Shown: positions 1 to 64,000 of the stretch, piece after piece
How positions within the stretch are numbered: position 1 is the stretch's first letter
Layout of the letters: the number at the start of each line of letters is the position of its first letter
Notes under the pieces: model-generated
The model's input: only the letters and a program-made list of their open reading frames with translations
Told to the model about the DNA's origin: nothing
The model's database searches: none
Made by a program: the position numbers and the translations under genes
Assembly (NCBI GenBank): GCA_038042445.1
Contig: JBBTED010000048.1
Coordinates: 1 to 64,000 of the forward strand
DNA length: 64,000 nucleotides
Origin: Candidatus Firestoneibacteriota bacterium
Lineage (GTDB): Bacteria; Oederibacteriota; D2-FULL-39-29; JBBTED01
Reading direction: 5' to 3'

Positions 1-195
1 GACTTCATAATAGGGCTTTCTTAGTTGTTTATAAAAAAATCGTGAAGCTATCTTTTGTGCTTCTAAAAGATTGCACTCACTAGAATAATAAACAGCTAAA
101 GATTCAAGTATCAGTCCTACTATTTCCTTTTGTCCATATCCTAAACGTTTGAGGCTTCTTTTAAAAGAAGGTCTGTAATAAAGGTGTAAAGACAT
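1..195 (-). CDS. RelE/ParE-like toxin, 3' end runs off the window
   Basis: Manual translation from ATG at 195: MSLHLYYRPSFKRSLKRLGYGQKEIVGLILESL...FFYKQLRKPYYEV, open to the edge. The 'y.psFkrslkrL' N-terminus is RelE-like, and the ORF lies 3 nt downstream of an AbrB-type gene. Confidence 0.6.
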   Translation of the reverse strand, partial: MSLHLYYRPSFKRSLKRLGYGQKEIVGLILESLAVYYSSECNLLEAQKIASRFFYKQLRKPYYEV

Positions 196-198
196 TGA

Positions 199-456
199 TT
201 AGATTTTCCCTTTTTTTAAATTATTGATAAACCCTTTTGTTACATGTTTTTCTTTTCCCTTTTCTTTGAATGCAAGGCTTTCTAATTTCACGTATTCCTC
301 ATCTGTGAACTGTCTTTCTTTTGTCTCCAGAGGAATAAGCTCTATCCTATTTTTAGAAACCTCTACCTCAAACATAGACCCATTCCCTAAACTCAAAGCA
401 TTTGTAATCTTCTTAGGTATGGTTATTTGATTCTTTGATGTCATTGTAATAGTCAT
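199..456 (-). CDS. AbrB/MazE/SpoVT-family antitoxin
   Basis: MTSKNQITIPKKI...L.LG.G..FEVEV swapped-hairpin motif; SD GAGGTG upstream. Confidence 0.85.
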   Translation of the reverse strand: MTITMTSKNQITIPKKITNALSLGNGSMFEVEVSKNRIELIPLETKERQFTDEEYVKLESLAFKEKGKEKHVTKGFINNLKKGKI

Positions 457-477
457 CTTTATTCACCTCTGGTAACA

Positions 478-506
478 AGTATACCTTAAAGTAAGGAAAT
501 CGTCAA
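478..506 (-). promoter_or_regulatory. Sigma70 promoter of the AbrB/RelE pair with a palindromic operator in the spacer
   Basis: Minus strand TTGACG-17 bp-TATACT; the spacer contains the inverted repeat CCTTA-aag-TAAGG (484-496). Confidence 0.7.
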
Positions 507-611
507 TGACGAAAATAGAAAAGTAAGTATTATGACTATTTAGTTCATTTAGCTTCTATTGTAGCAAGATACAAACAATATTTATTGCATTTTAAAAACT
601 GTTTTAAAAGA

Positions 612-3527
612 TTAAAACAATGTTCCTTTGATCATATTCTTTGTAATCTTCACATAATTAAATATGTCTATTATATTAGCCCCATTATCTTTCATAGTAT
701 AAAATGTATTTTCGCCCAAAAGCACATATTCCCATTCAGCATTCATTCTGTCCTCTATCTTTAGTTTATTAATTCTTTCTGTCCAATCAATTGTTGCTAA
801 TTGTTTCAATTTAACGTTTTCGACAGAAATCCTATCTTGTCCTTTTGTTTCAACTATATAGATTTTATCTTTTGTTTTTACAAGAAAATCAGGAGAATAA
901 GAAGCTAACATCCCATCAGACCGCACATAATTAATCTTAGCAAAATAATGATAGTTTTCATTTACCTTCACAAATGCTTGCACATTTGTATCAGTATCGC
1001 AAAATTCCATAAATGCCTTTTCAAGTCCACCTTTATTGGATGGATAAGATTGTCTTTCGTAAATAGTTTTCTCTATTTTCAAGCAATATTGTTCCCGCAT
1101 TTTTAAAGGTGTAATTTCCGAAAAATATCTTTTTATAACTATTGCTTCAGAAATATCAATATTATTTTGTAATTCATAAATAGCTTTACTTATTTCCTTG
1201 ATTATATGTTCAACAATTCCTGTTTGAGATAACAAAAGAACACGCCAATTATTTTCGAAGAACGGATCAAAACTCTTATTAAACAATCTTGTACGAACAT
1301 ACGTATCTATTGCTCTTGCAATCTCGACCTGATTTATCTGCATAGATGGATATTCTTTGGTTTTACGAGCGCTTATTTTCACAATCATTGTAGACACAGA
1401 AGAAACAATCTTAGCGATAAATTCATTATAACTTTTAGAATTAAATATATCTGGTTTTACTTCATAATCTCCAAAACGTGTTTTAACTGTCATTTCTTCT
1501 GAAAAGAAAACGTCTCCACCTTTTGGTGCCATTTTTTTAAGCTGCTCTAATTCAAAATAATTAAAAATTGCTAAACTATTAACTCCTATTTTAGTAGGAA
1601 TTAAATTTTCCTCTTTGTCAGTAAGAATAACAGGAAAATAGATATCATAATCCTTATAATTAGTCTTAAGTCCTACTGAAATAATATCTCCTAACACACT
1701 CTGCCCATCTGTTGGCTCTGATTCAATTATTACCACCTCTTTAATTAAATCATCATAAAATTCAATAAACGCAGGGTGTTCTACAATACTTAAAATGTCC
1801 ATATAGTTTTTCGGTTCCTGTTTTTTCTGAAGAAGAGCAATTCTATTTTCTTCTTTACCCTCTTGATATTCTGGTTCACGCCACATAAGACGCAACCCTC
1901 TACCTATAACTTGTTCCAAAAGAATTGGAGCCTGACTAGACCTTAATGGTACAATCACACAAATATTATTGATATCAAAACCCTCTCTTAACATCAATAC
2001 CGAAACAATCACTTTTGGTTGAAAATGTTTATCAACATTAAAAAGTCTTTGTTTCAATTTAAGCCATTCTTCTTGTGAAATAGACCCTTTTTTGTCTGAA
2101 TCAATTTGAACTACATCTTTTTCATCCAATCCTTCATATTTTGTTAAGTATTCCACCACAAATGGTGACACTTTAGTATCTTCGCATATAACAAACATTT
2201 TAGGATATTTAGAATTTTTATCGTTTTTAGTAAGTGAAATAAAATGCTCCTCTAATTTTTTAAGTTTAGCAAGACCAGCACGCAACATTACCTTCTGCCC
2301 TAACGACAAACATATTACTTGATTTCCATCACGTTCTGCCTTAAAATCTAAAGGCAAAGAAGCAATTTCTTTTCTTCTATCAAGTGCTATAGTTTTAACT
2401 AAACCCGAATGAATCGCTGTCCTTAAATCAAAATCAACAACTATGTGTGGGAAATAATGCTTTGTCCTCTTTTGTCCACTTCCTGTAACATCATATGGAG
2501 TAGCTGAAAAATCTATCTGAATAAATTTACTACCTTTTGTAGAACTTATATAAGTAAGACTTTTTTGCCACTCTACTTCCTGAATATCTCCATACAACTT
2601 ATTTTCATGTATGTGATGTGCTTCATCATTAATAACAACCAGATTATTTAATCGTTTTAGAAATTCCAGTTCATTACCTTTAAGATATTGATTGTCTAAT
2701 GTTTCTAAAGAATGTCCAGCAGATATTCCCGGTCTTATTGGTAAAATATCATCTATGATTTTGGATGGATTTTCTATTGGAGATACTTCTATCGGTTCTT
2801 CATCATCTAAACCAGCCAACAAATGCCAATTTGCAATTGCAATTAAACCATCGCCAGTAACCTTTTTACCAATCTCTTCTTTTCTACATACACCGCTTTG
2901 CATAAAACCAAATAATTCTTCTGCAAACCATGGAGGTATAAAAAGAGATTCATATACTTTAAAATCAGAAGAACTAAAATCTCTTTTTCCTTCTTCATTT
3001 TCTTTTCCAAGATAAGCATCTAATAACCTTTCATATACAATTAAACCAGGAGCTACAAGCAAAAAATTTTTAGAATACCTTCCACTTTGTGCTATCTCGT
3101 GTTTAGCATTCAGATACTGCCAAATAAGTAACGCATGCATAACCCATGTTTTGCCTGTTCCTGTTGCCATCTTCATTGCATATTTCGGGTGTTGATATTT
3201 AGATTTTTTTAACTCCACCTTATCCATTTCAGCAAGAATTTCATCATCAACTAAGGAATACATATCAAAAACAGTTGCTGGTTTTAAAATCTCATGTACA
3301 TAAATAGTATTAATAATTGCCTGTTTCTGCCCCTTGTGAAAATTGATATTTCTGTTTTCACAAAAACCATCTTCAAACCAATATTTTAATAAATCTTTAG
3401 TGTATGGAGTAAGTTTTTCTGTGAAGCTTTCATTTTTCAAATCAAATTGACTATTAACAATATCGGTGAGTCGTTTTACAAACCGTAAAGGAATATCTCT
3501 AGTGCCAATATTAAGAGGAGTAGGCAT
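612..3527 (-). CDS. res: Type III restriction enzyme Res subunit (SF2 ATPase plus PD-(D/E)XK nuclease)
   Basis: Walker A MATGTGKT, DEAHH, SATP, LREGFD and EQVIGRGLR motifs; C-terminal YSPDF...VETKG. Confidence 0.92.
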   Translation of the reverse strand: MPTPLNIGTRDIPLRFVKRLTDIVNSQFDLKNESFTEKLTPYTKDLLKYWFEDGFCENRNINFHKGQKQAIINTIYVHEILKPATVFDMYSLVDDEILAEMDKVELKKSKYQHPKYAMKMATGTGKTWVMHALLIWQYLNAKHEIAQSGRYSKNFLLVAPGLIVYERLLDAYLGKENEEGKRDFSSSDFKVYESLFIPPWFAEELFGFMQSGVCRKEEIGKKVTGDGLIAIANWHLLAGLDDEEPIEVSPIENPSKIIDDILPIRPGISAGHSLETLDNQYLKGNELEFLKRLNNLVVINDEAHHIHENKLYGDIQEVEWQKSLTYISSTKGSKFIQIDFSATPYDVTGSGQKRTKHYFPHIVVDFDLRTAIHSGLVKTIALDRRKEIASLPLDFKAERDGNQVICLSLGQKVMLRAGLAKLKKLEEHFISLTKNDKNSKYPKMFVICEDTKVSPFVVEYLTKYEGLDEKDVVQIDSDKKGSISQEEWLKLKQRLFNVDKHFQPKVIVSVLMLREGFDINNICVIVPLRSSQAPILLEQVIGRGLRLMWREPEYQEGKEENRIALLQKKQEPKNYMDILSIVEHPAFIEFYDDLIKEVVIIESEPTDGQSVLGDIISVGLKTNYKDYDIYFPVILTDKEENLIPTKIGVNSLAIFNYFELEQLKKMAPKGGDVFFSEEMTVKTRFGDYEVKPDIFNSKSYNEFIAKIVSSVSTMIVKISARKTKEYPSMQINQVEIARAIDTYVRTRLFNKSFDPFFENNWRVLLLSQTGIVEHIIKEISKAIYELQNNIDISEAIVIKRYFSEITPLKMREQYCLKIEKTIYERQSYPSNKGGLEKAFMEFCDTDTNVQAFVKVNENYHYFAKINYVRSDGMLASYSPDFLVKTKDKIYIVETKGQDRISVENVKLKQLATIDWTERINKLKIEDRMNAEWEYVLLGENTFYTMKDNGANIIDIFNYVKITKNMIKGTLF

Positions 3528-3532
3528 AAATC

Positions 3533-4348
3533 TTAATGTCCTGCAAAAACAGGTTCTCTTTTATTAACCTGTTTAGTAATTTCTGTTATTGTTCCACTTT
3601 TAATATGATAATCTTTATTGTTTCTCTCGCAAAACTGAATTACTTGATAGCTTAAATCATTAAAAAACTCTTTATATTCTTTGTATTCAGATACTTTAGC
3701 ATTATAATTAAGTCTGCCAAATATAATTTTATCAACAAAAGATATTTCTTCAAGAATTTCCAAGAAATCTTGTGGTATTATATTTGGTGTTGGATATGGT
3801 TCTATACTAACCCATGTTTTTAACCCCTTTTTGTGTAAATAATACAAATGCTTAATTCTTTCCTTTATCATTGATGCAAATGGCTCTAACTTTTCCCTAT
3901 AGTCATCTTTTAAAGTTATTAATGTTATTCCAAATTCATTTTCTTTACTTAAATTGGCAAGGCTTATTGGTAATAGACCTTTTGTTAAAGCTGTACATCT
4001 TATATCATCAGCATTAAGCCTCTCAATAATCTTATAAGAAAGTTTTGATATTTCCTCATAACCATACATAAAAGGGTCTGTTGAAAAACAAAGATGAACA
4101 AATTTAATTCTATCTTTGTTTTTAGGTATTTCTTCTTCCAGTAATTCCAAAGCATTAGATACTATTTTAGGTTCAACCCACTCTTGATAATGTTTTACCT
4201 TGCCAAATCTTTTTGCCATCATCATTGCATAACAAGGATACAAACAACCATGAGAACAACCCTCTATATGATTAATAGTATAATCTCCATATTCAACTTC
4301 TGTTTTATAAAGCAATGACTTTCTAATTATTGTTTTCATAATAACCAC
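3533..4348 (-). CDS. Radical SAM protein (SPL/DUF5131-like three-Cys family)
   Basis: GCSHGCLYPCYA (CxxxCxxxC variant), STDPF, LTKG and WVSIEP motifs. Start is GTG 4348 or ATG 4339. Confidence 0.85.
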   Translation of the reverse strand: MVIMKTIIRKSLLYKTEVEYGDYTINHIEGCSHGCLYPCYAMMMAKRFGKVKHYQEWVEPKIVSNALELLEEEIPKNKDRIKFVHLCFSTDPFMYGYEEISKLSYKIIERLNADDIRCTALTKGLLPISLANLSKENEFGITLITLKDDYREKLEPFASMIKERIKHLYYLHKKGLKTWVSIEPYPTPNIIPQDFLEILEEISFVDKIIFGRLNYNAKVSEYKEYKEFFNDLSYQVIQFCERNNKDYHIKSGTITEITKQVNKREPVFAGH

Positions 4349-5433
4349 TATACAAAATATATAATGTCTTTTCCACTAAGTCCTATATTTGTCTTACTTG
4401 TGACTCTTTCCACTTGAATATGTTTTTTCTTTTCCATTTCTTTAAGTGCTTTCCTAATAGCACTCTCAAGATAAGGAACATCATCAATGATACAGCTTAT
4501 TAATTGATCAAACGCAATGGTTTTATTTTTAAATTCTTTCTTCAAATATTCACTAATATTTTTTTGCTCTATTTCTGGAGTATCAAACAGCGTAGGATAA
4601 ATTCTATCTTTACCCAAATATTCAACTTTACCAAAATTATACTTTGCAAAAGCAGATTTCATTACAGAACAAGCAAGAGGATGATTAGCAAGATGAAAAA
4701 GATAATAATATGTTCTTGCACTATTAGGAAATGCTATTCTATAAGGAAAAACATACTGACAGATTGTTTTTAACTTATTCCTAAATAGATTTACTATAGA
4801 TTTTTCTCTTTCATTGCCTTGAAGTTGAACTAATCCCTTCCATTCATTTCCACCAAAAAGATCATTCAGAACACCTTCAATACCTTCTATTAAAAACCTA
4901 TTTATGTTATTAAACATAAAATTAAGCACAATTTCATGAAATGGCATCTGCATTATTCTTTTAAGTGTTTTAAATTTTATTTTAAAACCAAATGGATCTA
5001 TGAAAAAAAATGAAGGATACGGCATATTAAGATTCTTATCAAGTATTTTATTTATTTGATTATCAAAATCCCCTTCTATTATAAATGGTTTGACTTTTAA
5101 CTTTTTTGAATCAAATATTTTTTTAAGGTTATCTACATTTTTCTTGTCTTGTTCAATTATTACTATTTGAACATTTCTGTCTAAACTATTAATGTTTTTT
5201 TCTATTGTTTCAGCTGCAAGTACAGGTGAACCATAAAATATTTTTTTATCTTCATCAATATAAGCTCCACTTCCACCATGGCAATCAAAATAAAAGAGAT
5301 CTTTATTTCTTGAACCAACTATTTTAATCCATTTATCAAAATATTCATTAACAACAAAATGCTTAATTTTTGTTTGCTCTTCGTAATTCCAAAAAAAATA
5401 GTCATATCCAGTTTTATAAATTTTATCCATCAT
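4348..5433 (-). CDS. tcmP: Three-Cys-motif partner protein TcmP (methyltransferase fold, probable C-terminal wHTH)
   Basis: TKIKH..V.EY...[21 protein letters not shown] and YYLFH...H...MK motifs; adjacent to the three-Cys radical SAM gene. Confidence 0.85.
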
Positions 5434-7412
5434 TTTACCTCTGTAATAACTACACTCTCAAAACCAAATACATCAACCGCTTTTATGCAAACTTTACGTT
5501 TATGTTTTATTTTTGGAACGTGCAGTTTTGTGCTTCTTACAACACGCATTGGATCATTATCAGATTCTACATTACCTCTATAATCTTGCCATTTACTACG
5601 AAAAACATCTCCATCATAATCAGGATCAATGCTCCAATATTCAATAAGAGCAAGTGGATCCTTAGAAATTATTTCTTGTAGTTTTTCTTTATCTTTTTCT
5701 TCAAGTGGTAAAGCATCAGGAGAAAGCAAAACATAGTTATCAAGTTCTATTGTAATCTGCTCGCTTTCATTATTTAACTCATCAACACGAATAGGTTTAA
5801 TGGTTAGATATTGAAGTGAAGAAAATCGTATTTTCCCACCTTTTATCAATTTTTGATAAGATGCTTTTGTTTTAAGCTTATCAAGTAAATCCGGGGGAAT
5901 AACAAGCACTTCAATCTGTAGGTCATTTAAATTAAATATAACCTGTCCAATATCTGTTACAAAATTCCACCCAAGCACTATAACTTTTTTCCATCCACCC
6001 ATAAAACTACCGCGAAGTTCCTGTGCACGTCTAAGTGTGTTATAGCCAGTAAGTTTAGAAGGTGAATCAACCATAACAAGTGTACGAGATTCTTTTACAT
6101 ACCCTAAATTCTTTTGAGTAGATTCTGTATCAGAAAAAGGAATAGCTCCATACAAATTCAATACTACATGAGAAAGGTCACTGACACGACGAAACTCACT
6201 CTTTTCAAATTGCTCTTTTTGGTAATCACCTATGGATTGATAAAGAAATGGTTTTGCATCTTGATCAATCAACCGTTTACGCATAATCATACAAGCAGGT
6301 TTTCCAATATCTGCCATTATCCAACGTCTTCCAAGTTTTTCAGCTACAGCACCTGTTGTGCCAGAACCAGCGAAAAAATCAGCTACGATTGAATTATCAT
6401 TAGATGATGCTTTTATTATACGTTCTAATAATTTTTCATTCTTTTCTGTACCATATCCATATTTGAATGTATACGCTTGAATATCCGACCAGTTTGAATC
6501 AGCAAATTTTTCTCGATTTGGCTCAACCCAATATTCTGGTTTTCCTGTTTGTGGATTTAATCTCAACTTATTGTTTTTTATGGCACTATCAATTTTCTCT
6601 TGATTCCACATCCAATGCCTTCCTGAAGGTGGAGACAATAATTTATCAAAAAATTTTCTTGTTTCTCCAGAACCGGGAGCATCCAAAGCATGCCAATAAC
6701 CTTCTTCTAATATTTCAACAGGAATTGGATTTAAAACTATTCTATTACCTTTCGAATAAAGATATATAACATCTGTTGCAACATTGAATCTTTTAATATT
6801 TGGATCGTTTTTTTTAACACGACCAACAATAATCTCATTTTTAAAATTTTCTTTCCCAAATATTTCATCTAAAATAATTTTTACATAATGACCAACATGC
6901 CAATCAATATGAACATAAATAGATCCTGTCTCTGAGAGTAATTCTCTCATTAAAACTAATCTTGGATATATCATTTTTAAATATGAAACAGTTCCATCTT
7001 TCCATGTATCTGAATAAGCAAACTGTTCTATTACTGTTGGTTTTTGTTCAATATCTCCATTTGGAAGAGTAATTTTAGTACGGTAATCAGCTTTAGAATC
7101 AAAAGGTGGGTCAATATAAATTAAATCAATTTTGCCTCGCATAGATGGTAAACCTTGCAATTCATCACCTGCCAATAATGCCTGCATTACTAAAAGATTG
7201 TCGCCATAAATAAGCCTATTGTACCAATTCTGTTTTATATCTTCTTTTACTTTGCCTTTAAAAAGTGTTTGTGTTTCTCTAGATGGTAAAACATACTCAT
7301 TTGTCTGTAATATTATCTTTTCTTTTTCCGAAAGCTCATTTAAAATTCTCTCCGCTTCCTTTTTACCTTCAGCTACAATTTTTGGCAATTGTTCAATCAA
7401 TGATTCAGACAT
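5430..7412 (-). CDS. mod: Type III R-M Mod subunit, beta-class N6-adenine DNA methyltransferase
   Basis: [14 protein letters not shown] (motif IV) ahead of DFFAGSGTT (motif I), intervening TRD and a long C-terminal region; same operon as res. Confidence 0.92.
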
Positions 7413-7451
7413 ATTATTTCTCCCTTAAAACTCCAGAATTTTATTGCTTGT

Positions 7452-7480
7452 ATTATAAGTATTTTAATCCAGATTATCAA
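7452..7480 (-). promoter_or_regulatory. Putative sigma70 promoter of the mod-tcmP-rSAM-res operon
   Basis: Minus strand TTGATA-17 bp-TATAAT, about 40 nt upstream of the mod ATG (SD AAGGGAG). Confidence 0.6.
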
Positions 7481-7607
7481 ATATAATCCAACTTACTAAT
7501 CTTTATATTTTACCAACAACTAAAGAGAATCTATTAACATTTTATCATGAAGAAGAAATAATGAATCTAACAAAATTAAATATTTCAGAGATATACTCTC
7601 ACACTCA

Positions 7608-8222
7608 TTAGTGAGTTATATTACATATTTTGCACTTAGCATTATATTTCATAATCTCTTTGTCATTCTTTATGTATTTGAATCTATTTTTTCTTGATTG
7701 AAATGCATCCTCAATCCAAGTTCGCAATTCAGTACCATTTGTAGGCGAGAACTTATATCTTGCATAACAATCTTTATGTTCTTTATTCCAATTATCTACA
7801 AAACGTTCTGGCAAATGTACACTAGATAAATTAGGTAATAATATACCCAAAAGACCATTCGGTAAATTATCCGTTCCCTGTCTTAAACTCGCTTTAATTT
7901 CCCAATCAACAAAACGCCTACCATGAGTACAAGAACCAAGAAGTACTATAGTTACTGTTGAATCTTGAATGTACCTTTTTCGTATTTGCGCAATTACATA
8001 TTCTGGATTATCACTATTAATAAAATCATCTTCATCGCTGACACCTAAAGCTTTCGGAATAAATATTTTTTCTCTTTCAGTCCACCTATATAAAAATAAT
8101 TTAACTTTATCATCATCCCTGTGGCAAAAGGATATAAAAACTTTCCTTTTGGGTTCTTGTTTACGTATTGACATTTCGCGTAGAATCTTTGCAAATCCTG
8201 TTTTCCTTCTTTCTTCTTCCAT
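7608..8222 (-). CDS. TIR-domain protein (Thoeris ThsB/DUF1863-like) with a C-terminal CxxC..H tail
   Basis: KVFISFCHRDD, DSTVTIVLLG and RRFVDWEIKASL (catalytic Glu present). Start moved from 8267 to ATG 8222, which follows a GGAG SD. Confidence 0.88.
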   Translation of the reverse strand: MEEERRKTGFAKILREMSIRKQEPKRKVFISFCHRDDDKVKLFLYRWTEREKIFIPKALGVSDEDDFINSDNPEYVIAQIRKRYIQDSTVTIVLLGSCTHGRRFVDWEIKASLRQGTDNLPNGLLGILLPNLSSVHLPERFVDNWNKEHKDCYARYKFSPTNGTELRTWIEDAFQSRKNRFKYIKNDKEIMKYNAKCKICNITH

Positions 8223-8340
8223 TTTTAATCTCCACACTTTCTGCAAAGGTAATTCATACATAATCAAATATGCATCCTAAAACATATTGTGAAACCATGG
8301 ATTATAGTCATTGAAAATTATGTTAATTCTTTACATCAAA

Positions 8341-8889
8341 CTATTTCGGCAATAATTGCGGCTTTTTATTAACATCCACTAATTTATATACCTCAACAAG
8401 TTTTGTCTGTAACTTTCTAATCAATACCCTCATATTCTTCCAATCTTCTAAGAACCTCTGACAATATGGATACTTTGTTTGTCTCTTAATAGGAGGTAAT
8501 CTCTTAGCTTTTTTGCCACAATATTCCCACCAATGTCTATAATCCGACTGCCATTTCTCTAAAAAAGGTCTAAGAACATTTACCATTAAATCATTTATAA
8601 TAATCCCCAAATGGTTACTTTTACTTTTCTTAAGTTGACCAACTGGAAATTTTCTCATTATACTTCTGCATTCTCTAAAGAAATTATGGACAGAATCAAG
8701 ACTTTCAATAAATACTTCTCCTTTAAAATTTTCACACTTGTGGTCATTGCTCTTCCCAGTTACGGACAATCTAGTACTAATTTCAGTATACAATTCCCAT
8801 GCACATTGCCGATCTTCCTCTGAAATTTCTGCTTGTATTTCTAAAAAACCAAGATTCAATGTTAAATTCAATTTTTTCAGTTCTGGCAT
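8341..8889 (-). CDS. Hypothetical soluble, mostly helical protein between two TIR genes
   Basis: 182 aa ORF with SD AGGAG. Motifs AWELYTEISTR and VLRPFLEKW; no TM segment or catalytic motif that I can assign. Confidence 0.8.
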   Translation of the reverse strand: MPELKKLNLTLNLGFLEIQAEISEEDRQCAWELYTEISTRLSVTGKSNDHKCENFKGEVFIESLDSVHNFFRECRSIMRKFPVGQLKKSKSNHLGIIINDLMVNVLRPFLEKWQSDYRHWWEYCGKKAKRLPPIKRQTKYPYCQRFLEDWKNMRVLIRKLQTKLVEVYKLVDVNKKPQLLPK

Positions 8890-8900
8890 ATAATCTCCTA

Positions 8901-9365
8901 TTAATCAGGATCCTTATCTATCCATTTATCAAGCTTTTCCGGATTCCAATTCATTACTTCTGTTGATCGTTCACCTAATGCAGATGGTTTCTTAGCATTA
9001 TCACGATCTTTAAGTCGCATACCTCTTATTCGTTGCCAAGTTTTATCTCCAGATAAGTCATATTTCATATTATAAAATGTTTTAATCTCCCAATCAACCC
9101 ATTCACTATCAAAAGTAGAAGGACCAATAAGCACAACAAGTTTTGAAGCATTATCAAACTTAGAAATAATTTCCTCCCGTACTGGTTTAGACCTATCATC
9201 ATTTGGTGGATAAATAATTGGTTTACCACTTTTATCTAGAACTGGATCCTTTAACGAATGATCTCTAAAATCCAAAACATGATCTGGATTGTTATTTAAA
9301 AGCTTAAATCCATTCACCTGCGAAACATCACCATGGTCATAACTAATAAAGACATTCTTACTCAT
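8901..9365 (-). CDS. TIR-domain protein (ThsB/DUF1863-like)
   Basis: NVFISYDHGD, ASKLVVLIG and SEWVDWEI (catalytic Glu); strong SD GAGGAGGTG. Confidence 0.88.
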   Translation of the reverse strand: MSKNVFISYDHGDVSQVNGFKLLNNNPDHVLDFRDHSLKDPVLDKSGKPIIYPPNDDRSKPVREEIISKFDNASKLVVLIGPSTFDSEWVDWEIKTFYNMKYDLSGDKTWQRIRGMRLKDRDNAKKPSALGERSTEVMNWNPEKLDKWIDKDPD

Positions 9366-9382
9366 AAAATATCACCTCCTCA

Positions 9383-10012
9383 TTATAATTTTCCGATTGT
9401 TGTAACAACAATGCCTTGAATTTTAAAGTCCCTTGTTAATATTATTGGTTTATGTGTTTCATTCGTAGATCTGGGTTTTAAAACAATTGCCCCTGCCTCA
9501 CAAAAAAATTCTTTAATAGTTGCCTCATCATCAATAAGTGCAACAACCATATCCCCATTATTAGCATTAGGCTGCTGACGAACTAAAACAATATCTCCAT
9601 CATTAATTTTATTTTGATTCATAGAATCACCTTTTGCTCTAAGCAAAAAATATTTGTATGGTGGCTTAGCTATATCAGTTGACACCAATATCTCTGCACT
9701 AACATTTACTTCTGCTAAAATAGGACTACCACACGAGACCACACCAACCAAAGGAACTTTTACAGTTTGAGCACATTCCTTGTTATTAATCTCTATATCA
9801 ATATCTTTTACAAGTTGTAAAGTTGTATCTGATTTTCTTTTAATCCATCCCTTCTTAATTAAATTATCTATGTAAATAGAAATGGAACGGGGTGATTTAT
9901 ATTCAAACTCTTTCATAAGTTGACGAACAGATGGACTTTCACCTACATCTATCAAATGGTTACGTATCGCCCTTAATACTCCTGTTTCTTTCTTTGATAA
10001 TCCTATTGCCAT
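9383..10012 (-). CDS. lexA: LexA-family repressor (wHTH plus S24 peptidase)
   Basis: SPSVRQL..LIKKGWI wHTH, cleavage loop VSCG (Cys-Gly), catalytic GDSM Ser and ATIK Lys. Confidence 0.92.
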   Translation of the reverse strand: MAIGLSKKETGVLRAIRNHLIDVGESPSVRQLMKEFEYKSPRSISIYIDNLIKKGWIKRKSDTTLQLVKDIDIEINNKECAQTVKVPLVGVVSCGSPILAEVNVSAEILVSTDIAKPPYKYFLLRAKGDSMNQNKINDGDIVLVRQQPNANNGDMVVALIDDEATIKEFFCEAGAIVLKPRSTNETHKPIILTRDFKIQGIVVTTIGKL

Positions 10013-10033
10013 TTTTATTTACCCCCTCTTCAG

Positions 10034-10074
10034 TATACATACACCATTATACACAATACTATACATCTTGTCAA
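10034..10074 (-). promoter_or_regulatory. Consensus sigma70 promoter of the lexA-TIR operon overlapped by TGTATA repeats
   Basis: Minus strand TTGACA (10069-10074), 17 bp, TATAAT (10046-10051). TGTATA copies at 10034-39, 10048-53 and 10060-65. Confidence 0.8.
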
Positions 10075-10136
10075 TAAAATAATGTGGAGAGTTTCTCCAA
10101 AATTAAGTTGCGAAATGATATAAATCCATTAAAATC

Positions 10137-10161
10137 GAGCAAACCTAAAGGTTTGCCCTAC
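10137..10161 (-). repeat. GTAG-type REP singlet
   Basis: Minus strand GTAG-G-GCAAACC-TTTA-GGTTTGC. Confidence 0.8.
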
Positions 10162-10281
10162 TTTTTATATTATATATATGAACAAAATAGCAGGTAATTT
10201 TGAAAAATGGGGAAATTCCACTTACATTTGTATTGACATTTCAAATTACATATTAAATAATACATCTGGAGGTGATGTTAA

Positions 10282-10566
10282 ATGATAACTGTAAAAGAAA
10301 ATACAACATTGGTTGGAATCACTGAATTGAGACACAAGATAGATGAAATTTTAGAAGTGACCAAAAAAAACAATGTAATAATTGAAAAAAGAAATAAACC
10401 AATTGCAGTGCTTTTTCCGATAGACGAATATATAAAAATTCAAGAGATATTAGATATGGTAGAAGATAAAATGTTTGGACATATTGCTAAAGAAAGATAT
10501 GAAAAAAGTTCTTCAAAAAATTATATTTCGTTAGAATCTGCCAAGAAAAAGGTCGGAATAAAATAA
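10282..10566 (+). CDS. Phd/YefM-family antitoxin
   Basis: VGITELR...IL......VIIEKRNKPIAVL motif; SD GGAGGTG; TTGACA at 10233-10238. Confidence 0.88.
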   Translation: MITVKENTTLVGITELRHKIDEILEVTKKNNVIIEKRNKPIAVLFPIDEYIKIQEILDMVEDKMFGHIAKERYEKSSSKNYISLESAKKKVGIK

Positions 10567-10868
10567 TGTGGAATATTGAAATACATACTTTAGTCTTTGA
10601 AGAAGATTTTAAGAAAATAGACTCCTCTATGCAACAAGTAATTCTAAAAGCCATAGAAAAAAAATTAAGTGTAGATCCAGAAAATTATGGTACACCATTA
10701 AGAAATGAATTAAAAGGTTTCTGGAAACTGCCAATATCAAATTATCGCGTTATTTACAGGATAGAAAAACAACAAGTAAAAATTCTGGTTGTTAAAATTG
10801 GAATAAGAAGAGATTTTGAGGTTTACAAAGAAATGATTCCACGAATGAAAAAATTATTCATTTCATGA
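10566..10868 (+). CDS. RelE/ParE-family toxin
   Basis: G.PLR.ELKGFWKL.ISNYRVIYRI...V.IG.RR..VY; TAATG overlap with the antitoxin. Confidence 0.9.
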   Translation: MWNIEIHTLVFEEDFKKIDSSMQQVILKAIEKKLSVDPENYGTPLRNELKGFWKLPISNYRVIYRIEKQQVKILVVKIGIRRDFEVYKEMIPRMKKLFIS

Positions 10869-12364
10869 AAAATTTTTTAAAGTGTATTATCATATTATTT
10901 TTAACCTGTTCTGCAAACTATAGTTTTGCTGGACCTGAAATACGGCTTAATAAAATTGCATTTGATTTTGGGGATGTATCCTCTGACAAAATATTAGAAG
11001 ATACGCTTATATTTAAAAATACGGGTGATGAGGTTTTAAAACTAAAGGCGCGTGTATCTTGTGAATGTGTTCAAATAAAACCAGAAACTTTTGATATTAA
11101 AAAAGGAGCTATTGCTAAAGCAAAAGTTACATTTAATCCTGCAAAATACTCTAAAAAAGTCACATTTTATATTTTTGTTGATACAAATACTACACCTTCT
11201 TATGTTACACTTCCTATTTATGCAAATATAATCAAAACAAAAAACATTTTGCCAAAAGCGAATATTACACCAGAAAAAAGCAGTGAATTATCAACACCTT
11301 ATGAACTTGCAATCTTTTACACTTTAAATTGTCAGTATTGCAGAGATTTAAAAGAAAAAATAATTCCTGAACTAGAAACAAAAAATAAAATTTACATAAA
11401 AATATTTTCTTATCCTTTAAATGAACCAGAGAATTATGAAAAATTGTTATTTCTTGAGGAAAAGCTACAGGATAAAAATAATAAGATGCCTGCACTATTA
11501 ATAAATGGTAAATTACTTGGAAAAGATGAAATAGAAAAAGATTTTGAAAATGAATTAAACAAATATATAGGCAATAAAAATATTGTGCCAATTTTGGAAT
11601 TATTTAAAGATTTTAAAAGCAGTGATGCCAATAAATTATTCAGTGGAAAATACAAACCACTTAAATTTATTCCAGTTATTTTAGCAGGACTACTTGATGG
11701 AATAAATCCCTGTGCATTTACAACACTCATTTTTTTACTATCATATTTAACGTTTGCAGGAAAACAAAAAAAAGAAATACTTCTCACAGGCATAGCATTT
11801 ACTTTAGCTGTTTTTGTTACATATTTCATAGTTGGATTAGGTGGTTTTAGTTTAATACAATCTCTCTCCTCTTTTGCCATTATTTCAAAAACAATAAAAT
11901 GGATAGGCGTATTATTTGCTTTTATAATTGGGATTTTAAATTTCTATGATTATTACCTTTATAAAAAAGGTAAAATTAGTGATAACATATTGCAATTACC
12001 AAAATTTCTAAAATTAAAAATTCATGAAAAAATCAGAGAAACATCTAAAAGTAAATTATATTTTACTTCTGCATTTGTATTAGGGTTATTGGTTTCGCTT
12101 TTTGAACTTGCCTGCACCGGGCAAGTGTATCTGCCAACAATAGTATATATTGTAAAGGCAACACCATTTAAAGTTTATGGAATAGCATATCTTTTATTAT
12201 ACAATTTAATGTTTATATTGCCACTTTTGATAGTTTTCCTGCTTGTTTATTATGGTGTCACATCTGAAAAATTAAGCAGTATATTCAAAGTGCATTTAGG
12301 CAAAATTAAAATTTCACTTGGTATTTTCTTTATATCATTAGCAATACTGATATTATTTTTATGA
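10865..12364 (+). CDS. Fusion of DUF1573 Ig-like, thioredoxin-like (CxxC) and CcdA/DsbD transmembrane domains
   Basis: Signal peptide; FDFGDV..FKNTG..VSCEC; FYTLNCQYC; GLLDGINPCAF and FELACTGQVY in a multi-TM C-terminus. Confidence 0.8.
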   Translation: MKNFLKCIIILFLTCSANYSFAGPEIRLNKIAFDFGDVSSDKILEDTLIFKNTGDEVLKLKARVSCECVQIKPETFDIKKGAIAKAKVTFNPAKYSKKVTFYIFVDTNTTPSYVTLPIYANIIKTKNILPKANITPEKSSELSTPYELAIFYTLNCQYCRDLKEKIIPELETKNKIYIKIFSYPLNEPENYEKLLFLEEKLQDKNNKMPALLINGKLLGKDEIEKDFENELNKYIGNKNIVPILELFKDFKSSDANKLFSGKYKPLKFIPVILAGLLDGINPCAFTTLIFLLSYLTFAGKQKKEILLTGIAFTLAVFVTYFIVGLGGFSLIQSLSSFAIISKTIKWIGVLFAFIIGILNFYDYYLYKKGKISDNILQLPKFLKLKIHEKIRETSKSKLYFTSAFVLGLLVSLFELACTGQVYLPTIVYIVKATPFKVYGIAYLLLYNLMFILPLLIVFLLVYYGVTSEKLSSIFKVHLGKIKISLGIFFISLAILILFL

Positions 12365-13044
12365 TTAAACGTATAGCAATTCCTTTTATAATATTTCTTG
12401 TGTTATTACTTTTACTAAAAAATATAGTTTTTTCTATAATAATTTCTGTGGTGATTATTTTCATTGTTCCACGTTATCTTGAAGCACGTAAGTCAAAAGA
12501 ATATTTACAAAAATTTGAGCAGGAACTTGCAGATGGCTTTGATTTGATTGCAAACTCAATGCGTGCAGGAAATGCATTTGTGCAGGCAATAAATGTATTA
12601 ACTTCTGAAACACAAGGCCCATTAGCCAAAGAATTTAAAACTGTATTACAGGAAAATAAATTAGGGATGCCTTTAGATGAATCCCTTTTAAAAATGCAGG
12701 AACGCGTTAAAAGCGAAGAACTGAATTTGGCAATTACTGCTGTTCTTGTAACAAAAGAAAGTGGCGGAAATATAGCAGAAATATTAAAAAAGATTTCATC
12801 TACCATACGAGAAAGACAAAAACTGCGCGCAAGAATTGATACTTTAACTGCCCAAGGACGTTTGTCCGGAATTGTAGTAGGACTTCTTCCATTTTTTTTA
12901 GCTTTTGCGATATATTTAATAGACCCTGGATTGATTTCGCCAATGTTTAACACCACACTTGGATTAATATTAATTTGCATTGCATTAATAATGGAACTTC
13001 TTGGTGCCTTTTTTATAAAAAAGGTGGTTGAAATAGAAATATGA
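12361..13044 (+). CDS. tadB: Tad pilus assembly protein TadB (T2SSF family)
   Basis: L.D..DL.ANSMRAG, ESGGNIAEIL and TLTAQGRLSG motifs. Confidence 0.88.
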   Translation: MIKRIAIPFIIFLVLLLLLKNIVFSIIISVVIIFIVPRYLEARKSKEYLQKFEQELADGFDLIANSMRAGNAFVQAINVLTSETQGPLAKEFKTVLQENKLGMPLDESLLKMQERVKSEELNLAITAVLVTKESGGNIAEILKKISSTIRERQKLRARIDTLTAQGRLSGIVVGLLPFFLAFAIYLIDPGLISPMFNTTLGLILICIALIMELLGAFFIKKVVEIEI

Positions 13045-13931
13045 TTATTTTAATACTTATATTGATTTTTGCCAGTTTTTTTCTTTTTGTGTTAGTTTTT
13101 CAGGAAATCAAAATTAAAAATTTAAATTTAGCACGTTTTAAATTTGCAACTAAAGATATAATAAATGGAATTAATTCTACAGATAAACAAATCAGTGTGT
13201 ATGAAAAATCTATTTATCCTCTTATTAAAAAATTATCTCCTGTACTTGGTAAAAAATTCCCTAAAATATATAAAGAAAAGCTTGAAAACCAGTTAAAATA
13301 TTTTAAAAATGTATACAAATTCAATACAGATGAATTTATAGTTTTTAAATATCTGGCTGCTTTATTTGGAGCTTTTGCATCTATTGTAGTTTTTGAAAAC
13401 AGCTTATTGCCATTTATAATATTAATCTCTCTTGGATTTTTTATGCCTGATATCTGGCTCAAGGAAAAAATCACTATAAAGAAAAATTTGATTTTGCGTT
13501 CTTTACCTACAACACTGGATTTATTAACTGCTTGTGTAGAAGCTGGATTAAGTTTAGATGCCGGAATACATAAACTCGTTGAAAAAAGCAAACGCAGTCC
13601 TATTATTGAAGAATTTGCACAGCTTTTACAGGAATTACGATTAGGTAAACCCAGAATGGATGCACTTATAGATATGAAACTGCGTATTGATATTCCTGAA
13701 TTTTCATCATTTGTATCAAGTATCATTCAAACACAAAAATTTGGCACAAGTATAGCTGAAGCATTAAAAATGCAGGCTGAGGAATCGCGACTTAAACGTT
13801 TTCAACGTGTTGAAAAATCTGCAATGGAAATGCCTGTAAAGTTGTTATTTCCATTGATTGTTTTTATATTTCCCACAACTTTCATAATGCTTTTTGGCCC
13901 AATAATAATTCAGTTGCTTAAAACATTTTAA
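13041..13931 (+). CDS. tadC: Tad pilus assembly protein TadC (T2SSF family)
   Basis: LP..LDLL..CVEAGLSLD, FGTSIAEAL and PVKLLFPLIVFIFP motifs. Confidence 0.88.
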   Translation: MIILILILIFASFFLFVLVFQEIKIKNLNLARFKFATKDIINGINSTDKQISVYEKSIYPLIKKLSPVLGKKFPKIYKEKLENQLKYFKNVYKFNTDEFIVFKYLAALFGAFASIVVFENSLLPFIILISLGFFMPDIWLKEKITIKKNLILRSLPTTLDLLTACVEAGLSLDAGIHKLVEKSKRSPIIEEFAQLLQELRLGKPRMDALIDMKLRIDIPEFSSFVSSIIQTQKFGTSIAEALKMQAEESRLKRFQRVEKSAMEMPVKLLFPLIVFIFPTTFIMLFGPIIIQLLKTF

Positions 13932-14020
13932 AACAAAACAAAATTTTACATTGACAGTATTTTTTTTTGTGTTAATATATATATAAGGGTTACTATGCCT
14001 TAATAAGGAGAAGATAATTT

Positions 14021-15265
14021 ATGATAAAAAAATACGTTAGATTATATTTGTTAGCTTTAGTTTTAATATTTATTTCAGATGTTGGATATAGCAGTGAAAA
14101 AATCTCTATGGCTGTATTAGATATGGATGCAAACAATGTATCAGCAATGACATCCGCAACAGTAACTGATCTTTTAAGAACTGAACTTTTTAATACAGGA
14201 AGATTTACTGTTGCAGAGCGTAAAAATATGGATAAAATTTTAAAAGAGCAAACATTTCAGCAGGCAGGTTGCACAGATACAGAATGTGCTGTTGAAGTAG
14301 GTAAACTTTTAAATATCAATCAAATTGCAGTAGGAAGTGTAAGCAAACTCGGTGAGAAATATTTAATAAACATAAGAATGGTTGATGTAGAAAAAGGCTC
14401 CGTCCTATTAGCAGAATCCATTCAATGCGATTCTGAAGATAAACTTGGTGAAGCAGTTAAAACTTTGGCATTTAATGTAAGCAAAAGAGTTCCTGTAATT
14501 GGTAAAATCTTATATGTAAGTGGAGAAGAAGTAATTATAAATGTTGGAGCAGCTGACGAGGTCCGAGTAGGAATGAAATTTGGAGTTGAAAGATTAGGCC
14601 AGGCAATTAAAGATGACAAAGGAAAAGTCATTATGCAGGAAAAAGATAGAGTTGCAGAAATAGAATTAATTTCAGTTGATAATGAAGCATCTAAAGCAAA
14701 AATAATAAACAAGAAAAAAGATGTCGTAACAGGAGATACAGTCCGAATTGCTGAAGCTGAGCTAATAAAACGTGAAGTAAAAAAATCTGTACCTGCAGAA
14801 AAATTGGTTGAACCAAAAAAAGAAATTGGTGTAGTAGTCCCAACTGAAAAAAGCGCTGGCGGTGCTGCACTTCGTTCTCTAATAATACCAGGATGGGGAC
14901 AATTTTATAGTGATCGCACTATTATGGGTATTGTCTATTTAGGTATTGAAGCACTTATGATAACAAATGCTGTTAGTAAATACACTGAGTATGACGGCGA
15001 TTATCAAAAGTATAAGGGAGAAACTAACCCTACTCTCATTAATGAATATTATAATAAAGCAAATACTGCATATTCCGATTTTACAAATGTAGTTTCAGGA
15101 ATTATGATTGTATGGGTAATAAATGTTGTAGATTCATTTATATTCTTTCCAGCGCAAACTACTTCTACAAGTGCATTGCCATATAATAAAAATGGTTTAT
15201 GTTTAGATGTAATACCAAAACATAGCGACATAGCTTTAGATTTTTCGTATAAATTAAGATTTTAA
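14021..15265 (+). CDS. Exported CsgG/HfaB-like protein with FlgT_C-like and DUF5683-like domains
   Basis: Signal peptide; AVLD...F.V.ER..MDKILKEQ...GC...CAVEVGKLL; RSLIIPGWGQFY. TTGACA at 13951. Confidence 0.7.
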   Translation: MIKKYVRLYLLALVLIFISDVGYSSEKISMAVLDMDANNVSAMTSATVTDLLRTELFNTGRFTVAERKNMDKILKEQTFQQAGCTDTECAVEVGKLLNINQIAVGSVSKLGEKYLINIRMVDVEKGSVLLAESIQCDSEDKLGEAVKTLAFNVSKRVPVIGKILYVSGEEVIINVGAADEVRVGMKFGVERLGQAIKDDKGKVIMQEKDRVAEIELISVDNEASKAKIINKKKDVVTGDTVRIAEAELIKREVKKSVPAEKLVEPKKEIGVVVPTEKSAGGAALRSLIIPGWGQFYSDRTIMGIVYLGIEALMITNAVSKYTEYDGDYQKYKGETNPTLINEYYNKANTAYSDFTNVVSGIMIVWVINVVDSFIFFPAQTTSTSALPYNKNGLCLDVIPKHSDIALDFSYKLRF

Positions 15266-15270
15266 TTTAA

Positions 15271-15349
15271 GGTAGTCGCAGGCTTTAGCCTGCGATTTTT
15301 CAAACTAAAATATGTATTCTTTGTCCGCAGGCTAAAGCCTGCGACTACC
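15271..15349. repeat. REPIN (inverted pair of GTAG REPs)
   Basis: GGTAGTCGCAGGCTTTAGCCTGCG followed by its exact reverse complement across a 31 bp spacer. Confidence 0.9.
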
Positions 15350-15378
15350 AAAAAAATAAATAAATTGGAGAGTAAACC

Positions 15379-16719
15379 ATGCATACAACAAAAACAGTTT
15401 TAACATATATAAGTCTGGCAATATTCATTTCATTAATATCCAGTTGTGCAAAGAAAAATTTAGACAGAACTAATCCACTTGATCCACAAAATCCTAAAAA
15501 AGCTAATGTGTCAGGTAGAACTTATGCTGCTGCAACACAAACAATACAACTTTCTTCTACTGCCAATTATTCAACTGCTATAGCAAGTGTAAGTGTTTCC
15601 ATAACTTCAAGTGATAATAAATCACTAACAACTACATCTTCTTCTACTGGTGCTTATTCATTCACAGATATAACTCCTGGAATATATAAATTTTTAGCTA
15701 CAAAAACTGGGTATACTGATAAAGAACAAACAAATGTTCAAGTAAAAGCTGAAGCTGATAATGTTGTTGATTTAACTTTAGATGCTGTAGTTCCAACTAC
15801 TACTACAACTACCACTACTACTGCAACTAATGGTAAAATATCAGGTAAAGTTGTAGATAATTATGGTTCACCACTTATAAATGCTACTGTATCAATAACA
15901 CCTGCATCTGGTAGCTCTCCCAGTGCAACCACTGATGCTTTAGGTGCTTTCACAATAAATGATGTTCCAGCTGGAACTTACAGCGCTACTACAGCACGTA
16001 GATTTTTTCAAAGCTACAGCACAACAGGTATAACAGTTACATCTGGTCAAACCACAACTTTATCTTCTGATATAGCATTAAGTGTAGGAAACGGAAGTGG
16101 AAGTTTCAGTGAAAACTTTGCTTCTGCGCTTTCCGCCAATTGGCAAAAAGATACAACTGAAGAACCAGATATAAGTATATATGACGCCATAGCAAATGGA
16201 TATATAGGCCAGATGGAAACTTTCATGGCATGGGCAATTTCTTTATTAAATACTCATGGTTATTTAAGAAGATCTATAACCCCTACACTAACAAAAGCAA
16301 GAATCGAAGCTTTTATATCAAAAGGTTATTCTGACAATGGTGAAATTTTAGTTTCATTTACAGATTATTATAATACCAATATTATAGGAGTAGGAATTTA
16401 TGGAACTGGTTCAGGTGGAAATTCTAAACTTCAATATAAAAATGGTTCTACATATACTGATATTTCTACTGGTGCTATTGCACAACCAAATACTTGGTAT
16501 AGAGTAATAATAGAAATGGATGCTTCAACAAAAAAAGCTAATATATATGTAAATGAAATACCTACATTTGCTACTTATAAATATTCAGCTACTGACATTG
16601 CTGTATCATCATCTTCTCCTTATATTGAAAAAATTCAGATTAGTGCTGGTCCAACTGTCAATGTAAATTCAGGTTCAGTAACATGGTATCTTGATGAACT
16701 TGTCCTATCTCCAGAATAA
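15379..16719 (+). CDS. Lipoprotein with two carboxypeptidase-regulatory-like domains, poly-Thr linker and C-terminal beta-sandwich (paralog 1)
   Basis: Lipobox LISSC, RTNPLDP, two G.ISGKV...G.Y..repeats, and a TTTTTTTT linker. Confidence 0.8.
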   Translation: MHTTKTVLTYISLAIFISLISSCAKKNLDRTNPLDPQNPKKANVSGRTYAAATQTIQLSSTANYSTAIASVSVSITSSDNKSLTTTSSSTGAYSFTDITPGIYKFLATKTGYTDKEQTNVQVKAEADNVVDLTLDAVVPTTTTTTTTTATNGKISGKVVDNYGSPLINATVSITPASGSSPSATTDALGAFTINDVPAGTYSATTARRFFQSYSTTGITVTSGQTTTLSSDIALSVGNGSGSFSENFASALSANWQKDTTEEPDISIYDAIANGYIGQMETFMAWAISLLNTHGYLRRSITPTLTKARIEAFISKGYSDNGEILVSFTDYYNTNIIGVGIYGTGSGGNSKLQYKNGSTYTDISTGAIAQPNTWYRVIIEMDASTKKANIYVNEIPTFATYKYSATDIAVSSSSPYIEKIQISAGPTVNVNSGSVTWYLDELVLSPE

Positions 16720-16737
16720 TAGAATAGAGGAAAAATT

Positions 16738-18090
16738 ATGTATACAAAAAAAACAGTTTTAAAATATATAAGTCTTGCAATATTTATTTCATTAATATCC
16801 AGTTGTGCAAAGAAAAATTTAGATCGCACTAACCCACTTGATCCGCAAAACCCTAAAAAAGCTAATGTGTCAGGTAAAGTTTATGATTCTGCAACACAAA
16901 CAATACAACTTTCTTCTGCTGCCAATTATTCAACTGCCATAGCAAGTGTAAGTGTTTCCATAACTTCAAGTGATAATAAATCACTAACAACTACATCTTC
17001 TTCTACTGGAAATTATTCATTCGCAGATTTAACTCCTGGAATATATAAATTATTAGCTTCAAAAACTGGGTATACTGATAAAGAACAAACAAATGTTCAA
17101 GTTAAAGCTGAAGCAGATAATGTTGTTGACTTAGCTTTAGATGCTGTAGTTCCAACTACTACTACCACCACTACGACTACAACAACTACTACTACCAATG
17201 GTAAAATATCAGGTAAAGTTACAGATAATTATGGCTCACCACTTGTAAATGCTACTGTATCAATAACGCCTGCATCCGGTAGCTCTCCCACTGCAACTAC
17301 TGATGCTTTAGGTGCTTTCACAATAAATGATGTTCCAGCTGGAACTTATAGTGCTACTACAACACGTAGTTTTTTCAAAAGCAACAGTACAACAAGTATA
17401 GTAGTTACATCTGGCCAAACCACAATTTTATCTTCTGATATAAAACTGAATTTAAGCGATGGCAATGGTAGTTTTAGTGAAACTTTTAATTATGGTATTT
17501 CTGGCAATTGGATACAAGATACAACTGAAGAACCTGATATGTTTATATATGATTATATATCTCCTGGATACAACAGTTTTATGGGAGAATTCTATGCAGG
17601 AGCAGTTTCTGTAGCAGGCAGTCGTGCTTATATACGAAGATTCATAAACCCAACTTTACAAAAAGCCAGAGTTGAAGCTTTTATAAAAAGAGGCTGGTCT
17701 GACAATGGAGAAATCCTTATTTCATTTGTAGAATCCGCTACAAATACCCATATTATAGGCGTAGGAATGTATGGAACTGATCTTGGTTCAAATTCACGTT
17801 TTGTATATAAAAATAGTTATACATATACAGATGTTTCTACTGGTGCTGTTGCATTTGCAGATACATGGTACAGAGTAATAATAGAAATGGATATGACAAC
17901 AAAAAAAGCTAATATATATGTAAATGAAACACCTACATTTGCCACCTATAAATACTCAGCTACTGATATTACTGTATCAACATTTTATAGCAGTATTGCT
18001 AAAATTCAGATTAGTGCTGGTCCATTTACCACTATAAATGCAGGCTCCGTATATTGGTATTTTGATGAATTTGTAGTAGTCCCAGAATAA
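16738..18090 (+). CDS. Tandem paralog 2 of the preceding lipoprotein
   Basis: Near-identical N-terminal half, longer poly-Thr linker, diverged C-terminal domain. Confidence 0.8.
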   Translation: MYTKKTVLKYISLAIFISLISSCAKKNLDRTNPLDPQNPKKANVSGKVYDSATQTIQLSSAANYSTAIASVSVSITSSDNKSLTTTSSSTGNYSFADLTPGIYKLLASKTGYTDKEQTNVQVKAEADNVVDLALDAVVPTTTTTTTTTTTTTTNGKISGKVTDNYGSPLVNATVSITPASGSSPTATTDALGAFTINDVPAGTYSATTTRSFFKSNSTTSIVVTSGQTTILSSDIKLNLSDGNGSFSETFNYGISGNWIQDTTEEPDMFIYDYISPGYNSFMGEFYAGAVSVAGSRAYIRRFINPTLQKARVEAFIKRGWSDNGEILISFVESATNTHIIGVGMYGTDLGSNSRFVYKNSYTYTDVSTGAVAFADTWYRVIIEMDMTTKKANIYVNETPTFATYKYSATDITVSTFYSSIAKIQISAGPFTTINAGSVYWYFDEFVVVPE

Positions 18091-18156
18091 TACTATTCCA
18101 TAGTAATTTTTTCCATATAGTTTTTTATTCCATTTCCATTTATTCCATTTTCGCCC

Positions 18157-18186
18157 TTGACATTTATATATAATAGAAAATATAAT
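18157..18186 (+). promoter_or_regulatory. Putative guaB promoter
   Basis: TTGACA-18 bp-TATAAT; SD GGAGGT before ATG 18224. Confidence 0.6.
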
Positions 18187-18223
18187 AGTTTTAAACAGTT
18201 TAAAACATACTGGAGGTATTTAT

Positions 18224-19687
18224 ATGAAAACAATATATGAAAAAGTTGGGCTGACTTTTGACGATGTACTTCTTATACCAGGCAAATCTGATATTTTACC
18301 TATAGATATTGATACGCATACCTATTTAACACGTAATATAAAACTTAATATACCGCTTGTCAGTGCAGCAATGGATACAGTCACAGAATCACGGCTTGCT
18401 ATAGCATTAGCACAGGAAGGCGGTATTGGAATAATACATAAAAATATGCCCATCAAAGAACAAGCTGCAGAAGTTGATAAGGTAAAAAGGTATCAAAGTG
18501 GTATGATTGTTGATCCTGTAACATTATCTCCTGATAAATCAATAAAAGAAGCTCTTGATATAATGAGCCAGTATAGAATATCAGGTGTTCCAATTACAGA
18601 AAATGGAAAACTTGTAGGCATACTTACAAACAGGGACTTAAGATTTGTAAAAAAATTAAATGGTCTGATTTCAGAATATATGACAAAGGAAAATTTAATA
18701 ACAGTGCCTATAGGTACTACTTTAGAAGAAGCACAGGAAATTTTGCATAAAAACAGAATTGAAAAACTTCCAGTAGTAGACAAAGACAACGTGCTAAAAG
18801 GTTTAATCACAATAAAAGATATAGAGAAAAAAGTGAAATATCCTAATGCCTGCAAAGACAAACTCGGAAGATTAAAAGTTGGCGCATCAGTTGGAACAGC
18901 TTCTGATACTGAAGAAAGAGCCGAGGCTCTTGTAAAATCCGGAATTGATGTATTAGTCATAGATACAGCACATGGACATTCTGCAAAAGTAATTTCTACA
19001 TTAAAAAAACTCAGAGCAAAATATAAAAAGCTGGATATTGTCGCAGGAAATATAGCTACAGCAGAGGCTACGCGTGAGCTTATAAATAGTGGAGCTGATG
19101 CAGTAAAAGTAGGTATAGGTCCAGGTTCTATTTGCACTACCAGAATAATTGCAGGAATAGGTGTACCCCAAATAACTGCAATATATGAATGTGTTGGCAT
19201 TGCAAATAAATATAAAATCCCTGTAATTGCAGATGGCGGAATAAAATATTCAGGAGACATAACCAAAGCTATAGCTGCTGGAGCTGCTTGTGTGATGGTT
19301 GGAAATCTTTTTGCTGGAACAGATGAAAGCCCAGGCGAAACTGTATTTTTGGAAGGCAGACGTTTTAAAATATATCATGCAATGGGCTCATTAGCTGCAA
19401 TGAAAAGAGGAAGCAAAGACAGATACTTTCAGGATAGCATAAAAGAAGAAAGCAAACTTGTCCCTGAAGGTGTAGAAGGCAGAGTTCCATATCGCGGCTC
19501 TTTGCCTGGATGCGTTCTTCAGCTTATTGGTGGTTTAAAAGCTGGTATGGGTTATGTAGGTGCGCATAATATAAAAGAACTCCAGACTAAAACAAAATTT
19601 ATCCGAATAACACCTGCAGGACTTCAGGAAAGCCATCCACACAATATTACTTTAACTGCTGAACCACCCAATTACTGGCTCGGATAA
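18224..19687 (+). CDS. guaB: IMP dehydrogenase
   Basis: [20 protein letters not shown] pair, [11 protein letters not shown] and IADGGI motifs. Confidence 0.98.
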
Positions 19688-19697
19688 AATTAAAAAT

Positions 19698-19754
19698 GGT
19701 AGTCGCAGGCTTTAGCCTGCGAAAAAAGACCGCAAGCTAAAGCTTGCGACTACC
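19698..19754. repeat. REPIN
   Basis: GTAGTCGCAGGC-TTTA-GCCTGCG, and on the minus strand GTAGTCGCAAGC-TTTA-GCTTGCG (compensatory change). Confidence 0.9.
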
Positions 19755-19780
19755 ACTACAGTAATGATAAATAATAACTT

Positions 19781-21319
19781 ATGAATCGTGAAATTATAGC
19801 AGTTTTGGATTTGGGCTCACAATATACACAGCTTATTGCAAGACGTATACGTGAAAATAAGGTTTATTGTGAAATATTTCCATACAGTATTTCAATTGAT
19901 AAATTAAAAGAATTAAATCTTAAAGGAATTGTATTATCCGGAGGACCTGCAAGCGTATATGATAAAAATGCACCGCGAATATCAAAAGAAATTTTTTCTT
20001 TAAACGTTCCCATACTTGGAATCTGTTATGGATTACAACTACTTGCCTATATGTCTCAAGGAAAAGTAGAACGTGCCAAGAAACGTGAATATGGAGAAGC
20101 TATACTTACAATTAAATCTCATTCTGATATTTTTAAAGGATTAAAAAAACAAACATCTGTGTGGATGAGCCATGCAGACAAAATTGCAAAATTTCCAAAA
20201 TCCTTTGAAATAATTGCTTCAACACCAAATTGTTACATAGCAGCATTCAGAGATAAAATTCATAAGACTTATGGAGTCCAATTTCATCCTGAAGTTGTAC
20301 ACACAGTAGAAGGCAATAAAATAATAAAAAATTTTCTGGTGGAAATATGCAAATGCAAATTAGACTGGACAATACGTTCTTTTATAGATAACACAGTTTT
20401 TTCTATTAGAAACAAAGTTGGAAATGAAAAAATTTTATGCGGATTAAGCGGTGGCGTAGATTCTTCTGTTGCTGCACGACTTATTCATTTGGCAATTGGA
20501 AATAATTTAATATGTATATTTGTGGATAATGGATTATTACGCGAAGGCGAAGCAAAATCAGTTATTGAAACATTTAAGAATAATTTTAAAATGAATTTTC
20601 ATTATGTTGATGCAAGCAGACAGTTTTTGAAAAAACTTAAAGGTGTTACAGACCCAGAAGAAAAACGGAAAATAATAGGCCATGAATTTATATCTGTATT
20701 TAAAAAAGAAGCAAAAAAATTAGGGACGGTTCATTTTCTTGCGCAAGGAACGTTATATCCGGATGTTATTGAATCTATCTCCACAAAAGGTCCATCTGCC
20801 ACAATAAAATCACATCATAATGTTGGCGGACTCCCTTTAAAAATGTCGTTTAAATTAATTGAGCCTTTACGTGAGCTTTTTAAAGATGAAGTCCGGGTTA
20901 TTGGGAAAAATCTGAATTTGTCTGATGAAATCTTACAACGTCAGCCGTTTCCAGGCCCAGGTCTTGCAATAAGAATTATAGGTGAAATTACTGAAGAAAG
21001 ATTGAAAATTTTAAGACGAGCCGATTTAATAGTTTTAGAAGAAGTAAAAAATACCGGACTTTATAAAAAAATATGGCAGTCTTTCGCTGTTCTTTTGCCT
21101 GTAAAAACCGTAGGAGTTATGGGAGATGAAAGGACTTATGAAAATGTAATTGCAGTGCGTGCAGTTTCAAGCTTAGACGGTATGACTGCAGATTGGTCAC
21201 AACTCCCATATAAAGTGCTTGGATCCATATCCAATAGAATAATTAATGAGGTAAAAGGTGTAAATAGAGTAGTTTATGACATAAGCAGTAAACCACCCGC
21301 AACTATAGAATGGGAATAA
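19781..21319 (+). CDS. guaA: GMP synthase (glutamine-hydrolysing)
   Basis: GSQY, GICYG, QFHPEV, SGGVDSS and KPPATIEWE motifs. Confidence 0.98.
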
Positions 21320-21323
21320 TACC

Positions 21324-21374
21324 GTAGGCGCGAATTTACTCGCCCGATAAATGGGCAGGTAAACCTGCCCCTAC
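21324..21374. repeat. REPIN (divergent arms)
   Basis: GTAGGCGCGAA-TTTA-CTCGCCC, and on the minus strand GTAG-GGGCAGG-TTTA-CCTGCCC. Confidence 0.8.
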
Positions 21375-21384
21375 AATTATTAAT

Positions 21385-24300
21385 ATGGAACATACTGATT
21401 TCGTACATTTACATAATCATACACAATACAGTTTGTTAGATGGTGCATTACGGCTATCTAACTTAATGAAAAGGGCACACGAATTAAAAATGCCTGCAAT
21501 TTCTATTACTGACCATGGAAATATGTTTGGTGTAATAGAATTTTATGATATTGCTTCACGTCATGGAATTAAACCAATAATCGGCTGCGAAGTTTATGTT
21601 GCTCCGGAATCCAGATTTGACAGAAGTTCATTACACGGAATTTCTGATGCATCTTATCATCTGGTCCTGCTTGCAAAAGATTTAACCGGATATAAAAATC
21701 TGCTTGAACTCGTAAGCGCCGGATACCTTCAGGGTTTTTATTACAGACCAAGAATTGATAAAGAATTATTAATGCGGCATAAAGATGGGCTTATAGGTCT
21801 AAGCGCCTGCCTTAAAGGAGAAGTTTCATCTTTACTGTTAAAAGGCGAAAAACAAAAAGCAAAAGATATTGCAAAAGAATTTGAAGATATACTTGGAAAA
21901 GGCAATTTTTACCTTGAACTTATGGATCATGGAATTGAAGAACAAATAAAAGTAAATTCCGAAATCATTAAAATTTCAAAAGAACTTGACATTCCATTAG
22001 TTGCAACAAATGATTGTCATTATTTAAATCGCGAAGACTCCAAAGCGCATGAAGTATTACTATGTATCCAAACTGGAAAAACTTTAGAAGATAAAACACA
22101 TATGAAATTTTCTACTGAAGAATTTTATTTCAAGACTCCGCAGGAAATGAAAACCCTATTCGCAGAAGTTCCATCTGCAATAAAAAACACAATTGTTATA
22201 GCCCAACATTGCAATCTTGAATTAAAATTTGATACTTTCTATCTACCTAAATATGACTTGCCATCTGAACACACAGATATAGATGAATATCTTGAAAAAT
22301 TATGCCGTGATGGTTTAAAAAAACACTTTCCTCAAAATACTTCACAAGAAGTAGAAAATAGATTAAAACATGAATTAGAAGTTGTAAAAAATGCCGGATT
22401 TTCCGGATACTTTCTTATTGTGTGGGACTTCATAAATTTTGCTAAGAAAAGTAATATAATGGTTGGTCCTGGCAGAGGTTCTGCTGCAGGCAGTATAATA
22501 TCATATCTATTGGAAATAACTGAAATAAATCCATTGAAATATGGTTTATTTTTTGAAAGGTTTTTAAATCCTGACCGTATACAACCACCTGATATTGATA
22601 TAGATTTCTCTGATAGAAGAAGAGCAGAAGTTCTTGATTATGTTACACAAAAATATGGGAGAGAAAATGTTGCACAAATTATAACATTTGGAAAACTTCA
22701 GGCAAGACTCGCTGTCCGTGATGTAGGCAGAGTAATTGGAATGCCTTATGCTGAAGTAGGCAAAATTGCCAAATTGATTCCAGCAGATCCTAAAATAACA
22801 ATTGAAAAAGCACTAAAATCGTCTCCGGAATTTGCTGAAATTGCAAAAGAGGAAAAAGTCAAAAACCTTCTTTTAATTGCTCAATCTTTAGAAGGACTCT
22901 TAAGACATGCATCCACCCATGCTTCCGGAGTTGTAATTGCAAGAGAAAATCTTCTTAATTATGTTCCACTTTATAAAGACACGGGTGAATCAGAAATAAG
23001 CACACAATATGATATGCAATGTTTATCAAGAATTGGGTTACTCAAAATGGATTTTTTGGGATTAAGAACTTTAACTACAATAGAAGAAACTATAAAAATT
23101 GTTAAAGACAGGCATAATAAAGTTATAACACTTTCCAATATTCCATTAGATGATTTAAATACTTTCAAACTATTTTGCAATGCTCAAACTTTAGGTGTTT
23201 TTCAATTAGAAAGCCCTGGGATGCGAGATCTTCTACGTAAATTCAAACCGCAAAATATTCATGACATAATGGCTGTTGTTGCATTATTCAGACCAGGACC
23301 TATGAAAATAATAGATGATTATGTAAAACGAAGACATGGAGTTATTCCTGTAAAATATGATCATCCGCTTTTAAAAGATATTCTTGAAGAAACTTATGGC
23401 ACTATAGTTTATCAAGAACAGGTAATGCAAATAGCTGTAACACTTGGTGGCTTTACAATGGGTCAGGCAGATCTGTTAAGAAGCGCTATGTCAAAAAAGA
23501 AAATGCTGATTCTTGAAAAACAAAGAGATTTATTTGTTGCAGGCGCAAAAAAGAAGAAAATTTCACAAGAAACCGCTGAACATATTTATGATATGATGGC
23601 TGAATTTGGCGAATATGGTTTTAATAAATCTCATAGCGCTGCATACTCGCTTGTTACATACCAAACTGCATATTTAAAAGCAAATTACACTATAGAATTT
23701 ATGGCTGCATTGCTTACATCTGAAACAGGAAACCCGGAAAAAGTTTCTTCTTATATTGCTGAATGTAAAAAAATGGGAATAACTGTATTGCCGCCTGATA
23801 TAAATGAAAGCTTTGCTAATTTTACTGTCCTTGATAACAGCAAAATAAGATTTGGACTTGCAGCTATAAAAAATGTAGGATTATTGGCAATAGAATCTAT
23901 TGTCCATGCACGATCCGAAAAAAGATTTACATCACTTCTGGATTTTTGCGAAAGAATAGATACCAGACTTGTAAACAAAAGGGTTGTAGAAAGTTTTATT
24001 AAATCTGGTTGTTTTGATTCTTTTGGATTAAAACGTTCGCAACTTATAAAAATAGCAGACGAAGTTTTAGAAATTGCACAACTCTCCCAACAGGATAAAG
24101 CTAATAGACAAATATCTCTACTTGATGGTACAAATCAAACTGCAAAAAAAATATCCATTCCGGATTTAGAAGAATATCCTGAAAACAGGATTTTGGCATT
24201 TGAAAAAGAATTGCTCGGAGTATATGTATCAGGCCATCCTCTTGCTGTTTATGAACTTGAGATGAAAAGATATACAAATACATCAAGTTTAACTATAAAA

Positions 24301-24813
24301 GATTTTAACAATGGAAAAACTGCCTGCATTGGAGGTATTGTAGAAAATATTGTTCGCAAAATATCAAAACGCGGAGAAACATGGGCAATAGTTACAATAG
24401 AAGACCTTGAAGGTTCAATTGAGGTTTTAGTATTTTCAAAATTATATGAAAAATTTGTATCTATTTTGAGAAAAGAAGCTATATTTTTTGTTAAAGGAAA
24501 AGTTGATTCAGAAAGAGATCAGCCAAGAATGATTGCAGATGACTTTATACCTATTGAAGAAGCAAAAGAAAAGCTTGCAACATCTTTGCATATAAAACTT
24601 ATGACACTAGGTTTGGAAGAATTTACTCTTGTAGATATTAAAAAAACTTTAGAGCAATTTCCAGGCAGATGTTCTGTATTTTTACATTTTATGGAATCTC
24701 CTGATAAAGAAATATCTACAATGGAAATTCCAATAAAAGTAGCACCATTAGATGAGCTTATATCACAAATTGAAAAATCACTTGGCGAAAATTCTATCTG
24801 GCTTAGCAGCTAA
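21385..24813 (+). CDS. dnaE: DNA polymerase III alpha subunit
   Basis: PHP HLHNHTQYSLLDG, GPGRGSAAGS, PDIDIDF, KMDFLGL, FNKSHS and OB fold; no intein seen. Confidence 0.98.
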   Translation: MEHTDFVHLHNHTQYSLLDGALRLSNLMKRAHELKMPAISITDHGNMFGVIEFYDIASRHGIKPIIGCEVYVAPESRFDRSSLHGISDASYHLVLLAKDLTGYKNLLELVSAGYLQGFYYRPRIDKELLMRHKDGLIGLSACLKGEVSSLLLKGEKQKAKDIAKEFEDILGKGNFYLELMDHGIEEQIKVNSEIIKISKELDIPLVATNDCHYLNREDSKAHEVLLCIQTGKTLEDKTHMKFSTEEFYFKTPQEMKTLFAEVPSAIKNTIVIAQHCNLELKFDTFYLPKYDLPSEHTDIDEYLEKLCRDGLKKHFPQNTSQEVENRLKHELEVVKNAGFSGYFLIVWDFINFAKKSNIMVGPGRGSAAGSIISYLLEITEINPLKYGLFFERFLNPDRIQPPDIDIDFSDRRRAEVLDYVTQKYGRENVAQIITFGKLQARLAVRDVGRVIGMPYAEVGKIAKLIPADPKITIEKALKSSPEFAEIAKEEKVKNLLLIAQSLEGLLRHASTHASGVVIARENLLNYVPLYKDTGESEISTQYDMQCLSRIGLLKMDFLGLRTLTTIEETIKIVKDRHNKVITLSNIPLDDLNTFKLFCNAQTLGVFQLESPGMRDLLRKFKPQNIHDIMAVVALFRPGPMKIIDDYVKRRHGVIPVKYDHPLLKDILEETYGTIVYQEQVMQIAVTLGGFTMGQADLLRSAMSKKKMLILEKQRDLFVAGAKKKKISQETAEHIYDMMAEFGEYGFNKSHSAAYSLVTYQTAYLKANYTIEFMAALLTSETGNPEKVSSYIAECKKMGITVLPPDINESFANFTVLDNSKIRFGLAAIKNVGLLAIESIVHARSEKRFTSLLDFCERIDTRLVNKRVVESFIKSGCFDSFGLKRSQLIKIADEVLEIAQLSQQDKANRQISLLDGTNQTAKKISIPDLEEYPENRILAFEKELLGVYVSGHPLAVYELEMKRYTNTSSLTIKDFNNGKTACIGGIVENIVRKISKRGETWAIVTIEDLEGSIEVLVFSKLYEKFVSILRKEAIFFVKGKVDSERDQPRMIADDFIPIEEAKEKLATSLHIKLMTLGLEEFTLVDIKKTLEQFPGRCSVFLHFMESPDKEISTMEIPIKVAPLDELISQIEKSLGENSIWLSS

Positions 24814-24817
24814 AATA

Positions 24818-26872
24818 GTGAAATCACGTACCATCCGCCTCAAATGGACTGGTACGTGGGTAATTGTCTGGATTTTCATTTTTATCACCTTAGCATTTGT
24901 AAATGCGCAGGAAAAACAAGAACCTCAGCCTGTGCTTTGTACCGGTGATTATGTAGAATACCAGCAAGACGAAAATATACTTTATGGCAAAGGGAATATT
25001 ACACTCAAACATAAAGGATTAATTTTGAAAGCTGATGAAGTCAACTATAATTCAAAAACCGGCGAAGTAGATGCAAAAGGAAATATAATTTTAACAGAAA
25101 ATGATAATGAAATTCATGGAACATCTGCTTTGTATAATTTAAATAAAAAAAGCGGTGTAATTAAAGATGCAAACTTTTATAAAAAACCCTGGAATTTTAA
25201 AGGAGAAACTATAAATAAAACAAATGAGAAAGATGTATTTTTAAATAGTGGATATGGAACAACTTGTATTTATAAAGATAGTCCGCATTACAAACTTACA
25301 GCAAACGAAATTCATATAGAAATGGATGAATCCATTGAAGCATGGTGGACTTTATTTTATGTAGAAGGAATACCTATAATGATTATTCCCTATTTTTACC
25401 GGTCTTTAAGAGATAACAGAAATCCATTTACAATTAAACCAGGATATAGTGAAGATGAAGGATGGTCAGTCAGAACTGCATATAATTACTGGTTTGCAGA
25501 TTATGCATGGGGCGCAATATATAATGACTATATCGCAAATAAAGGATATGGCAAGGGCACAGATTATCATTATTCTCTTGATAATGATTATATGACCGGA
25601 TATTTTTATATTTACCACATAAGAGAAAAAGAACAGACAAACCAACCTACACCTACTGGGCCAAAAGACAGATTACGCGTAGACATAGAACATAGCCAAT
25701 ATTTAACTCAAGAAAGAGATATAAATATAACAGCAAAAGGAAATTATTTTAGTGACAGTTCAATGGTGAATAACTATTCCACAATATCTCCTATAATGAT
25801 GCAAGAAATAAATTCCTATGTAGCACTTTCAAAGCGATATACACAAGCAGGGCTTTTTGTAAGTGTAGATAGAAATGACTTATGGGAAACTGATAGATAT
25901 GTCATAAACAGACAGGAACTTCCAAAAGCTACGCTTGATTTAGGCCCATTTGTATTGGATGACACTAATATATACTATGGCTTATCTACAACTACACTTA
26001 ATAGATATATCCGTACAAATGATTATTATGTTTTTTCCTTAGACGCATCGCCTAATCTTACACATAGTTTTAATTTAACATATAGAACCACTCTTACAGA
26101 AAATATAACTTTCAAAGAAACCTGGCAGGATCTACCTGACAAAAATCAGGATAATAAAGGTTTCACAAGTTCTTATACTACTTTTGTTAATTTACATCAT
26201 ATATGGAATCAGGTATTTTCTACAGATTTAAGACACAGTCTTGCACAAAGATTAACTCGCATAGAAAGTGATGAAAACCGTGGAGTAATATCAAACAGAA
26301 TAGATGGTGCAGGGCATTATATGTTTTATCCATTTGTGTCTTTAGATATAAGCACAGGTTACGACCTGTTTTCAAGAAATTCTACCCAAGCTGAAAGATT
26401 TTATCCTATAACAGGAGATCTTCGTGCTACTCCGCATGAAAATGTTGATTATTATTTAAATACAAGTTATAATCTTGCACTAAAGAAAATAGCAAACGCT
26501 GATACTTATATTGATATCGGCAGATACAGACCATGGTCAATTAAAGTAGGAGTGAATTATATTGCAGCAGGTCCTTATGATAGCCGCAACAACGTAGATT
26601 TAAACTTAAGATTAGGAATAGCATTAGGTCAACCATTCCGGGTAATACTTGAGTGGAAATATGATACTTACACTGCTATTTTCAAAGAACAAAAATATAT
26701 GATACACATAGATATAACTGATTGTTGGGAACTTGAACTTTCAATGACAAATTGGGGTGATTCCACTAATCCCCTGAATAGTAGAAGTCAATTCTGGTTT
26801 GCGTTAAATTTAAGAGCATTTGCTGGCCAAAGCACTGGAGGTTCTTCAAGCCTTAGCCCATTTAGTTATTAA
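24818..26872 (+). CDS. lptD: LPS-assembly protein LptD-like (OstA domain plus beta-barrel)
   Basis: Signal-like N-terminus, beta-jellyroll (ADEVNYN..TG..A.GN), TTC...PHY.L.A, and DCW near the C-terminus. Start moved to in-frame GTG 24818 after the dnaE stop. Confidence 0.75.
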   Translation: MKSRTIRLKWTGTWVIVWIFIFITLAFVNAQEKQEPQPVLCTGDYVEYQQDENILYGKGNITLKHKGLILKADEVNYNSKTGEVDAKGNIILTENDNEIHGTSALYNLNKKSGVIKDANFYKKPWNFKGETINKTNEKDVFLNSGYGTTCIYKDSPHYKLTANEIHIEMDESIEAWWTLFYVEGIPIMIIPYFYRSLRDNRNPFTIKPGYSEDEGWSVRTAYNYWFADYAWGAIYNDYIANKGYGKGTDYHYSLDNDYMTGYFYIYHIREKEQTNQPTPTGPKDRLRVDIEHSQYLTQERDINITAKGNYFSDSSMVNNYSTISPIMMQEINSYVALSKRYTQAGLFVSVDRNDLWETDRYVINRQELPKATLDLGPFVLDDTNIYYGLSTTTLNRYIRTNDYYVFSLDASPNLTHSFNLTYRTTLTENITFKETWQDLPDKNQDNKGFTSSYTTFVNLHHIWNQVFSTDLRHSLAQRLTRIESDENRGVISNRIDGAGHYMFYPFVSLDISTGYDLFSRNSTQAERFYPITGDLRATPHENVDYYLNTSYNLALKKIANADTYIDIGRYRPWSIKVGVNYIAAGPYDSRNNVDLNLRLGIALGQPFRVILEWKYDTYTAIFKEQKYMIHIDITDCWELELSMTNWGDSTNPLNSRSQFWFALNLRAFAGQSTGGSSSLSPFSY

Positions 26873-26969
26873 TATGAGACTGTCCAACAAACTTCAATTT
26901 GGGCATTTTTTTTAAAAAAATCTTTAACAATTTAGGATTTTCTGCTATTGTATTAAACATAATAATTTT

Positions 26970-27827
26970 ATGTCAACCACCCACAAACTTATAATTGGCA
27001 ATTGTATGAGTATGGAAGAAATTCCGAATGAAAGTGTCCATTTGATGATTACTTCACCACCATACTTTAATGCACCTTTTGACTATAAAGGATTATTCAA
27101 AGATTATGAGCAGTATCTTGACGTGTTAAAAAATTTTGCTCAGGAAACTTTTAGAGTTTTACAAGACGGAAGAATTGCTGTGTTAAATATTGATGATATG
27201 TTGATAGATGGCGAAAAATTCCCGATTGTTGCTGACGCAACAAAAATTTTTCAAGAAGTCGGATTTAGATATAGAGACAGGATTGTTTGGAAAAAACCTG
27301 ATGGCTATTTGAGAATTAGCCGCCGTAGTGGAGTAATGCTTCAAAATCCTTATCCAATGTATTTTTATCCTGATAATTTATTGGAAAGCATTATTATTTT
27401 TCAAAAAGGCAAATTCAACTATCGCTCAATTTCAAAGGAAGTTCGCGAAACTTCAAAAGTTGATACAAAGGAATTTTTAAGCAAAAAATGGTATATGACG
27501 CTTTGGGAAATAAATAATGTAATGCCAGGTTCTCTGTTGGAAAAGGACATTGCGGCTTTTCCTGGAGAATTGCCATATCGCGCAATTAAACTTTTTTCCT
27601 ACAAGGGTGAAATTGTATTGGATCCATTTGCCGGTAGCGGCACAACGATGAAAAAAGCTCGTGAATTAGAAAGAAATAGTATTGGTATTGAAATAAAAAA
27701 ATTGCTGGTTCCAGTGATTAAAAAAAAATTGGGTTTTGACGGCGCCCAAAATGACTTTTTCGCCGACCAAAACGACAAATTAGAAATTATCAATCGTAAA
27801 GCAGGGAAATATGGACCTATTAGCTAA
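26970..27827 (+). CDS. Type II DNA methyltransferase, beta class (probably N4-cytosine)
   Basis: ITSPPY motif IV ahead of VLDPFAGSGTT motif I. Confidence 0.9.
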   Translation: MSTTHKLIIGNCMSMEEIPNESVHLMITSPPYFNAPFDYKGLFKDYEQYLDVLKNFAQETFRVLQDGRIAVLNIDDMLIDGEKFPIVADATKIFQEVGFRYRDRIVWKKPDGYLRISRRSGVMLQNPYPMYFYPDNLLESIIIFQKGKFNYRSISKEVRETSKVDTKEFLSKKWYMTLWEINNVMPGSLLEKDIAAFPGELPYRAIKLFSYKGEIVLDPFAGSGTTMKKARELERNSIGIEIKKLLVPVIKKKLGFDGAQNDFFADQNDKLEIINRKAGKYGPIS

Positions 27828-28857
27828 AATTAAGGGTATAAAATATACTCCACTTCTTTGCCGAGATTTAGAAGTTTTTGACTTCAAGGATTTAAAAATA
27901 TCTTTGGATTCTTGTGCTTCTTTTATCCTTAATATCAATAAAGAAAACAAAATTGCTATAAGTTGGTGGGTTTCAGCTAAACGCACTCGTTCCTATCCTT
28001 ACGCTAGAGTTTATGATACTTTAGGTTTTTCCGGTAAAAAGATAACAATAATTCCAGTTGTTAAAGATGAAGGAAAAGAAGGCGACAGAGATTTTTTACA
28101 ATGGGACACAATTTCATTGATGAGTTTGTTAGGCGTTTATGTAATTATTGCCTATTACAACGACGCCGAAAGAAGCAAAAAATACAGACACAAAATTACA
28201 AACCAACGTTTTGATATTGATTATATTAGAGAACAAATTAAAAATATTCTTTCTTACCAATCAGACGCCTTGCATTGGAATCTTGTTCATGTTAACAGGA
28301 TTGGACAAATTGGACAAAAATCATTGGAATCTTATGCTAAAATTTCTAAAAAATTAAAAGTCGAAATGCACTCAAGTCAATCTGTAGAAAAAAGAATTGC
28401 CGAACTTTTGAAAGGTAAAGATAATTTTATGAAATTATCTCGAATGTTGGCAGAAAAAGCCCAAAGGCGAGAACAATTAACCGTGCAACCAAAAGAAAAA
28501 TTATCGGGAACAAAAGCGATAATTACAATACGAAATTATTTGGGTGGATATTATTATTTCACTTCGGACGAAACCGAAGTGAAAGGAAATAATATCTTTT
28601 TAATTGAGAGCAAGCATAGCAAAATTAATCCTTTGCCATCTTTGGAAGATATAAAAGACGGGTTAGTAAAAATGATTTTATTTTCCAATCTTGAATATTT
28701 AAAAATGAATGGCAGAAATTATAATCCAATAGCAGTATTAAAACTAACTGTTGAAGACACTTTTGATGTAAATAGTCTGAACAAAACTCAAAAAGAAACA
28801 TTACATCTGCTTAGCAAAGAAGCAAAACAAAATGGATTTAATGTACGAATTTTATGA
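27811..28857 (+). CDS. Probable type II restriction endonuclease
   Basis: Overlaps the methyltransferase gene by 17 nt; C-terminal D...LIESKHS (PD-(D/E)XK-like). Specificity unknown. Confidence 0.65.
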   Translation: MDLLAKIKGIKYTPLLCRDLEVFDFKDLKISLDSCASFILNINKENKIAISWWVSAKRTRSYPYARVYDTLGFSGKKITIIPVVKDEGKEGDRDFLQWDTISLMSLLGVYVIIAYYNDAERSKKYRHKITNQRFDIDYIREQIKNILSYQSDALHWNLVHVNRIGQIGQKSLESYAKISKKLKVEMHSSQSVEKRIAELLKGKDNFMKLSRMLAEKAQRREQLTVQPKEKLSGTKAIITIRNYLGGYYYFTSDETEVKGNNIFLIESKHSKINPLPSLEDIKDGLVKMILFSNLEYLKMNGRNYNPIAVLKLTVEDTFDVNSLNKTQKETLHLLSKEAKQNGFNVRIL

Positions 28858-28895
28858 GTATATCATTATGTAGAAAAAGAGATTTATTTCGAATC

Positions 28896-29606
28896 GTGAA
28901 AAATATAATATTTTTTGTTTTCTTTATAGGTTTTGCGAATGCCCAAACCATTGATTCTATTAAGCCAAAAGGATATATTTCTGATTTCGCAGGTGTTATA
29001 GACCAGGAATCCTATCAAAAAATAAATAATCTTATTATAGAAGTAGAACAAAAAACAAGTGCTGAAATATCAGTTGTAACTATTAAAAATCTTGAAGACT
29101 ATCCAATTGAAGATTTTGCAGTAAAACTATTTGAAAAATTTGGCATAGGCAAAAAAGACAAAAATAATGGAGTATTAATACTTTCATCCATTGAATCAAA
29201 AAAAATGAGGATTGAAGTTGGATATGGACTTGAACCAATACTCCCAGATAGTCTTTGTGGTGAAATTTTAGACAAATATGTTATCCCAGATTTCAAGCAA
29301 AACAATTATGGCTCTGGATTGCTTACAGGAGTTTCTGTCCTTGCCAGTATTATTGCAAAAGATGCAAATGTTGAATTAACCGGAATTGTAATACCACCAT
29401 CTTCAAAACCAAGCACTGCAAAAACAATTTTAAATATTATTGTTTTTGTTGTATTGCTTATTGTATTTATTCGCCACCCATTTTTATTCTTGCTTTTATT
29501 ATCAGGTGGAGGCAGAGGCGGTGGATTCAGTAGTGGTGGATTTGGTGGTGGAGGCGGATTTGGCGGTGGAATGAGCGGAGGCGGAGGCGCCTCAAGAGGC
29601 TGGTAG
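28896..29606 (+). CDS. TPM-domain (YgcG-like) membrane protein with a Gly-rich tail
   Basis: GIGKKDKNNGVLIL, RIEVGYGLE, one TM, GFGGGMSGGGGASRGW. In-frame GTG 28896 gives a clean signal peptide. Confidence 0.9.
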   Translation: MKNIIFFVFFIGFANAQTIDSIKPKGYISDFAGVIDQESYQKINNLIIEVEQKTSAEISVVTIKNLEDYPIEDFAVKLFEKFGIGKKDKNNGVLILSSIESKKMRIEVGYGLEPILPDSLCGEILDKYVIPDFKQNNYGSGLLTGVSVLASIIAKDANVELTGIVIPPSSKPSTAKTILNIIVFVVLLIVFIRHPFLFLLLLSGGGRGGGFSSGGFGGGGGFGGGMSGGGGASRGW

Positions 29607-29628
29607 GAAAATCAATTACCTGTTCTAT

Positions 29629-29682
29629 GTAGGGCAAGGCTTTAGCCTTGCAAAAACAAGCAAACCTGAAGGTTTGCCCTAC
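29629..29682. repeat. REPIN
   Basis: GTAGG-GCAAGGC-TTTA-GCCTTGC, and on the minus strand GTAGG-GCAAACC-TTCA-GGTTTGC. Confidence 0.85.
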
Positions 29683-29717
29683 CTAATTTAAAAATTATTA
29701 AAGGAGGTTACTTTATT

Positions 29718-30425
29718 ATGACAAATAAATTAAACTTATTCGTAGATACTGCAAAAAAAGTCTGTGGCGGAAATTTGAAATCAGTTATCCTTTATGGTTC
29801 CAGAGCAAGTGATGAAGCAGTTGAAAAATATTCTGACTATAACTTACTTATAATTCTAAATGAAATCAAGTTTTCTAATTTAAAAATTATTGCCCCAGCA
29901 ATACAAAAATGGATAAAAACCAATAATACATCGCCTTTACTTTTCACAATGAAAAATTTTTTAAATTCTTCTGATGTGTTTCCTATAGAATTTTTAGAAA
30001 TGAAACTTCACCATAAAATACTATATGGAGATAATCCCTTTGAAAAATTAAGTATAGAGCTTGCTAATTTGCGTCATGAATGTGAATTTGAATTAAAGGG
30101 TAAATTCCTTAAATTACAACAAGCATATATATTAACAGGTGGCAAAGAAAATAAAGTTAAAGAATTACTTGTAGATTCAATTTCTACATTTTTAATTTTA
30201 TTTCGTGCTGTTATTTGTCTCACAGGTAAAACTCCACCGCCAAAAAGACTTGATGTCCTTACAAAGATTTCCGAATTCATAAATATAAACACTAAACCAT
30301 TTGTATCATTACTTGAGATAAAAGAAACCCCAAAATTAGCAAAAAAATTTAATATAGAAATTATTTTTGAAGAATACATAAAAGAGATTGAAAAAGTAAT
30401 AGATTTCGTGGATAATTATAATTAG
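29718..30425 (+). CDS. Nucleotidyltransferase-fold (Pol beta-like) protein
   Basis: SVILYGSRA.....SDYNLLII, DVFPIEF and a helical C-terminus; SD AAGGAGGT. Confidence 0.75.
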   Translation: MTNKLNLFVDTAKKVCGGNLKSVILYGSRASDEAVEKYSDYNLLIILNEIKFSNLKIIAPAIQKWIKTNNTSPLLFTMKNFLNSSDVFPIEFLEMKLHHKILYGDNPFEKLSIELANLRHECEFELKGKFLKLQQAYILTGGKENKVKELLVDSISTFLILFRAVICLTGKTPPPKRLDVLTKISEFININTKPFVSLLEIKETPKLAKKFNIEIIFEEYIKEIEKVIDFVDNYN

Positions 30426-30499
30426 TTCTAAGTGTATAAGTGCATAAGTTCTAAGTATTTATAAAACTTAGAACCTAGAACTTCGGCACATAGAACATA
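30423..30499. repeat. Inverted array of degenerate 7-8 bp tandem repeats
   Basis: tagttc/taagtgta/taagtgca/taagttc/taagt followed by acttaga/acctaga/acttcggc/acataga; AGTTCTAAGT pairs with ACTTAGAAC. Confidence 0.6.
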
Positions 30500-30517
30500 T
30501 TAAAGGAGGCAACAAAA

Positions 30518-31084
30518 ATGAAGAAGTTATGGATAATATTAGGTGTAGTTTTAGTGTTTTTACTTATGCTTGTTGGAACCTATGTAAGCAATTACAACAG
30601 ACTTGTTAGAACAAGTGAAAGTATAAATAGTTCATGGGCACAGGTTGAAAACCAATTACAGAGAAGATTTGACTTAATTCCTAATTTGATAAATACAGTA
30701 AAAGGCTATGTAAAACATGAAAAAGGAATATTTGAGTATGTAGCAGATGCAAGAGCAAAATTAGCAGGTGCAAAAACAATAGCAGATAAAGTAAAATCAG
30801 CAAATGATTTAGAAACAGGGTTGTCCCGCTTACTTGCAATTGCTGAAAATTATCCACAGTTAAAAGCAAATGAAAACTTCATAAGACTTCAAGATGAGCT
30901 TGCAGGCACTGAAAACAGAATTGCCGTAGAAAGAATGAGATTCAATGAAATTGTACGTGATTATAATATTTTGATACGAAGATTCCCAAGCAATATCATA
31001 GCCTCAATGTCCGGCTTTGAGAAAAAAGATATATACTTTAAAGCAGAAGAAACTGCAAAAGAAACACCAAAAGTAAACTTTTAA
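30518..31084 (+). CDS. lemA: LemA family protein
   Basis: N-terminal TM, QLQRRFDLIPNL, ENYPQLKAN and GTENRIAVER motifs. Confidence 0.95.
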   Translation: MKKLWIILGVVLVFLLMLVGTYVSNYNRLVRTSESINSSWAQVENQLQRRFDLIPNLINTVKGYVKHEKGIFEYVADARAKLAGAKTIADKVKSANDLETGLSRLLAIAENYPQLKANENFIRLQDELAGTENRIAVERMRFNEIVRDYNILIRRFPSNIIASMSGFEKKDIYFKAEETAKETPKVNF

Positions 31085-31161
31085 TTTTGATTTTAATTTT
31101 GCAAGAAATATATTGACAAAATTCATTAAAATTGTAACAATAATGAGAATTTAAATTAACT

Positions 31162-31296
31162 ATGTTACCTACATATAGACCACATAATCGGAAAAGACAT
31201 AAAACTCATGGGTTTAAAAAAAGAATGAAAACCCATGGTGGAAAAAAAGTCCTTAATAGCCGCAGAAAAAAAGGGCGATATCGTATTTGTGTATAA
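31162..31296 (+). CDS. rpmH: 50S ribosomal protein L34 (not in the ORF track)
   Basis: Manual translation [44 protein letters not shown]; sits upstream of rnpA. TTGACA at 31113-31118. Confidence 0.95.
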
Positions 31297-31329
31297 AAAA
31301 ATTAACTCTTACACCATAAAACCATTAGT

Positions 31330-31707
31330 GTGAATGAGCAAGTTTCGGTGCAGGATTTTACTTTCTCGAAATCTGAACATCTAACCAAAAATGACGAATT
31401 CGATAAAATATATAAAGTAGGTAAACGATACTCTAATAAATTTTTCCTCTTAAATGTACTGGAAAAATCAAAAGTAGATACAAAATATTCACGAATAGGA
31501 TTTTCTGTAGGTAAAAAAATTGCTAAAGCAGTTTTAAGAAATAAACTTAAACGCAAAATGAGAGAAATTTTCAGAACAAATAAATACAAATTGATTAAAA
31601 AAACAGATTTGCTCCTTACAGCAAGACAATTGGCTTTATCTGCAGATTATAAAACATTAGAAACTGCTATATTAGACCTTTTTAAAAAATCAACGCTTAT
31701 TAACTAA
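31330..31707 (+). CDS. rnpA: Ribonuclease P protein component
   Basis: RIGFSVGKKIAKAVLRNKLKRKMREIFR (RNR-type motif); synteny. Confidence 0.95.
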   Translation: MNEQVSVQDFTFSKSEHLTKNDEFDKIYKVGKRYSNKFFLLNVLEKSKVDTKYSRIGFSVGKKIAKAVLRNKLKRKMREIFRTNKYKLIKKTDLLLTARQLALSADYKTLETAILDLFKKSTLIN

Positions 31708-31931
31708 TGCTAAAGAAAATACTGATTGAAAGTATAAAGTTTTACCGTATGATGATATCACCTATTTTTCCACGAGCATGTAGATTTCATCCTTCTTGCT
31801 CTGAATATACAATTTTAGCAATAGAAAACTATGGTATCTTTGGTGGATGCTGGCTTTCTATAAAAAGAATACTTAAATGTCACCCATTTTCAAAAGGAGG
31901 ATTTGACCCCATACCATGCAAAAAAGATTAA
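31707..31931 (+). CDS. yidD: Membrane protein insertion efficiency factor
   Basis: CRFHPSCSEY...RILKCHPF..GGFDP. Confidence 0.95.
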   Translation: MLKKILIESIKFYRMMISPIFPRACRFHPSCSEYTILAIENYGIFGGCWLSIKRILKCHPFSKGGFDPIPCKKD

Positions 31932-33478
31932 TAATTGCAATTGCAATGTCGTTTTTAGTATTGTTAGGTTTTGAATTTTATTATTCAAAAACTTTTGTTC
32001 CGCTTAAAAAACAACCAGTAGAACAAAATAGCATAGAAAAAACTAAAGATGTTTCTTCAACTCCTACAGCTTCTATTCCTGCAATTTCTACAGAAAAAAT
32101 TAAGCCACAAGAATTAAAAAGTTCTACAAAAAATCTGGAAAATGCAAAAGACATAGTGCTGGAAACAAAAAAAATACGAGCTACATTTACAAATAAAGGT
32201 GCAAAACTCAAAAGTTTTATTTTAAAAGAATTTAACGAAAACAAACAGCCCGTTGATCTTGTATCAAAAGAATTACAAGAAAATTTTCCGTTTAAATTAG
32301 AACTGGCAGGAAACAGTGATAATAAAATATGGGAAGTTACTGAAGAAAAAAATGGCGTTTCTTTTAAAACAAAAACCGGTGATTTAACTATAACAAAAAA
32401 GTTCCTATTTGATGATAATACATATAAAGTTAAATTAGATATAGAAGTTTTAAATCTTGGCAAAGAAAATCAGGAAATTAAAGATTTAACATTGTGGTGG
32501 GGACCTGGCATAATTGCAGACAAAAAAGACCTTCTTGAAATTTCAGCAGTAGTTTTTGCAAATAACAAAATAACAAAGTTTAAAGCCCATAAAATTGGAG
32601 AACCTAAAATTGTAAGTGGAAATATTTCCTGGATTGGACTAAAAGATAAGTATTTTATGGTAAATTTAGCCCCAGAAAATGATATTGCTCAATCCTGCAA
32701 AGTTGAACGCAATTCAGAAGGTAGACTTTCTATTGGTGTCCAATTAAAACCACTTGTTTTAGAAAAAAATGCAAAGAAAAATATTTCATTCGCATTGTAT
32801 ATGGGTCCTTTAATATTAGAAGAACTAAGACCACTCAACATTGGATTAGACAAAGCATTGGATTTTGGGATATTTTCCTGGCTTGGAATATGGTTCCTAA
32901 TCATCATGAAATTTTTATATAAAATAGTACCTAATTGGGGATTGGCTATAATTTTACTTACTGTTTTAATTAAGATTGTCCTGTGGATTCCAACTCAAAA
33001 AAGTTATAAATCAATGAAAATGATGCAAAATTTACAACCACAATTTAAAGTGTTGAAAGAGCAATATAAAAATGACCCGAAATTATTGAATCAACAAATG
33101 ATGAAGCTTTACAAAGAGAATAAAGTGAATCCTCTTGGAGGATGCTTGCCAATGTTATTGCAATTGCCTATATTCTATGCTTTATATACTATACTTACAA
33201 ATGCTATAGAACTTCGTTCTGCACCATTTATTTTCTGGATAACTGATCTCTCATTAAAAGACCCTTATTATGTATCAGCATTATTAATGGGTGTCACAAT
33301 GTTTATACAGCAAAAAATGACACCGGCAGCTGACCCACAACAGGCCAAAATAATGCTTGTGCTTCCTGTAATTTTTACAGTTATGTTTGCAGGATTACCA
33401 GCAGGTGTGCTTTTATACTGGATAATACAAAATATACTTTCAATAATTCAGCAGTATCATGTAAATCAATCTAATTAA
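31916..33478 (+). CDS. yidC: Membrane protein insertase YidC
   Basis: NWGLAIILLT, NPLGGCLPMLLQLPIF, WITDLS..DP and a periplasmic domain. Confidence 0.97.
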   Translation: MQKRLIIAIAMSFLVLLGFEFYYSKTFVPLKKQPVEQNSIEKTKDVSSTPTASIPAISTEKIKPQELKSSTKNLENAKDIVLETKKIRATFTNKGAKLKSFILKEFNENKQPVDLVSKELQENFPFKLELAGNSDNKIWEVTEEKNGVSFKTKTGDLTITKKFLFDDNTYKVKLDIEVLNLGKENQEIKDLTLWWGPGIIADKKDLLEISAVVFANNKITKFKAHKIGEPKIVSGNISWIGLKDKYFMVNLAPENDIAQSCKVERNSEGRLSIGVQLKPLVLEKNAKKNISFALYMGPLILEELRPLNIGLDKALDFGIFSWLGIWFLIIMKFLYKIVPNWGLAIILLTVLIKIVLWIPTQKSYKSMKMMQNLQPQFKVLKEQYKNDPKLLNQQMMKLYKENKVNPLGGCLPMLLQLPIFYALYTILTNAIELRSAPFIFWITDLSLKDPYYVSALLMGVTMFIQQKMTPAADPQQAKIMLVLPVIFTVMFAGLPAGVLLYWIIQNILSIIQQYHVNQSN

Positions 33479-33480
33479 AT

Positions 33481-34131
33481 ATGGGTATCCTAAGAAAAAA
33501 GAAGATTGTTGAAAAAAACTTGCCAAGCTTGACAGTGCCAAAAAGTAAAACAAAAATTAAAATTCCAGATAAAAAAGTGGAAACTCCATCAAATTTAAAT
33601 CCTATTGATGAAGCAAAACTAATAATAGAAAAAATTTTGGAGCTTGCTAATTTAGATGCAAAAGTAATAATAAAAAATGCTGACACAATTGAAGCAAGTG
33701 GAAAAGATTCTGCAATAATAATAGGCAGAAATGGCACAACGCTTTTTGCAATAGATACTCTATTAAATAGTATACTAAATAAAAATAAGGCAAATAAGAT
33801 AAAATTTGTTTTTGATGTAGAAGAATACAGACAAAGATATCCAAATAAAACTTTGCCTGTTAAAGGGCAAATAGATCAACATCCACTAAATCAAGCACCA
33901 CCCGCCCCCATAAATCCTTATAATCGTAATCCATATAATTCTTCTAATTATAATAAAAAAACTCCTTATTCCACTACAAATTACAATTATTACACCAAGA
34001 CTCAAAAACGTTCGTCTCTTAATCAAACGAATAATCTATACAAACCATACACTTCACCTTATCCTTCACCATACCGCCAAAACAACAATGGAAAATACAA
34101 TAGCAATAACTTGCCACAGAATAAACACTGA
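33481..34131 (+). CDS. jag: Jag/KhpB-like KH-domain protein lacking R3H, with a low-complexity C-terminus
   Basis: IIIGRNG.TL.AI..L and DVEEYRQR KH-II signature; located between yidC and mnmE. Confidence 0.75.
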   Translation: MGILRKKKIVEKNLPSLTVPKSKTKIKIPDKKVETPSNLNPIDEAKLIIEKILELANLDAKVIIKNADTIEASGKDSAIIIGRNGTTLFAIDTLLNSILNKNKANKIKFVFDVEEYRQRYPNKTLPVKGQIDQHPLNQAPPAPINPYNRNPYNSSNYNKKTPYSTTNYNYYTKTQKRSSLNQTNNLYKPYTSPYPSPYRQNNNGKYNSNNLPQNKH

Positions 34132-35512
34132 TACTATTTGTGCAATTTCCACTCCTATTGGAGAAGGTGGAATTGGGATAGTAAGAATAAGTGGTGAAAA
34201 TTCTTTATCTATAGCCCAAAATATTTTTCTTAAAAAAGGTGCTTTTAAAATTGATGCCTTTAATTTACCTACTTTCACAACACACTATGGACACATAATT
34301 AACCCTGTTACCAAGCAAATAATAGACGAAGTTATTTTAACAGTAATGAAAGCACCACATACTTATACACGCGAAGATATTGTAGAAATTAACTGCCATG
34401 GAGGTGTTATTCCATTAAAATTAACTCTTGAACTCGCAATGAAATATGGAGCAAGACTTGCAGCACCTGGAGAATTTACAAAACGCGCATTTTTAAATGG
34501 AAGAATCGATTTATCACAAGCAGAAGCAGTAATAGATGTAATACGCGCCAAAACTGATATATCGTTAAACGCCAGTATTACACAACTAACTGGGAAATTA
34601 AAAAATGAAGTAGAAACACTACGTTCTAATTTAATTGATATGTGCGCTCAAATTGAGGCAGAAATTGATTTTCCAGAAGAAGAAATAGAAAATTTGGGTA
34701 TTGCTGAGTTCGAAAAGAATATTAAAAATATTTTAGAAAAAATATGTCGTTTGCTAAATAGTTTTCAAAGCGGCAAACTTTTACGAGAAGGAATTAAAAT
34801 TGCAATAATAGGAAAGCCAAATGTAGGAAAATCAAGTCTTTTAAATATTTTTTTAAATGAAGAGCGTGCAATAGTTACTGAAATTCCCGGAACTACACGT
34901 GATACAATTGAAGAATTTTTAAATATTGAAGGTATACCTGTAAAACTTATAGATACTGCAGGAATAAGAAAAACAGAAAACATTATTGAGAAAATCGGGG
35001 TTGACAAAAGCTATACATCTTTATCCCAGGCTGATTTAATATTTTTAATGTTGGATAGTTCTGCTGATTTAACCAACGAAGATGAGCATATATTAGAAAA
35101 AGTTCTTGGCAAAAAAGTATTAATTTTATTAAATAAAATTGATTTACCTAAAAAAATCAATATAGAAAAACTAAAAGAAAAAGCACACAAAATTACAAAA
35201 ATACTTGAAGTATCTGCAAAATACGGGATTGGTATTGATTTACTTAAAAAAGAAGTCTTGTCCATTGTTATGTCCGGTGAAGTAATAAATACCGGAGAGA
35301 TTTTAATAACAAATATCAGACATAAAGAGGTTTTGGAAAAATCAAAAAATTCATTGCTTCACGCCTACAATAGTTTTAAAAAAAATATGTCGCCAGAATT
35401 TATTGCACTTGATATACGCGCAAGCCTAAACCAGTTAGGTGAAATAACAGGCTCTGTTACAACAGAAGACATATTAAACAGAATTTTTGACCAATTCTGT
35501 ATCGGAAAATAA
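34088..35512 (+). CDS. mnmE: tRNA modification GTPase MnmE
   Basis: DTICAISTP, GKPNVGKSS, GTTRD, DTAG, NKID and FCIGK motifs. Confidence 0.98.
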   Translation: MENTIAITCHRINTDTICAISTPIGEGGIGIVRISGENSLSIAQNIFLKKGAFKIDAFNLPTFTTHYGHIINPVTKQIIDEVILTVMKAPHTYTREDIVEINCHGGVIPLKLTLELAMKYGARLAAPGEFTKRAFLNGRIDLSQAEAVIDVIRAKTDISLNASITQLTGKLKNEVETLRSNLIDMCAQIEAEIDFPEEEIENLGIAEFEKNIKNILEKICRLLNSFQSGKLLREGIKIAIIGKPNVGKSSLLNIFLNEERAIVTEIPGTTRDTIEEFLNIEGIPVKLIDTAGIRKTENIIEKIGVDKSYTSLSQADLIFLMLDSSADLTNEDEHILEKVLGKKVLILLNKIDLPKKINIEKLKEKAHKITKILEVSAKYGIGIDLLKKEVLSIVMSGEVINTGEILITNIRHKEVLEKSKNSLLHAYNSFKKNMSPEFIALDIRASLNQLGEITGSVTTEDILNRIFDQFCIGK

Positions 35513-38500
35513 TTAATCAATTTCATTTTCTTTTTCAAACAAGCTATATAAAGCAGGCAAAACAATCAAAGCTAAAAATCCTGAAGATACAAGTCCACTA
35601 AGCACTACAATTGCTAATGGCTTTTGTATTTCTGCGCCTGGACCAGTTGCCCAAAGTAAAGGAATCAAACCCAAAATTGCCACTAAACTGGTGAGAAGTA
35701 ATGGCCTTAATCTTATCTCACATGCTTGGACAATAGCTTTGTTTTTTGGCAATCCCCCTTTTCTTAATTGAATAATAAAAGCAACTAACACCACTCCATT
35801 TGCCACTGCAGTACCAAGTAAAACAAGAAACCCTATCACAGCAGACACACTTAAGGTAATTTTGAAAAGTAGCACTCCAAGAATTCCTCCTACCAAAGCA
35901 AAAGGCAAATTTAGCATAACAAGTAAAGCAGGCTTTAACGCACCAAAAGTATAAAGCAAAAGAACAAATATAAGAAAAATTACTATAGGTACAATTATAA
36001 ACAATGTTTTCATTGCTCGTTCTTGATTCTCAAATTGTCCACCCCAATCAATAAAATATTCAGGAGGCAAAGATCTTTCTATCGGTTGAATTTTTTTCTG
36101 CGCTTCAGCAACAAAACTACCAATATCTCTACCCCGCACATTGCATTCTAACACTACTCTTCTCATTCCATTTTCTCTGCTTATTTGATTAGGAACTTCA
36201 GTTAATTTTATTTTTGCTATCTGCTGTAAAGGTATTCTCTGCCCCTCAGGCGACGAAACAAGAATATTTCCAATACTATTCTCATCATTTCTTCTGTTTT
36301 CAGGAAATCTAACAGCCAAATTAAAACGCTTGTCTCCTTCAAATACCGTTCCAACAGTTTTTCCGCCAATAGCAGTTTCAATTATTTCATTAACATCACT
36401 GACATTTATTCCATAACGAGCAATTGCTTTTCTATCAATATCTATATCTAATTGTAAAAATCCAGAAATTTGTTCTGCCTTAACATCTTTGGCTCCTTTA
36501 ATATCTGAAATTATATGCTCAATTTCCTCTGCTTTTTTTCCAAGTAATTCTAAATCATAGCCAAAAATTTTAATGGCGACATCGGATTTTACGCCTGAAA
36601 TAAGTTCATTTACCCTCAAAGCAATTGGTTGTGAAAAATTAATTTTTACACCAGGTAATTTCTCAAGTTTTTTGTCAATCACTTCAATAAGTTGTGTTTT
36701 TGATTTTACCTTCCAGAATTTTTTGGGCTTTAACATTACAAAAATATCATTTTGTTCAGGACCCATCGGGTCCTCAGCAATTTCAGCTCTGCCTGTCTTT
36801 GTTACCACTGTTGACACCTCAGGAAATTCTAAAAGCAATTTTTCAATAGTTGTCCCTATTTTTTTTGACTCGTCTAATGATACTGTAGGAAATTTAACTA
36901 CATTTAAAGCTATAGAACCCTCATCTAAATATGGCAAAAATTCTGTTCCTACAAATTTAAATAAAAATAAAGAGGTGATAAAAATAACTAATGCAATTAT
37001 TGCAGTTATTTTCTTATATTTCATTGCTTTATGTAAAATAGGCAAATAAATTTTCTTTATTCCTCTAATTAAAATATTTTCTTTTTCTTTTTTGCTTGCT
37101 TTAAGAAACATAGCACTTAAAACAGGAGCTATTGTAAATGCAACAATAAGTGAACCAGTTATGCCAAAGACAATAGTTAATGCCATTGGTTTAAACATTT
37201 TTCCCTCAATATCCTGCATAGCAAATAATGGAATTTTGGTAAGAATAATTATTATTATGGCAAAGAAAACTGGAGACACCACTTCTTTGGTAGCATTAAA
37301 ACAGATACTAAGCTTTTCTTCTTTTGTTGTATTTTTATTTTCATTCAAACATCTGAAAATATTTTCTACAACAACAATACTTGCGTCTGCAATCATACCT
37401 AAAGCAATGAAAAGTCCTCCTAAAGACATAAGATTTGCAGTAACACCTGTTTGCTTCATAATTATAAAACAAATTAGTGTTGAAATTGGCAAAGAAAGGC
37501 AAACAATAATTGCAGGACGAAATTCACCTAAGAAAAGAAATAAAACAATAATTATTAATATTCCACCTTCTAATAATGCTTTTGTTACGGTATTTATACA
37601 GGTTTTTATTAAATCTGTCCGGTCATAAAAAGGATTTATTTTTATTCCAGCTGGAAGTCTTTCCTGAATCTTTGTGATTGCTTTTTTTACGTTATTTACA
37701 ACTTCTTTTGAATCAGAATCTTTAAGCATAATAATCATACCACATACTGTTTCACCTTTTCCATCTCGCGTAACTGCACCCCATCTTGTTTCGTGACCAA
37801 TTTTCACATCTGCAATATCTTTTATATAAATAGGAGTACCTTCATGAGCCATAACCACAATATTTTCAATATCTTCAAATGTTTTAATCAATCCTATTCC
37901 ACGTACAATTATTTGTTCAGGCCCTTTTATAATGTAATTTGCTGATGAAATAGCATTATTTTTAGCTAATGCCGAAGAAATTTGTTCAAGTGTCAAATCA
38001 TATTTTAGTAATTTGTCTGGCTCAACAATTACCTGATATTGTTTTGCAAATCCACCAAAAGAATTAATATCCGCAACCCCACGCACAGAGCGAAGTTGAG
38101 GTCTGATAATCCAATCCTGAACTGTTCGCAGTTCTGTTAAATCAACAGTTTTACTTCTGGTTCCACCATTCCCTTTGGTCTCATTATTCCTTTCAGTCTC
38201 ACTTTCTAAAGTATATTGATATATTTCACCCAAACCTGTGCTTATTGGCCCCATTTCAGGATCAAATCCTTCTGGTAATTTTTCTTTTGCTAACTGAAGT
38301 CTTTCAAATACTAATTGACGAACAAAATAAATATCAACCCCATCTTCAAAAATAACTACAACTTGTGAAAGACCTGCTTTGGAAAGTGAACGAACAAATT
38401 TAACATTTGGCAATCCACTCACTTCAATTTCAACAGGAAATGTAATGAGTCTTTCTACTTCTGTTGGAGCTAATCCTGGTGCTTTTGTTATTATCATTAT

Positions 38501-38635
38501 CTGAATGTTCGTAGCATCCGGGAATGCATCAATTGGTAATTTTTTCCATGCAATTATTCCACTAACAATAATTATCAATGTAATAAAAATTATTAAGATT
38601 TTTTGTCTAAATACAAAAGAAAGAAATTTATCCAT
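35513..38635 (-). CDS. czcA: CusA/CzcA heavy-metal RND efflux permease
   Basis: LPIDAFPD, GLGEIYQY, NLMSLGG, GKMFKPMA and RLRPLLLT motifs. Confidence 0.93.
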   Translation of the reverse strand: MDKFLSFVFRQKILIIFITLIIIVSGIIAWKKLPIDAFPDATNIQIMIITKAPGLAPTEVERLITFPVEIEVSGLPNVKFVRSLSKAGLSQVVVIFEDGVDIYFVRQLVFERLQLAKEKLPEGFDPEMGPISTGLGEIYQYTLESETERNNETKGNGGTRSKTVDLTELRTVQDWIIRPQLRSVRGVADINSFGGFAKQYQVIVEPDKLLKYDLTLEQISSALAKNNAISSANYIIKGPEQIIVRGIGLIKTFEDIENIVVMAHEGTPIYIKDIADVKIGHETRWGAVTRDGKGETVCGMIIMLKDSDSKEVVNNVKKAITKIQERLPAGIKINPFYDRTDLIKTCINTVTKALLEGGILIIIVLFLFLGEFRPAIIVCLSLPISTLICFIIMKQTGVTANLMSLGGLFIALGMIADASIVVVENIFRCLNENKNTTKEEKLSICFNATKEVVSPVFFAIIIIILTKIPLFAMQDIEGKMFKPMALTIVFGITGSLIVAFTIAPVLSAMFLKASKKEKENILIRGIKKIYLPILHKAMKYKKITAIIALVIFITSLFLFKFVGTEFLPYLDEGSIALNVVKFPTVSLDESKKIGTTIEKLLLEFPEVSTVVTKTGRAEIAEDPMGPEQNDIFVMLKPKKFWKVKSKTQLIEVIDKKLEKLPGVKINFSQPIALRVNELISGVKSDVAIKIFGYDLELLGKKAEEIEHIISDIKGAKDVKAEQISGFLQLDIDIDRKAIARYGINVSDVNEIIETAIGGKTVGTVFEGDKRFNLAVRFPENRRNDENSIGNILVSSPEGQRIPLQQIAKIKLTEVPNQISRENGMRRVVLECNVRGRDIGSFVAEAQKKIQPIERSLPPEYFIDWGGQFENQERAMKTLFIIVPIVIFLIFVLLLYTFGALKPALLVMLNLPFALVGGILGVLLFKITLSVSAVIGFLVLLGTAVANGVVLVAFIIQLRKGGLPKNKAIVQACEIRLRPLLLTSLVAILGLIPLLWATGPGAEIQKPLAIVVLSGLVSSGFLALIVLPALYSLFEKENEID

Positions 38636-38662
38636 ACAATTTGCCTCCTGTTTTATTAATTT

Positions 38663-39832
38663 TTACTCGGCACAACCTGCACCCATTTTTGATTTTAATA
38701 ACTCTGATTTGAGTAAAAAATTACCTTCTGTAACTACATTTTCACCTGTTTTTAAGCCACTAAATATCTCAACAATTTCATCTGTCTCTCTACCAAGTTT
38801 TATTTCTCGTTTTACAAAAACATTCTTACCAAATGACACAAAAACAATTTTATTTTCACCATCAGTTAAAACTGCTTTTTTAGGAATAGCCAATATTGAC
38901 TCTTCATTTGTAAGAATTGAAATATTAACAAACATTTCTGGTTTTAATTTGCCACTTACATTATTTATATCTATCTTTATTTTAAAAGTCCTTGTTTTCT
39001 CATCTAATACATCACCTGTTGCAGTTATTTGCCCAATAAATATTTCATTTGGATAAATATTAGTAGTGATTTCAACTTTTTGTTTATTTTCTACTTTTGA
39101 TATATCTCTTTCATAAATATCTGCAATTATCCATAATGTAGACAGGTCAGCTAATTTATATAAATTAGTTTCTAGCTGTATAAAATTTCCCTGAAGGACA
39201 TTGCTTTCCACAATTGTTCCAGAAAATGGAGCGTGGACAGTTAAATATGGTTTGATAATATGCGTTTCTTCTAATACAGCAATTTCTTTTTCTAAAATAC
39301 CAATAATTTTTAATTTTTGTCTTGCTGATTCATAAATTCCCTTAGCAGTAGTTTCTTCTTCAGGATTATTTAATTGCTTAACTCGTTTTAAACGTTCTTC
39401 TGCCTGAAGATATTCAGCTTGCGTAGTTAGATATTCCGGACTATAAAGAGAAAGTAACGGCTCAGCAACTGTTACTTTGCTTTGCATAAATGCAAAAACT
39501 TCTTCTATACGTCCTGATACACGAGATACAATATTTAACAATTTCTTTTCATTATAAGTTACTTTTCCTGTTGCAGATATTTTATTTTTCACTGATTGAA
39601 ATGTAATTTTTTCTGTTTTTATTTCTGCTAATAACTGACTCTCTGGCGAAATAATTACTTTTCCATCTAAACTTGGATTGCAAATATTACATTTTTTTTC
39701 CGACATATTGTGTTCAGAACACCAACCTTCTTTTTCTTTAGAAACCTCTTTCGTAGATTTTGCATTACCACTACAACTCACTAAAATACCTAATAAACTA
39801 AAAACTACAAAATTCACCAATATTTTTTTCAT
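38663..39832 (-). CDS. czcB: RND membrane fusion protein (lipoprotein) with an N-terminal WCxEH..C..C metal motif
   Basis: LVSC lipobox, WCSEHNMSEKKCNIC, APFSG.I, ADLSTLW and LKPEMF. Confidence 0.9.
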   Translation of the reverse strand: MKKILVNFVVFSLLGILVSCSGNAKSTKEVSKEKEGWCSEHNMSEKKCNICNPSLDGKVIISPESQLLAEIKTEKITFQSVKNKISATGKVTYNEKKLLNIVSRVSGRIEEVFAFMQSKVTVAEPLLSLYSPEYLTTQAEYLQAEERLKRVKQLNNPEEETTAKGIYESARQKLKIIGILEKEIAVLEETHIIKPYLTVHAPFSGTIVESNVLQGNFIQLETNLYKLADLSTLWIIADIYERDISKVENKQKVEITTNIYPNEIFIGQITATGDVLDEKTRTFKIKIDINNVSGKLKPEMFVNISILTNEESILAIPKKAVLTDGENKIVFVSFGKNVFVKREIKLGRETDEIVEIFSGLKTGENVVTEGNFLLKSELLKSKMGAGCAE

Positions 39833-39840
39833 TATTCCTC

Positions 39841-41049
39841 CTATTCTTTTTCTTCTCCTGCTATTTCTAAGTTAGCTAAAGATTCTAAATAGTTATATAA
39901 AGTTTTTTCGCGTTCAATCCTTGCAAATTTATACGTTCTGTATATATCAATAAGGTTTAATACATCTATTTGTCCTGTTTGATAATTATTTATCCCTGTT
40001 TTTAATCCATCTTCTACTTCTGGCAAAAGATTTTGTTCAAAATTTTTAACCTGTTCTTCATTTGCTTGAACAGATTCATAGGTGTTTTTTATCGCAGAAA
40101 TTATATTTTTCCTAACAGCCTCTAATTTTATCTGATTAGAATCCAAATTAGCAGATGCTTCTTTTATTTTTCCTGTTTGTTCCATCCAAAAATAAAGTGG
40201 AATACTCATTTTGAATTCTGCTCCCCAACCAGACAGTTCTCCTGCTCTACTTTTATAGACACTAATATTAAAATCAGGCAATAAACTTGACCAACCTAAA
40301 GATTTATTTTTTTCACTTTTTCCCAATGATAACTTTGCAATTTTTAGTGCATAGTTTTTTTTGAGAATTTCATTTTGCACTTGCTCTATATTTTTATTAA
40401 ATGGTTCATAAATCATATTTTGCGTTAGCATAAAAGATTCATTTGATTTTCTACCCAATAATAAATTAAGCTCCTGTTGTTGGATTAAAAATTCTTTTTT
40501 CTCTTCTATTAATTCATTTTTAGATTTTGCTAATTCAACTTTTACTCTAACAACTTCCAGATATGCAACCTTTCCACTTTTATATTTAATATTAGTAATC
40601 TCCAGAAATTGTTTGAGTAAATCAATTGTGCTTTTAATATTCTCAATTATTTTTTTGGAAAGAATAATTTTATAATATGCTTTTTTAACATCAGCAATAA
40701 GCAGATATTTTGCCTTTTCTAATTTTGCTTTTTCTATTTCTATCTCATAATCACCAATGCTATTTTTTAGAAAATACTTTGTGGGAAATTCAAATAATTG
40801 TGATAGCCCTATTTTGGAGTCTTCTCCAACCCATTCTCCTTCTAATTCAGGATTTGGAAGTGCAGTTGTCTGAAGTTTTCTGGCAAAAACAACTTCTAAT
40901 TCTTTTTGGGCAATTAAGATTCCAGGATTATTCTTAATAGCAATTTCTACTGCATTATTTAATGCCATCTGTTCTGCAATATTTGTGTCTTGGGCATATA
41001 CAAAAGATGAAAACATAAAATATAATATAGCACCTATAACAATTGACAT
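39841..41049 (-). CDS. czcC: TolC/CzcC-family outer membrane factor
   Basis: Two OEP repeats (PNP, Y.SG, Y.TG). Start moved to ATG 41049 (SD GGAGGT) because the longer ORF begins inside a REP. Confidence 0.88.
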   Translation of the reverse strand: MSIVIGAILYFMFSSFVYAQDTNIAEQMALNNAVEIAIKNNPGILIAQKELEVVFARKLQTTALPNPELEGEWVGEDSKIGLSQLFEFPTKYFLKNSIGDYEIEIEKAKLEKAKYLLIADVKKAYYKIILSKKIIENIKSTIDLLKQFLEITNIKYKSGKVAYLEVVRVKVELAKSKNELIEEKKEFLIQQQELNLLLGRKSNESFMLTQNMIYEPFNKNIEQVQNEILKKNYALKIAKLSLGKSEKNKSLGWSSLLPDFNISVYKSRAGELSGWGAEFKMSIPLYFWMEQTGKIKEASANLDSNQIKLEAVRKNIISAIKNTYESVQANEEQVKNFEQNLLPEVEDGLKTGINNYQTGQIDVLNLIDIYRTYKFARIEREKTLYNYLESLANLEIAGEEKE

Positions 41050-41081
41050 ATTTTTTACCTCCGATTTGTATATTTTAATAT

Positions 41082-41164
41082 GTAGTTGCTGATTTATCAG
41101 CATTTTTTAGAACAGTGGATTATATTTTGAGAACAAACCACAACGCCGATAAATCGGCAACTAC
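41082..41164. repeat. REPIN
   Basis: GTAGT-TGCTGA-TTTA-TCAGCA, and on the minus strand GTAGT-TGCCGA-TTTA-TCGGCG. Confidence 0.85.
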
Positions 41165-41191
41165 ATAATTTGTATAGAAATTTAATACGAA

Positions 41192-41458
41192 TTAAATCAA
41201 CTGTAAAGGAGGGCGAAAAATAGATTTAATAAGATTTTTTTGATTAATATATTGGTTTTGTGAAGAAACAGAAAATGCGTAGTCAATATATCCTATAGTA
41301 TATTTAGGAATTTCAAAAAACATACTATCCTGACAAGCACATAAACATTCGGTGTCACAGTCTTTAGCATTACAATCATCAATACTACATACAAGAAAAT
41401 TACAAATAAATATTAAACTTATTGTTATTATTGTAAGTTTTATTAATTTATTTATCAT
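41192..41458 (-). CDS. Small Cys-rich exported/leader protein ending in IFRPP (CzcI/DUF2946-like)
   Basis: Hydrophobic N-terminus, CSIDDCNAKDCDTECLCAC and C-terminal SIFRPP; first gene of the efflux operon. Confidence 0.7.
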   Translation of the reverse strand: MINKLIKLTIITISLIFICNFLVCSIDDCNAKDCDTECLCACQDSMFFEIPKYTIGYIDYAFSVSSQNQYINQKNLIKSIFRPPLQLI

Positions 41459-41520
41459 ATATTTTATACTATACTAAATTAAATACTATAAATCAACATT
41501 TTTCACAATACTTTTAGTGT

Positions 41521-42345
41521 TTATTTTGTTAGTTCTTTGGCTCGATTTTTAGCAGAACTTATTGCATATTTAATTATTTCTTTAAATCTTTTGTTTTCAA
41601 ACACTTTAATTGCAGCCATTGTTGTTCCACCAGGTGAGGTCACCTGCTGACGTAAAGTTATAGGGTCATCTTTAAGAGAAACAACCATTTTACTTGCACC
41701 ATAAATTGTCTGTTTTACAAGAATATCTGCTATATCTTTTGACAAACCTGCTTTATATGCGCCTTCTCGTAATGCTTCAATAAAATAGAATAGATATGCA
41801 GGACCACTTCCACTTACAGCAGTAACTGCATTCATCAATTTTTCTTTTATATATACAACTTTACCAACAGAGCTAAAAATTTTATTTGCAAGATTTAAAT
41901 CATTTGAACTTGTCCATCTGCCAGAAGATATTGCAATCATTCCTTCACCTATAAGAGCAGGTGTATTTGGCATTACTCTTATAATTGAAATATTTTTATT
42001 TTCCATTTTTTTCTCAATATAATTAGTAGTTATACCTGCAACTATGGAAATGACAATTTTTTTATGCGTATTTTGTTTGAAATCATTAAGCACTATATCT
42101 ATTGTCTGTGGTTTTACAGCAATTATAATAATTCCACAGGATTTTATAAGTTTTTCGTTAGAATCTGTAATATTAATATCTGTTTCTTTTTTTATTTTTT
42201 TTAGCTTGAGAATATCTAAATCTGCAGCAAATATATTCTTTTTACTTATGAGTTTTGCTTTTAGCATTCCTTTAATAAGTGCAGAACCCATATTACCTGA
42301 ACCAATTATACCAATATTTACTTCCAGTATCCCCTTTGGTCTCAT
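41521..42345 (-). CDS. proC: Pyrroline-5-carboxylate reductase
   Basis: IGSGNMG, AVKPQ, RVMPNTP, SGSGPAY and VTSPGGTT motifs. Confidence 0.97.
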   Translation of the reverse strand: MRPKGILEVNIGIIGSGNMGSALIKGMLKAKLISKKNIFAADLDILKLKKIKKETDINITDSNEKLIKSCGIIIIAVKPQTIDIVLNDFKQNTHKKIVISIVAGITTNYIEKKMENKNISIIRVMPNTPALIGEGMIAISSGRWTSSNDLNLANKIFSSVGKVVYIKEKLMNAVTAVSGSGPAYLFYFIEALREGAYKAGLSKDIADILVKQTIYGASKMVVSLKDDPITLRQQVTSPGGTTMAAIKVFENKRFKEIIKYAISSAKNRAKELTK

Positions 42346-42365
42346 ATTTTTTAGTAGTAGTTAGT

Positions 42366-42446
42366 GGTAGTCGCAAGCTTTAGCTTGCGAAGAAAAACCG
42401 CAGGCTAAAGCCTGCGACTACCTTTATTACTAAATCCTGCGACTAC
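42366..42446. repeat. REPIN plus a third partial REP overlapping the yggS stop
   Basis: Inverted pair at 42366-42422; minus-strand GTAGTCGCAGGATTTAG ends at 42446. Confidence 0.85.
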
Positions 42447-43132
42447 AATCGTTCCCCAAAAATCGCGGTTCCTATTCTTAATATATTTGCGCCTTCTTCT
42501 ATTGCAATTTCAAAATCATTGCTCATCCCCATAGACAAATATTTCATATTAATATTATTTAACATATCCTGCTCTATATCTTCTGCTAATCGCCTTAATA
42601 TATAAAAACATTTTCTTATTTTTTTAGTATCTTCGCCATAAGGTGCAATTGTCATAAGACCTTCTACATTTATATGTGTCATATTTGCAACTGCCTGCAA
42701 AAGCCCCCATATATCTTTTATTAGAATTCCGTGTTTTGCAGGATCTTCTGTTATATTAACTTCTATTAATGTTTTAATCACTTTATCTGCTTTTTTACCC
42801 TCTTTATCAATCTCCTGGGCTAAATTTATTCTATCCAGAGAATGAATCATATCAAAAATTCTAACAGCATCTTTTACTTTATTTGTTTGAAGTGCCCCAA
42901 TCATATGCCATTCTATGGTATTTCCAATTGCAATAAATTTATCTTTTGCATCCTGAACCTTGTTTTCTCCAATTGCTATAATTCCAGAACTTATTGCTTC
43001 TTTTATTATGTCAGCATCTATTGTTTTAGTAACTGCAATTAATTTTATCTGTTTTGGATCACGACCTAATTTTAAAGCACTTGTATTTATTCTATCCTGA
43101 ACCTTTTTAAAATTCTCTGTAATATTTACCAT
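42443..43132 (-). CDS. yggS: PLP homeostasis protein YggS/PLPBP
   Basis: LIAVTK, GENKVQ, WHMIG.LQTNK, LSMGMSND and RIGTAIFG motifs. Confidence 0.96.
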   Translation of the reverse strand: MVNITENFKKVQDRINTSALKLGRDPKQIKLIAVTKTIDADIIKEAISSGIIAIGENKVQDAKDKFIAIGNTIEWHMIGALQTNKVKDAVRIFDMIHSLDRINLAQEIDKEGKKADKVIKTLIEVNITEDPAKHGILIKDIWGLLQAVANMTHINVEGLMTIAPYGEDTKKIRKCFYILRRLAEDIEQDMLNNINMKYLSMGMSNDFEIAIEEGANILRIGTAIFGERL

Positions 43133-43974
43133 TTCCTTAAAAACTGCACTGCTTTTTTTATGTCTTCCTGAGGATTATCGCCAACTTCACGTTCAATTGT
43201 AAAATATCCTTTATATCCAATTTTATTCAATGCTTCTATATATTTATCAAAATTCACATTTCCTTCTCCTAATGGTTTTTCCAAAAAATAATCGCTTATT
43301 CTTAAATCTTCTATGCCTCCCTGGGCAAAATAGTCATAAATTCTTTTTGGATCAGTTTTTTTAAACATAACCCCATCTTTAGCATGGGTATGAACAATAT
43401 ATTTTGACAAATTAAATACACCTTGCACAATATCTTCACCAATTACCATTACAAGATTTGCAGGATCATAATTCACCCCAATTCCAGGGGTATTTATTTT
43501 ATCTAAAAATCTCTTTAATACTTCTGTTTTTTCAGGACCTGTTTCTATTGCAAAAACTACACCTTTTTTTGATGCATAATCACCTAATTCTCTTGCAGCA
43601 TCAAACATAATCTGCCAGCGTTCTTCTTTCTCGTTCTCTGGTATAACTCCTATATGTGTTGTAACAACTTTAGTATTAAAATCAACAGCTAAATCAACTA
43701 TTTCTTTTGATCTTTTTATCTTCCATATATTGTCTTCTTTTTTTGCAAAACCATGCCCACCCAAATCACCACATAATGCACTTATTTCAAGTTTTTTTTC
43801 AGTTATATAATCAAATATTTCTTTTCGTTTAATTTGCGACAAATCCGGATTAAATTCATCTTTGACAGCAAATATCTGAATTCCATCAGCTCCCAATTCA
43901 GAAGCTTTGTCAATACCATCTTTTAAACCTAAACGAAATGATTCCACCATCACTCCAATTTTTAATTCTGCCAT
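43126..43974 (-). CDS. Sugar phosphate isomerase/epimerase (xylose isomerase-like TIM barrel)
   Basis: AIETGPE, NYDPAN, HTHAKD and IERE motifs. Confidence 0.88.
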   Translation of the reverse strand: MAELKIGVMVESFRLGLKDGIDKASELGADGIQIFAVKDEFNPDLSQIKRKEIFDYITEKKLEISALCGDLGGHGFAKKEDNIWKIKRSKEIVDLAVDFNTKVVTTHIGVIPENEKEERWQIMFDAARELGDYASKKGVVFAIETGPEKTEVLKRFLDKINTPGIGVNYDPANLVMVIGEDIVQGVFNLSKYIVHTHAKDGVMFKKTDPKRIYDYFAQGGIEDLRISDYFLEKPLGEGNVNFDKYIEALNKIGYKGYFTIEREVGDNPQEDIKKAVQFLRKW

Positions 43975-44078
43975 TTTTTTCCTCCATTTCTATTTTACAT
44001 CATTTTTTAATTATATTACACTCTATTTTGAATATTTATGTAATGGGTCAGTGAAATAAAACCATTGTTTTTAAAAAC

Positions 44079-44098
44079 GCTGATAAATCAGCAACTAC
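44079..44098 (-). repeat. GTAG REP singlet
   Basis: Minus strand GTAGTT-GCTGA-TTTA-TCAGC, directly after the sulfatase stop. Confidence 0.8.
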
Positions 44099-44106
44099 AA
44101 CTAATT

Positions 44107-45645
44107 TTATGCACCAGCAATTCTTGGCATCCACATAGGCTCTTTTCCTATTTCAGCAAATAATAATTTCGTGATTAAATCAGCTTTTAATTCAGCAAAT
44201 TCTTTTTTATTCCATAAATTGTTTATTTCCTGTGGGTCTTTCTTTAAATCAAATATTTCTCCATAATTCTGGTTGTAATAAACTGTAATTTTGTATCTGT
44301 CATTTACATAAGTTTTAAGATGTATGGATGTTGGCTCATGATGATTTTCTACTATGATATGGTCCCTGATTTTATCTCTTTTCCCAAACCATACGTCTTT
44401 CTGGTTTATACCTGTCATACTTCCAGGAATATCGATTTTGCATATACTTAAAAATGTTGGAGCAAGATCTACTAAAGACTGTAATGCCAAAGATTCTTTT
44501 TTGGCAGAAACTTTTTCAGGATACCTGACTATAAACGGAATTTTTATCATATCTTCATAATGAAAAGGACCTTTGTGAATAAACCCATGTTGTCCAAAAA
44601 AATGACCATGATCTGTTGTAAAAACAACTACAGTATTTTCTGCTAACCCCAATTTATCTAATTTATTTAAAATCCTGCCTATATATTTATCCATAAGACT
44701 AATCATTGCATAATAAACAGATATATCTTTAGCAAGTTCTTTTTCACTGTGCAAGTGTGGATAAAATCCATGTATACTATATCCACTTTCTTTCCACTGG
44801 GAAAAGTTTGGATTATCTACATCAAAAGTTCCTTCAGGATTTTTTTTCTGGGTTAATTTAAAATGTGGAGGGTTATTCTTATGTTCTCCTGGTGTAATAT
44901 GTGGCACTGTTATTTTTTCCGGAGAATACATCGTATCCCATGGCTCAGGCACTAAATATTTAGGATGTGGGTCAAAAAAACTTGCCCATAAAAAGAAGTT
45001 TTCATTATTTTTATGATATTTTTCTAATAATGTATTTGTCCTTTCTGCAATCCATGTATTATAATGATATTTCTCTGGAATAAGCCATTTGTGTTTCTGT
45101 TTATCATTATTCCCTGTAGGAGTCTGAAAATAATCTTTCCAGTTTTTACAGCCTTTTTCTTCCATCCATATAGCATAATGTTGTCCAACAAGTGCTTCAT
45201 CTGTATGATTACGAGCAAGTTCTACATTTTCAAACCCATAAAATGGGCCATTAAATTTTTTCCAGAATTTAAGATTCTGTAGAATTGGATATGATTCTAA
45301 TGATGTAAATTCTTTTGTACTCGCAGCAGGTTGAAAATGTGCTTTTCCAATTAAAGCAGTTCTGTAACCTGCTTTAGAAAAATCTTCACCAACAGTATGT
45401 TCTGTTTCAGGAAGTTTAGTACCTAATGTCCACGCCCCATGCTGGCTTGGATATTTACCTGTAATAATAGAAGCTCTTGCTGGTGTGCAAGTTGGATTCG
45501 GACAATAAGCACGTGTAAATATTGTTCCTTGTTTTGCTAAATTGTCTAAATTAGGAGTTTTAATCTGTTTGTTAAAATACCCTAATGTATTCCAGTGTTG
45601 CTGGTCACTGGTTATAAGTAAAATATTAGGCCTTTTTTTTTTCAT
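44107..45645 (-). CDS. Cys-type sulfatase (cytoplasmic)
   Basis: PNILLITSDQ, CTPARASIITG, GKAH and TTDHG; no signal peptide. Confidence 0.93.
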   Translation of the reverse strand: MKKKRPNILLITSDQQHWNTLGYFNKQIKTPNLDNLAKQGTIFTRAYCPNPTCTPARASIITGKYPSQHGAWTLGTKLPETEHTVGEDFSKAGYRTALIGKAHFQPAASTKEFTSLESYPILQNLKFWKKFNGPFYGFENVELARNHTDEALVGQHYAIWMEEKGCKNWKDYFQTPTGNNDKQKHKWLIPEKYHYNTWIAERTNTLLEKYHKNNENFFLWASFFDPHPKYLVPEPWDTMYSPEKITVPHITPGEHKNNPPHFKLTQKKNPEGTFDVDNPNFSQWKESGYSIHGFYPHLHSEKELAKDISVYYAMISLMDKYIGRILNKLDKLGLAENTVVVFTTDHGHFFGQHGFIHKGPFHYEDMIKIPFIVRYPEKVSAKKESLALQSLVDLAPTFLSICKIDIPGSMTGINQKDVWFGKRDKIRDHIIVENHHEPTSIHLKTYVNDRYKITVYYNQNYGEIFDLKKDPQEINNLWNKKEFAELKADLITKLLFAEIGKEPMWMPRIAGA

Positions 45646-45652
45646 CTTATTT

Positions 45653-47269
45653 TTACAATTTTTCTTTTGTTATTTTGTTAATAATTTCATCTACATTGTG
45701 CAAACCATTTTTTTTGCAGTTTTTTCTCCATGCTTCAAGATCTAATTGGTGTAATTTTACAATTTTTTCTTTTTTTACTGCCTTAAATACTTCATCAAAA
45801 AAATTGTTCATTCTATTTTTTTCATTTTCATCAGTAATTTTAAACTGGAAAATCGGAAATTGTGCATTTCTCTGTTTTGTAATATTTAAAGTTTTTAATT
45901 TCAGAAATTTATTATTATAAACATAATTTTCAAGTCCGTATTTCTTTTCATATTCCATTAGTTTGCTTTTTAACTTATTTTTTATCCCAATAATTCCATT
46001 TGTATTTCCGGTGAGTAACAAATTTATAGTTTCATGAGGGTCTTTTTCCATATCAAATAATTCCTCGTAACCGCCACCATAATAGTAATTATATTTATAT
46101 CTATTATCTCTTAAGCTAATCCATCTGTTACTTTTATTTCCATTTTCAATATATTGATAATTCCTATTTTTTATACCTTTTTCTTTTAATATAGATTCAC
46201 CTGGGAGTTTATTTTCTCCAGGATATTTTATATCTGTTATATCAAGAATTGTTGGAAGTATATCAGTTAAATCAATAAAATCATTCCTTGTAGTATTTGG
46301 TTTAAATTTTTTTGGGTAACGGATAATAAATGGTATTTTTGTACAACCATCATACGGAAGCATTTTTTGGGACAAACCATAATCACCTAATAATTCTCCA
46401 TGGTCACTTGTAAAAATTATGAGTGTGTTATCAAGCTCACCTATTTCTTCAAGTGTGCCAAGTATTTTCCCTATATTCTTATCAACCAAACTAATCGCAC
46501 TATAATAAACTTGTCTCATTCTTTTAAGATATTTTTCATCTGGCAAATCTGCATAAAATTTGTTGCGATGTGCTAATGGTGATACTGGTGTTTTTGATAT
46601 ATATGGTTTAGGAATATCAACACAGTTATATAAATCTGCAAAAGTATCAGGCACATCAAATGGCGGATGTGGAGCAAGCCAGCCAGCCCATAAAAAAAAT
46701 GGATGTCTCCCTTTATTAGTTTTAATGAAATCAACTGTTCTATCTCCTACCCAGGTAGAACCATGATGTTTCTCAGGAATAAGTGACCTTTGAGGCAATA
46801 AACAAAGAAGATTTCTTACACCATGTATATTTTGAATATTACCTAATCCTACATTCTTTAAATACATTGCATATTCATCTCTTTCCCTGTAAGAAACTAT
46901 TTCTTCCATCAGCTCCATTTTATCAAATCCATTGTGCCTGCGTGGTGGACGAAAATGCATTTTACCGATTGCTCTTGTCTCGTACCAATTATCAGATAAA
47001 ATACGCGGTATTGTAGGCAAAAGGTGTGTAAATGGCATATTGGAATTATCAGCATAACCGTGTTGTCTTGCATAAAAACCAGTTAAAACATTATGTCTCG
47101 CAGGAATACACACAGGATTTGATGTATATGCATTTGTAAATACTACTCCTTCTTTTACTAACCTATCTAAATTTGGTGTTTTCACATATGAAAACCCACA
47201 GGCATTTATAGTATCAAATCTCTGTTGGTCAGTAAATAATAACAATATATTCGGTTTCTTTTTATTCAT
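45653..47269 (-). CDS. Cys-type sulfatase (cytoplasmic)
   Basis: PNILLLFTDQ, CIPAR, GKMH, PHPPF and TSDHG motifs. Confidence 0.93.
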   Translation of the reverse strand: MNKKKPNILLLFTDQQRFDTINACGFSYVKTPNLDRLVKEGVVFTNAYTSNPVCIPARHNVLTGFYARQHGYADNSNMPFTHLLPTIPRILSDNWYETRAIGKMHFRPPRRHNGFDKMELMEEIVSYRERDEYAMYLKNVGLGNIQNIHGVRNLLCLLPQRSLIPEKHHGSTWVGDRTVDFIKTNKGRHPFFLWAGWLAPHPPFDVPDTFADLYNCVDIPKPYISKTPVSPLAHRNKFYADLPDEKYLKRMRQVYYSAISLVDKNIGKILGTLEEIGELDNTLIIFTSDHGELLGDYGLSQKMLPYDGCTKIPFIIRYPKKFKPNTTRNDFIDLTDILPTILDITDIKYPGENKLPGESILKEKGIKNRNYQYIENGNKSNRWISLRDNRYKYNYYYGGGYEELFDMEKDPHETINLLLTGNTNGIIGIKNKLKSKLMEYEKKYGLENYVYNNKFLKLKTLNITKQRNAQFPIFQFKITDENEKNRMNNFFDEVFKAVKKEKIVKLHQLDLEAWRKNCKKNGLHNVDEIINKITKEKL

Positions 47270-47281
47270 TTTAATTTTTAC

Positions 47282-50200
47282 TTATTTTATATATTCTATT
47301 GCACCTATGTCACGGGATTTACCTTCCATTTTCTGACCATAAAAATCTTTCAGAAATGGTCCATTAAATTCCCAATCATATAACTCTTCTATATTTGTTT
47401 CTGCTTCTTTTAATGTCCCTCGTGATACTCTCAAGAAATCCATACTGCCTTTAAAATACCCTATTTCTTCATTCCCTTTTCCTACCGTAAATTCTCCTGT
47501 ATTACTTATATCATCTTTTATCATTTCTCCTGCAAAACTACCATTGCTAAGTTTACCATCTATATATATATTTATCCCGTCTTTTTTATTCCTGTCTACT
47601 TCTGAAATAATATGGTGCCATTTATTATCACTAATGACTTTTTCACTAATTCTAAAACAATTATTTGTCCCAGATTTAATCACCATTTTTATCCTGCCTT
47701 CATCTAATACCATATCATAACCTTTATCATTGTCTATTTTATTTACTATTTCACATTTTGTTGTTTTATTTTCAATTCTCAAAACAATCTCTATCAGAAA
47801 ATTATTTATATCCATATCAAGTCCTTTACATTTATCTGCATCTATTTTCCAATATTTCTCTTTACCGTCAAATCTAAAGCTTCCATTTACCCAATTTTCT
47901 AATACTCCTTCTTCAAAATCTTCTTCTTTAATATCATCCCCCTGTAGATTATAACGAGGAGCACATCCTTCACGTACTTTTTCTATGTTTATCCACTCTT
48001 TATTCCAGTTAATATGTTCATCTAAATTTGTATTTATATCTGCTGGATATTTGTAAAATCCCCATTCTCCTACTACTTTATACAATCCCCATGGAACAAA
48101 TACTTTCTTGGCTTTATCTATACATATAGATTTCTCTCTTAATCTAAAATCATGATTCTTTGCATCTTTTACTTGTTCCAGCTCTACTTCTTCTCCTACT
48201 TCACTTGCTATGACTTTTTGCTTTTCAAGAAATTTTTTGAACTCATCTAATGTTTTATAATCACTACCAGCAGGTAACTGCGAAAACATATTCTTATTTG
48301 TGTGCTTATTAAATACATTTCCAGCATATCCAAGTGATGTCATTTCTACATTTTCATATGGTTCCTGTGATATATATCGTTCACCTATGTCTATAAATAA
48401 ATTATTTAAATAATAACATCTGTTGTGCATCTGCATACCCTTATGTATCCCTACTGCACAATTATACATTGTATTGTTAAAAATAATGTTCATAAATCCT
48501 TCTGCTTCATTAAATGCTGCTGCATTATACACAAAATCATTTTCATTATTATTGTTACCCCACAGAATGTTATTGAATACATATTGTTTAAATCCATTAT
48601 CAAGATACATTGCAGGTCCCCAACAACCTGTTCTATACCAGTCTTTCTTATTTGCAAATTGCTTTTTATCTGCATATTTCATACCAATTGCATTTCCTGA
48701 TATATTATTATAAACATAAGCAGGGCCACCTAACCATGATGCTATACCACCATAATCCTCACTTGCCAACATACTATTTGTGACTATATTGTTAAATATA
48801 AATGTCCGCATTAATGAGTAATCATTGCCATAGAAAAGGTGCCCGTTACCTTCCCAATAAAAACCTGGCGTAACTATAATACCCTGACCATATACATAAT
48901 TTACTATATTGTGAGATACTTCTACCATCTCTGCATCTCTTATTCCTATTGCTCCATTAGGATTCCAATCTAAATTTCTTGAAGCACAATTATTAATTTT
49001 ATTATTGCTAACCTGGATATGTTTTATACGGGAGTGTCCTGGAAAACATTTAACTATTTTTAATCTTCTTAAATCCCACATCCCTTCTGTTAAGTTGCAA
49101 TTTATAGCATTATCTTCCATATTGCTTATTTTGTTGTGATTGATTTTGAAATTATCAAGTAATTGTACTTCTTCAACATTTGGATCAGGATAAAATGAAA
49201 CACCTTGTCCTGAATACTCAATATTACATTCCAAAATTGATATGTTTGATGAATTACCTGTAATCCGAAATACTGAATTGTAATGCATTGGATTTCGTGC
49301 TTTAAATTTATCCCGGATATTCATACGATTGAAAAATTTTAAATTCAATCCCTGAACTGTTATATTACTCTTATTTTTAACATCTAAAAAACTGTAATAC
49401 TTCGCTAATTCAATAATAGAATCATTGGGATCGCGTTCTCCTTTTAATCTGATATATATTCTACCTTTATGTTCACCCTCATTAACATAACACCATTCAT
49501 TTTCAGTATCTAATAATTGGGGTAATCCTTCTATAAAATAACGACAATATTGCCTATCTACCATTTGCAGCAACCGTAGTGAAGCAATACAACTTATTTC
49601 ATTTCTTTGTGAAGTATAGTTTTCAATAACGTCTGCTTGTAGCAGAATTGAACTTGGAATTGGTTCAGACCACATAACTCCATTTTTCCAATAATTAGAA
49701 CCAGGTTGAGTTAAATGCATTTTATCTTGTAATTTTATCGTCTCATTTGGAATAACATCTAAAACACTATGTGTCTGTTTACCATTGGTTATTTTAGTAT
49801 TTTTTTCAAATTCACCTTTTTTGGGTTTGCTAATATTAATTACAATAAAGTTTGTGCCTTTATCTATTATTGTATTTATTCCTTCTGTTATATTTAGTTT
49901 ATCTTCTTCTTTATCTATCCACTTCCCTTTTCCCTGAACAAGTTCACCTATTTCAAAATCATCAACACTATCTAATATTAATTTTACTTCATACACCTGT
50001 CCTGTCCATTCCCACCAATGCTCTCTTGGATTATCTGCATTAGTTATTTCCCAATTAGGTGACCTCGCTATATTAAGTTTGATTGTCTCGTCTTTTTGCA
50101 ATTCATACAACATCATAGGAACATAGCTAATATTAAAATCCTGATACCATGTCTTATCTACCACCTCTTTTGCAATTTCAGGGCACTCTGTCCCACTGCA

Positions 50201-50602
50201 TTTTTTCCAACCTCCAATTATTCTTTCTGAACCAAATATATAAGCTTCTCCCTTTCCCCAATTTGGATCTATACTTAAAGTTATAGGTTTATTTGTTTCA
50301 CCTGAATCCTTTGCTATTAAAGTTCCACGATATGTAATTCCTTTTTTGAAATAATACGTGTGCGATCCACTTGTTGTTTTTGCATTATCAGTAACATCAA
50401 TATCCCACGGATGATGTTTAAAAGGCGCATCTTTTGTTCCTGAATTTGCATCATTACCACTTTCAAAATCAATATAATACACTTCACTATTTGCAATAAA
50501 AGGTAATAAAACAACAAAAAATAATTGAATAATTATTACTATACAAAACACGATCCAAACTTTGTTTGGGTACCCCGGTTTATTTTCAATGCTTTTACCC
50601 AT
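47282..50602 (-). CDS. Large exported right-handed beta-helix protein with a C-terminal LamG-like domain (putative glycan-active enzyme)
   Basis: TM/signal; YYID...GND.NSGT...PF; Asn-ladder repeats; DNKWHHI...IYIDG; DIGAIEY C-terminus. Confidence 0.75.
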   Translation of the reverse strand: MGKSIENKPGYPNKVWIVFCIVIIIQLFFVVLLPFIANSEVYYIDFESGNDANSGTKDAPFKHHPWDIDVTDNAKTTSGSHTYYFKKGITYRGTLIAKDSGETNKPITLSIDPNWGKGEAYIFGSERIIGGWKKCSGTECPEIAKEVVDKTWYQDFNISYVPMMLYELQKDETIKLNIARSPNWEITNADNPREHWWEWTGQVYEVKLILDSVDDFEIGELVQGKGKWIDKEEDKLNITEGINTIIDKGTNFIVINISKPKKGEFEKNTKITNGKQTHSVLDVIPNETIKLQDKMHLTQPGSNYWKNGVMWSEPIPSSILLQADVIENYTSQRNEISCIASLRLLQMVDRQYCRYFIEGLPQLLDTENEWCYVNEGEHKGRIYIRLKGERDPNDSIIELAKYYSFLDVKNKSNITVQGLNLKFFNRMNIRDKFKARNPMHYNSVFRITGNSSNISILECNIEYSGQGVSFYPDPNVEEVQLLDNFKINHNKISNMEDNAINCNLTEGMWDLRRLKIVKCFPGHSRIKHIQVSNNKINNCASRNLDWNPNGAIGIRDAEMVEVSHNIVNYVYGQGIIVTPGFYWEGNGHLFYGNDYSLMRTFIFNNIVTNSMLASEDYGGIASWLGGPAYVYNNISGNAIGMKYADKKQFANKKDWYRTGCWGPAMYLDNGFKQYVFNNILWGNNNNENDFVYNAAAFNEAEGFMNIIFNNTMYNCAVGIHKGMQMHNRCYYLNNLFIDIGERYISQEPYENVEMTSLGYAGNVFNKHTNKNMFSQLPAGSDYKTLDEFKKFLEKQKVIASEVGEEVELEQVKDAKNHDFRLREKSICIDKAKKVFVPWGLYKVVGEWGFYKYPADINTNLDEHINWNKEWINIEKVREGCAPRYNLQGDDIKEEDFEEGVLENWVNGSFRFDGKEKYWKIDADKCKGLDMDINNFLIEIVLRIENKTTKCEIVNKIDNDKGYDMVLDEGRIKMVIKSGTNNCFRISEKVISDNKWHHIISEVDRNKKDGINIYIDGKLSNGSFAGEMIKDDISNTGEFTVGKGNEEIGYFKGSMDFLRVSRGTLKEAETNIEELYDWEFNGPFLKDFYGQKMEGKSRDIGAIEYIK

Positions 50603-50646
50603 AAAAACCCTCCTTACTTATTCACAGTAAAAACTTACTGAACACC

Positions 50647-50673
50647 GTCATTGCGAACGAAGTGAAGCAATCT
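50647..50673 (+). repeat. GTCAT-type palindromic element (RPE-like)
   Basis: GTCATTGCGAACGAAGTGAAGCAATCT; related copies at 62114-62139 and 56831-56910. Confidence 0.75.
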
Positions 50674-50746
50674 GACCACCTTAAAATTATTGAGTATTTT
50701 CATTTGGAACTGGGTTCAGTGAAGACTTACAACTCACAACACAATG

Positions 50747-51433
50747 TTATTTTCCTAAAGATATCATAACCTCGGTAATATAAATCCCTGATTGGGGTTT
50801 CTCATTACCAGCAAATTGAAAACTAATATTTGCTATACCAACTATTTCTTCTAAAGGTGGACACAATTCATCAAAAAATAATTCTAATGGAATAAGAACT
50901 TTCTGCCAGGTATCAGGATTATTATCTATAATCTCTCCTTCTAAATATTTGTCTATTCGTATACAATTAGGATTTTTACCTGATTTGTCTTTAGGTGTAT
51001 ATTTTGTATTATCACGTTTAAGAAATTCAAAACAAATCTGGATTTTTTGTCCTCCCTGAAAATTCCCTGACACATTTTTCCCACCATTTATATAAAAATT
51101 TAATACGCCATTTTCCAAATAAGATTTTTTAAGCATTATTGCATTTGAAAATCCTTTAGAGTCTTTATCAAAAAAGCTTGAACCACTATAAACCTTTCCG
51201 GTCTCAGGATGAATATCAATCAGAAAAGATAAAGATGTCCCTTTTTTTACTATTTCCCTGTTTTCAGTTGTAATAGTTCCCCAGAATTTTGGGCCTGTAA
51301 ATGTCCAGCCAGAAGCAAGCCCTGTTTCTCCAGAAATAATATACACATCACCCTGAGCTGATATATTTCCTGCTACAAAAAAAACTACCAGTATTCCTAC
51401 TACTACTTTTACTTTTGCAGACATATAGTTCAC
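50747..51433 (-). CDS. Exported protein with a putative galactose-binding-like/CBM fold
   Basis: Signal peptide; L.FYING and WQKVLIPL..F motifs; ends GIYITEV. Confidence 0.55.
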   Translation of the reverse strand: MNYMSAKVKVVVGILVVFFVAGNISAQGDVYIISGETGLASGWTFTGPKFWGTITTENREIVKKGTSLSFLIDIHPETGKVYSGSSFFDKDSKGFSNAIMLKKSYLENGVLNFYINGGKNVSGNFQGGQKIQICFEFLKRDNTKYTPKDKSGKNPNCIRIDKYLEGEIIDNNPDTWQKVLIPLELFFDELCPPLEEIVGIANISFQFAGNEKPQSGIYITEVMISLGK

Positions 51434-51473
51434 CTCCTCGTGTAAATTTATGCGTATCTTATAGATATTCTTG

Positions 51474-51584
51474 GTAGTACAGGGTCTTTAGACCATGTAT
51501 ATCCTTTATAATATTTCATCGTTTCCTACAGACAAATTGTTTATTCATTTTTTATTTATGAATGGTCTAAAGACCATTCATTAC
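51474..51584. repeat. REPIN (long-stem variant)
   Basis: GTAG-TACAGGGTC-TTTA-GACCATGTA, and on the minus strand GTAA-TGAATGGTC-TTTA-GACCATTCA. Confidence 0.75.
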
Positions 51585-51589
51585 CTGGC

Positions 51590-51613
51590 CCCTGAAACAA
51601 GTTCAGGGTGACA
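51590..51613 (-). repeat. GTCAC-type palindrome
   Basis: Minus strand TGTCA-CCCTGAAC-TTG-TTTCAGGG hairpin, just downstream of the URO-D-like gene. Confidence 0.65.
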
Positions 51614-51619
51614 ATATTG

Positions 51620-52684
51620 TCAAAAATCTGTTACTTCATCTATGCCATCCATAATCGCTGAAAAATTTTGTTTTCTACGCTCCTCTGGTACACTTTCTGT
51701 TATACCTATAATAAAACCATTTCCAGGAGATGCTTCTTCAATTAATTTTATAGTATTTTTTCGCACTTCTTCAACAGGTTTTAAATGCCATGCACTTGGA
51801 TAATTTATCCATAATACTTTGTTTTGCCAGTATTTTTTAGCTTCTTTAACTGAAGGTCCAATTCCAGCATCATAAGCTTCTATATAATCCAATTTTGTTT
51901 TAGCCACAGCAGACATAATAAGGGTATTATCTCCATCTAAATGTGTTCCAATTAATTTTCCTTTTTTATGCAACATTTCTGCAGCCTCATTGTAATTTGG
52001 CACATAATATTTTTCAAAGTTTTCTACTCCAATAATTTGTGGTGTAACATTACCGCCGTAAGCACAAATTTCAATAGGACTATTTGCAACAATAGGATAT
52101 ATTTTGCGAGCTATTACTAAAAGTGCTTCATACAATTTTAGAATTTCGTCTCTGTTGTCCATCCACTCAATACAAAAAATTTCATCTTTCATATAAGAAG
52201 AACCAACTAAATTTTGCATTGGTTGTTGAGGTAGATTGTCAATTACAATAAAGTCTTCTCCTAAATCTTTAACTGATTTTTCTGCCTCGTCATAATTTGA
52301 TTCTACAATAGTATCTTTGATAAAATAAAGTATTTTCTTGTAATCATCTGAACTCTTAAACATTCCTTCATGTCTCCACGTAGTAAAACCAAATGGCTCT
52401 TCTAAAGTAGTTAAATCTCCATAAGGAGTAGTATAAATAGTTAATATTAAATCTTTACCATCACTATCTTTATAATGTTTTGACTCTATTTTCACGTTTG
52501 GATGATGTATTTTATATGAACGTAAAAATCTTTCTACAATACAAAGACCTCTATTTCTCAATTCTTTTTCACTTGTAGATTGTGAAATATGATGCCCCTT
52601 ATAAATAGTAAATGGAATTTTGTCTGGTTTACCACTATGCAAAGCTGTCATTACTCTTTGACGCGGAGTTATTTCTTTTGTCAT
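51620..52684 (-). CDS. Uroporphyrinogen decarboxylase / MtaA-CmuA-like TIM-barrel protein
   Basis: MT..ITPRQRVM.AL..GKPDKIP, TPYGDLT, HKKGK..GTHLDG and GNGFIIG motifs. Confidence 0.75.
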   Translation of the reverse strand: MTKEITPRQRVMTALHSGKPDKIPFTIYKGHHISQSTSEKELRNRGLCIVERFLRSYKIHHPNVKIESKHYKDSDGKDLILTIYTTPYGDLTTLEEPFGFTTWRHEGMFKSSDDYKKILYFIKDTIVESNYDEAEKSVKDLGEDFIVIDNLPQQPMQNLVGSSYMKDEIFCIEWMDNRDEILKLYEALLVIARKIYPIVANSPIEICAYGGNVTPQIIGVENFEKYYVPNYNEAAEMLHKKGKLIGTHLDGDNTLIMSAVAKTKLDYIEAYDAGIGPSVKEAKKYWQNKVLWINYPSAWHLKPVEEVRKNTIKLIEEASPGNGFIIGITESVPEERRKQNFSAIMDGIDEVTDF

Positions 52685-52708
52685 AATTATTTTACCTTTC
52701 TTATTTAC

Positions 52709-53365
52709 CTACCACATAGTCTTTTTGTAAAGAACAACACTTGACTTTGAAACAGTAGGAGTAGTGGAAAAATTGTTTCTACTACAAACTTCTTGCCACC
52801 AATCTATGTGATCTTTAGAAGTGATAAGTTGAATATAAGCATTAGCTGGCATTTCAGTTTGCATAAAAAAATTAAGTATTTTATACTTTAGTTCTTTTTG
52901 CAATTCAGAGTATTTTTTTTCGTTGTAAAGATTATTCCATTCCAAAGGATCTTTCTTTAAATCATACAGCTCACCAGTAAATGGTTTTCCTGACATTTGT
53001 GTAAATTTAGAAGATGGAAGTGTTAATTTATACCTTTTTGTTCTCACAGTTTTTGAAAATAACCATTCAGAAAATATCCCTTCTTTTCCAGATACCAAAC
53101 CGCCATCTGCCAACAACATAGGCAATAAACTTTTTCCCTGAACCATTGTCACTACAAAGTTTTCCTGTCTTGTTGGATAACTTACAGGAATTGGAATGTC
53201 TACAACTTCACAAATAGTTGGAAATATATCAATGCTTTCAACTAATTGATGCCGGACCTCTCCTTTTACAAATTTTTTTGGAAATTTTAAAATCATAGGA
53301 ATTTTTATTATTGCATCATAGTTAAATCTTTTTATACATTGATTGGTTGTTAGATGTTTATCCAT
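52709..53365 (-). pseudogene. C-terminal fragment of a sulfatase (catalytic N-terminus missing)
   Basis: IKIPMIL..P, LVESIDIFPTI, QGKSL and GELYDLKKDP.EW.NL are present. There is no CxPxR, and no room upstream because it overlaps the oxidoreductase gene. Confidence 0.75.
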
Positions 53366-54345
53366 TGATTTTCAGAAATAGAACGCAGACACGCTTCTAC
53401 GATTTCTAATGCTTTAATTCCATCTTCTGGTGATATTTTGGGGTCTTTCGTTATTCCACCAACATAATTTAAAAAATGCTTTTGTTGTAGATAAAATCTG
53501 GATTCTCCCTTGCCAACTTTCACAATCGGTTTAGAGTTTGATTTAGAATTCATAAAAATCAATTCCCCTGCCCAGTTATTTTTAGAAAAATCTATATGAA
53601 TAGAACCATCTGTGCCATCAATTTCAAGCACATTTGATGAATTTGGAGTAGTCCAGCTACCTTCCAATGTCCCTATTACTCCATTTTTATCACGAAGTAA
53701 TATAATTAAATTTTCATCAATGTTTTTCTCATTATGTAAAGTATTTGCAATAGCAAATACACCTTTTATCTCTCCTACAATATATCTGAATAAATCTATA
53801 GAATGAGGAGAACTTTCCTGTAATACTCCACCTGCCAATTCTTTTTTGCTTTTCCATGAAAAAATTTCAGGATTATAAAACATTCCGAAACGATTACGAA
53901 ACATTCTTATTTTACCTAACATTCCTTTTTTAATTATTTTTTGTGCTTCATTTACTAATTCATGAAATCTAAAACAAAAACCAGTTAGCAAGATAACTTT
54001 TTTTTCTTTTGCCAAATTAACTAATTGTTTACCGTCTTTTACATTTAATGCTAACGGTTTTTCACAAAGAACTGATATTTTTCTATTTATTGCTTCTGAA
54101 ACAACTTCTTTGTGTGTATGAGGAGGAGTACATATGCTAACTGCTTTTATTGATTCTCTTTTAAACATTTCCCTAAAATCAGTATAGACTTTAACTTTAA
54201 ATTGCTGGGTAGCTTGTTTTAACAAATTATCATTTGCATCTGAAACAGCAACTAATCTGCAATTTTTTAATTCAGAATAACATTTTATATGTATTTGACC
54301 TATTCCGGCCCCAATTACAGCAACAGGTATTTTTTTATTACTCAT
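53350..54345 (-). CDS. Gfo/Idh/MocA-family oxidoreductase
   Basis: VIGAGIG, ICTPPHTH, LCEKPLA and GGVL....H.ID motifs. Confidence 0.93.
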   Translation of the reverse strand: MSNKKIPVAVIGAGIGQIHIKCYSELKNCRLVAVSDANDNLLKQATQQFKVKVYTDFREMFKRESIKAVSICTPPHTHKEVVSEAINRKISVLCEKPLALNVKDGKQLVNLAKEKKVILLTGFCFRFHELVNEAQKIIKKGMLGKIRMFRNRFGMFYNPEIFSWKSKKELAGGVLQESSPHSIDLFRYIVGEIKGVFAIANTLHNEKNIDENLIILLRDKNGVIGTLEGSWTTPNSSNVLEIDGTDGSIHIDFSKNNWAGELIFMNSKSNSKPIVKVGKGESRFYLQQKHFLNYVGGITKDPKISPEDGIKALEIVEACLRSISENQWINI

Positions 54346-55172
54346 TCCTTTCCTCCTAAACTTAATATGAAATCCATGTTTCTTGAAATATCATCCATTA
54401 TCCGTAAAGGGAAATATCTATAAGAAGGTATTTCAGCAACAATATAACCTTTATACTCCATTTGTTTTAATTTTTCCATAACTTCTACCCAGTTTATATC
54501 ACCCTGAAGAAGTTGAGTGTATGCCTGGGGATACAATCGCACGTTACTTTTAAAATCTTTAAAATGTATACCTTTAATTTTTTTTCCTAAAATAGATATC
54601 CATTGTTGAGGATACCCATCAATCATAGCATTAGCTGTATCAAGATATAAACCAATATTGGAATATGCAATCTCTTCCAAAAATTTGTTGAATTCTAATG
54701 GGCTATGTAAAAATTTCATGCCTCCATTCTCTAGTCCAATATTTATTCCATATTTCTCAGCAATCTTTCCAAGTGAACGTAGCACATCCACAGATTGATT
54801 ATATACCTCAATATAATCCGATTCTTCAGTCAGCAAACCAGGAATTAAAAGAACAGTATCTGCTTCAAGAACACTAGCTATTTCAATCATACGTTTGGCT
54901 ATTTTAATGCCATATTCTCTTATTTCCTTATCACTATCGCTCAAACTATACTGCCAATGTAACCCACTAGCAACACTACTAATCTTTATTCCAATTTTGT
55001 TCGCTTTTTTAAGAAAAGCCTTCAACTGGTTATATGTTACTCCTAAAAAAATTTCTCCTTCAGTTTCAAGATTTAGTTCTACACCTTCAAAACCAGATCC
55101 TTTCGCTAAATGAAAAAATTCTTCTGTTTTTATTTTGGAAGGCAAACACCATTTATTCAAAGCTTTTTGCAT
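54342..55172 (-). CDS. Sugar phosphate isomerase/epimerase (hexulose/xylulose-5P epimerase-like)
   Basis: GFEGVEL, GLEN, YLDTAN, IHFKD and G.INW motifs. Confidence 0.88.
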   Translation of the reverse strand: MQKALNKWCLPSKIKTEEFFHLAKGSGFEGVELNLETEGEIFLGVTYNQLKAFLKKANKIGIKISSVASGLHWQYSLSDSDKEIREYGIKIAKRMIEIASVLEADTVLLIPGLLTEESDYIEVYNQSVDVLRSLGKIAEKYGINIGLENGGMKFLHSPLEFNKFLEEIAYSNIGLYLDTANAMIDGYPQQWISILGKKIKGIHFKDFKSNVRLYPQAYTQLLQGDINWVEVMEKLKQMEYKGYIVAEIPSYRYFPLRIMDDISRNMDFILSLGGKE

Positions 55173-55334
55173 TTTACTCTCCTATCAGGAATTTGTTTAA
55201 ATTTACCACATTTTTCTCTCTAACGGTTTGTCATTTTTCATCAAATTTCATATTTATTCCTAATAATTATTATACTATAAAGGTATTGCTTTGTCTTTAG
55301 ATAGAAAAAAGATTATTTATATAAAAGAAAGGTT

Positions 55335-56210
55335 TTATTTTGTTTTAGATAATTGCATAAATTGAGATGGAGTAAGTCCTTCCATTTTTTTAAACATTAA
55401 ACTGAAATAGTGTATATCCTGAAATCCTACTTTAAAAGCAATTTCACTGATATTAAAAGATGTAGAACTCATTAACTTTTTGGAGTTATAAATCCTTATT
55501 TTGTTTACATACTTCATTAATGGTAAACCTGTATATTTTTTAAAAACAGTAGTTAAATATATAGGATTTAATCCTACAATTTTAGCCAATATTGTTCTGT
55601 TAAGTTTGATATTAAAATGTTGATTAATATAATTAATTAAATGTATAACGTTAGATCTTGCCTTTCCATTTTTAATTGTTTTATTTTTAGAAATTCTGAA
55701 TAATAGAATCAAAAGTTCCTTTAAATAAGTATTACATATTGTTTTGTAATATATTTTTTTTTCTTCAAATTCTGAAATTATAGTTTCAAGTAGTTCTTTA
55801 ACTTTTAAAGAATTAGGTATATAGAATTTTGATATAATTTTTATATTCTCTTTAAATATAGGTGTGGCTCTAAATTGTCTTTTGTGTATATTTTTTCCAT
55901 CTACTACTGAATAGATAAAATTTTCACTATCAGTTTGTTTAAAAAAATCAAAATGTACACCTAAAAATTCATAAGGCTCAGAATATGATGTTTTAACAAA
56001 ATGCACTACTGTTGGATGAATAAGAACCAAATCATTTTCTTTTACATCATAACAATGAGAATCAATAGTGAAGTTTCCTTTGCCTTTGATAATATAAATA
56101 AGCTCATGGTCATAGATTTTTCGGAGTACACAATTTCCTCCAGGTATATATTTCGTTTTACCTGCCCAACGGATATACGGATCTAAATTTTCTATTAGAT
56201 AGTGTTTCAT
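55335..56210 (-). CDS. AraC-family regulator with a cupin domain
   Basis: ELIYIIKGKG cupin; dual HTH ISEIAFKVGFQDIHYFS..FKK.EG.TP. Likely start ATG 56210. Confidence 0.9.
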   Translation of the reverse strand: MKHYLIENLDPYIRWAGKTKYIPGGNCVLRKIYDHELIYIIKGKGNFTIDSHCYDVKENDLVLIHPTVVHFVKTSYSEPYEFLGVHFDFFKQTDSENFIYSVVDGKNIHKRQFRATPIFKENIKIISKFYIPNSLKVKELLETIISEFEEKKIYYKTICNTYLKELLILLFRISKNKTIKNGKARSNVIHLINYINQHFNIKLNRTILAKIVGLNPIYLTTVFKKYTGLPLMKYVNKIRIYNSKKLMSSTSFNISEIAFKVGFQDIHYFSLMFKKMEGLTPSQFMQLSKTK

Positions 56211-56323
56211 ATAAAATGGCAAATTTATTACATCAATTAAAATGATACACAATAAAATCTTTATTATCAATAGCAATTTTTTATTGTGTTTTCAATTTAG
56301 GATGGTATAATATCGTAACAATA

Positions 56324-56719
56324 ATGAATCGACCTAAAATGAAAAGTTATGAATTAAAACATGCAAAAGCGGGAATTAGTGCAAAACTTCCAGATATTGA
56401 ATGTTGGCAGAACCAGTTTAAAAAATACGAAATAACTATCACAATATCTGAATTTACATCTGTATGTCCAAAAACAGGGTTGCCTGATTTTGGCACAATA
56501 ACAATAAAATACATTCCTGATAAATTATGTTTAGAATTAAAATCATTAAAAATGTATATGTTTTCTTATAGAAATTTAGGTATTTTTTATGAAAATGTTG
56601 TAAATAAAATATTAAATGACATTGTTAAAGCATGCAAGCCAAAATCTGCTATAGTTACTGGTGAATTCAAAACACGTGGTGGAATGAATTCAATAATTAC
56701 TGCCAAATATCTTCGTTAA
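56324..56719 (+). CDS. queF: 7-cyano-7-deazaguanine reductase (short QueF)
   Basis: EFTSVCPKTGLPDFG, ELKSLKMY, YE and F.TRGG motifs; extended -10 TGgTATAAT upstream. Confidence 0.95.
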   Translation: MNRPKMKSYELKHAKAGISAKLPDIECWQNQFKKYEITITISEFTSVCPKTGLPDFGTITIKYIPDKLCLELKSLKMYMFSYRNLGIFYENVVNKILNDIVKACKPKSAIVTGEFKTRGGMNSIITAKYLR

Positions 56720-56770
56720 TAATAATATATTAACGTAATTAAAATATTTTTGTGATTTTTGATTTTCTTT

Positions 56771-56950
56771 GTAGTCACTCACCTATGCGAGTGTTTTTTA
56801 ATCGCAGGCTAAAGAGTCTGTGCCAAAAGGTGTCATTCTGAGGCGATAGCCGAAGAATCTCGCTTTAAAGTCTTTTAAAAACGAGATCCTTCACTTCGTT
56901 CAGGATGACAAAATGGGGTTTTGGCACAAGCTCTAAAGCCTGCGGCTACC
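56771..56950. repeat. REPIN whose right arm is interrupted by a MITE
   Basis: Left arm GTAGTCACTCACCTATGCGAGTG; right arm CGCAGGC-TAAA-[insert]-TAAA-GCCTGCGGCTAC. Confidence 0.85.
56814..56933. mobile_element. 120 bp MITE with 15 bp TIRs and a 4 bp TAAA target duplication
   Basis: GAGTCTGTGCCAAAA ... TTTTGGCACAAGCTC (13/15 inverted match); TAAA at 56810-13 and 56934-37; internal GTCAT palindrome pair at 56831-56910. Confidence 0.85.
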
Positions 56951-56967
56951 TTTGGATTCTATTTTGG

Positions 56968-58716
56968 TTATATATCTGCAGGAAGAACACGCATAATTTC
57001 TGCCATTGTGGTTATGCCTTGTGCTACTAACTGAATTCCATTTTGTTTCATATTGGGCATATTATTTTTTTGAGAAGCTTCTCTTAAAACACTTAATTTT
57101 TCTTTTTCAAGTATTAAACTACGCATTATTTCATCAATAATTAATAACTCAAATATTCCTGTTCTCCCAGAATATCCAGTATTTCCACAATGGTCACACC
57201 CTTTAGGTCTATAAAATCTTGCTTCATCTGTTAAAGATTTTAGATTCAGATTTTCAAGAATCTTTTTAGGTGGATTATATGACTCTTTACAATGTCCACA
57301 TAAAGTTCTGACTAATCTTTGTGCCAAAATACATGTAACAGAAGAAACAAGAAGATAGGGTTCAATTCCCATATTTAATATCCGTGTTATTGTACTCACT
57401 GCATCAGTAGTATGAATTGTGCTTAATATTAATCTACCAATTAAAGCAGCATTTATTGCTATTTCACAAGTTTCTTTGTCTCTGATTTCTCCAACTAAAA
57501 TTATATCAGGATCCTGCCTCAAACAAGATCTTAAGGCATTTGCAAAAGTAAAATCTATTTTAGTATTAATCTGTGTTTGTATAATTCCACTTTCCTGAGT
57601 ATCTCCTAAAATGAGATCGTATTCTATAGGATCTTCTAAAGTTATAATATTTTTTGATGGAGATTTAATTTTATTAACAGTTGCATATAGTGTACTGGTT
57701 TTTCCACTCCCAGTTGGTCCTGCTACTAAAATAATTCCACTGGTTGTAGTTAGCATTTCTTCATATTTTGCCTGCACAAGAGGTAAAAACCCAAGATGAT
57801 GAGTGTCAAATATAAAACTACTTTTGTCAAGCACACGAATAACTATTTTTTCTCCATGTTTTGACGGTAAAGTAGAAACTCTGAAATCAATGAATCTGTT
57901 AAGGATACTCATTTGTATTTGTCCATCCTGAGGTATCCGTTTTTCGGTTATATCAATATTCGACATTACTTTAATTCTTGAAGTAAATGCAGGTTGAATG
58001 TCTTTGGGCAAAGATTCAACTGCATGCAAAATGCCATCAATTCTGAATCTAATAAAAATCGAATTTACCTGTGGTTCAATATGCACATCACTGGCATTAG
58101 AACTCACAGCTTCATACAAAATTGCGTCTACTAACTTTATTATAATAGGTGTATTTGCAATATCTTTTATATTTATTGAAGCAATATTTTCACTTGCTAA
58201 TAATTGTTTAACAATTGTTTTTTTTGTGTCATTTTTTTTAAGAGAATAGAACTTTTCAATGGCTTTGCTTATACCAGATTCTAAAGCAACTAAAGGTTTT
58301 ATTGCGTAACCTATAATATATTGAATAGAATCTAATGTGTTTATGTCATTTGGAGAACTTATTGCAATAGTAATTTCATTTTCTTTTAATTCTATAGGAA
58401 TAGCTGTATATTTTTTAGCGATATTTTCTGGAAAAATTTTTAGCAATTTTTCATTGATTTTTATTCCATTTAAATTTATATATGGCACTTTATAATATTC
58501 TTCTAACATAGATGGAATTTCATTTTCTTCTATTATTTTCATCCGCATTAAAATTTCTTCTGTAGATTCCTTGGGATTATTTTGTTTTTTAAAAGTTATA
58601 TCTGCAATCTGACTTTCAGAAATTTTTCCGGTTTTCAGAAGGATATTTATCAATTGGTTAGCCATATACCACTCACTTCGTTCGGGTATATGGTTAGAAA
58701 ATGGAGTTTGTGTCAT
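56968..58716 (-). CDS. GspE/PilB-family assembly ATPase
   Basis: ASDVHIEP, PQDG, GPTGSGKT, LEDPIEY, LRQDPDIILVGEIRD and Zn CxxC...CxxC motifs. Confidence 0.93.
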   Translation of the reverse strand: MTQTPFSNHIPERSEWYMANQLINILLKTGKISESQIADITFKKQNNPKESTEEILMRMKIIEENEIPSMLEEYYKVPYINLNGIKINEKLLKIFPENIAKKYTAIPIELKENEITIAISSPNDINTLDSIQYIIGYAIKPLVALESGISKAIEKFYSLKKNDTKKTIVKQLLASENIASINIKDIANTPIIIKLVDAILYEAVSSNASDVHIEPQVNSIFIRFRIDGILHAVESLPKDIQPAFTSRIKVMSNIDITEKRIPQDGQIQMSILNRFIDFRVSTLPSKHGEKIVIRVLDKSSFIFDTHHLGFLPLVQAKYEEMLTTTSGIILVAGPTGSGKTSTLYATVNKIKSPSKNIITLEDPIEYDLILGDTQESGIIQTQINTKIDFTFANALRSCLRQDPDIILVGEIRDKETCEIAINAALIGRLILSTIHTTDAVSTITRILNMGIEPYLLVSSVTCILAQRLVRTLCGHCKESYNPPKKILENLNLKSLTDEARFYRPKGCDHCGNTGYSGRTGIFELLIIDEIMRSLILEKEKLSVLREASQKNNMPNMKQNGIQLVAQGITTMAEIMRVLPADI

Positions 58717-58719
58717 AGA

Positions 58720-59097
58720 TTATTCCTTTTGTGCTAATAATTTTTTTATTTGGAGTGATAATTCAGGATAATCAAATGGTTTTGGTGCATATTCATCTGC
58801 TCCACATTCAAAACTCATCAAGGTATCTACATTTTGAGTTTTAGCTGTTAAAATGATAACAGGTATATCTTTTGTCTGTGGATTTTCTTTTACTTTTTTG
58901 CATACTTCCCAGCCATTTACTTCAGGCATCATTACATCAAGTATGAGAAGGTCATATTTATTAGAAGCGATTTTGTTAAGTGCCTCTTTCCCAGTAGAAC
59001 TTATTTCAGCTTCATATCCATCAAGTTCTAAATATCGTTTAAGAATTCTGGCTATATCCGGTTCATCATCTGCAAGAAGTATTTTTTTAGTAGACAT
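58720..59097 (-). CDS. Single-domain response regulator
   Basis: ILLADDE, LDVMMP, LTA and KPF motifs. Confidence 0.93.
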   Translation of the reverse strand: MSTKKILLADDEPDIARILKRYLELDGYEAEISSTGKEALNKIASNKYDLLILDVMMPEVNGWEVCKKVKENPQTKDIPVIILTAKTQNVDTLMSFECGADEYAPKPFDYPELSLQIKKLLAQKE

Positions 59098-59109
59098 TTT
59101 ATTTTCCTC

Positions 59110-61461
59110 CTATGTTTTTTTTCTTTCTTTAAGAATTTGGTCTAATTCCTCTAATAATGCTTTTACACTAAATGGCTTTATCAAATATTCTTTTGCTCCA
59201 AGTTTTGTTGCTTTTGCTCCATCTTCAGCACTTCTGGCAGTTATTACAATAATTGGAATGTTTTTTGTTTCAATATCAGCTTTTAATTCATCAATTATTT
59301 TAAATCCGTCAATTTGCGGAAGCATTAAATCAAGAATAATTATACCGGGTTTTTCTTTCTTGGCTAATGCAATTCCCTGTAAGCCATCGTAAGCACTTAA
59401 AACTGCATAATTTTTTGCATTTAACGCCATAGTCAAAAGTGCAACAATATCAGAATCATCATCAACAACTAATATTTTTTTTCTGAGCATTTCACCTTGA
59501 ATTTGTTTTTCTATTTTTTTTATGCTTTCAATTAATATTTCCGGTTCAAAAGGTTTAGTTATATAATCAGAAATACCCAGACGGTATCCTTTTTCCTTTT
59601 CAAATATAACTGAAATAATTACTATTGGTATATTTTTTGTCTGTGGATTTTGTTTCAACAGTTCTGCAACAGTAAAACCGTCCATATTTGGCATAAGAAC
59701 ATCTAAAGTTATGAGATCAGGTTTTAGCTCTATTGCTTTTTTTATTGCTTCTATCCCTGAATTTGCAATAGTTATTTCATATCCTTCTTTTTCCAGATGT
59801 CCCTTAATAATTCTGGCAACATCTACATCATCATCAACTACTAATATTTTCTTAATTAAAAAGTTTTGTTCTGTAGTAATTTCGCTTTGTTGTTGCAAAT
59901 CAAACTCTTGTTTTTCTATAATTTCTATGATTTGTTTTTCTACAGCTTTAGGTAATGTAAAAGAAAAAGTACTCCCTTTTTCAATCTCACTTTCTACCCA
60001 AATTTTGCCTTTGTGTGCCTCAATAATAGATTTGGTTATAGGTAGACCTAAACCTGTTCCTCCTGCTAAACGGGTAGATGAAGAATCTACTTGTTTGAAT
60101 TTTTCAAAAATCATATCAAAATGTTCTCTTGCAATACCTATGCCTGTATCAGTAATATCCACCTGAACTGCATTTTTTATTTCAGATACTTTAATAGTTA
60201 TATTGCTTTTTACGGGAGCAAACTTAATTGCATTTCCAATGAGATTTATTAAAACTTGTTTTATTTTGTCTTCATCACAAGAAACTTCTGCTAATTGCTC
60301 TGGAAAAGTAAAACTAAATAGGATTTCTTTTTTGTCTGCAAGTGTTTTAATTTCATCTATCGTAGTTTTAATTATAGCAAGAATATTATGCGGTCTAATT
60401 TCCATAGTAATTTTTCCTGATTCAATTTTTGAAAGATCCAGTAAATCACTTATCAATTTAATAAGCCGTAAAGTATTATTTTTAACAATATTTAAAAATT
60501 CCTTCTGGGAATCGGGAACTGTTCCTTCTGAACCACCTAAAATCAATTCTACTGCACCTTTTATAGATGTAAGTGGTGTGCGTAATTCATGTGACACGTT
60601 AGACACAAACTCTGATTTCATAAGGTCAATTCTTTTTTCCTGAGTAATATCACGTATTATAACACTTATACCTTCATCTTCAAGAATACTTGCAGTTACA
60701 TTCACATAAATAAGTTCTTTCTTTTTTGTTATTGCTTTTGAAATAAGATTTTTTACAAATTTTTTTTCTTTTAATTCTTTTAATAACGATTCGCTTGTAT
60801 CTTTGTTATTTTCTGGAAATAATATATTTATTGAATTTTCTATCATTTCTTTTTCAGTATATCCAAAAATTAATTCTGCGCCTTTATTCCAGCCTGTAAT
60901 TACAAGTTTATCATCAAGTGTAATAATAGGATCGAAAGAATCACTAATAATTCTTCTGTATTTGTCTTTTGATAATGTTAATTCTTTTGTTCTTTCCTCT
61001 ACTTTTTCTTCCAATGATTCTTTCGCTTTTTCCAATTCCTGATTTGCTTTTTTTAAATTTTCATTGAGCAAAATAATTGTTTTTTTTGCGTTAGAACTAT
61101 CAACTGCTTTTATTACTGTATGCTGGATTTCATCTATAGTAAAAGGTTTGTTAATAAAATCAAATGCTCCATATTTTAAGCTTTGAATTGCAGTTTCTAT
61201 TGTCCCAAATCCAGTAGCCATTATTACTTCAATATCAGGATTGATTTTTTTTATTTCTCCAAGAAAGGTAACACCATCCATCCCTGGCATTTTCATATCA
61301 CTAATAGCTACATCAAATTTTTCTTCTTTTGCTTTTCTAATACCTTCTTCTCCATTAGAAGCTGTTACTACTTTATAACCCTGCTTTGTAAATTCAAAAG
61401 AAAGCATATCTCTTATGCCTTGTTCATCATCAACAATTAGAATTTTTGCAGGAGTTTCCAT
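59110..61461 (-). CDS. Hybrid histidine kinase REC-PAS-HisKA-HATPase-REC-REC
   Basis: Three receiver domains with intact Asp, WNKGAE..FGY PAS, SHELRTPL and GGTGLGL. Confidence 0.93.
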   Translation of the reverse strand: METPAKILIVDDEQGIRDMLSFEFTKQGYKVVTASNGEEGIRKAKEEKFDVAISDMKMPGMDGVTFLGEIKKINPDIEVIMATGFGTIETAIQSLKYGAFDFINKPFTIDEIQHTVIKAVDSSNAKKTIILLNENLKKANQELEKAKESLEEKVEERTKELTLSKDKYRRIISDSFDPIITLDDKLVITGWNKGAELIFGYTEKEMIENSINILFPENNKDTSESLLKELKEKKFVKNLISKAITKKKELIYVNVTASILEDEGISVIIRDITQEKRIDLMKSEFVSNVSHELRTPLTSIKGAVELILGGSEGTVPDSQKEFLNIVKNNTLRLIKLISDLLDLSKIESGKITMEIRPHNILAIIKTTIDEIKTLADKKEILFSFTFPEQLAEVSCDEDKIKQVLINLIGNAIKFAPVKSNITIKVSEIKNAVQVDITDTGIGIAREHFDMIFEKFKQVDSSSTRLAGGTGLGLPITKSIIEAHKGKIWVESEIEKGSTFSFTLPKAVEKQIIEIIEKQEFDLQQQSEITTEQNFLIKKILVVDDDVDVARIIKGHLEKEGYEITIANSGIEAIKKAIELKPDLITLDVLMPNMDGFTVAELLKQNPQTKNIPIVIISVIFEKEKGYRLGISDYITKPFEPEILIESIKKIEKQIQGEMLRKKILVVDDDSDIVALLTMALNAKNYAVLSAYDGLQGIALAKKEKPGIIILDLMLPQIDGFKIIDELKADIETKNIPIIVITARSAEDGAKATKLGAKEYLIKPFSVKALLEELDQILKERKKT

Positions 61462-61466
61462 AAATA

Positions 61467-61844
61467 TCAGGCTTTATTATTATTACTTGCTTCTTCTATT
61501 ACTTTCATTATTTCATCTATATCAACAGGTTTATACAAACAACTATATGCTCCAAGTTGTTTTGCTTCTGTTTCAAAAGTGTAATTAGAATCTGAACTGC
61601 TGCTGAAGATAATTACAATTTGATTTGGATTAAGTTGTTTTATTTGTCTTAAAGCTTCAGGCCCTTTCATTTTAGGCATATGAACATCAAGGAAAATAAT
61701 ATCAAAATCACTATTTTTTACCATTTCAACACCTTCTACACCATCATTTGCAGTAAAAACTTCAAAATCCCTTGCTTCTAATAAAAAACGAAATAAATCT
61801 TGTATGCCTTTTTCATCATCAATAATTAGAATTTTTTTCTTCAT
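61467..61844 (-). CDS. Single-domain response regulator
   Basis: ILIIDDE, LDVHMP and KP motifs. Confidence 0.92.
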   Translation of the reverse strand: MKKKILIIDDEKGIQDLFRFLLEARDFEVFTANDGVEGVEMVKNSDFDIIFLDVHMPKMKGPEALRQIKQLNPNQIVIIFSSSSDSNYTFETEAKQLGAYSCLYKPVDIDEIMKVIEEASNNNKA

Positions 61845-61896
61845 AATTTTTTCACTTATGGTTTATGTTTTTAGGGCAAACCACAATTTTCTCCCT

Positions 61897-63384
61897 TTAT
61901 ACTGGCAATTTCATAATAAAAGTCGTTCCTTTGCCGATTTCACTTTTAACTTCAATTGTACCATTATGTTTTTGTATTATTTCATAACATAAACTTAAAC
62001 CTAATCCTGTTCCTTTTCCTACTTCTTTTGTTGTGAAAAATGGTTCAAATATTCTGCTTTTTACATCTTCAGGAATTCCACTACCTGTATCACTTATAGA
62101 AATTTCAATATGCGATTGCTTCGTTTCACTCGCAATGACATTTCGTGTTGTTATCTTTATAGTTCCCCCATCTGACATTGAATCTATTGCATTATTGCAT
62201 AAGTTTATTATTACCTGTTGTATTTGATTCTGATTTGTAATAATCTTGAGCAAATCATCGCCATATTCTTTTATTATTTGTACACTTTTTACTTTTGCCT
62301 GTGCTTCTACAAGCGATAATGCTTCATCAATTGCTATATTTACATTTGTCTCACTTACTTTTGTTTTTGATACCCTCGAAAATGTCAATAAATCTCCTAT
62401 TAATTTTTTGCACCTTAGTGCTTCACGTTCTATTGATTTCAAAGGCATATATAAAGAATCCTCTTCTTTTATTCCTTTAACTACACTTTGAGCAAAACCT
62501 AAAATTACTCCCATTGGATTATTGATTTCATGAGCTACACCACCTGCTAACTGCCCTATTGCTGCCATTTTACTTGACTGAAGTAATTTTTCCTGTGTTT
62601 CCTTGAGTTCTTTTGTTCGTTCTTCTACTTTAAGCTCCAGGTTTTTATTGTAATCTTCAATTTTATCTCTTGATTCCTTCAAATCATGAATCATTTTGTT
62701 GAAAGTTTTTCCAAGTATTCCTATTTCATCTTTTTGAGTAATAGGTATTTCAATCGCTAAATTCCCTTTGCTTATTTCTTCCATCTTATAAATAAGGTAT
62801 TTAAGTGGAGACGTGATGTACTTAGTTACATAAAGTGTTAAACCAATACTAATTAAACTGATTATAAAAAAAAGCATTATTAATTGTTTAGTGAAATTTT
62901 TAATAGTAACTAACAATTTTTTAGTTGAAAATCCTATATGGAGTGTTCCTTTTAGTAATTTATATGCAACATCATAAAATTCAGCACCTTCATTGTGAAA
63001 ATATTTTATATTGTACTCATTAGTCGTACTAATCTGATTGGATTTAGCAAGATTATAGATTAAATCATTTTTTAAAGTACTGGCTATAATTTCTTCATCA
63101 GGTGCTGTTAAAAAAATATATAAAATTTTTTCATCCTGCTGTTTTGCTCTATAAATTATTAAATTAATTGTAGATAAATCAGTTATTAAAAGTGGATTCA
63201 TGATGTCTTCAGCCAAATATTTAGTAATATTTTGAGAAGTATTCAGCATTTCTTTTGTAAAAATTTTTTCTACTATTATCTTACTCGAAATAAAATATCC
63301 TATTGTTGCCAAAGAAATTCCAAGTAATATACAAAACGTTATTTTTATTTGTATACCTATTTTCATAAACGTTGTTTTCTCCAC
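61897..63384 (-). CDS. Membrane sensor histidine kinase with HAMP (NtrB-like HisKA)
   Basis: Two TMs, DEIGILG..FN.M, AHEINNP and FEPFFTTKEVGKGTGLGL. Confidence 0.93.
   Translation of the reverse strand: MEKTTFMKIGIQIKITFCILLGISLATIGYFISSKIIVEKIFTKEMLNTSQNITKYLAEDIMNPLLITDLSTINLIIYRAKQQDEKILYIFLTAPDEEIIASTLKNDLIYNLAKSNQISTTNEYNIKYFHNEGAEFYDVAYKLLKGTLHIGFSTKKLLVTIKNFTKQLIMLFFIISLISIGLTLYVTKYITSPLKYLIYKMEEISKGNLAIEIPITQKDEIGILGKTFNKMIHDLKESRDKIEDYNKNLELKVEERTKELKETQEKLLQSSKMAAIGQLAGGVAHEINNPMGVILGFAQSVVKGIKEEDSLYMPLKSIEREALRCKKLIGDLLTFSRVSKTKVSETNVNIAIDEALSLVEAQAKVKSVQIIKEYGDDLLKIITNQNQIQQVIINLCNNAIDSMSDGGTIKITTRNVIASETKQSHIEISISDTGSGIPEDVKSRIFEPFFTTKEVGKGTGLGLSLCYEIIQKHNGTIEVKSEIGKGTTFIMKLPV
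62114..62139 (-). repeat. GTCAT-type palindromic element read in frame within the kinase gene
   Basis: Minus strand GTCATTGCGAGTGAAACGAAGCAATC, encoding VIASETKQS; 22/26 identical to the intergenic copy at 50647. Confidence 0.8.
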
Positions 63385-63410
63385 TTTTTATCTATCATTG
63401 CCAACCCCAC

Positions 63411-64000
63411 TTAAAATCCAATCGCTACACCTGCACCCCATACATTATAATCCTCTTTCGCATCATTTTGATAATCATGTCGCCTAACCTGAATTTTAAT
63501 TTGTGACATCCATGGAATTATATGATAAGCTATACCGATTGTTCCTTCAGCTTCCTTATCATCTGAGTTATCAACATTTGGGTCATAGAGTTCATATCGC
63601 ACATAAGGTGTAATTTTTCCTACAGTATAATACGCATCTACATAACCTGCTGAAAAATCTACATCTTTTGAACCATCTATATTCTTTGTTCCACTTATTG
63701 CGAATTCAGTTTTCACAACCAAATCTTCCATTCCCAATTCAATTCCGGGGATAATAGTAATTTGAGATTTCCACACAGGTGTTGCAGGTGTGCCGGAATT
63801 AAATTCATCCATATAGAATGATACAATCGGAGTTGCTTTAAATAAAAGTACCGGTGTAAGCATTATTCTTCCACCAACAGCTTTATGGTTGTTATCATCT
63901 ACATAATCAATAAAAGTCTTACCGTTAGTATAAAAAACATCATAAGCAAAATTTAATACGTCTGAATCATAATTGCCCCCTATCCATAAACCCTGAGCAT
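63411..64000 (-). CDS. Outer-membrane beta-barrel/porin, 5' end outside the window
   Basis: Frame is open from the window edge (AQGLWIGGNY...DDNNHKAVGGRIML); amphipathic beta strands, PYVRYE.YDPN and C-terminal Phe. Confidence 0.65.
   Translation of the reverse strand, partial: AQGLWIGGNYDSDVLNFAYDVFYTNGKTFIDYVDDNNHKAVGGRIMLTPVLLFKATPIVSFYMDEFNSGTPATPVWKSQITIIPGIELGMEDLVVKTEFAISGTKNIDGSKDVDFSAGYVDAYYTVGKITPYVRYELYDPNVDNSDDKEAEGTIGIAYHIIPWMSQIKIQVRRHDYQNDAKEDYNVWGAGVAIGF

Follow-up and report, generated by a model that had tools for sequence, protein, structure and literature searches.

The window analyzed here, the first 64,000 nucleotides of contig JBBTED010000048.1 from a Candidatus Firestoneibacteriota bacterium (assembly GCA_038042445.1), contains a complete type III restriction-modification (R-M) operon of four intact, tightly coupled genes on one strand in the order mod-tcmP-rSAM-res, where rSAM is a radical-SAM gene (Table 1). 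The gaps between the genes measure 0 to 8 nt, and a GGGAG ribosome-binding site precedes the mod ATG. As an earlier, sequence-only reading of this DNA had claimed, the mod stop and the tcmP start share an ATGA at 5430-5433, and 5 nt (GATTT) separate the rSAM stop codon, TAA, from the res ATG. The 1-nt overlap of tcmP and rSAM in the same reading exists only if rSAM starts at the GTG at 4348. The ATG at 4339 (MKTIIRKSLLYK), 8 nt past the tcmP stop, is the probable start because rSAM homologs open with M-x-x-I-x-RKSLLYK; the coupling is tight whichever start is used. The single promoter that had been proposed for the operon, an 11/12 match, is the top match between positions 400 and 7700. Taken as a whole, the promoter scan gave no more sites than expected by chance in such AT-rich DNA (39 versus 43.1 ± 7.1 in shuffled sequences), and 10/12 sites also lie within the operon, for example at 5461-5432 just 5' of tcmP, so there may be an internal promoter.

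Table 1. Genes and signals of the mod-tcmP-rSAM-res operon, in positions of the window.
Feature	Coordinates	Strand	Remarks
Sigma-70-like promoter, TTGATA-17-TATAAT	7480-7452	minus	~40 nt 5' of mod
mod	5430-7412	minus	ORF, 660 aa
tcmP	4348-5433	minus	ORF, 361 aa
Radical-SAM gene (rSAM)	3533-4348	minus	ORF, 271 aa from GTG start
res	612-3527	minus	ORF, 971 aa
Weak terminator-like hairpin 3' of res	500..512	minus	Sole one on this strand within 400-7700

Mod matched the N6_N4_Mtase (PF01555, 1.6e-38) and PADLOC MTase_III (2e-75) profiles and has the motif order of a type III beta-class N6/N4 amino-methyltransferase, with motif IV (DPPF, residue 101) ahead of motif I (FAGSG, residue 347). Res matched ResIII (2.1e-14), PADLOC REase_III (1e-21), and, weakly, RE_endonuc (0.0011); it combines an SF2 helicase core (GTGKT at 123, DEAH at 301, SAT at 341) with a C-terminal PD-(D/E)XK nuclease (PD...ETK near residues 880 to 895). 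Canonical, EcoP15I-like type III systems likewise encode a beta-class Mod and then a helicase-nuclease Res in one operon. Unlike them, the operon described here has 1.9 kb of foreign coding sequence between the two genes, so mod and res share a strand and a promoter but do not directly follow one another. Neither protein is truncated, and relatives of both form ordinary systems on their own. Mod is 66 to 68% identical to the Mod proteins of relatives that lack an insert.

TcmP matched TIGR04474 with 172 bits (172.3; 173.2 in the genome search) against a cutoff of 53, and it scored 26.1 bits with GMT-wHTH, for which the cutoff is 27. The SAM-binding-like DCHGGSG and the DPFG that had been singled out from the sequence were located at residues 50 (motif I) and 146 (motif IV), together with an N-terminal K24-H25. 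All 35 aligned homologs retain D50, G54, G56, and D146-P-F-G149 without exception. The predicted structure (pLDDT 93) models as an RlmJ/Trm1-like class I methyltransferase fold with a C-terminal winged helix. The likeness to Trm1 that had been suggested was reasonable (Z = 14.8), but RlmJ is structurally closer (Z = 16.8 over 215 residues, rmsd 3.4); generic methyltransferases reached 13 to 14, and sequence identity to RlmJ and Trm1 is 8 to 17%. Motif IV reads DPPY in RlmJ and DPFG in Trm1. TcmP shares its fold and an amino-methyltransferase type of motif IV with RlmJ (23S rRNA m6A2030) and Trm1 (tRNA m2,2G26), but it adds the winged helix and a constant radical-SAM partner.

That partner belongs to the radical-SAM superfamily (PF04055, 39.9 bits versus a gathering threshold of 29.5). 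Its cluster motif, CSHGCLYPC (C31-x3-C35-x3-C39-Y40), is CX3CX3C instead of the canonical CX3CX2C. This spacing is invariant in 34 of 34 partners from genome loci and is found in the window protein and in fused forms as well; among the homologs, Y40, which follows the last cluster cysteine, is invariant, and C87, which might correspond to the hydrogen-donor cysteine of spore photoproduct lyase, is nearly so. The predicted structure (pLDDT 89.7) models as a fold like that of spore photoproduct lyase (SPL), which accounts for all of the top six Foldseek PDB matches (TM 0.60 to 0.66), far ahead of other radical-SAM enzymes (next PDB match, 0.46). Relative to SplB (PDB 4FHC and related entries), rSAM is smaller by ~70 residues, and its cluster loop contains an additional proline. 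Searches found no sequence-level match to PDB SPL and no match to PF20903 (Pfam SPL) at an E value of ≤0.01, though other TcmP partners match PF20903. Assignment to DUF5131 (PF07505) was rejected, the score being 23.5 bits against a cutoff of 28.9 and confined to the N-terminal 80 residues. An hhalign comparison with DUF5131 partners gave a probability of 91.9% (E = 7e-7) over 207 columns, nearly the full length. Because the proteins are homologous by hhalign, yet the score is below threshold, rSAM is placed by sequence comparison in a sister family of DUF5131, not in DUF5131 itself; this family comprises 229 clusters at an E value of ≤1e-30. The TcmP/three-Cys-motif (DUF5131) pair resembles the pair in the window in having a TIGR04474 TcmP, a homologous partner, and identical gene order and coupling, and it differs in the partner's motif, which is CX6CX2C in DUF5131.

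TcmP and rSAM form a unit, being neighbors in dozens of loci and parts of a single polypeptide in several cases (P0062, P0117, P0095, P0055, P0123, and P0128). The pair was found in >100 other loci, and the claim that TcmP and a three-Cys/radical-SAM protein form a recurrent pair was borne out by the 80 TcmP-seeded genome loci, in 69 of which a radical-SAM-type partner of some class is adjacent or fused to TcmP. The partners are the CX3CX3C type seen here (38 loci), adjacent SPL proteins matching PF20903 (12), TcmP-SPL fusions (7), DUF5131 (9), other PF04055 proteins (2), and a fusion with the CX3CX3C type (1, L009); these locus counts do not represent independent events because near-identical contigs are included. 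A literature search found no functional paper on any TcmP pair.

To survey genomic context, three genes to each side of the pair, predicted by a crude ORF caller, were annotated. Among its surroundings in the 38 loci are those of rho/OGG, RecG, EndoIV, LexA, BREX, and type I, II, and III R-M, and ~40% of pair loci adjoin restriction (R-M), BREX, or type IV genes. The cassette is autonomous and lives in many other genomic contexts. It might be an SOS-type DNA repair pair, in which the lyase-like rSAM would reverse a lesion in anoxic, dark habitats, TcmP would be the lesion-flipping DNA-binding subunit, and placement in an R-M operon would be incidental. The SPL matches of the rSAM model point in this direction, as do the LexA or S24 repressors directly upstream in four loci (in L002 and L012, an 80-aa gene stands between LexA and the pair; in L052, LexA precedes TcmP and SPL; in L056, an HTH-S24 repressor precedes the pair). 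Repair genes adjoin the pair in 8 of the 38 genome loci (neighbors include Y-family polymerase, OGG [twice], RecG, EndoIV, PolX thumb, NUDIX_4, and RuvC), and the window has a lexA gene four genes upstream on the same strand. We nevertheless consider a repair role unlikely, given the restriction, BREX, and type IV neighbors just mentioned and the true phages in which the pair lies close to terminase genes, with SAM synthetase and DNA methyltransferases as neighbors. The methyltransferase motifs of TcmP are intact, which a mere lesion binder would not need, and inspection by eye revealed no palindrome common to the lexA and mod upstream regions. The LexA/S24 and repair-gene contexts fit repair at least as well as modification.

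Close Mod/Res relatives, spanning 54 to 78% Res identity, provided 16 readable mod-res junctions. In 13 of these mod abuts res, which agrees with the earlier statement that the two genes are normally adjacent; the other 3 hold unrelated cargo, namely, DUF3800 (PADLOC DUF3800_VII, L094), YhcG/DUF1016 (PDC-S02, L096), and IS200 with YhcG (L103). The TcmP-rSAM pair occurs in none of the 16. The Res query yielded 15 metagenome loci with both Mod and Res, adjacent in 12 (L083 and L084 being duplicates and the Mod of L085 frameshifted), and in G007 (72% identity), the sole close homolog among 40 related genomes, mod also abuts res. The junction in this R-M family is therefore usually empty and at times holds other defense-candidate cargo, and this restriction system does not have the pair as a constant component. 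The sequence-only reading had stated beforehand that variable, unrelated cargo at this place in the closest homologs would speak against it, and the junctions came largely to that, most without an insert and the rest with unrelated cargo. The survey that it proposed found the mod-tcmP-rSAM-res order in only two other genomes.

The Res protein of the window is 78% identical to those of the insert-less loci L082 and L086 and only 61 to 64% identical to those of the pair-bearing loci L003 and L017. In the Res tree it falls in a 95/97 clade with insert-less rows, and an AU test rejected the grouping of the Res proteins from the three pair-bearing operons in a single clade (P = 0.0001). The rSAM proteins of the three pair-bearing operons fall in a 99 clade with two LexA-context cassettes. 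These trees indicate that the cassette either entered the mod-res junction on two or more occasions or was passed between related operons. Two separate branches of a single R-M family carry cassettes of one clade at this junction. On viral contigs, 12 of 68 loci have a type III Mod/Res of another family directly after an rSAM of this type; this hints at more than passive hitchhiking and, like the recurrence at one junction, counts against the explanation that we prefer below. It would favor an integrated system in which the type III enzyme depends, for self-protection or as its target, on a second, radical-SAM-dependent DNA mark supplied by the pair, the four genes being one functional unit. 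Translational coupling along the whole four-gene operon, both here and in L003 and L070/L017, the repeated capture of related cassettes, and the 15 of 38 genome loci that adjoin methyltransferase-bearing systems argue for the same. Against it stand the empty or unrelated junctions of close relatives, the full-length Mod and Res with their ordinary stand-alone relatives, and the 23 of 38 genome loci in which the three genes on either side of the pair include no R-M gene, and we judge such a system to be quite improbable.

"Guilt-by-embedding" of defense genes has been published (Payne et al., bioRxiv 10.1101/2024.01.29.577857); according to the preprint's main text, embedded genes are often defenses, with PrrC as the cited precedent. 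The cassette lies between genes of a known defense system in the same orientation, as do the accessory genes in that text and in the classic case, PrrC in the EcoprrI type I operon, and the cargo likewise varies between related operons. The hosts in the main text are Hma, BREX, DISARM, and type I R-M, and its sole mention of "type III" concerns DRT; the supplementary tables may list type III cases. The present case differs in its type III host and in a slot that is exactly the mod-stop/res-start overlap. PADLOC lists TcmP-type pairs as phage defense candidates: TcmP clearly matched PDC-M30A (1.2e-17) and PDC-M41A (4.7e-14), and rSAM weakly matched the PDC-M30/M41 B components (2.5e-6 to 2.5e-5, N-terminal 70 residues). 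This listing, the embedding precedent, and the defense-candidate nature of the other junction cargo are consistent with a stand-alone antiphage effector or back-up guard that, by analogy with PrrC in a type I operon, would damage or mark invading DNA or fire upon inhibition of the flanking R-M enzyme. However, the pair is encoded by bona fide phages themselves, the LexA and repair-gene contexts do not fit defense, and the preprint's main text is silent on any test of TcmP or of PDC-M candidates. A role of this kind is doubtful in our view.

The best explanation, to which we assign a probability of roughly 70%, is a mobile, self-contained two-gene DNA-directed cassette (candidates PDC-M30/M41) embedded in the type III mod-res junction. 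The R-M enzyme does not itself need the pair. Of the two alternatives in the sequence-only reading, a nested, coexpressed defense or repair module fits the evidence, and a second modification linked to restriction gained no support either way. In the cassette that we favor, the pair would act on DNA. TcmP may bind DNA through its winged helix, and its RlmJ/Trm1-like pocket, with an intact SAM motif and an invariant DPFG, would flip, and perhaps N-methylate, a base; the SPL-like rSAM would then perform 5'-deoxyadenosyl-radical chemistry on the exposed nucleotide. Embedding would give coexpression and cotransfer with the R-M genes. The likeliest output of the pair, put forward tentatively at a little under even odds, is a SAM-consuming DNA base modification, the alternatives being lesion reversal and attack on foreign DNA.

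The mod-res overlap of this type III family acts as a cargo slot, which adds a fifth kind of host system to the published idea of embedding, beyond those in the preprint's main text. The operon is a compact construct supplied by nature, with the pair already linked to a restriction phenotype that can be scored. The pair is among the most widespread enzyme couples without a known function, and its union of an amino-methyltransferase fold and a radical-SAM enzyme resembling a DNA lyase points to DNA chemistry yet to be described. There is a small chance that the pair writes an undescribed radical-SAM-dependent DNA base modification that type III R-M systems have repeatedly recruited as a second self-mark. 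If so, this would explain the independent capture of related cassettes at the same mod-res junction and why another type III family follows the pair on many viral contigs, and phages would have the pair next to SAM synthetase as a means of imitating the mark.

The type III restriction-modification (R-M) operon of the window occupies 612-7412 on the minus strand and consists of four consecutive genes, all intact, with tcmP and a radical-SAM gene (rSAM) lying between mod and res. Mod is a beta-class amino-methyltransferase in which FAGSG (347) comes after DPPF (residue 101), and in Res the GTGKT, DEAH, and SAT motifs of a helicase are accompanied by a C-terminal stretch of the PD...ExK type. The radical-SAM protein has a weak, N-terminal match to DUF5131. 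Much of the close gene packing described in the sequence-only reading was borne out: mod ends and tcmP starts within a shared ATGA, as read from the DNA, and the res start is 5 bases past the rSAM stop. The 1-nt overlap proposed for tcmP and rSAM holds if rSAM starts at GTG, but the homologue-like start, an ATG nine bases on, would leave an 8-nt gap. The promoter assigned to the whole operon, TTGATA-17-TATAAT at 7480-7452, is the top promoter-like site of the region, but weaker sites occur within the operon, and such sites are no rarer in shuffled sequence than in the region itself. Base composition gave no clear island signal (G+C of 25-29% in the cassette versus 28-35% in mod and res).

Features of the type III R-M operon and its surroundings in the window
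Feature	Coordinates	Strand	Details
MazE/AbrB-like gene	199-456		just downstream of res; contig end beyond
res	612-3527	minus	971 aa; ResIII, Helicase_C; PADLOC type III restriction enzyme
radical-SAM gene	3533-4348	minus	PF04055, 39.9 bits vs 29.5
tcmP	4348-5433	minus	361 aa; TIGR04474, 172 bits vs cut-off of 53
mod	5430-7412	minus	660 aa; PF01555, 1.6e-38; PADLOC type III methyltransferase, 2e-75
lexA, ThsB-like TIR, 182-aa gene, second ThsB-like TIR	7608-10012	minus	order from lexA on; 182-aa gene unassigned
Phd/YefM-ParE pair	10282-10868		divergent from lexA; envelope genes after

The TcmP-rSAM pair is not part of the Mod/Res family to which the window operon belongs. A metagenome scan with Res as the query returned 24 loci with 54 to 81% identity, 15 of which show both Mod and Res; the other nine are truncated upstream of res and uninformative on the junction. 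The two genes abut in 12 of the 15, mostly via TAATG (L083 and L084, both counted here, are the same element). At L085, an apparent gap between mod and res is Mod sequence in another frame, the frame being broken ∼720 nt before the normal end. Other cargo was found at the junction in L094 (DUF3800, PADLOC DUF3800_VII), L096 (YhcG/DUF1016, PADLOC PDC-S02), and L103 (an IS200 transposase plus YhcG). The IS200-type transposase gene of L103 (L103:5190-5410) has hairpins on its flanks and sits beside the YhcG gene. Among 40 related genomes, a close Res was found in only one (72% identity), where mod abuts res in a different neighborhood. The readable junctions of close relatives are thus empty in 13 of 16 cases, hold other cargo in 3, and hold the TcmP-rSAM pair in none.

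Relatives of TcmP are found in many bacterial and archaeal phyla (282 at E <= 1e-5 in a protein search), and several of them are fusions with a radical-SAM domain. A genome scan with the window TcmP alone as the query returned zero relatives. Seeding the scan with a TcmP alignment, with one genome per species, gave 80 loci, in which neighbors were called by a simple ORF caller. TcmP is paired with or fused to a radical-SAM-type protein in 69 of the 80. The CX3CX3C rSAM type seen in the window adjoins TcmP in 38 loci, and the other partners are an adjacent spore photoproduct lyase (SPL)-family protein (PF20903; 12 loci), a TcmP-SPL fusion (7 loci), DUF5131 (9 loci), another radical-SAM protein (2 loci), and a fusion with the CX3CX3C type (1 locus). 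The remaining loci are mostly cut by a contig edge or were missed by the ORF caller. The gene fusions suggest that TcmP and rSAM may bind each other.

The CX3CX3C motif is present in 34 of 34 partners from genome loci and in the radical-SAM protein of the window, while SPL-type partners have CX3CX2C and DUF5131 has CX6CX2C. On profile comparison, the three partner classes are homologous: the CX3CX3C rSAM profile has 207 columns aligned to DUF5131 partners (91.9%, E of 7e-7) and 108 aligned to SPL-type partners (88%, E of 3e-6). The RadicalSAM.org paper assigns DUF5131 to Megacluster-5-2, next to SPL in 5-3. A profile search against 1.84 billion representatives found 229 clusters of the rSAM family at E <= 1e-30, rising to 1496 with a threshold of E <= 1e-10. 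A literature search on the CX3CX3C motif returned nothing relevant, and a literature passage retrieved for TcmP plus the three-Cys motif only names the gene. One protein of 1002 aa, P0124, has an rSAM domain of the CX3CX3C type at residues 746-995. Its N-terminal 745 residues have no Pfam match and no detectable similarity to TcmP and may be a different partner.

The closest structural match of the TcmP model (pLDDT 93) is RlmJ (Z 16.8, 215 residues, rmsd 3.4), followed by the DUF519 protein 2oo3 (Z 16.6), Trm1 (Z 14.8), and generic class I methyltransferases (13 to 14). All 35 TcmP sequences compared share D50, G54, G56, D146-P-F-G149, and K24-H25, and in the model the last 80 residues fold as a winged helix, with Pfam GMT-wHTH slightly below the cut-off. 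For the rSAM model (pLDDT 89.7), the six top PDB matches are all spore photoproduct lyase (TM of 0.60 to 0.66), and the next enzyme scores 0.46. Neither the rSAM protein nor the rSAM or TcmP profile found a meaningful match by sequence in the PDB. By fold, both proteins are similar to enzymes acting on a flipped-out nucleotide. Because of this resemblance, and from fold, motifs, and context together, we infer that the mechanism of the pair is DNA-directed.

The order mod-tcmP-rSAM-res, whose recurrence had been left to a survey of other genomes, does recur, but rarely: it was found in two genomes among the 80 loci, with Mod and Res close homologues of those in the window. One is a Nitrospirota bin (L003), and the other is a Desulfovibrionales bin in which two contigs (L070 and L017) are split inside tcmP. 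In both, the mod stop is overlapped by the tcmP start, and res begins right at the rSAM stop. The window Res is 78% identical to Res of the insert-less loci L082 and L086 and 61 to 64% identical to Res of the pair-bearing L003 and L017. In quick trees, for which support is SH-aLRT only, the window Res falls in a clade with insert-less sequences (support of 95 and 97), and L003 and L017 form a clade of their own (100). An AU test of a group picked after tree inspection rejected a clade of the three pair-bearing Res sequences (log-likelihood difference of 95, p 0.0001). In the rSAM quick tree, one clade (99) unites the sequences of the window, L003, and L017 with those of L002 and L012, where the cassette comes after lexA and a conserved 80-aa gene. 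Therefore, close-kin cassettes reached one junction in two branches of the R-M family, possibly by separate insertions, by recombination between related operons, or with several clean losses. That the same junction was reached in two branches is the main point in support of a specific affinity between the cassette and type III operons.

Elsewhere, the cassette lies within three genes of R-M or BREX in 15 of the 38 genome loci with the CX3CX3C type (L003, L013, L016, L017, L021, L024-L027, L032, L036, L041, L045, L056, and L062). Two more of the 38 have other defense neighbors, an OLD-family nuclease and a STAND NTPase. DNA-repair neighbors occur in 8 of the 38, and a LexA or S24 repressor is directly upstream in 3 (L002, L012, and L056), as it is for the SPL-type pair of L052. 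These LexA and repair-gene contexts, together with the lyase fold, suggest that the role of the pair may be repair. The 80-aa protein of the two Nitrospirota genomes, encoded after lexA and before tcmP (L002:9706-9948 and L012:582-824), has no Pfam family; it is unrelated to the HTH_26 gene found ahead of the cassettes in viral contigs.

IMG/VR contigs contributed 69 loci with the CX3CX3C rSAM type, with the rSAM ORF called in 68; all IMG/VR figures are locus counts rather than independent events, several contigs being near-duplicates. TcmP is a phmmer-detectable neighbor in 49 of the 68, and sampled undetected neighbors match PDC-M30A, a PADLOC phage-defense candidate of the TcmP type. Other neighbors were clustered, and one representative was annotated per cluster. 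Twelve loci have a type III Mod beside the cassette (PDLC03645, 1e-166), and in 7 of them a ResIII protein comes next. Further neighbors are an Eco57I-type methylase with a T5orf172-ResIII protein (3 loci), MvaI, HindIII, and HsdR (2 loci each), and GmrSD (4 loci). L157, L127, L151, and L156 carry, after rSAM, a GmrSD-type nuclease (type IV, modified-DNA-specific) and a protein resembling type II restriction enzymes. A larger recurrent block is shared by L134, L144, L149, and about 20 similar loci. It begins with a divergent gene of ∼645 aa without a family and a 76-aa HTH_26 gene and continues with a PDC-M30A-like TcmP, a PDC-M41A-like TcmP, the CX3CX3C rSAM, a type III Mod, a ResIII protein, and sometimes AIPR, so that there are two TcmP paralogues per single radical-SAM enzyme.

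In the true phages L161, L165, and L166 (L166:4286-10737), SAM synthetase and HNH genes lie a few genes before a short TcmP (283 aa) and rSAM, which directly precede the large terminase gene and then portal and head genes. Two other true phages, L116 and L170, have the pair beside DNA methyltransferases. The phage copies adjoining SAM synthetase, the neighboring methylase-bearing systems, and the intact methyltransferase motifs favor modification, which may instead be the role of the pair.

In the window, the lexA-TIR genes lie upstream of mod on the same strand as the R-M operon, with spacers of 17, 11, and 73 nt from lexA through the second TIR gene; no ThsA-like partner of the TIR genes was seen nearby. 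The 195-nt gap before mod contains no predicted minus-strand terminator, and transcription from lexA may therefore read through into the R-M operon. Inspection by eye revealed no palindrome common to the lexA and mod upstream regions. The MazE/AbrB-like gene and the Phd/YefM-ParE pair bracket the island. On the basis of its TIR, lexA, Phd/ParE, and MazE/AbrB neighbors, the operon resides in a small defense and toxin-antitoxin island beside lexA, a setting that points to defense as a third role the pair may have.

The best-supported reading is that an autonomous TcmP-rSAM cassette is embedded in a type III operon. Payne et al. describe embedding in Hma, BREX, DISARM, and type I systems (bioRxiv 10.1101/2024.01.29.577857), and the window presents the same pattern with a type III host. 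As described in that preprint, genes embedded in a host system nearly always share its orientation and are often defense systems themselves, and embedding may bring co-transfer, co-regulation, or a back-up role, for which PrrC is the precedent (bioRxiv 10.1101/2024.01.29.577857). The PADLOC PDC candidates come from the same screen (bioRxiv 10.1101/2024.01.29.577857), and the window TcmP matches the PDC-M30A and PDC-M41A models. The main text of the preprint names neither TcmP nor type III R-M. The pair and its habit of adjoining restriction genes are already catalogued. What is new here is the exact embedding between type III mod and res, along with evidence for the mod-res junction as a cargo slot and the apparent repeated capture of the cassette at that junction. 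The window operon is a good experimental handle on the question of what the pair does.

Follow-up and report, generated by a model that had tools for sequence, protein, structure and literature searches.

A lexA operon carrying two TIR genes and a conserved helical protein: a candidate Thoeris-like immune module

Two genes for TIR proteins, with a small gene between them, lie behind lexA on the minus strand of the window, by which we mean the whole stretch of 64,000 nucleotides that was analysed. This arrangement raises the questions of whether the three genes form an anti-phage system, what the 182 aa product of the middle gene (Mid182) contributes to it, and whether LexA ties its expression to DNA damage. 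An earlier note had proposed that Mid182 is the effector of a non-canonical Thoeris-like system under the control of a dedicated LexA. We lean, though not strongly, towards the view that TIR1, Mid182 and TIR2 make up a Thoeris-like anti-phage module that is transcribed from the lexA promoter within the lexA operon. The features concerned are these:

10046-10074, minus strand: sigma-70-type promoter, TTGACA-17 nt-TATAAT, 12/12 match
10033-10064, minus strand: candidate LexA operator, GTATAG, GTATAA (overlapping the -10) and GTATAC, over and after the promoter
9383-10012, minus strand: lexA, 209 aa, winged-helix LexA DNA-binding domain and S24 self-cleaving peptidase domain
8901-9365, minus strand: TIR1, 154 aa, motif SEWVDWEI, PF08937 at 1.9e-16
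8341-8889, minus strand: Mid182, 182 aa, helical, proposed signal-activated effector without a described family
7608-8222, minus strand: TIR2, 204 aa from the ATG, motif RRFVDWEI, PF08937 at 2.6e-15
612-7480, minus strand: defence cluster next to the unit, with a promoter-like site of its own at 7452-7480
5430-7412, minus strand: type III-like methyltransferase, PADLOC MTase_III 2e-75
4348-5433, minus strand: TcmP, TIGR04474 1.9e-50
3533-4348, minus strand: radical-SAM protein, Radical_SAM
612-3527, minus strand: Res-type helicase-nuclease, ResIII and REase_III

The layout given in the earlier note agreed with our coordinates. On the minus strand, the perfect TTGACA-17-TATAAT promoter is followed by lexA, 17 nt, TIR1, 11 nt, Mid182, 118 nt and TIR2. 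The last of these spacings presumes translation of TIR2 from the ATG at 8222, 7 nt behind a GGAG; the longest TIR2 reading frame starts from a TTG at 8267. A GGAG or GGAGG Shine-Dalgarno-like site was present close to the 5′ side of every gene from lexA to TIR2, and we found no terminator-like site on the minus strand anywhere from lexA through TIR2. The promoter was the sole 12/12 match of its kind within 7300-10300. Its TTGACA recurs at the same -35 position, together with GTATA-type repeats, before the orthologous lexA of related genomes, and this recurrence gives firmer support for a genuine promoter than the consensus match by itself. An unrecognised promoter could lie in the 118 nt gap between Mid182 and TIR2. 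Beyond the unit, the methyltransferase gene that comes next has an 11/12 promoter-like site in front of it (7480..7452), and the lexA-TIR unit therefore plausibly stops after TIR2. The cluster at 612-7480 is probably a separate unit.

Both TIR proteins were assigned to the ThsB type by the Pfam model ThsB_TIR (PF08937). TIR1 also matched the PADLOC model of ThsB (3.8e-12) and aligned with the solved TIR chain 8fz9 at 1.4e-4. It had been stated before that both copies keep the glutamate, and the motifs were indeed present (WVDWEI in TIR1, FVDWEI in TIR2). When TIR2 was aligned to the solved ThsB of Bacillus cereus (6lhy), the WEI glutamate fell on the YEI glutamate, which we take to be the catalytic residue of ThsB-type TIRs. 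TIR2 was also the copy closest to the TIR that precedes Mid182 elsewhere; in tblastn it was 30-51 % identical to the TIRs found upstream in other loci. Both proteins showed a weaker likeness to the PDC-M50 system of PADLOC (PDC-M50B at 1.8e-9 and 4.5e-6). However, the second component of that system was absent, Mid182 having no PADLOC match, and the ThsB models fitted the TIRs better.

Searches of the unit with Pfam, PADLOC, NCBIfam and PHROG models revealed no described Thoeris effector, as had been noticed earlier. Mid182 matched nothing in Pfam, NCBIfam, PADLOC (threshold E<=0.01) or PHROGs, and 28 close and 56 distant members of its family likewise matched no described effector class. At E<=1e-3, 476 homologous proteins were found, and there were 253 cluster representatives at 50 % identity. 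The homologues came from many phyla, including Pseudomonadota, Desulfobacterota, Verrucomicrobiota, Planctomycetota, Armatimonadota and Acidobacteriota. The searched plasmid and GenBank-phage collections gave no match, and a metagenome scan with the single Mid182 protein gave just two loci, both short. An alignment of 28 sequences from many phyla contained 44 invariant columns, and the conserved motifs were DRQCAWELYTE, IMRKFPVG, HLG and LRPFLEKWQ-DYRHWW. Other architectures occurred among the relatives: N-terminal membrane helices in distant ones, tandem repeats, and a receiver-like domain.

The neighbourhoods of these homologues bore out an association with TIR genes. Of the 53 genome loci, 48 had a same-strand TIR reading frame within 1.5 kb of Mid182, as counted with TIR profiles that were built from the Mid182 loci themselves; the other five loci (L011, L021, L046, L051 and L057) had none within that distance. 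At least two such frames were present in 21 loci and at least three in five. The same-strand reading frame immediately 5′ of Mid182 matched PF08937 in 33 of the 50 scanned and TIR_2 in one, while in five further loci Nmad2 was directly upstream and the TIR was one gene beyond. A TIR was also found upstream of Mid182 in 4/5 viral-contig loci and in 1/2 metagenome loci. A single Mid182 gene was thus often accompanied by several TIR genes (one to four) from the families PF08937 and PF13676, and in Thoeris it is likewise the pattern that several sensors feed one effector. Across phyla, the identity of Mid182 was 42-64 %, against about 25-51 % for the adjacent TIRs. The better conservation of Mid182 is the pattern expected for a conserved effector with diversifying sensors.

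The earlier proposal about Mid182 therefore stands in part. The linkage to TIR genes and the several TIRs per Mid182 are in favour of a Thoeris-like system, whereas the effector role is proposed by analogy, because no catalytic or membrane domain could be recognised in Mid182. A sensor, a regulator or an antitoxin of a TIR NADase would be expected to show equal linkage. The genes might also encode an abortive-infection pair that works without a diffusible signal, in which the TIRs are NAD+-depleting toxins and Mid182 is a phage sensor, inhibitor or scaffold, with LexA control kept. The tight pairing of TIR and Mid182 is equally compatible with a physical partnership and with signalling, and Mid182 shows no catalytic or membrane motif. 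In addition, many bacterial TIRs are described as NAD+-depleting effectors and not as signal makers in a recent preprint (Yirmiya et al. 2025, bioRxiv 10.64898/2025.12.03.692087). We nevertheless regard such a pair as unlikely, since two to four TIRs of different families accompany one Mid182 in 21/53 loci, as in Thoeris, conservation is higher in Mid182 than in the TIRs, and the membrane helices on its distant relatives are effector-like.

The genes that adjoin Mid182 loci were typical of defence islands and included type I restriction-modification, type IIG, HEC-05/GmrSD-type, AbiP, TIR-NLR and SIR2 genes. An SLOG gene adjoined Mid182 in three loci. A role outside immunity, with a ThsB-like TIR and Mid182 taking part in nucleotide or DNA-base modification metabolism, would fit the TIR-Nmad2-Mid182 order of five loci. 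The reading frames flanking the Nmad2 loci resemble thymidylate-synthase-type and thymine-modification-type genes, as far as their sequences indicate, and the unit in the window adjoins a methyltransferase-TcmP-radical-SAM cluster. Even so, this role seems very improbable to us. At least 43 of the 53 loci lack such genes and lie instead amid restriction and abortive-infection genes, and defence islands typically contain base-modification cassettes as well.

We then turned to the structure of Mid182. Its AF2 model was a four-helix bundle with a pLDDT of 80, in which roughly the first 20-25 residues at the N-terminus were of low confidence. Four copies folded together were predicted to associate head to tail, with a median score of 0.84 as compared with 0.00 for the best of three controls; in the tool's calibration, 20 of 30 solved homo-pairs and one of 23 single chains attained the score mark, and as that calibration used two copies and its own alignments, it applies only roughly to the four-copy case. 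The contacts agreed among the runs at 86 % or more, and the partner pLDDT was at least 78. The predicted interface of 46 residues holds 21 of the 44 invariant residues, R27, W31, R75, R79, H93 and E111 among them, where 11.1 were expected (P = 1.6e-4). We found no specific structural relative of Mid182 in a Foldseek search against the PDB (best E 0.28), and the rows returned, including weak HEPN-like ones, were judged non-specific. The VIA structure matches, which were to bundles of the cytochrome oxidase subunit III type (best Z 10.9), were in the usual range for helical bundles. A HEPN reading was set aside: distant relatives have R-x6-H in the motif LRPxLxxWH, but the Mid182 subfamily has Q at the corresponding position.

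The locus resembles Thoeris in several respects. Its TIRs are of the ThsB type and have the glutamate motif of the catalytic site, a single conserved partner is combined with one to several TIR genes, the setting is that of a defence island, and the partner is small and predicted to self-assemble. It differs in that the module here forms the distal part of a lexA operon. Thoeris types I-XI and 18 putative types are distinguished by Yirmiya et al. (2025), who present the effectors of type IX (ThsJ) and of the putative types in a figure and tables. Mid182 is unlike the effector domains named in that text, namely SIR2-SLOG, Macro-TM, SLOG, caspase-like, DUF2270, DUF6650, SLATT, CMP hydrolase-TPR, ion channel and hydrolase (bioRxiv 10.64898/2025.12.03.692087), a comparison that covers the named domains of ThsA, ThsC, ThsD, ThsE, ThsF, ThsG, ThsH, ThsI, ThsK and ThsL. 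The Mid182 family may be one of the putative, experimentally untested effectors of that study.

A further parallel concerns ThsG, the effector of type VI Thoeris (DUF6650, PF20355), for which the same preprint gives 2'cADPR as the signal and describes a small protein, with or without membrane helices, that was modelled as a ring oligomer (10.64898/2025.12.03.692087). Like ThsG, Mid182 is small and all-helical, has no known catalytic domain, carries N-terminal membrane helices in some members and, by prediction, forms an oligomer in which the surfaces between the protomers are conserved. Mid182 might be a highly divergent DUF6650 protein, which would make the unit a variant of type VI Thoeris with a 2'cADPR signal, a kind already named. 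DUF6650 was the nearest named cluster to Mid182 in a protein-language-model atlas (rank 9, score 0.86, 192/256 features). Both proteins were modelled as four-helix bundles behind an N-terminus of low confidence, and their hit lists had generic bundle matches in common. However, the four-helix bundle is a common arrangement, the conserved motifs of the two families differ, and neither sequence nor profile similarity was detected. PF20355 matched 0/28 close and 0/56 distant members of the Mid182 family (E<=10 or E<=1), and when hhalign was run with Mid182 alignments against a DUF6650 alignment of 34 sequences, the probabilities were 0.4 % and 1.6 %. We consider kinship with ThsG quite improbable and the likeness to be that of generic four-helix bundles. 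DUF6650 was found in 0/99 genomes of the window's phylum, which carries little weight because the control genomes had no match either.

If the genes do form a Thoeris-like module, the TIR proteins would sense phage infection, and with two unlike TIRs a broader range of phages would be detected. They would turn NAD+ into an ADP-ribose-derived signal. Mid182, as a soluble four-helix bundle, might build a ring or a filament head to tail and bind the signal in pockets between the protomers, lined by invariant Arg, Trp, His and Glu residues. Once assembled, it would arrest or kill the cell. Should Mid182 prove to be a signal-activated effector, TIR immunity would gain a widespread effector family that is new to experiment. 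Together with ThsG, it would make two small helical effectors of the soluble kind, and a comparison of both could show how such proteins act.

The remaining question is the meaning of the LexA at the head of the operon. Its product matched the Pfam models Peptidase_S24 (PF00717, 1.4e-28) and LexA_DNA_bind (PF01726, 9.1e-09). The columns of C94-G95, S130 (in GDSM) and K167 (in TIKEF) were invariant across ten aligned LexA copies; in line with LexA and UmuD, we take the first to be the cleavage site and the other two to be the Ser/Lys dyad. Judged by its sequence, the window LexA has every feature typical of a LexA that cleaves itself. The evidence did not bear out the description of this LexA as dedicated to the system. 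Against the NCBI equivalog model TIGR00498 it scored 153.7 bits (cut-off 110.95), its orthologues in the phylum (46-59 % identical) are followed by recA in 21 loci, and LexA was absent from the surroundings of all 60 other Mid182 loci. Because the cut-off was passed and the orthologues are followed by recA, it resembles the master repressor of the SOS response, or a close paralogue of it, rather than a system-specific regulator. The base of the LexA tree was not resolved and the window LexA fell outside every well-supported clade, so the gene may be either the housekeeping copy or a cargo-linked paralogue.

DNA-damage-responsive control of defence genes is known from CapH/CapP of CBASS and from WYL-domain regulators such as BrxR. 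As in those cases, the first gene of an immune operon encodes a repressor responsive to DNA damage or single-stranded DNA. Here, however, that repressor is a canonical LexA (winged helix-turn-helix and S24) like those encoded before recA in relatives, and neither a system-specific protease-repressor pair nor a WYL protein. In a 2025 preprint (10.64898/2025.12.14.694197), LexA is reported to be among the global regulators linked to defence genes. As for the operator, the lexA promoters of relatives have the form TTGACA-N4-5-TATAC-N5-GTATA, with an inverted repeat overlapping the -10, and the repeats in the window are a degenerate version of it (TATAG-N6-GTATA). The exact motif TATAC-N5-GTATA was not enriched genome-wide, with four sites as compared with 13 for the reversed control.

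A lexA linkage of Mid182 homologues, looked for in the same neighbourhood survey, was thus not borne out (0/60 loci), and SOS control is not a general part of the design of the Mid182 system. In the same phylum, a LexA of the window type was found directly before Dsr1 (7e-265), before DarT and DarG (6e-42 and 7e-80), before a restriction-modification pair of an AlwI-type restriction enzyme and a methyltransferase, before methyltransferases, and before a TIR_2 gene with a 796 aa protein. In three related genomes (G077, G082 and G089), extra LexA copies directly precede other defence systems and a further regulator precedes recA. SOS coupling of the TIR-Mid182 operon would be plausible, and it gains indirect support because LexA of the window type heads Dsr1, DarTG, restriction-modification and another TIR cassette in the phylum.

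The position of lexA might instead have no regulatory meaning, if a defence island had entered a variable slot 3′ of lexA and the TIR genes relied on weak promoters of their own or on constitutive read-through. In relatives, a small reading frame and recA lie 3′ of lexA, and here recA is on contig C50. The lack of LexA near the other Mid182 loci, the large restriction-modification and modification cluster that comes next on the same strand, and the degenerate operator-like repeats point the same way. The 17 nt gap, the strong ribosome-binding site and the lack of a terminator-like site argue against it, and the LexA copies before other defence systems in the three related genomes argue for selection of this layout. 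A merely positional association thus appears to be an improbable explanation.

With transcription from the lexA promoter, the immune genes would have a basal expression along with lexA. RecA filaments on single-stranded DNA, arising from phage replication, restriction damage or prophage induction, would trigger the self-cleavage of LexA, and the entire operon, immune genes included, would be derepressed. A bolder and more doubtful possibility, which we put forward only tentatively, has two parts: Mid182 would be a new Thoeris effector class, a soluble four-helix bundle that polymerises head to tail and reads nucleotides between its protomers, and the LexA paralogues of this small and uncultivated phylum would have been recruited repeatedly to head unrelated immune cassettes (TIR-Mid182, TIR with the 796 aa protein, Dsr1, DarTG and restriction-modification), with RecA-sensed damage as a general alarm that boosts immunity. 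As LexA stands directly before Dsr1, DarTG, restriction-modification and TIR cassettes within one phylum, an SOS input to immune-gene expression is directly testable, and so is the number of systems that have this input in common. In the source genome itself, recA lies behind a gene for a 432 aa ATPase, and its promoter contains a TATAC element.

The minus-strand unit at 7608-10074 is best read as a Thoeris-like module composed of two ThsB-type TIR sensor-synthases and a member of a new family of self-assembling helical effectors. The effector candidate is the 182 aa product of the gene between the TIR genes, here called Mid182. The architecture described in the earlier note, a promoter followed by lexA, TIR1, the 182 aa gene and TIR2 with gaps of 17, 11 and 118 nt, was borne out as follows.

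10074..10046, minus strand: promoter TTGACA-17-TATAAT, 12/12 match to the consensus
10012..9383, minus strand: lexA, recognized by Pfam and by the NCBI equivalog model
9365..8901, minus strand: TIR1 (PF08937), 17 nt after lexA
8889..8341, minus strand: Mid182, 182 aa, no family match, 11 nt after TIR1
8222..7608, minus strand: TIR2 (PF08937), 118 nt after Mid182

The longest open reading frame of TIR2 begins at position 8267 with a TTG. The 118-nt gap is counted from the ATG at 8222, which is preceded by a GGAG at a distance of 7 nt. Each gene of the unit is preceded by a GGAG-type ribosome-binding site. A consensus scan of 7300-10300 revealed a single 12/12 promoter, that of lexA. The unit probably ends after TIR2, because no terminator-like sites were found on the minus strand inside it and an 11/12 promoter-like site (7480..7452) lies ahead of the gene downstream of TIR2.

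TIR1 and TIR2 were both assigned to ThsB_TIR (PF08937, 1.9e-16 and 2.6e-15, respectively), both also matched the PADLOC ThsB models, and they are the only ThsB-type TIRs in the whole genome. TIR2 could be aligned to the solved Bacillus cereus ThsB (6lhy), with RRFVDWEI on RRWVRYEI, and TIR1 to the solved TIR chain 8fz9. In the pathway that we propose, the TIR proteins would produce a signal and Mid182 would be the executor.

Mid182 had no match among the families of Pfam, PADLOC, NCBIfam and PHROGs. It has many homologues: a word-indexed search yielded 476 proteins (E<=1e-3), nearly all of them 171-192 aa long and lacking a name and Pfam domains, and a full HMMER scan found 253 among 50 %-identity representatives. 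When 28 members from a wide range of phyla were aligned, 44 columns were invariant, and the conserved motifs were DRQCAWELYTE, GE..ESL, IMRKFPVG, HLG, LRPFLEKWQ.DYRHWW, RQ..YP and DW..R. The AlphaFold2 model (mean pLDDT 80) is a four-helix bundle with helices at 24-39, 60-80, 94-123 and 143-168, and its first 21 residues are of low confidence. Neither structural search gave a specific match to a solved structure: the best Foldseek E value was 0.28, and the best VIA-align Z of 10.9 is within the chance range for helical bundles. In more distant relatives, the N-terminus bears membrane helices or a receiver-like domain, or the domain is repeated in tandem; membrane helices or the receiver-like domain occur in P0128, P0130, P0150, P0205, P0190, P0206 and P0229, some of which have 2-3 tandem domain copies. 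At one homologue locus (L046, 4882-6489), a Mid182 domain without its N-terminal 18 residues shares a single open frame with an RtcR-like sigma-54 activator (Sigma54_activat 1.1e-65), the result of either a fusion or a rearrangement that truncated the domain.

The earlier note suggested surveying the homologues of the 182 aa gene for linkage to TIR and lexA genes. When a single genome of each species was scanned, 53 Mid182 loci were found, which by record title came from Planctomycetia, Armatimonadota, Acidobacteriota-type and Desulfobacterota-type MAGs, Binatia, beta- and gammaproteobacteria, Verrucomicrobiota, Zixibacteria, Anaerolineae and others. The directly upstream same-strand ORF was scanned in 50 of them, leaving out L011 and L045 (upstream ORF on the opposite strand) and L018 (contig edge).

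Family of the ORF directly upstream of Mid182 (50 loci)
PF08937 over the cut-off: 33
TIR_2: 1
Nmad2: 5
Transposase: 1
PEP carboxylase: 1
PHA-granule protein: 1
No family: 8

Wherever the upstream ORF is Nmad2, the gene beyond it encodes a ThsB-type TIR, and in six other loci (L006, L041, L045, L049, L056 and L022) a TIR lies downstream of Mid182 or two genes upstream. When TIR profiles made from the Mid182 loci were run against all ORFs, 48 of the 53 loci had at least one same-strand TIR ORF within 1.5 kb of Mid182. At least two were present in 21 loci (including L008 and L012, where they are split fragments of one gene) and at least three in five. No same-strand TIR ORF was detected by these profiles within 1.5 kb in L011, L021, L046, L051 and L057; in two of these TIR-less loci, L051 and L057, a SLOG-cluster-2 gene is immediately 3' of Mid182. 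An upstream TIR was also present in 4/5 IMG/VR loci and in 1/2 metagenome loci, the latter locus having three TIR-like genes around Mid182. Mid182 loci lie in defence islands, as confirmed by their neighbours, among which are type I R-M subunits, type IIG enzymes, a HEC-05/GmrSD-type nuclease, AbiP, TIR-NLR and SIR2 proteins. Across phyla, Mid182 was 42-64 % identical to the window's copy and the adjacent TIRs about 25-51 %. According to Yirmiya et al. (2025), several ThsB sensors can feed one effector, and the Mid182 loci match this Thoeris signature of a single conserved small gene amid several diversifying TIR genes. The partnership of TIR and Mid182 is very well supported, and the TIR half of the suggested linkage held.

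Two variant layouts were observed. The order ThsB-type TIR, Nmad2 (PF18753, up to 1.9e-74), Mid182 is found in L007, L015, L034, L038 and L053, where the preceding genes resemble, by a look at the sequences alone, thymidylate-synthase-type and thymine-hypermodification-type enzymes. In three Thiosymbion-labelled records (L051, L056 and L057), the Mid182 homologue is followed by a SLOG cluster-2 gene (PF18163, 1.4e-44 and 6.3e-39), and in L056 a 413 aa TIR_2 protein stands first. The latter layout recalls type III Thoeris, given as multi-TIR plus SLOG by Yirmiya et al. (2025).

Four copies of Mid182 were co-folded with alignment A1. The scores were 0.82, 0.84 and 0.88, compared with 0.00 for three unrelated-protein controls; contact agreement between runs was at least 86 % and partner pLDDT at least 78. 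In calibration, the mark was reached by 20/30 solved homo-pairs and 1/23 single-chain proteins, figures obtained with two copies and their own alignments that apply only roughly to the four-copy run. One interface face comprised residues 24-39, 57-62, 69, 77, 129-134 and 168-176, and the other residues 72-84, 93-103 and 111-123. As each copy uses two different faces, Mid182 is predicted to assemble head-to-tail, as in a ring or filament. Among the 44 invariant residues, 21 were within the 46 interface residues (11.1 expected, p = 1.6e-4). The predicted assembly resembles the AF3 models of ThsF, ThsG and ThsH reported by Yirmiya et al. (2025), in which protomers form a ring or filament and leave charged pockets between them.

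Could Mid182 belong to an already named type? For types I-VIII, X and XI, the text of Yirmiya et al. (2025) names the following effectors: SIR2-SLOG, Macro-TM, SLOG, caspase-like, DUF2270, DUF6650, SLATT, CMP hydrolase-TPR, ion channel and hydrolase. Mid182 matched none of the Pfam/PADLOC models for these, in agreement with the earlier statement that no described Thoeris effector is recognizable here. The family may be the type IX effector or among the 18 untested putative effectors of that study. In a limited literature search, neither a LexA-headed TIR operon nor the Mid182 family was found to be described. DUF6650 (PF20355) was tested as a candidate because its cluster was at rank 9 for Mid182 in a protein-language-model atlas (0.86, 192/256 features) and because DUF6650 is ThsG, the type VI effector. 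The DUF6650 model (pLDDT 81) is, like that of Mid182, a four-helix bundle after an N-terminus of roughly 25 residues; it also matched many of the generic bundle chains matched by the Mid182 model. PF20355 matched 0/28 close and 0/56 distant Mid182 members. A profile of 34 aligned DUF6650 sequences (two genes from proteobacterial genomes and their homologues, all annotated PF20355) gave profile-profile probabilities of 0.4 % and 1.6 %. With 0/84 matches and these probabilities, membership of Mid182 in DUF6650 was unsupported, and the two families are at most alike in their mode of working.

The window LexA matched Peptidase_S24 (1.4e-28) and LexA_DNA_bind (9.1e-09) and scored 153.7 bits on the NCBI LexA equivalog model (TIGR00498; cut-off 110.95). 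The earlier note considered it a dedicated LexA. This was not supported: a LexA-like gene was present in the fetched flanks of 0/60 other Mid182 loci, so that LexA is outside the usual design of the TIR-Mid182 system and the lexA half of the suggested linkage failed, and the protein is of a recA-linked type. Matches to it were found in 91/99 species genomes of the phylum. In 21 loci, recA lies downstream of a copy 46-59 % identical, either as the next gene or with a 91-95 aa ORF or a 23S-IVP gene in between (L062, L063, L067, L069, L071, L073, L076, L083, L086, L088, L064, L065, L066, L072, L077-L080, L082, L100 and L102). The 91-95 aa ORF, without a Pfam match, is conserved between lexA and recA in L062-L066, L086 and L102. 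In some recA-linked regulators (e.g. L083, L086, L100 and L102) an excisionase-type HTH replaces the LexA wHTH; such fusions to S24 ahead of recA occur in several families of the phylum (L083, L084, L086, L100, L102, L085 and L081), and their promoters have repeated ATGACAA elements instead of TATAC/GTATA. Elsewhere in the phylum, lexA copies that encode the LexA-type wHTH immediately precede defence genes.

L099 (G082): lexA, then Dsr1 (PADLOC 7e-265)
L074 (G077): lexA, then DarT and DarG (6e-42, 7e-80)
L101 (G089): lexA, then AlwI-type endonuclease and methyltransferase
L070/L099 (G082): lexA, then Dam-type methyltransferase and a 449 aa protein
L061 (G024): lexA, then N6/N4 methyltransferase
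L098 (G082): lexA, 3 nt, then TIR_2 protein and a 796 aa unknown

The TIR genes here are preceded by a LexA of the recA-linked type, and the same type recurs before unrelated defence cassettes in the phylum. In genomes G077, G082 and G089 the defence-linked copies are additional to a recA-linked regulator; in G082, four of the five LexA-like genes share one contig. All ten aligned copies kept the C-G pair, which we take to be the cleavage site, and the Ser of G-D/N/T-S-M and Lys of T-I/V-K-E, presumably the catalytic dyad, as in LexA/UmuD. The window's genome has recA on a separate contig behind a 432 aa ATPase gene, and a second LexA-like gene on contig C65 (L002/L103, 308-907, 199 aa), which is more divergent (26-30 % identical) and whose TIGR00498 score of 94.9 bits falls short of the cut-off. 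A 622 aa Eco57I-type methyltransferase/type IIG-like gene (926-2794, PADLOC MTase_II 1.4e-147) begins 18 nt beyond this second gene. In the maximum-likelihood tree, which had no resolution at its base, the window LexA fell in no well-supported clade; its nearest rows were the methyltransferase-linked copy of G024 and the recA-linked copies of G088-G090. It may be the housekeeping LexA or a cargo-linked paralogue, or may fill both roles. Because the TIR-Mid182 module rides in the lexA operon, its expression would be expected to be SOS-inducible.

The lexA promoters of the relatives, including cargo-linked copies, share TTGACA, 4-5 nt, TATAC, 5 nt and GTATA. The GTATA merges into the -10 element, and an inverted repeat therefore lies on the promoter. 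The window promoter reads TTGACA-AGATG-TATAG-N6-GTATAAT, followed by a perfect GTATAC at 10033-10038, and its repeat is a degenerate form of the relatives' motif with one base changed and one extra. In the window's genome, the exact motif occurred at 4 sites, compared with 13 for the reversed control, and TGTATAC showed no clear enrichment in the window (12 sites against 7.2 expected; 7 of 100 shuffles reached 12). The genome's recA promoter has TTGACA and a TATAC element. By homology, this LexA probably regulates its own promoter.

Divergent from the lexA promoter region is a Phd/YefM antitoxin-ParE toxin pair (10282-10868, plus strand). Directly downstream of the TIR unit, four minus-strand genes (612-7480) stand behind their own promoter-like site.

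Within 612-7480, minus strand: type III-like DNA methyltransferase, 660 aa
Within 612-7480, minus strand: TcmP three-Cys-motif partner protein (TIGR04474, 1.9e-50)
Within 612-7480, minus strand: radical-SAM protein, 271 aa, CxxxCxxC
Within 612-7480, minus strand: Res-type helicase-nuclease, 971 aa

This cluster, which includes PADLOC PDC-M30/M41 candidate matches, may be a restriction system that includes an additional DNA-modification pair. A MazE-like antitoxin ORF (199-456, minus strand) lies at the contig end.
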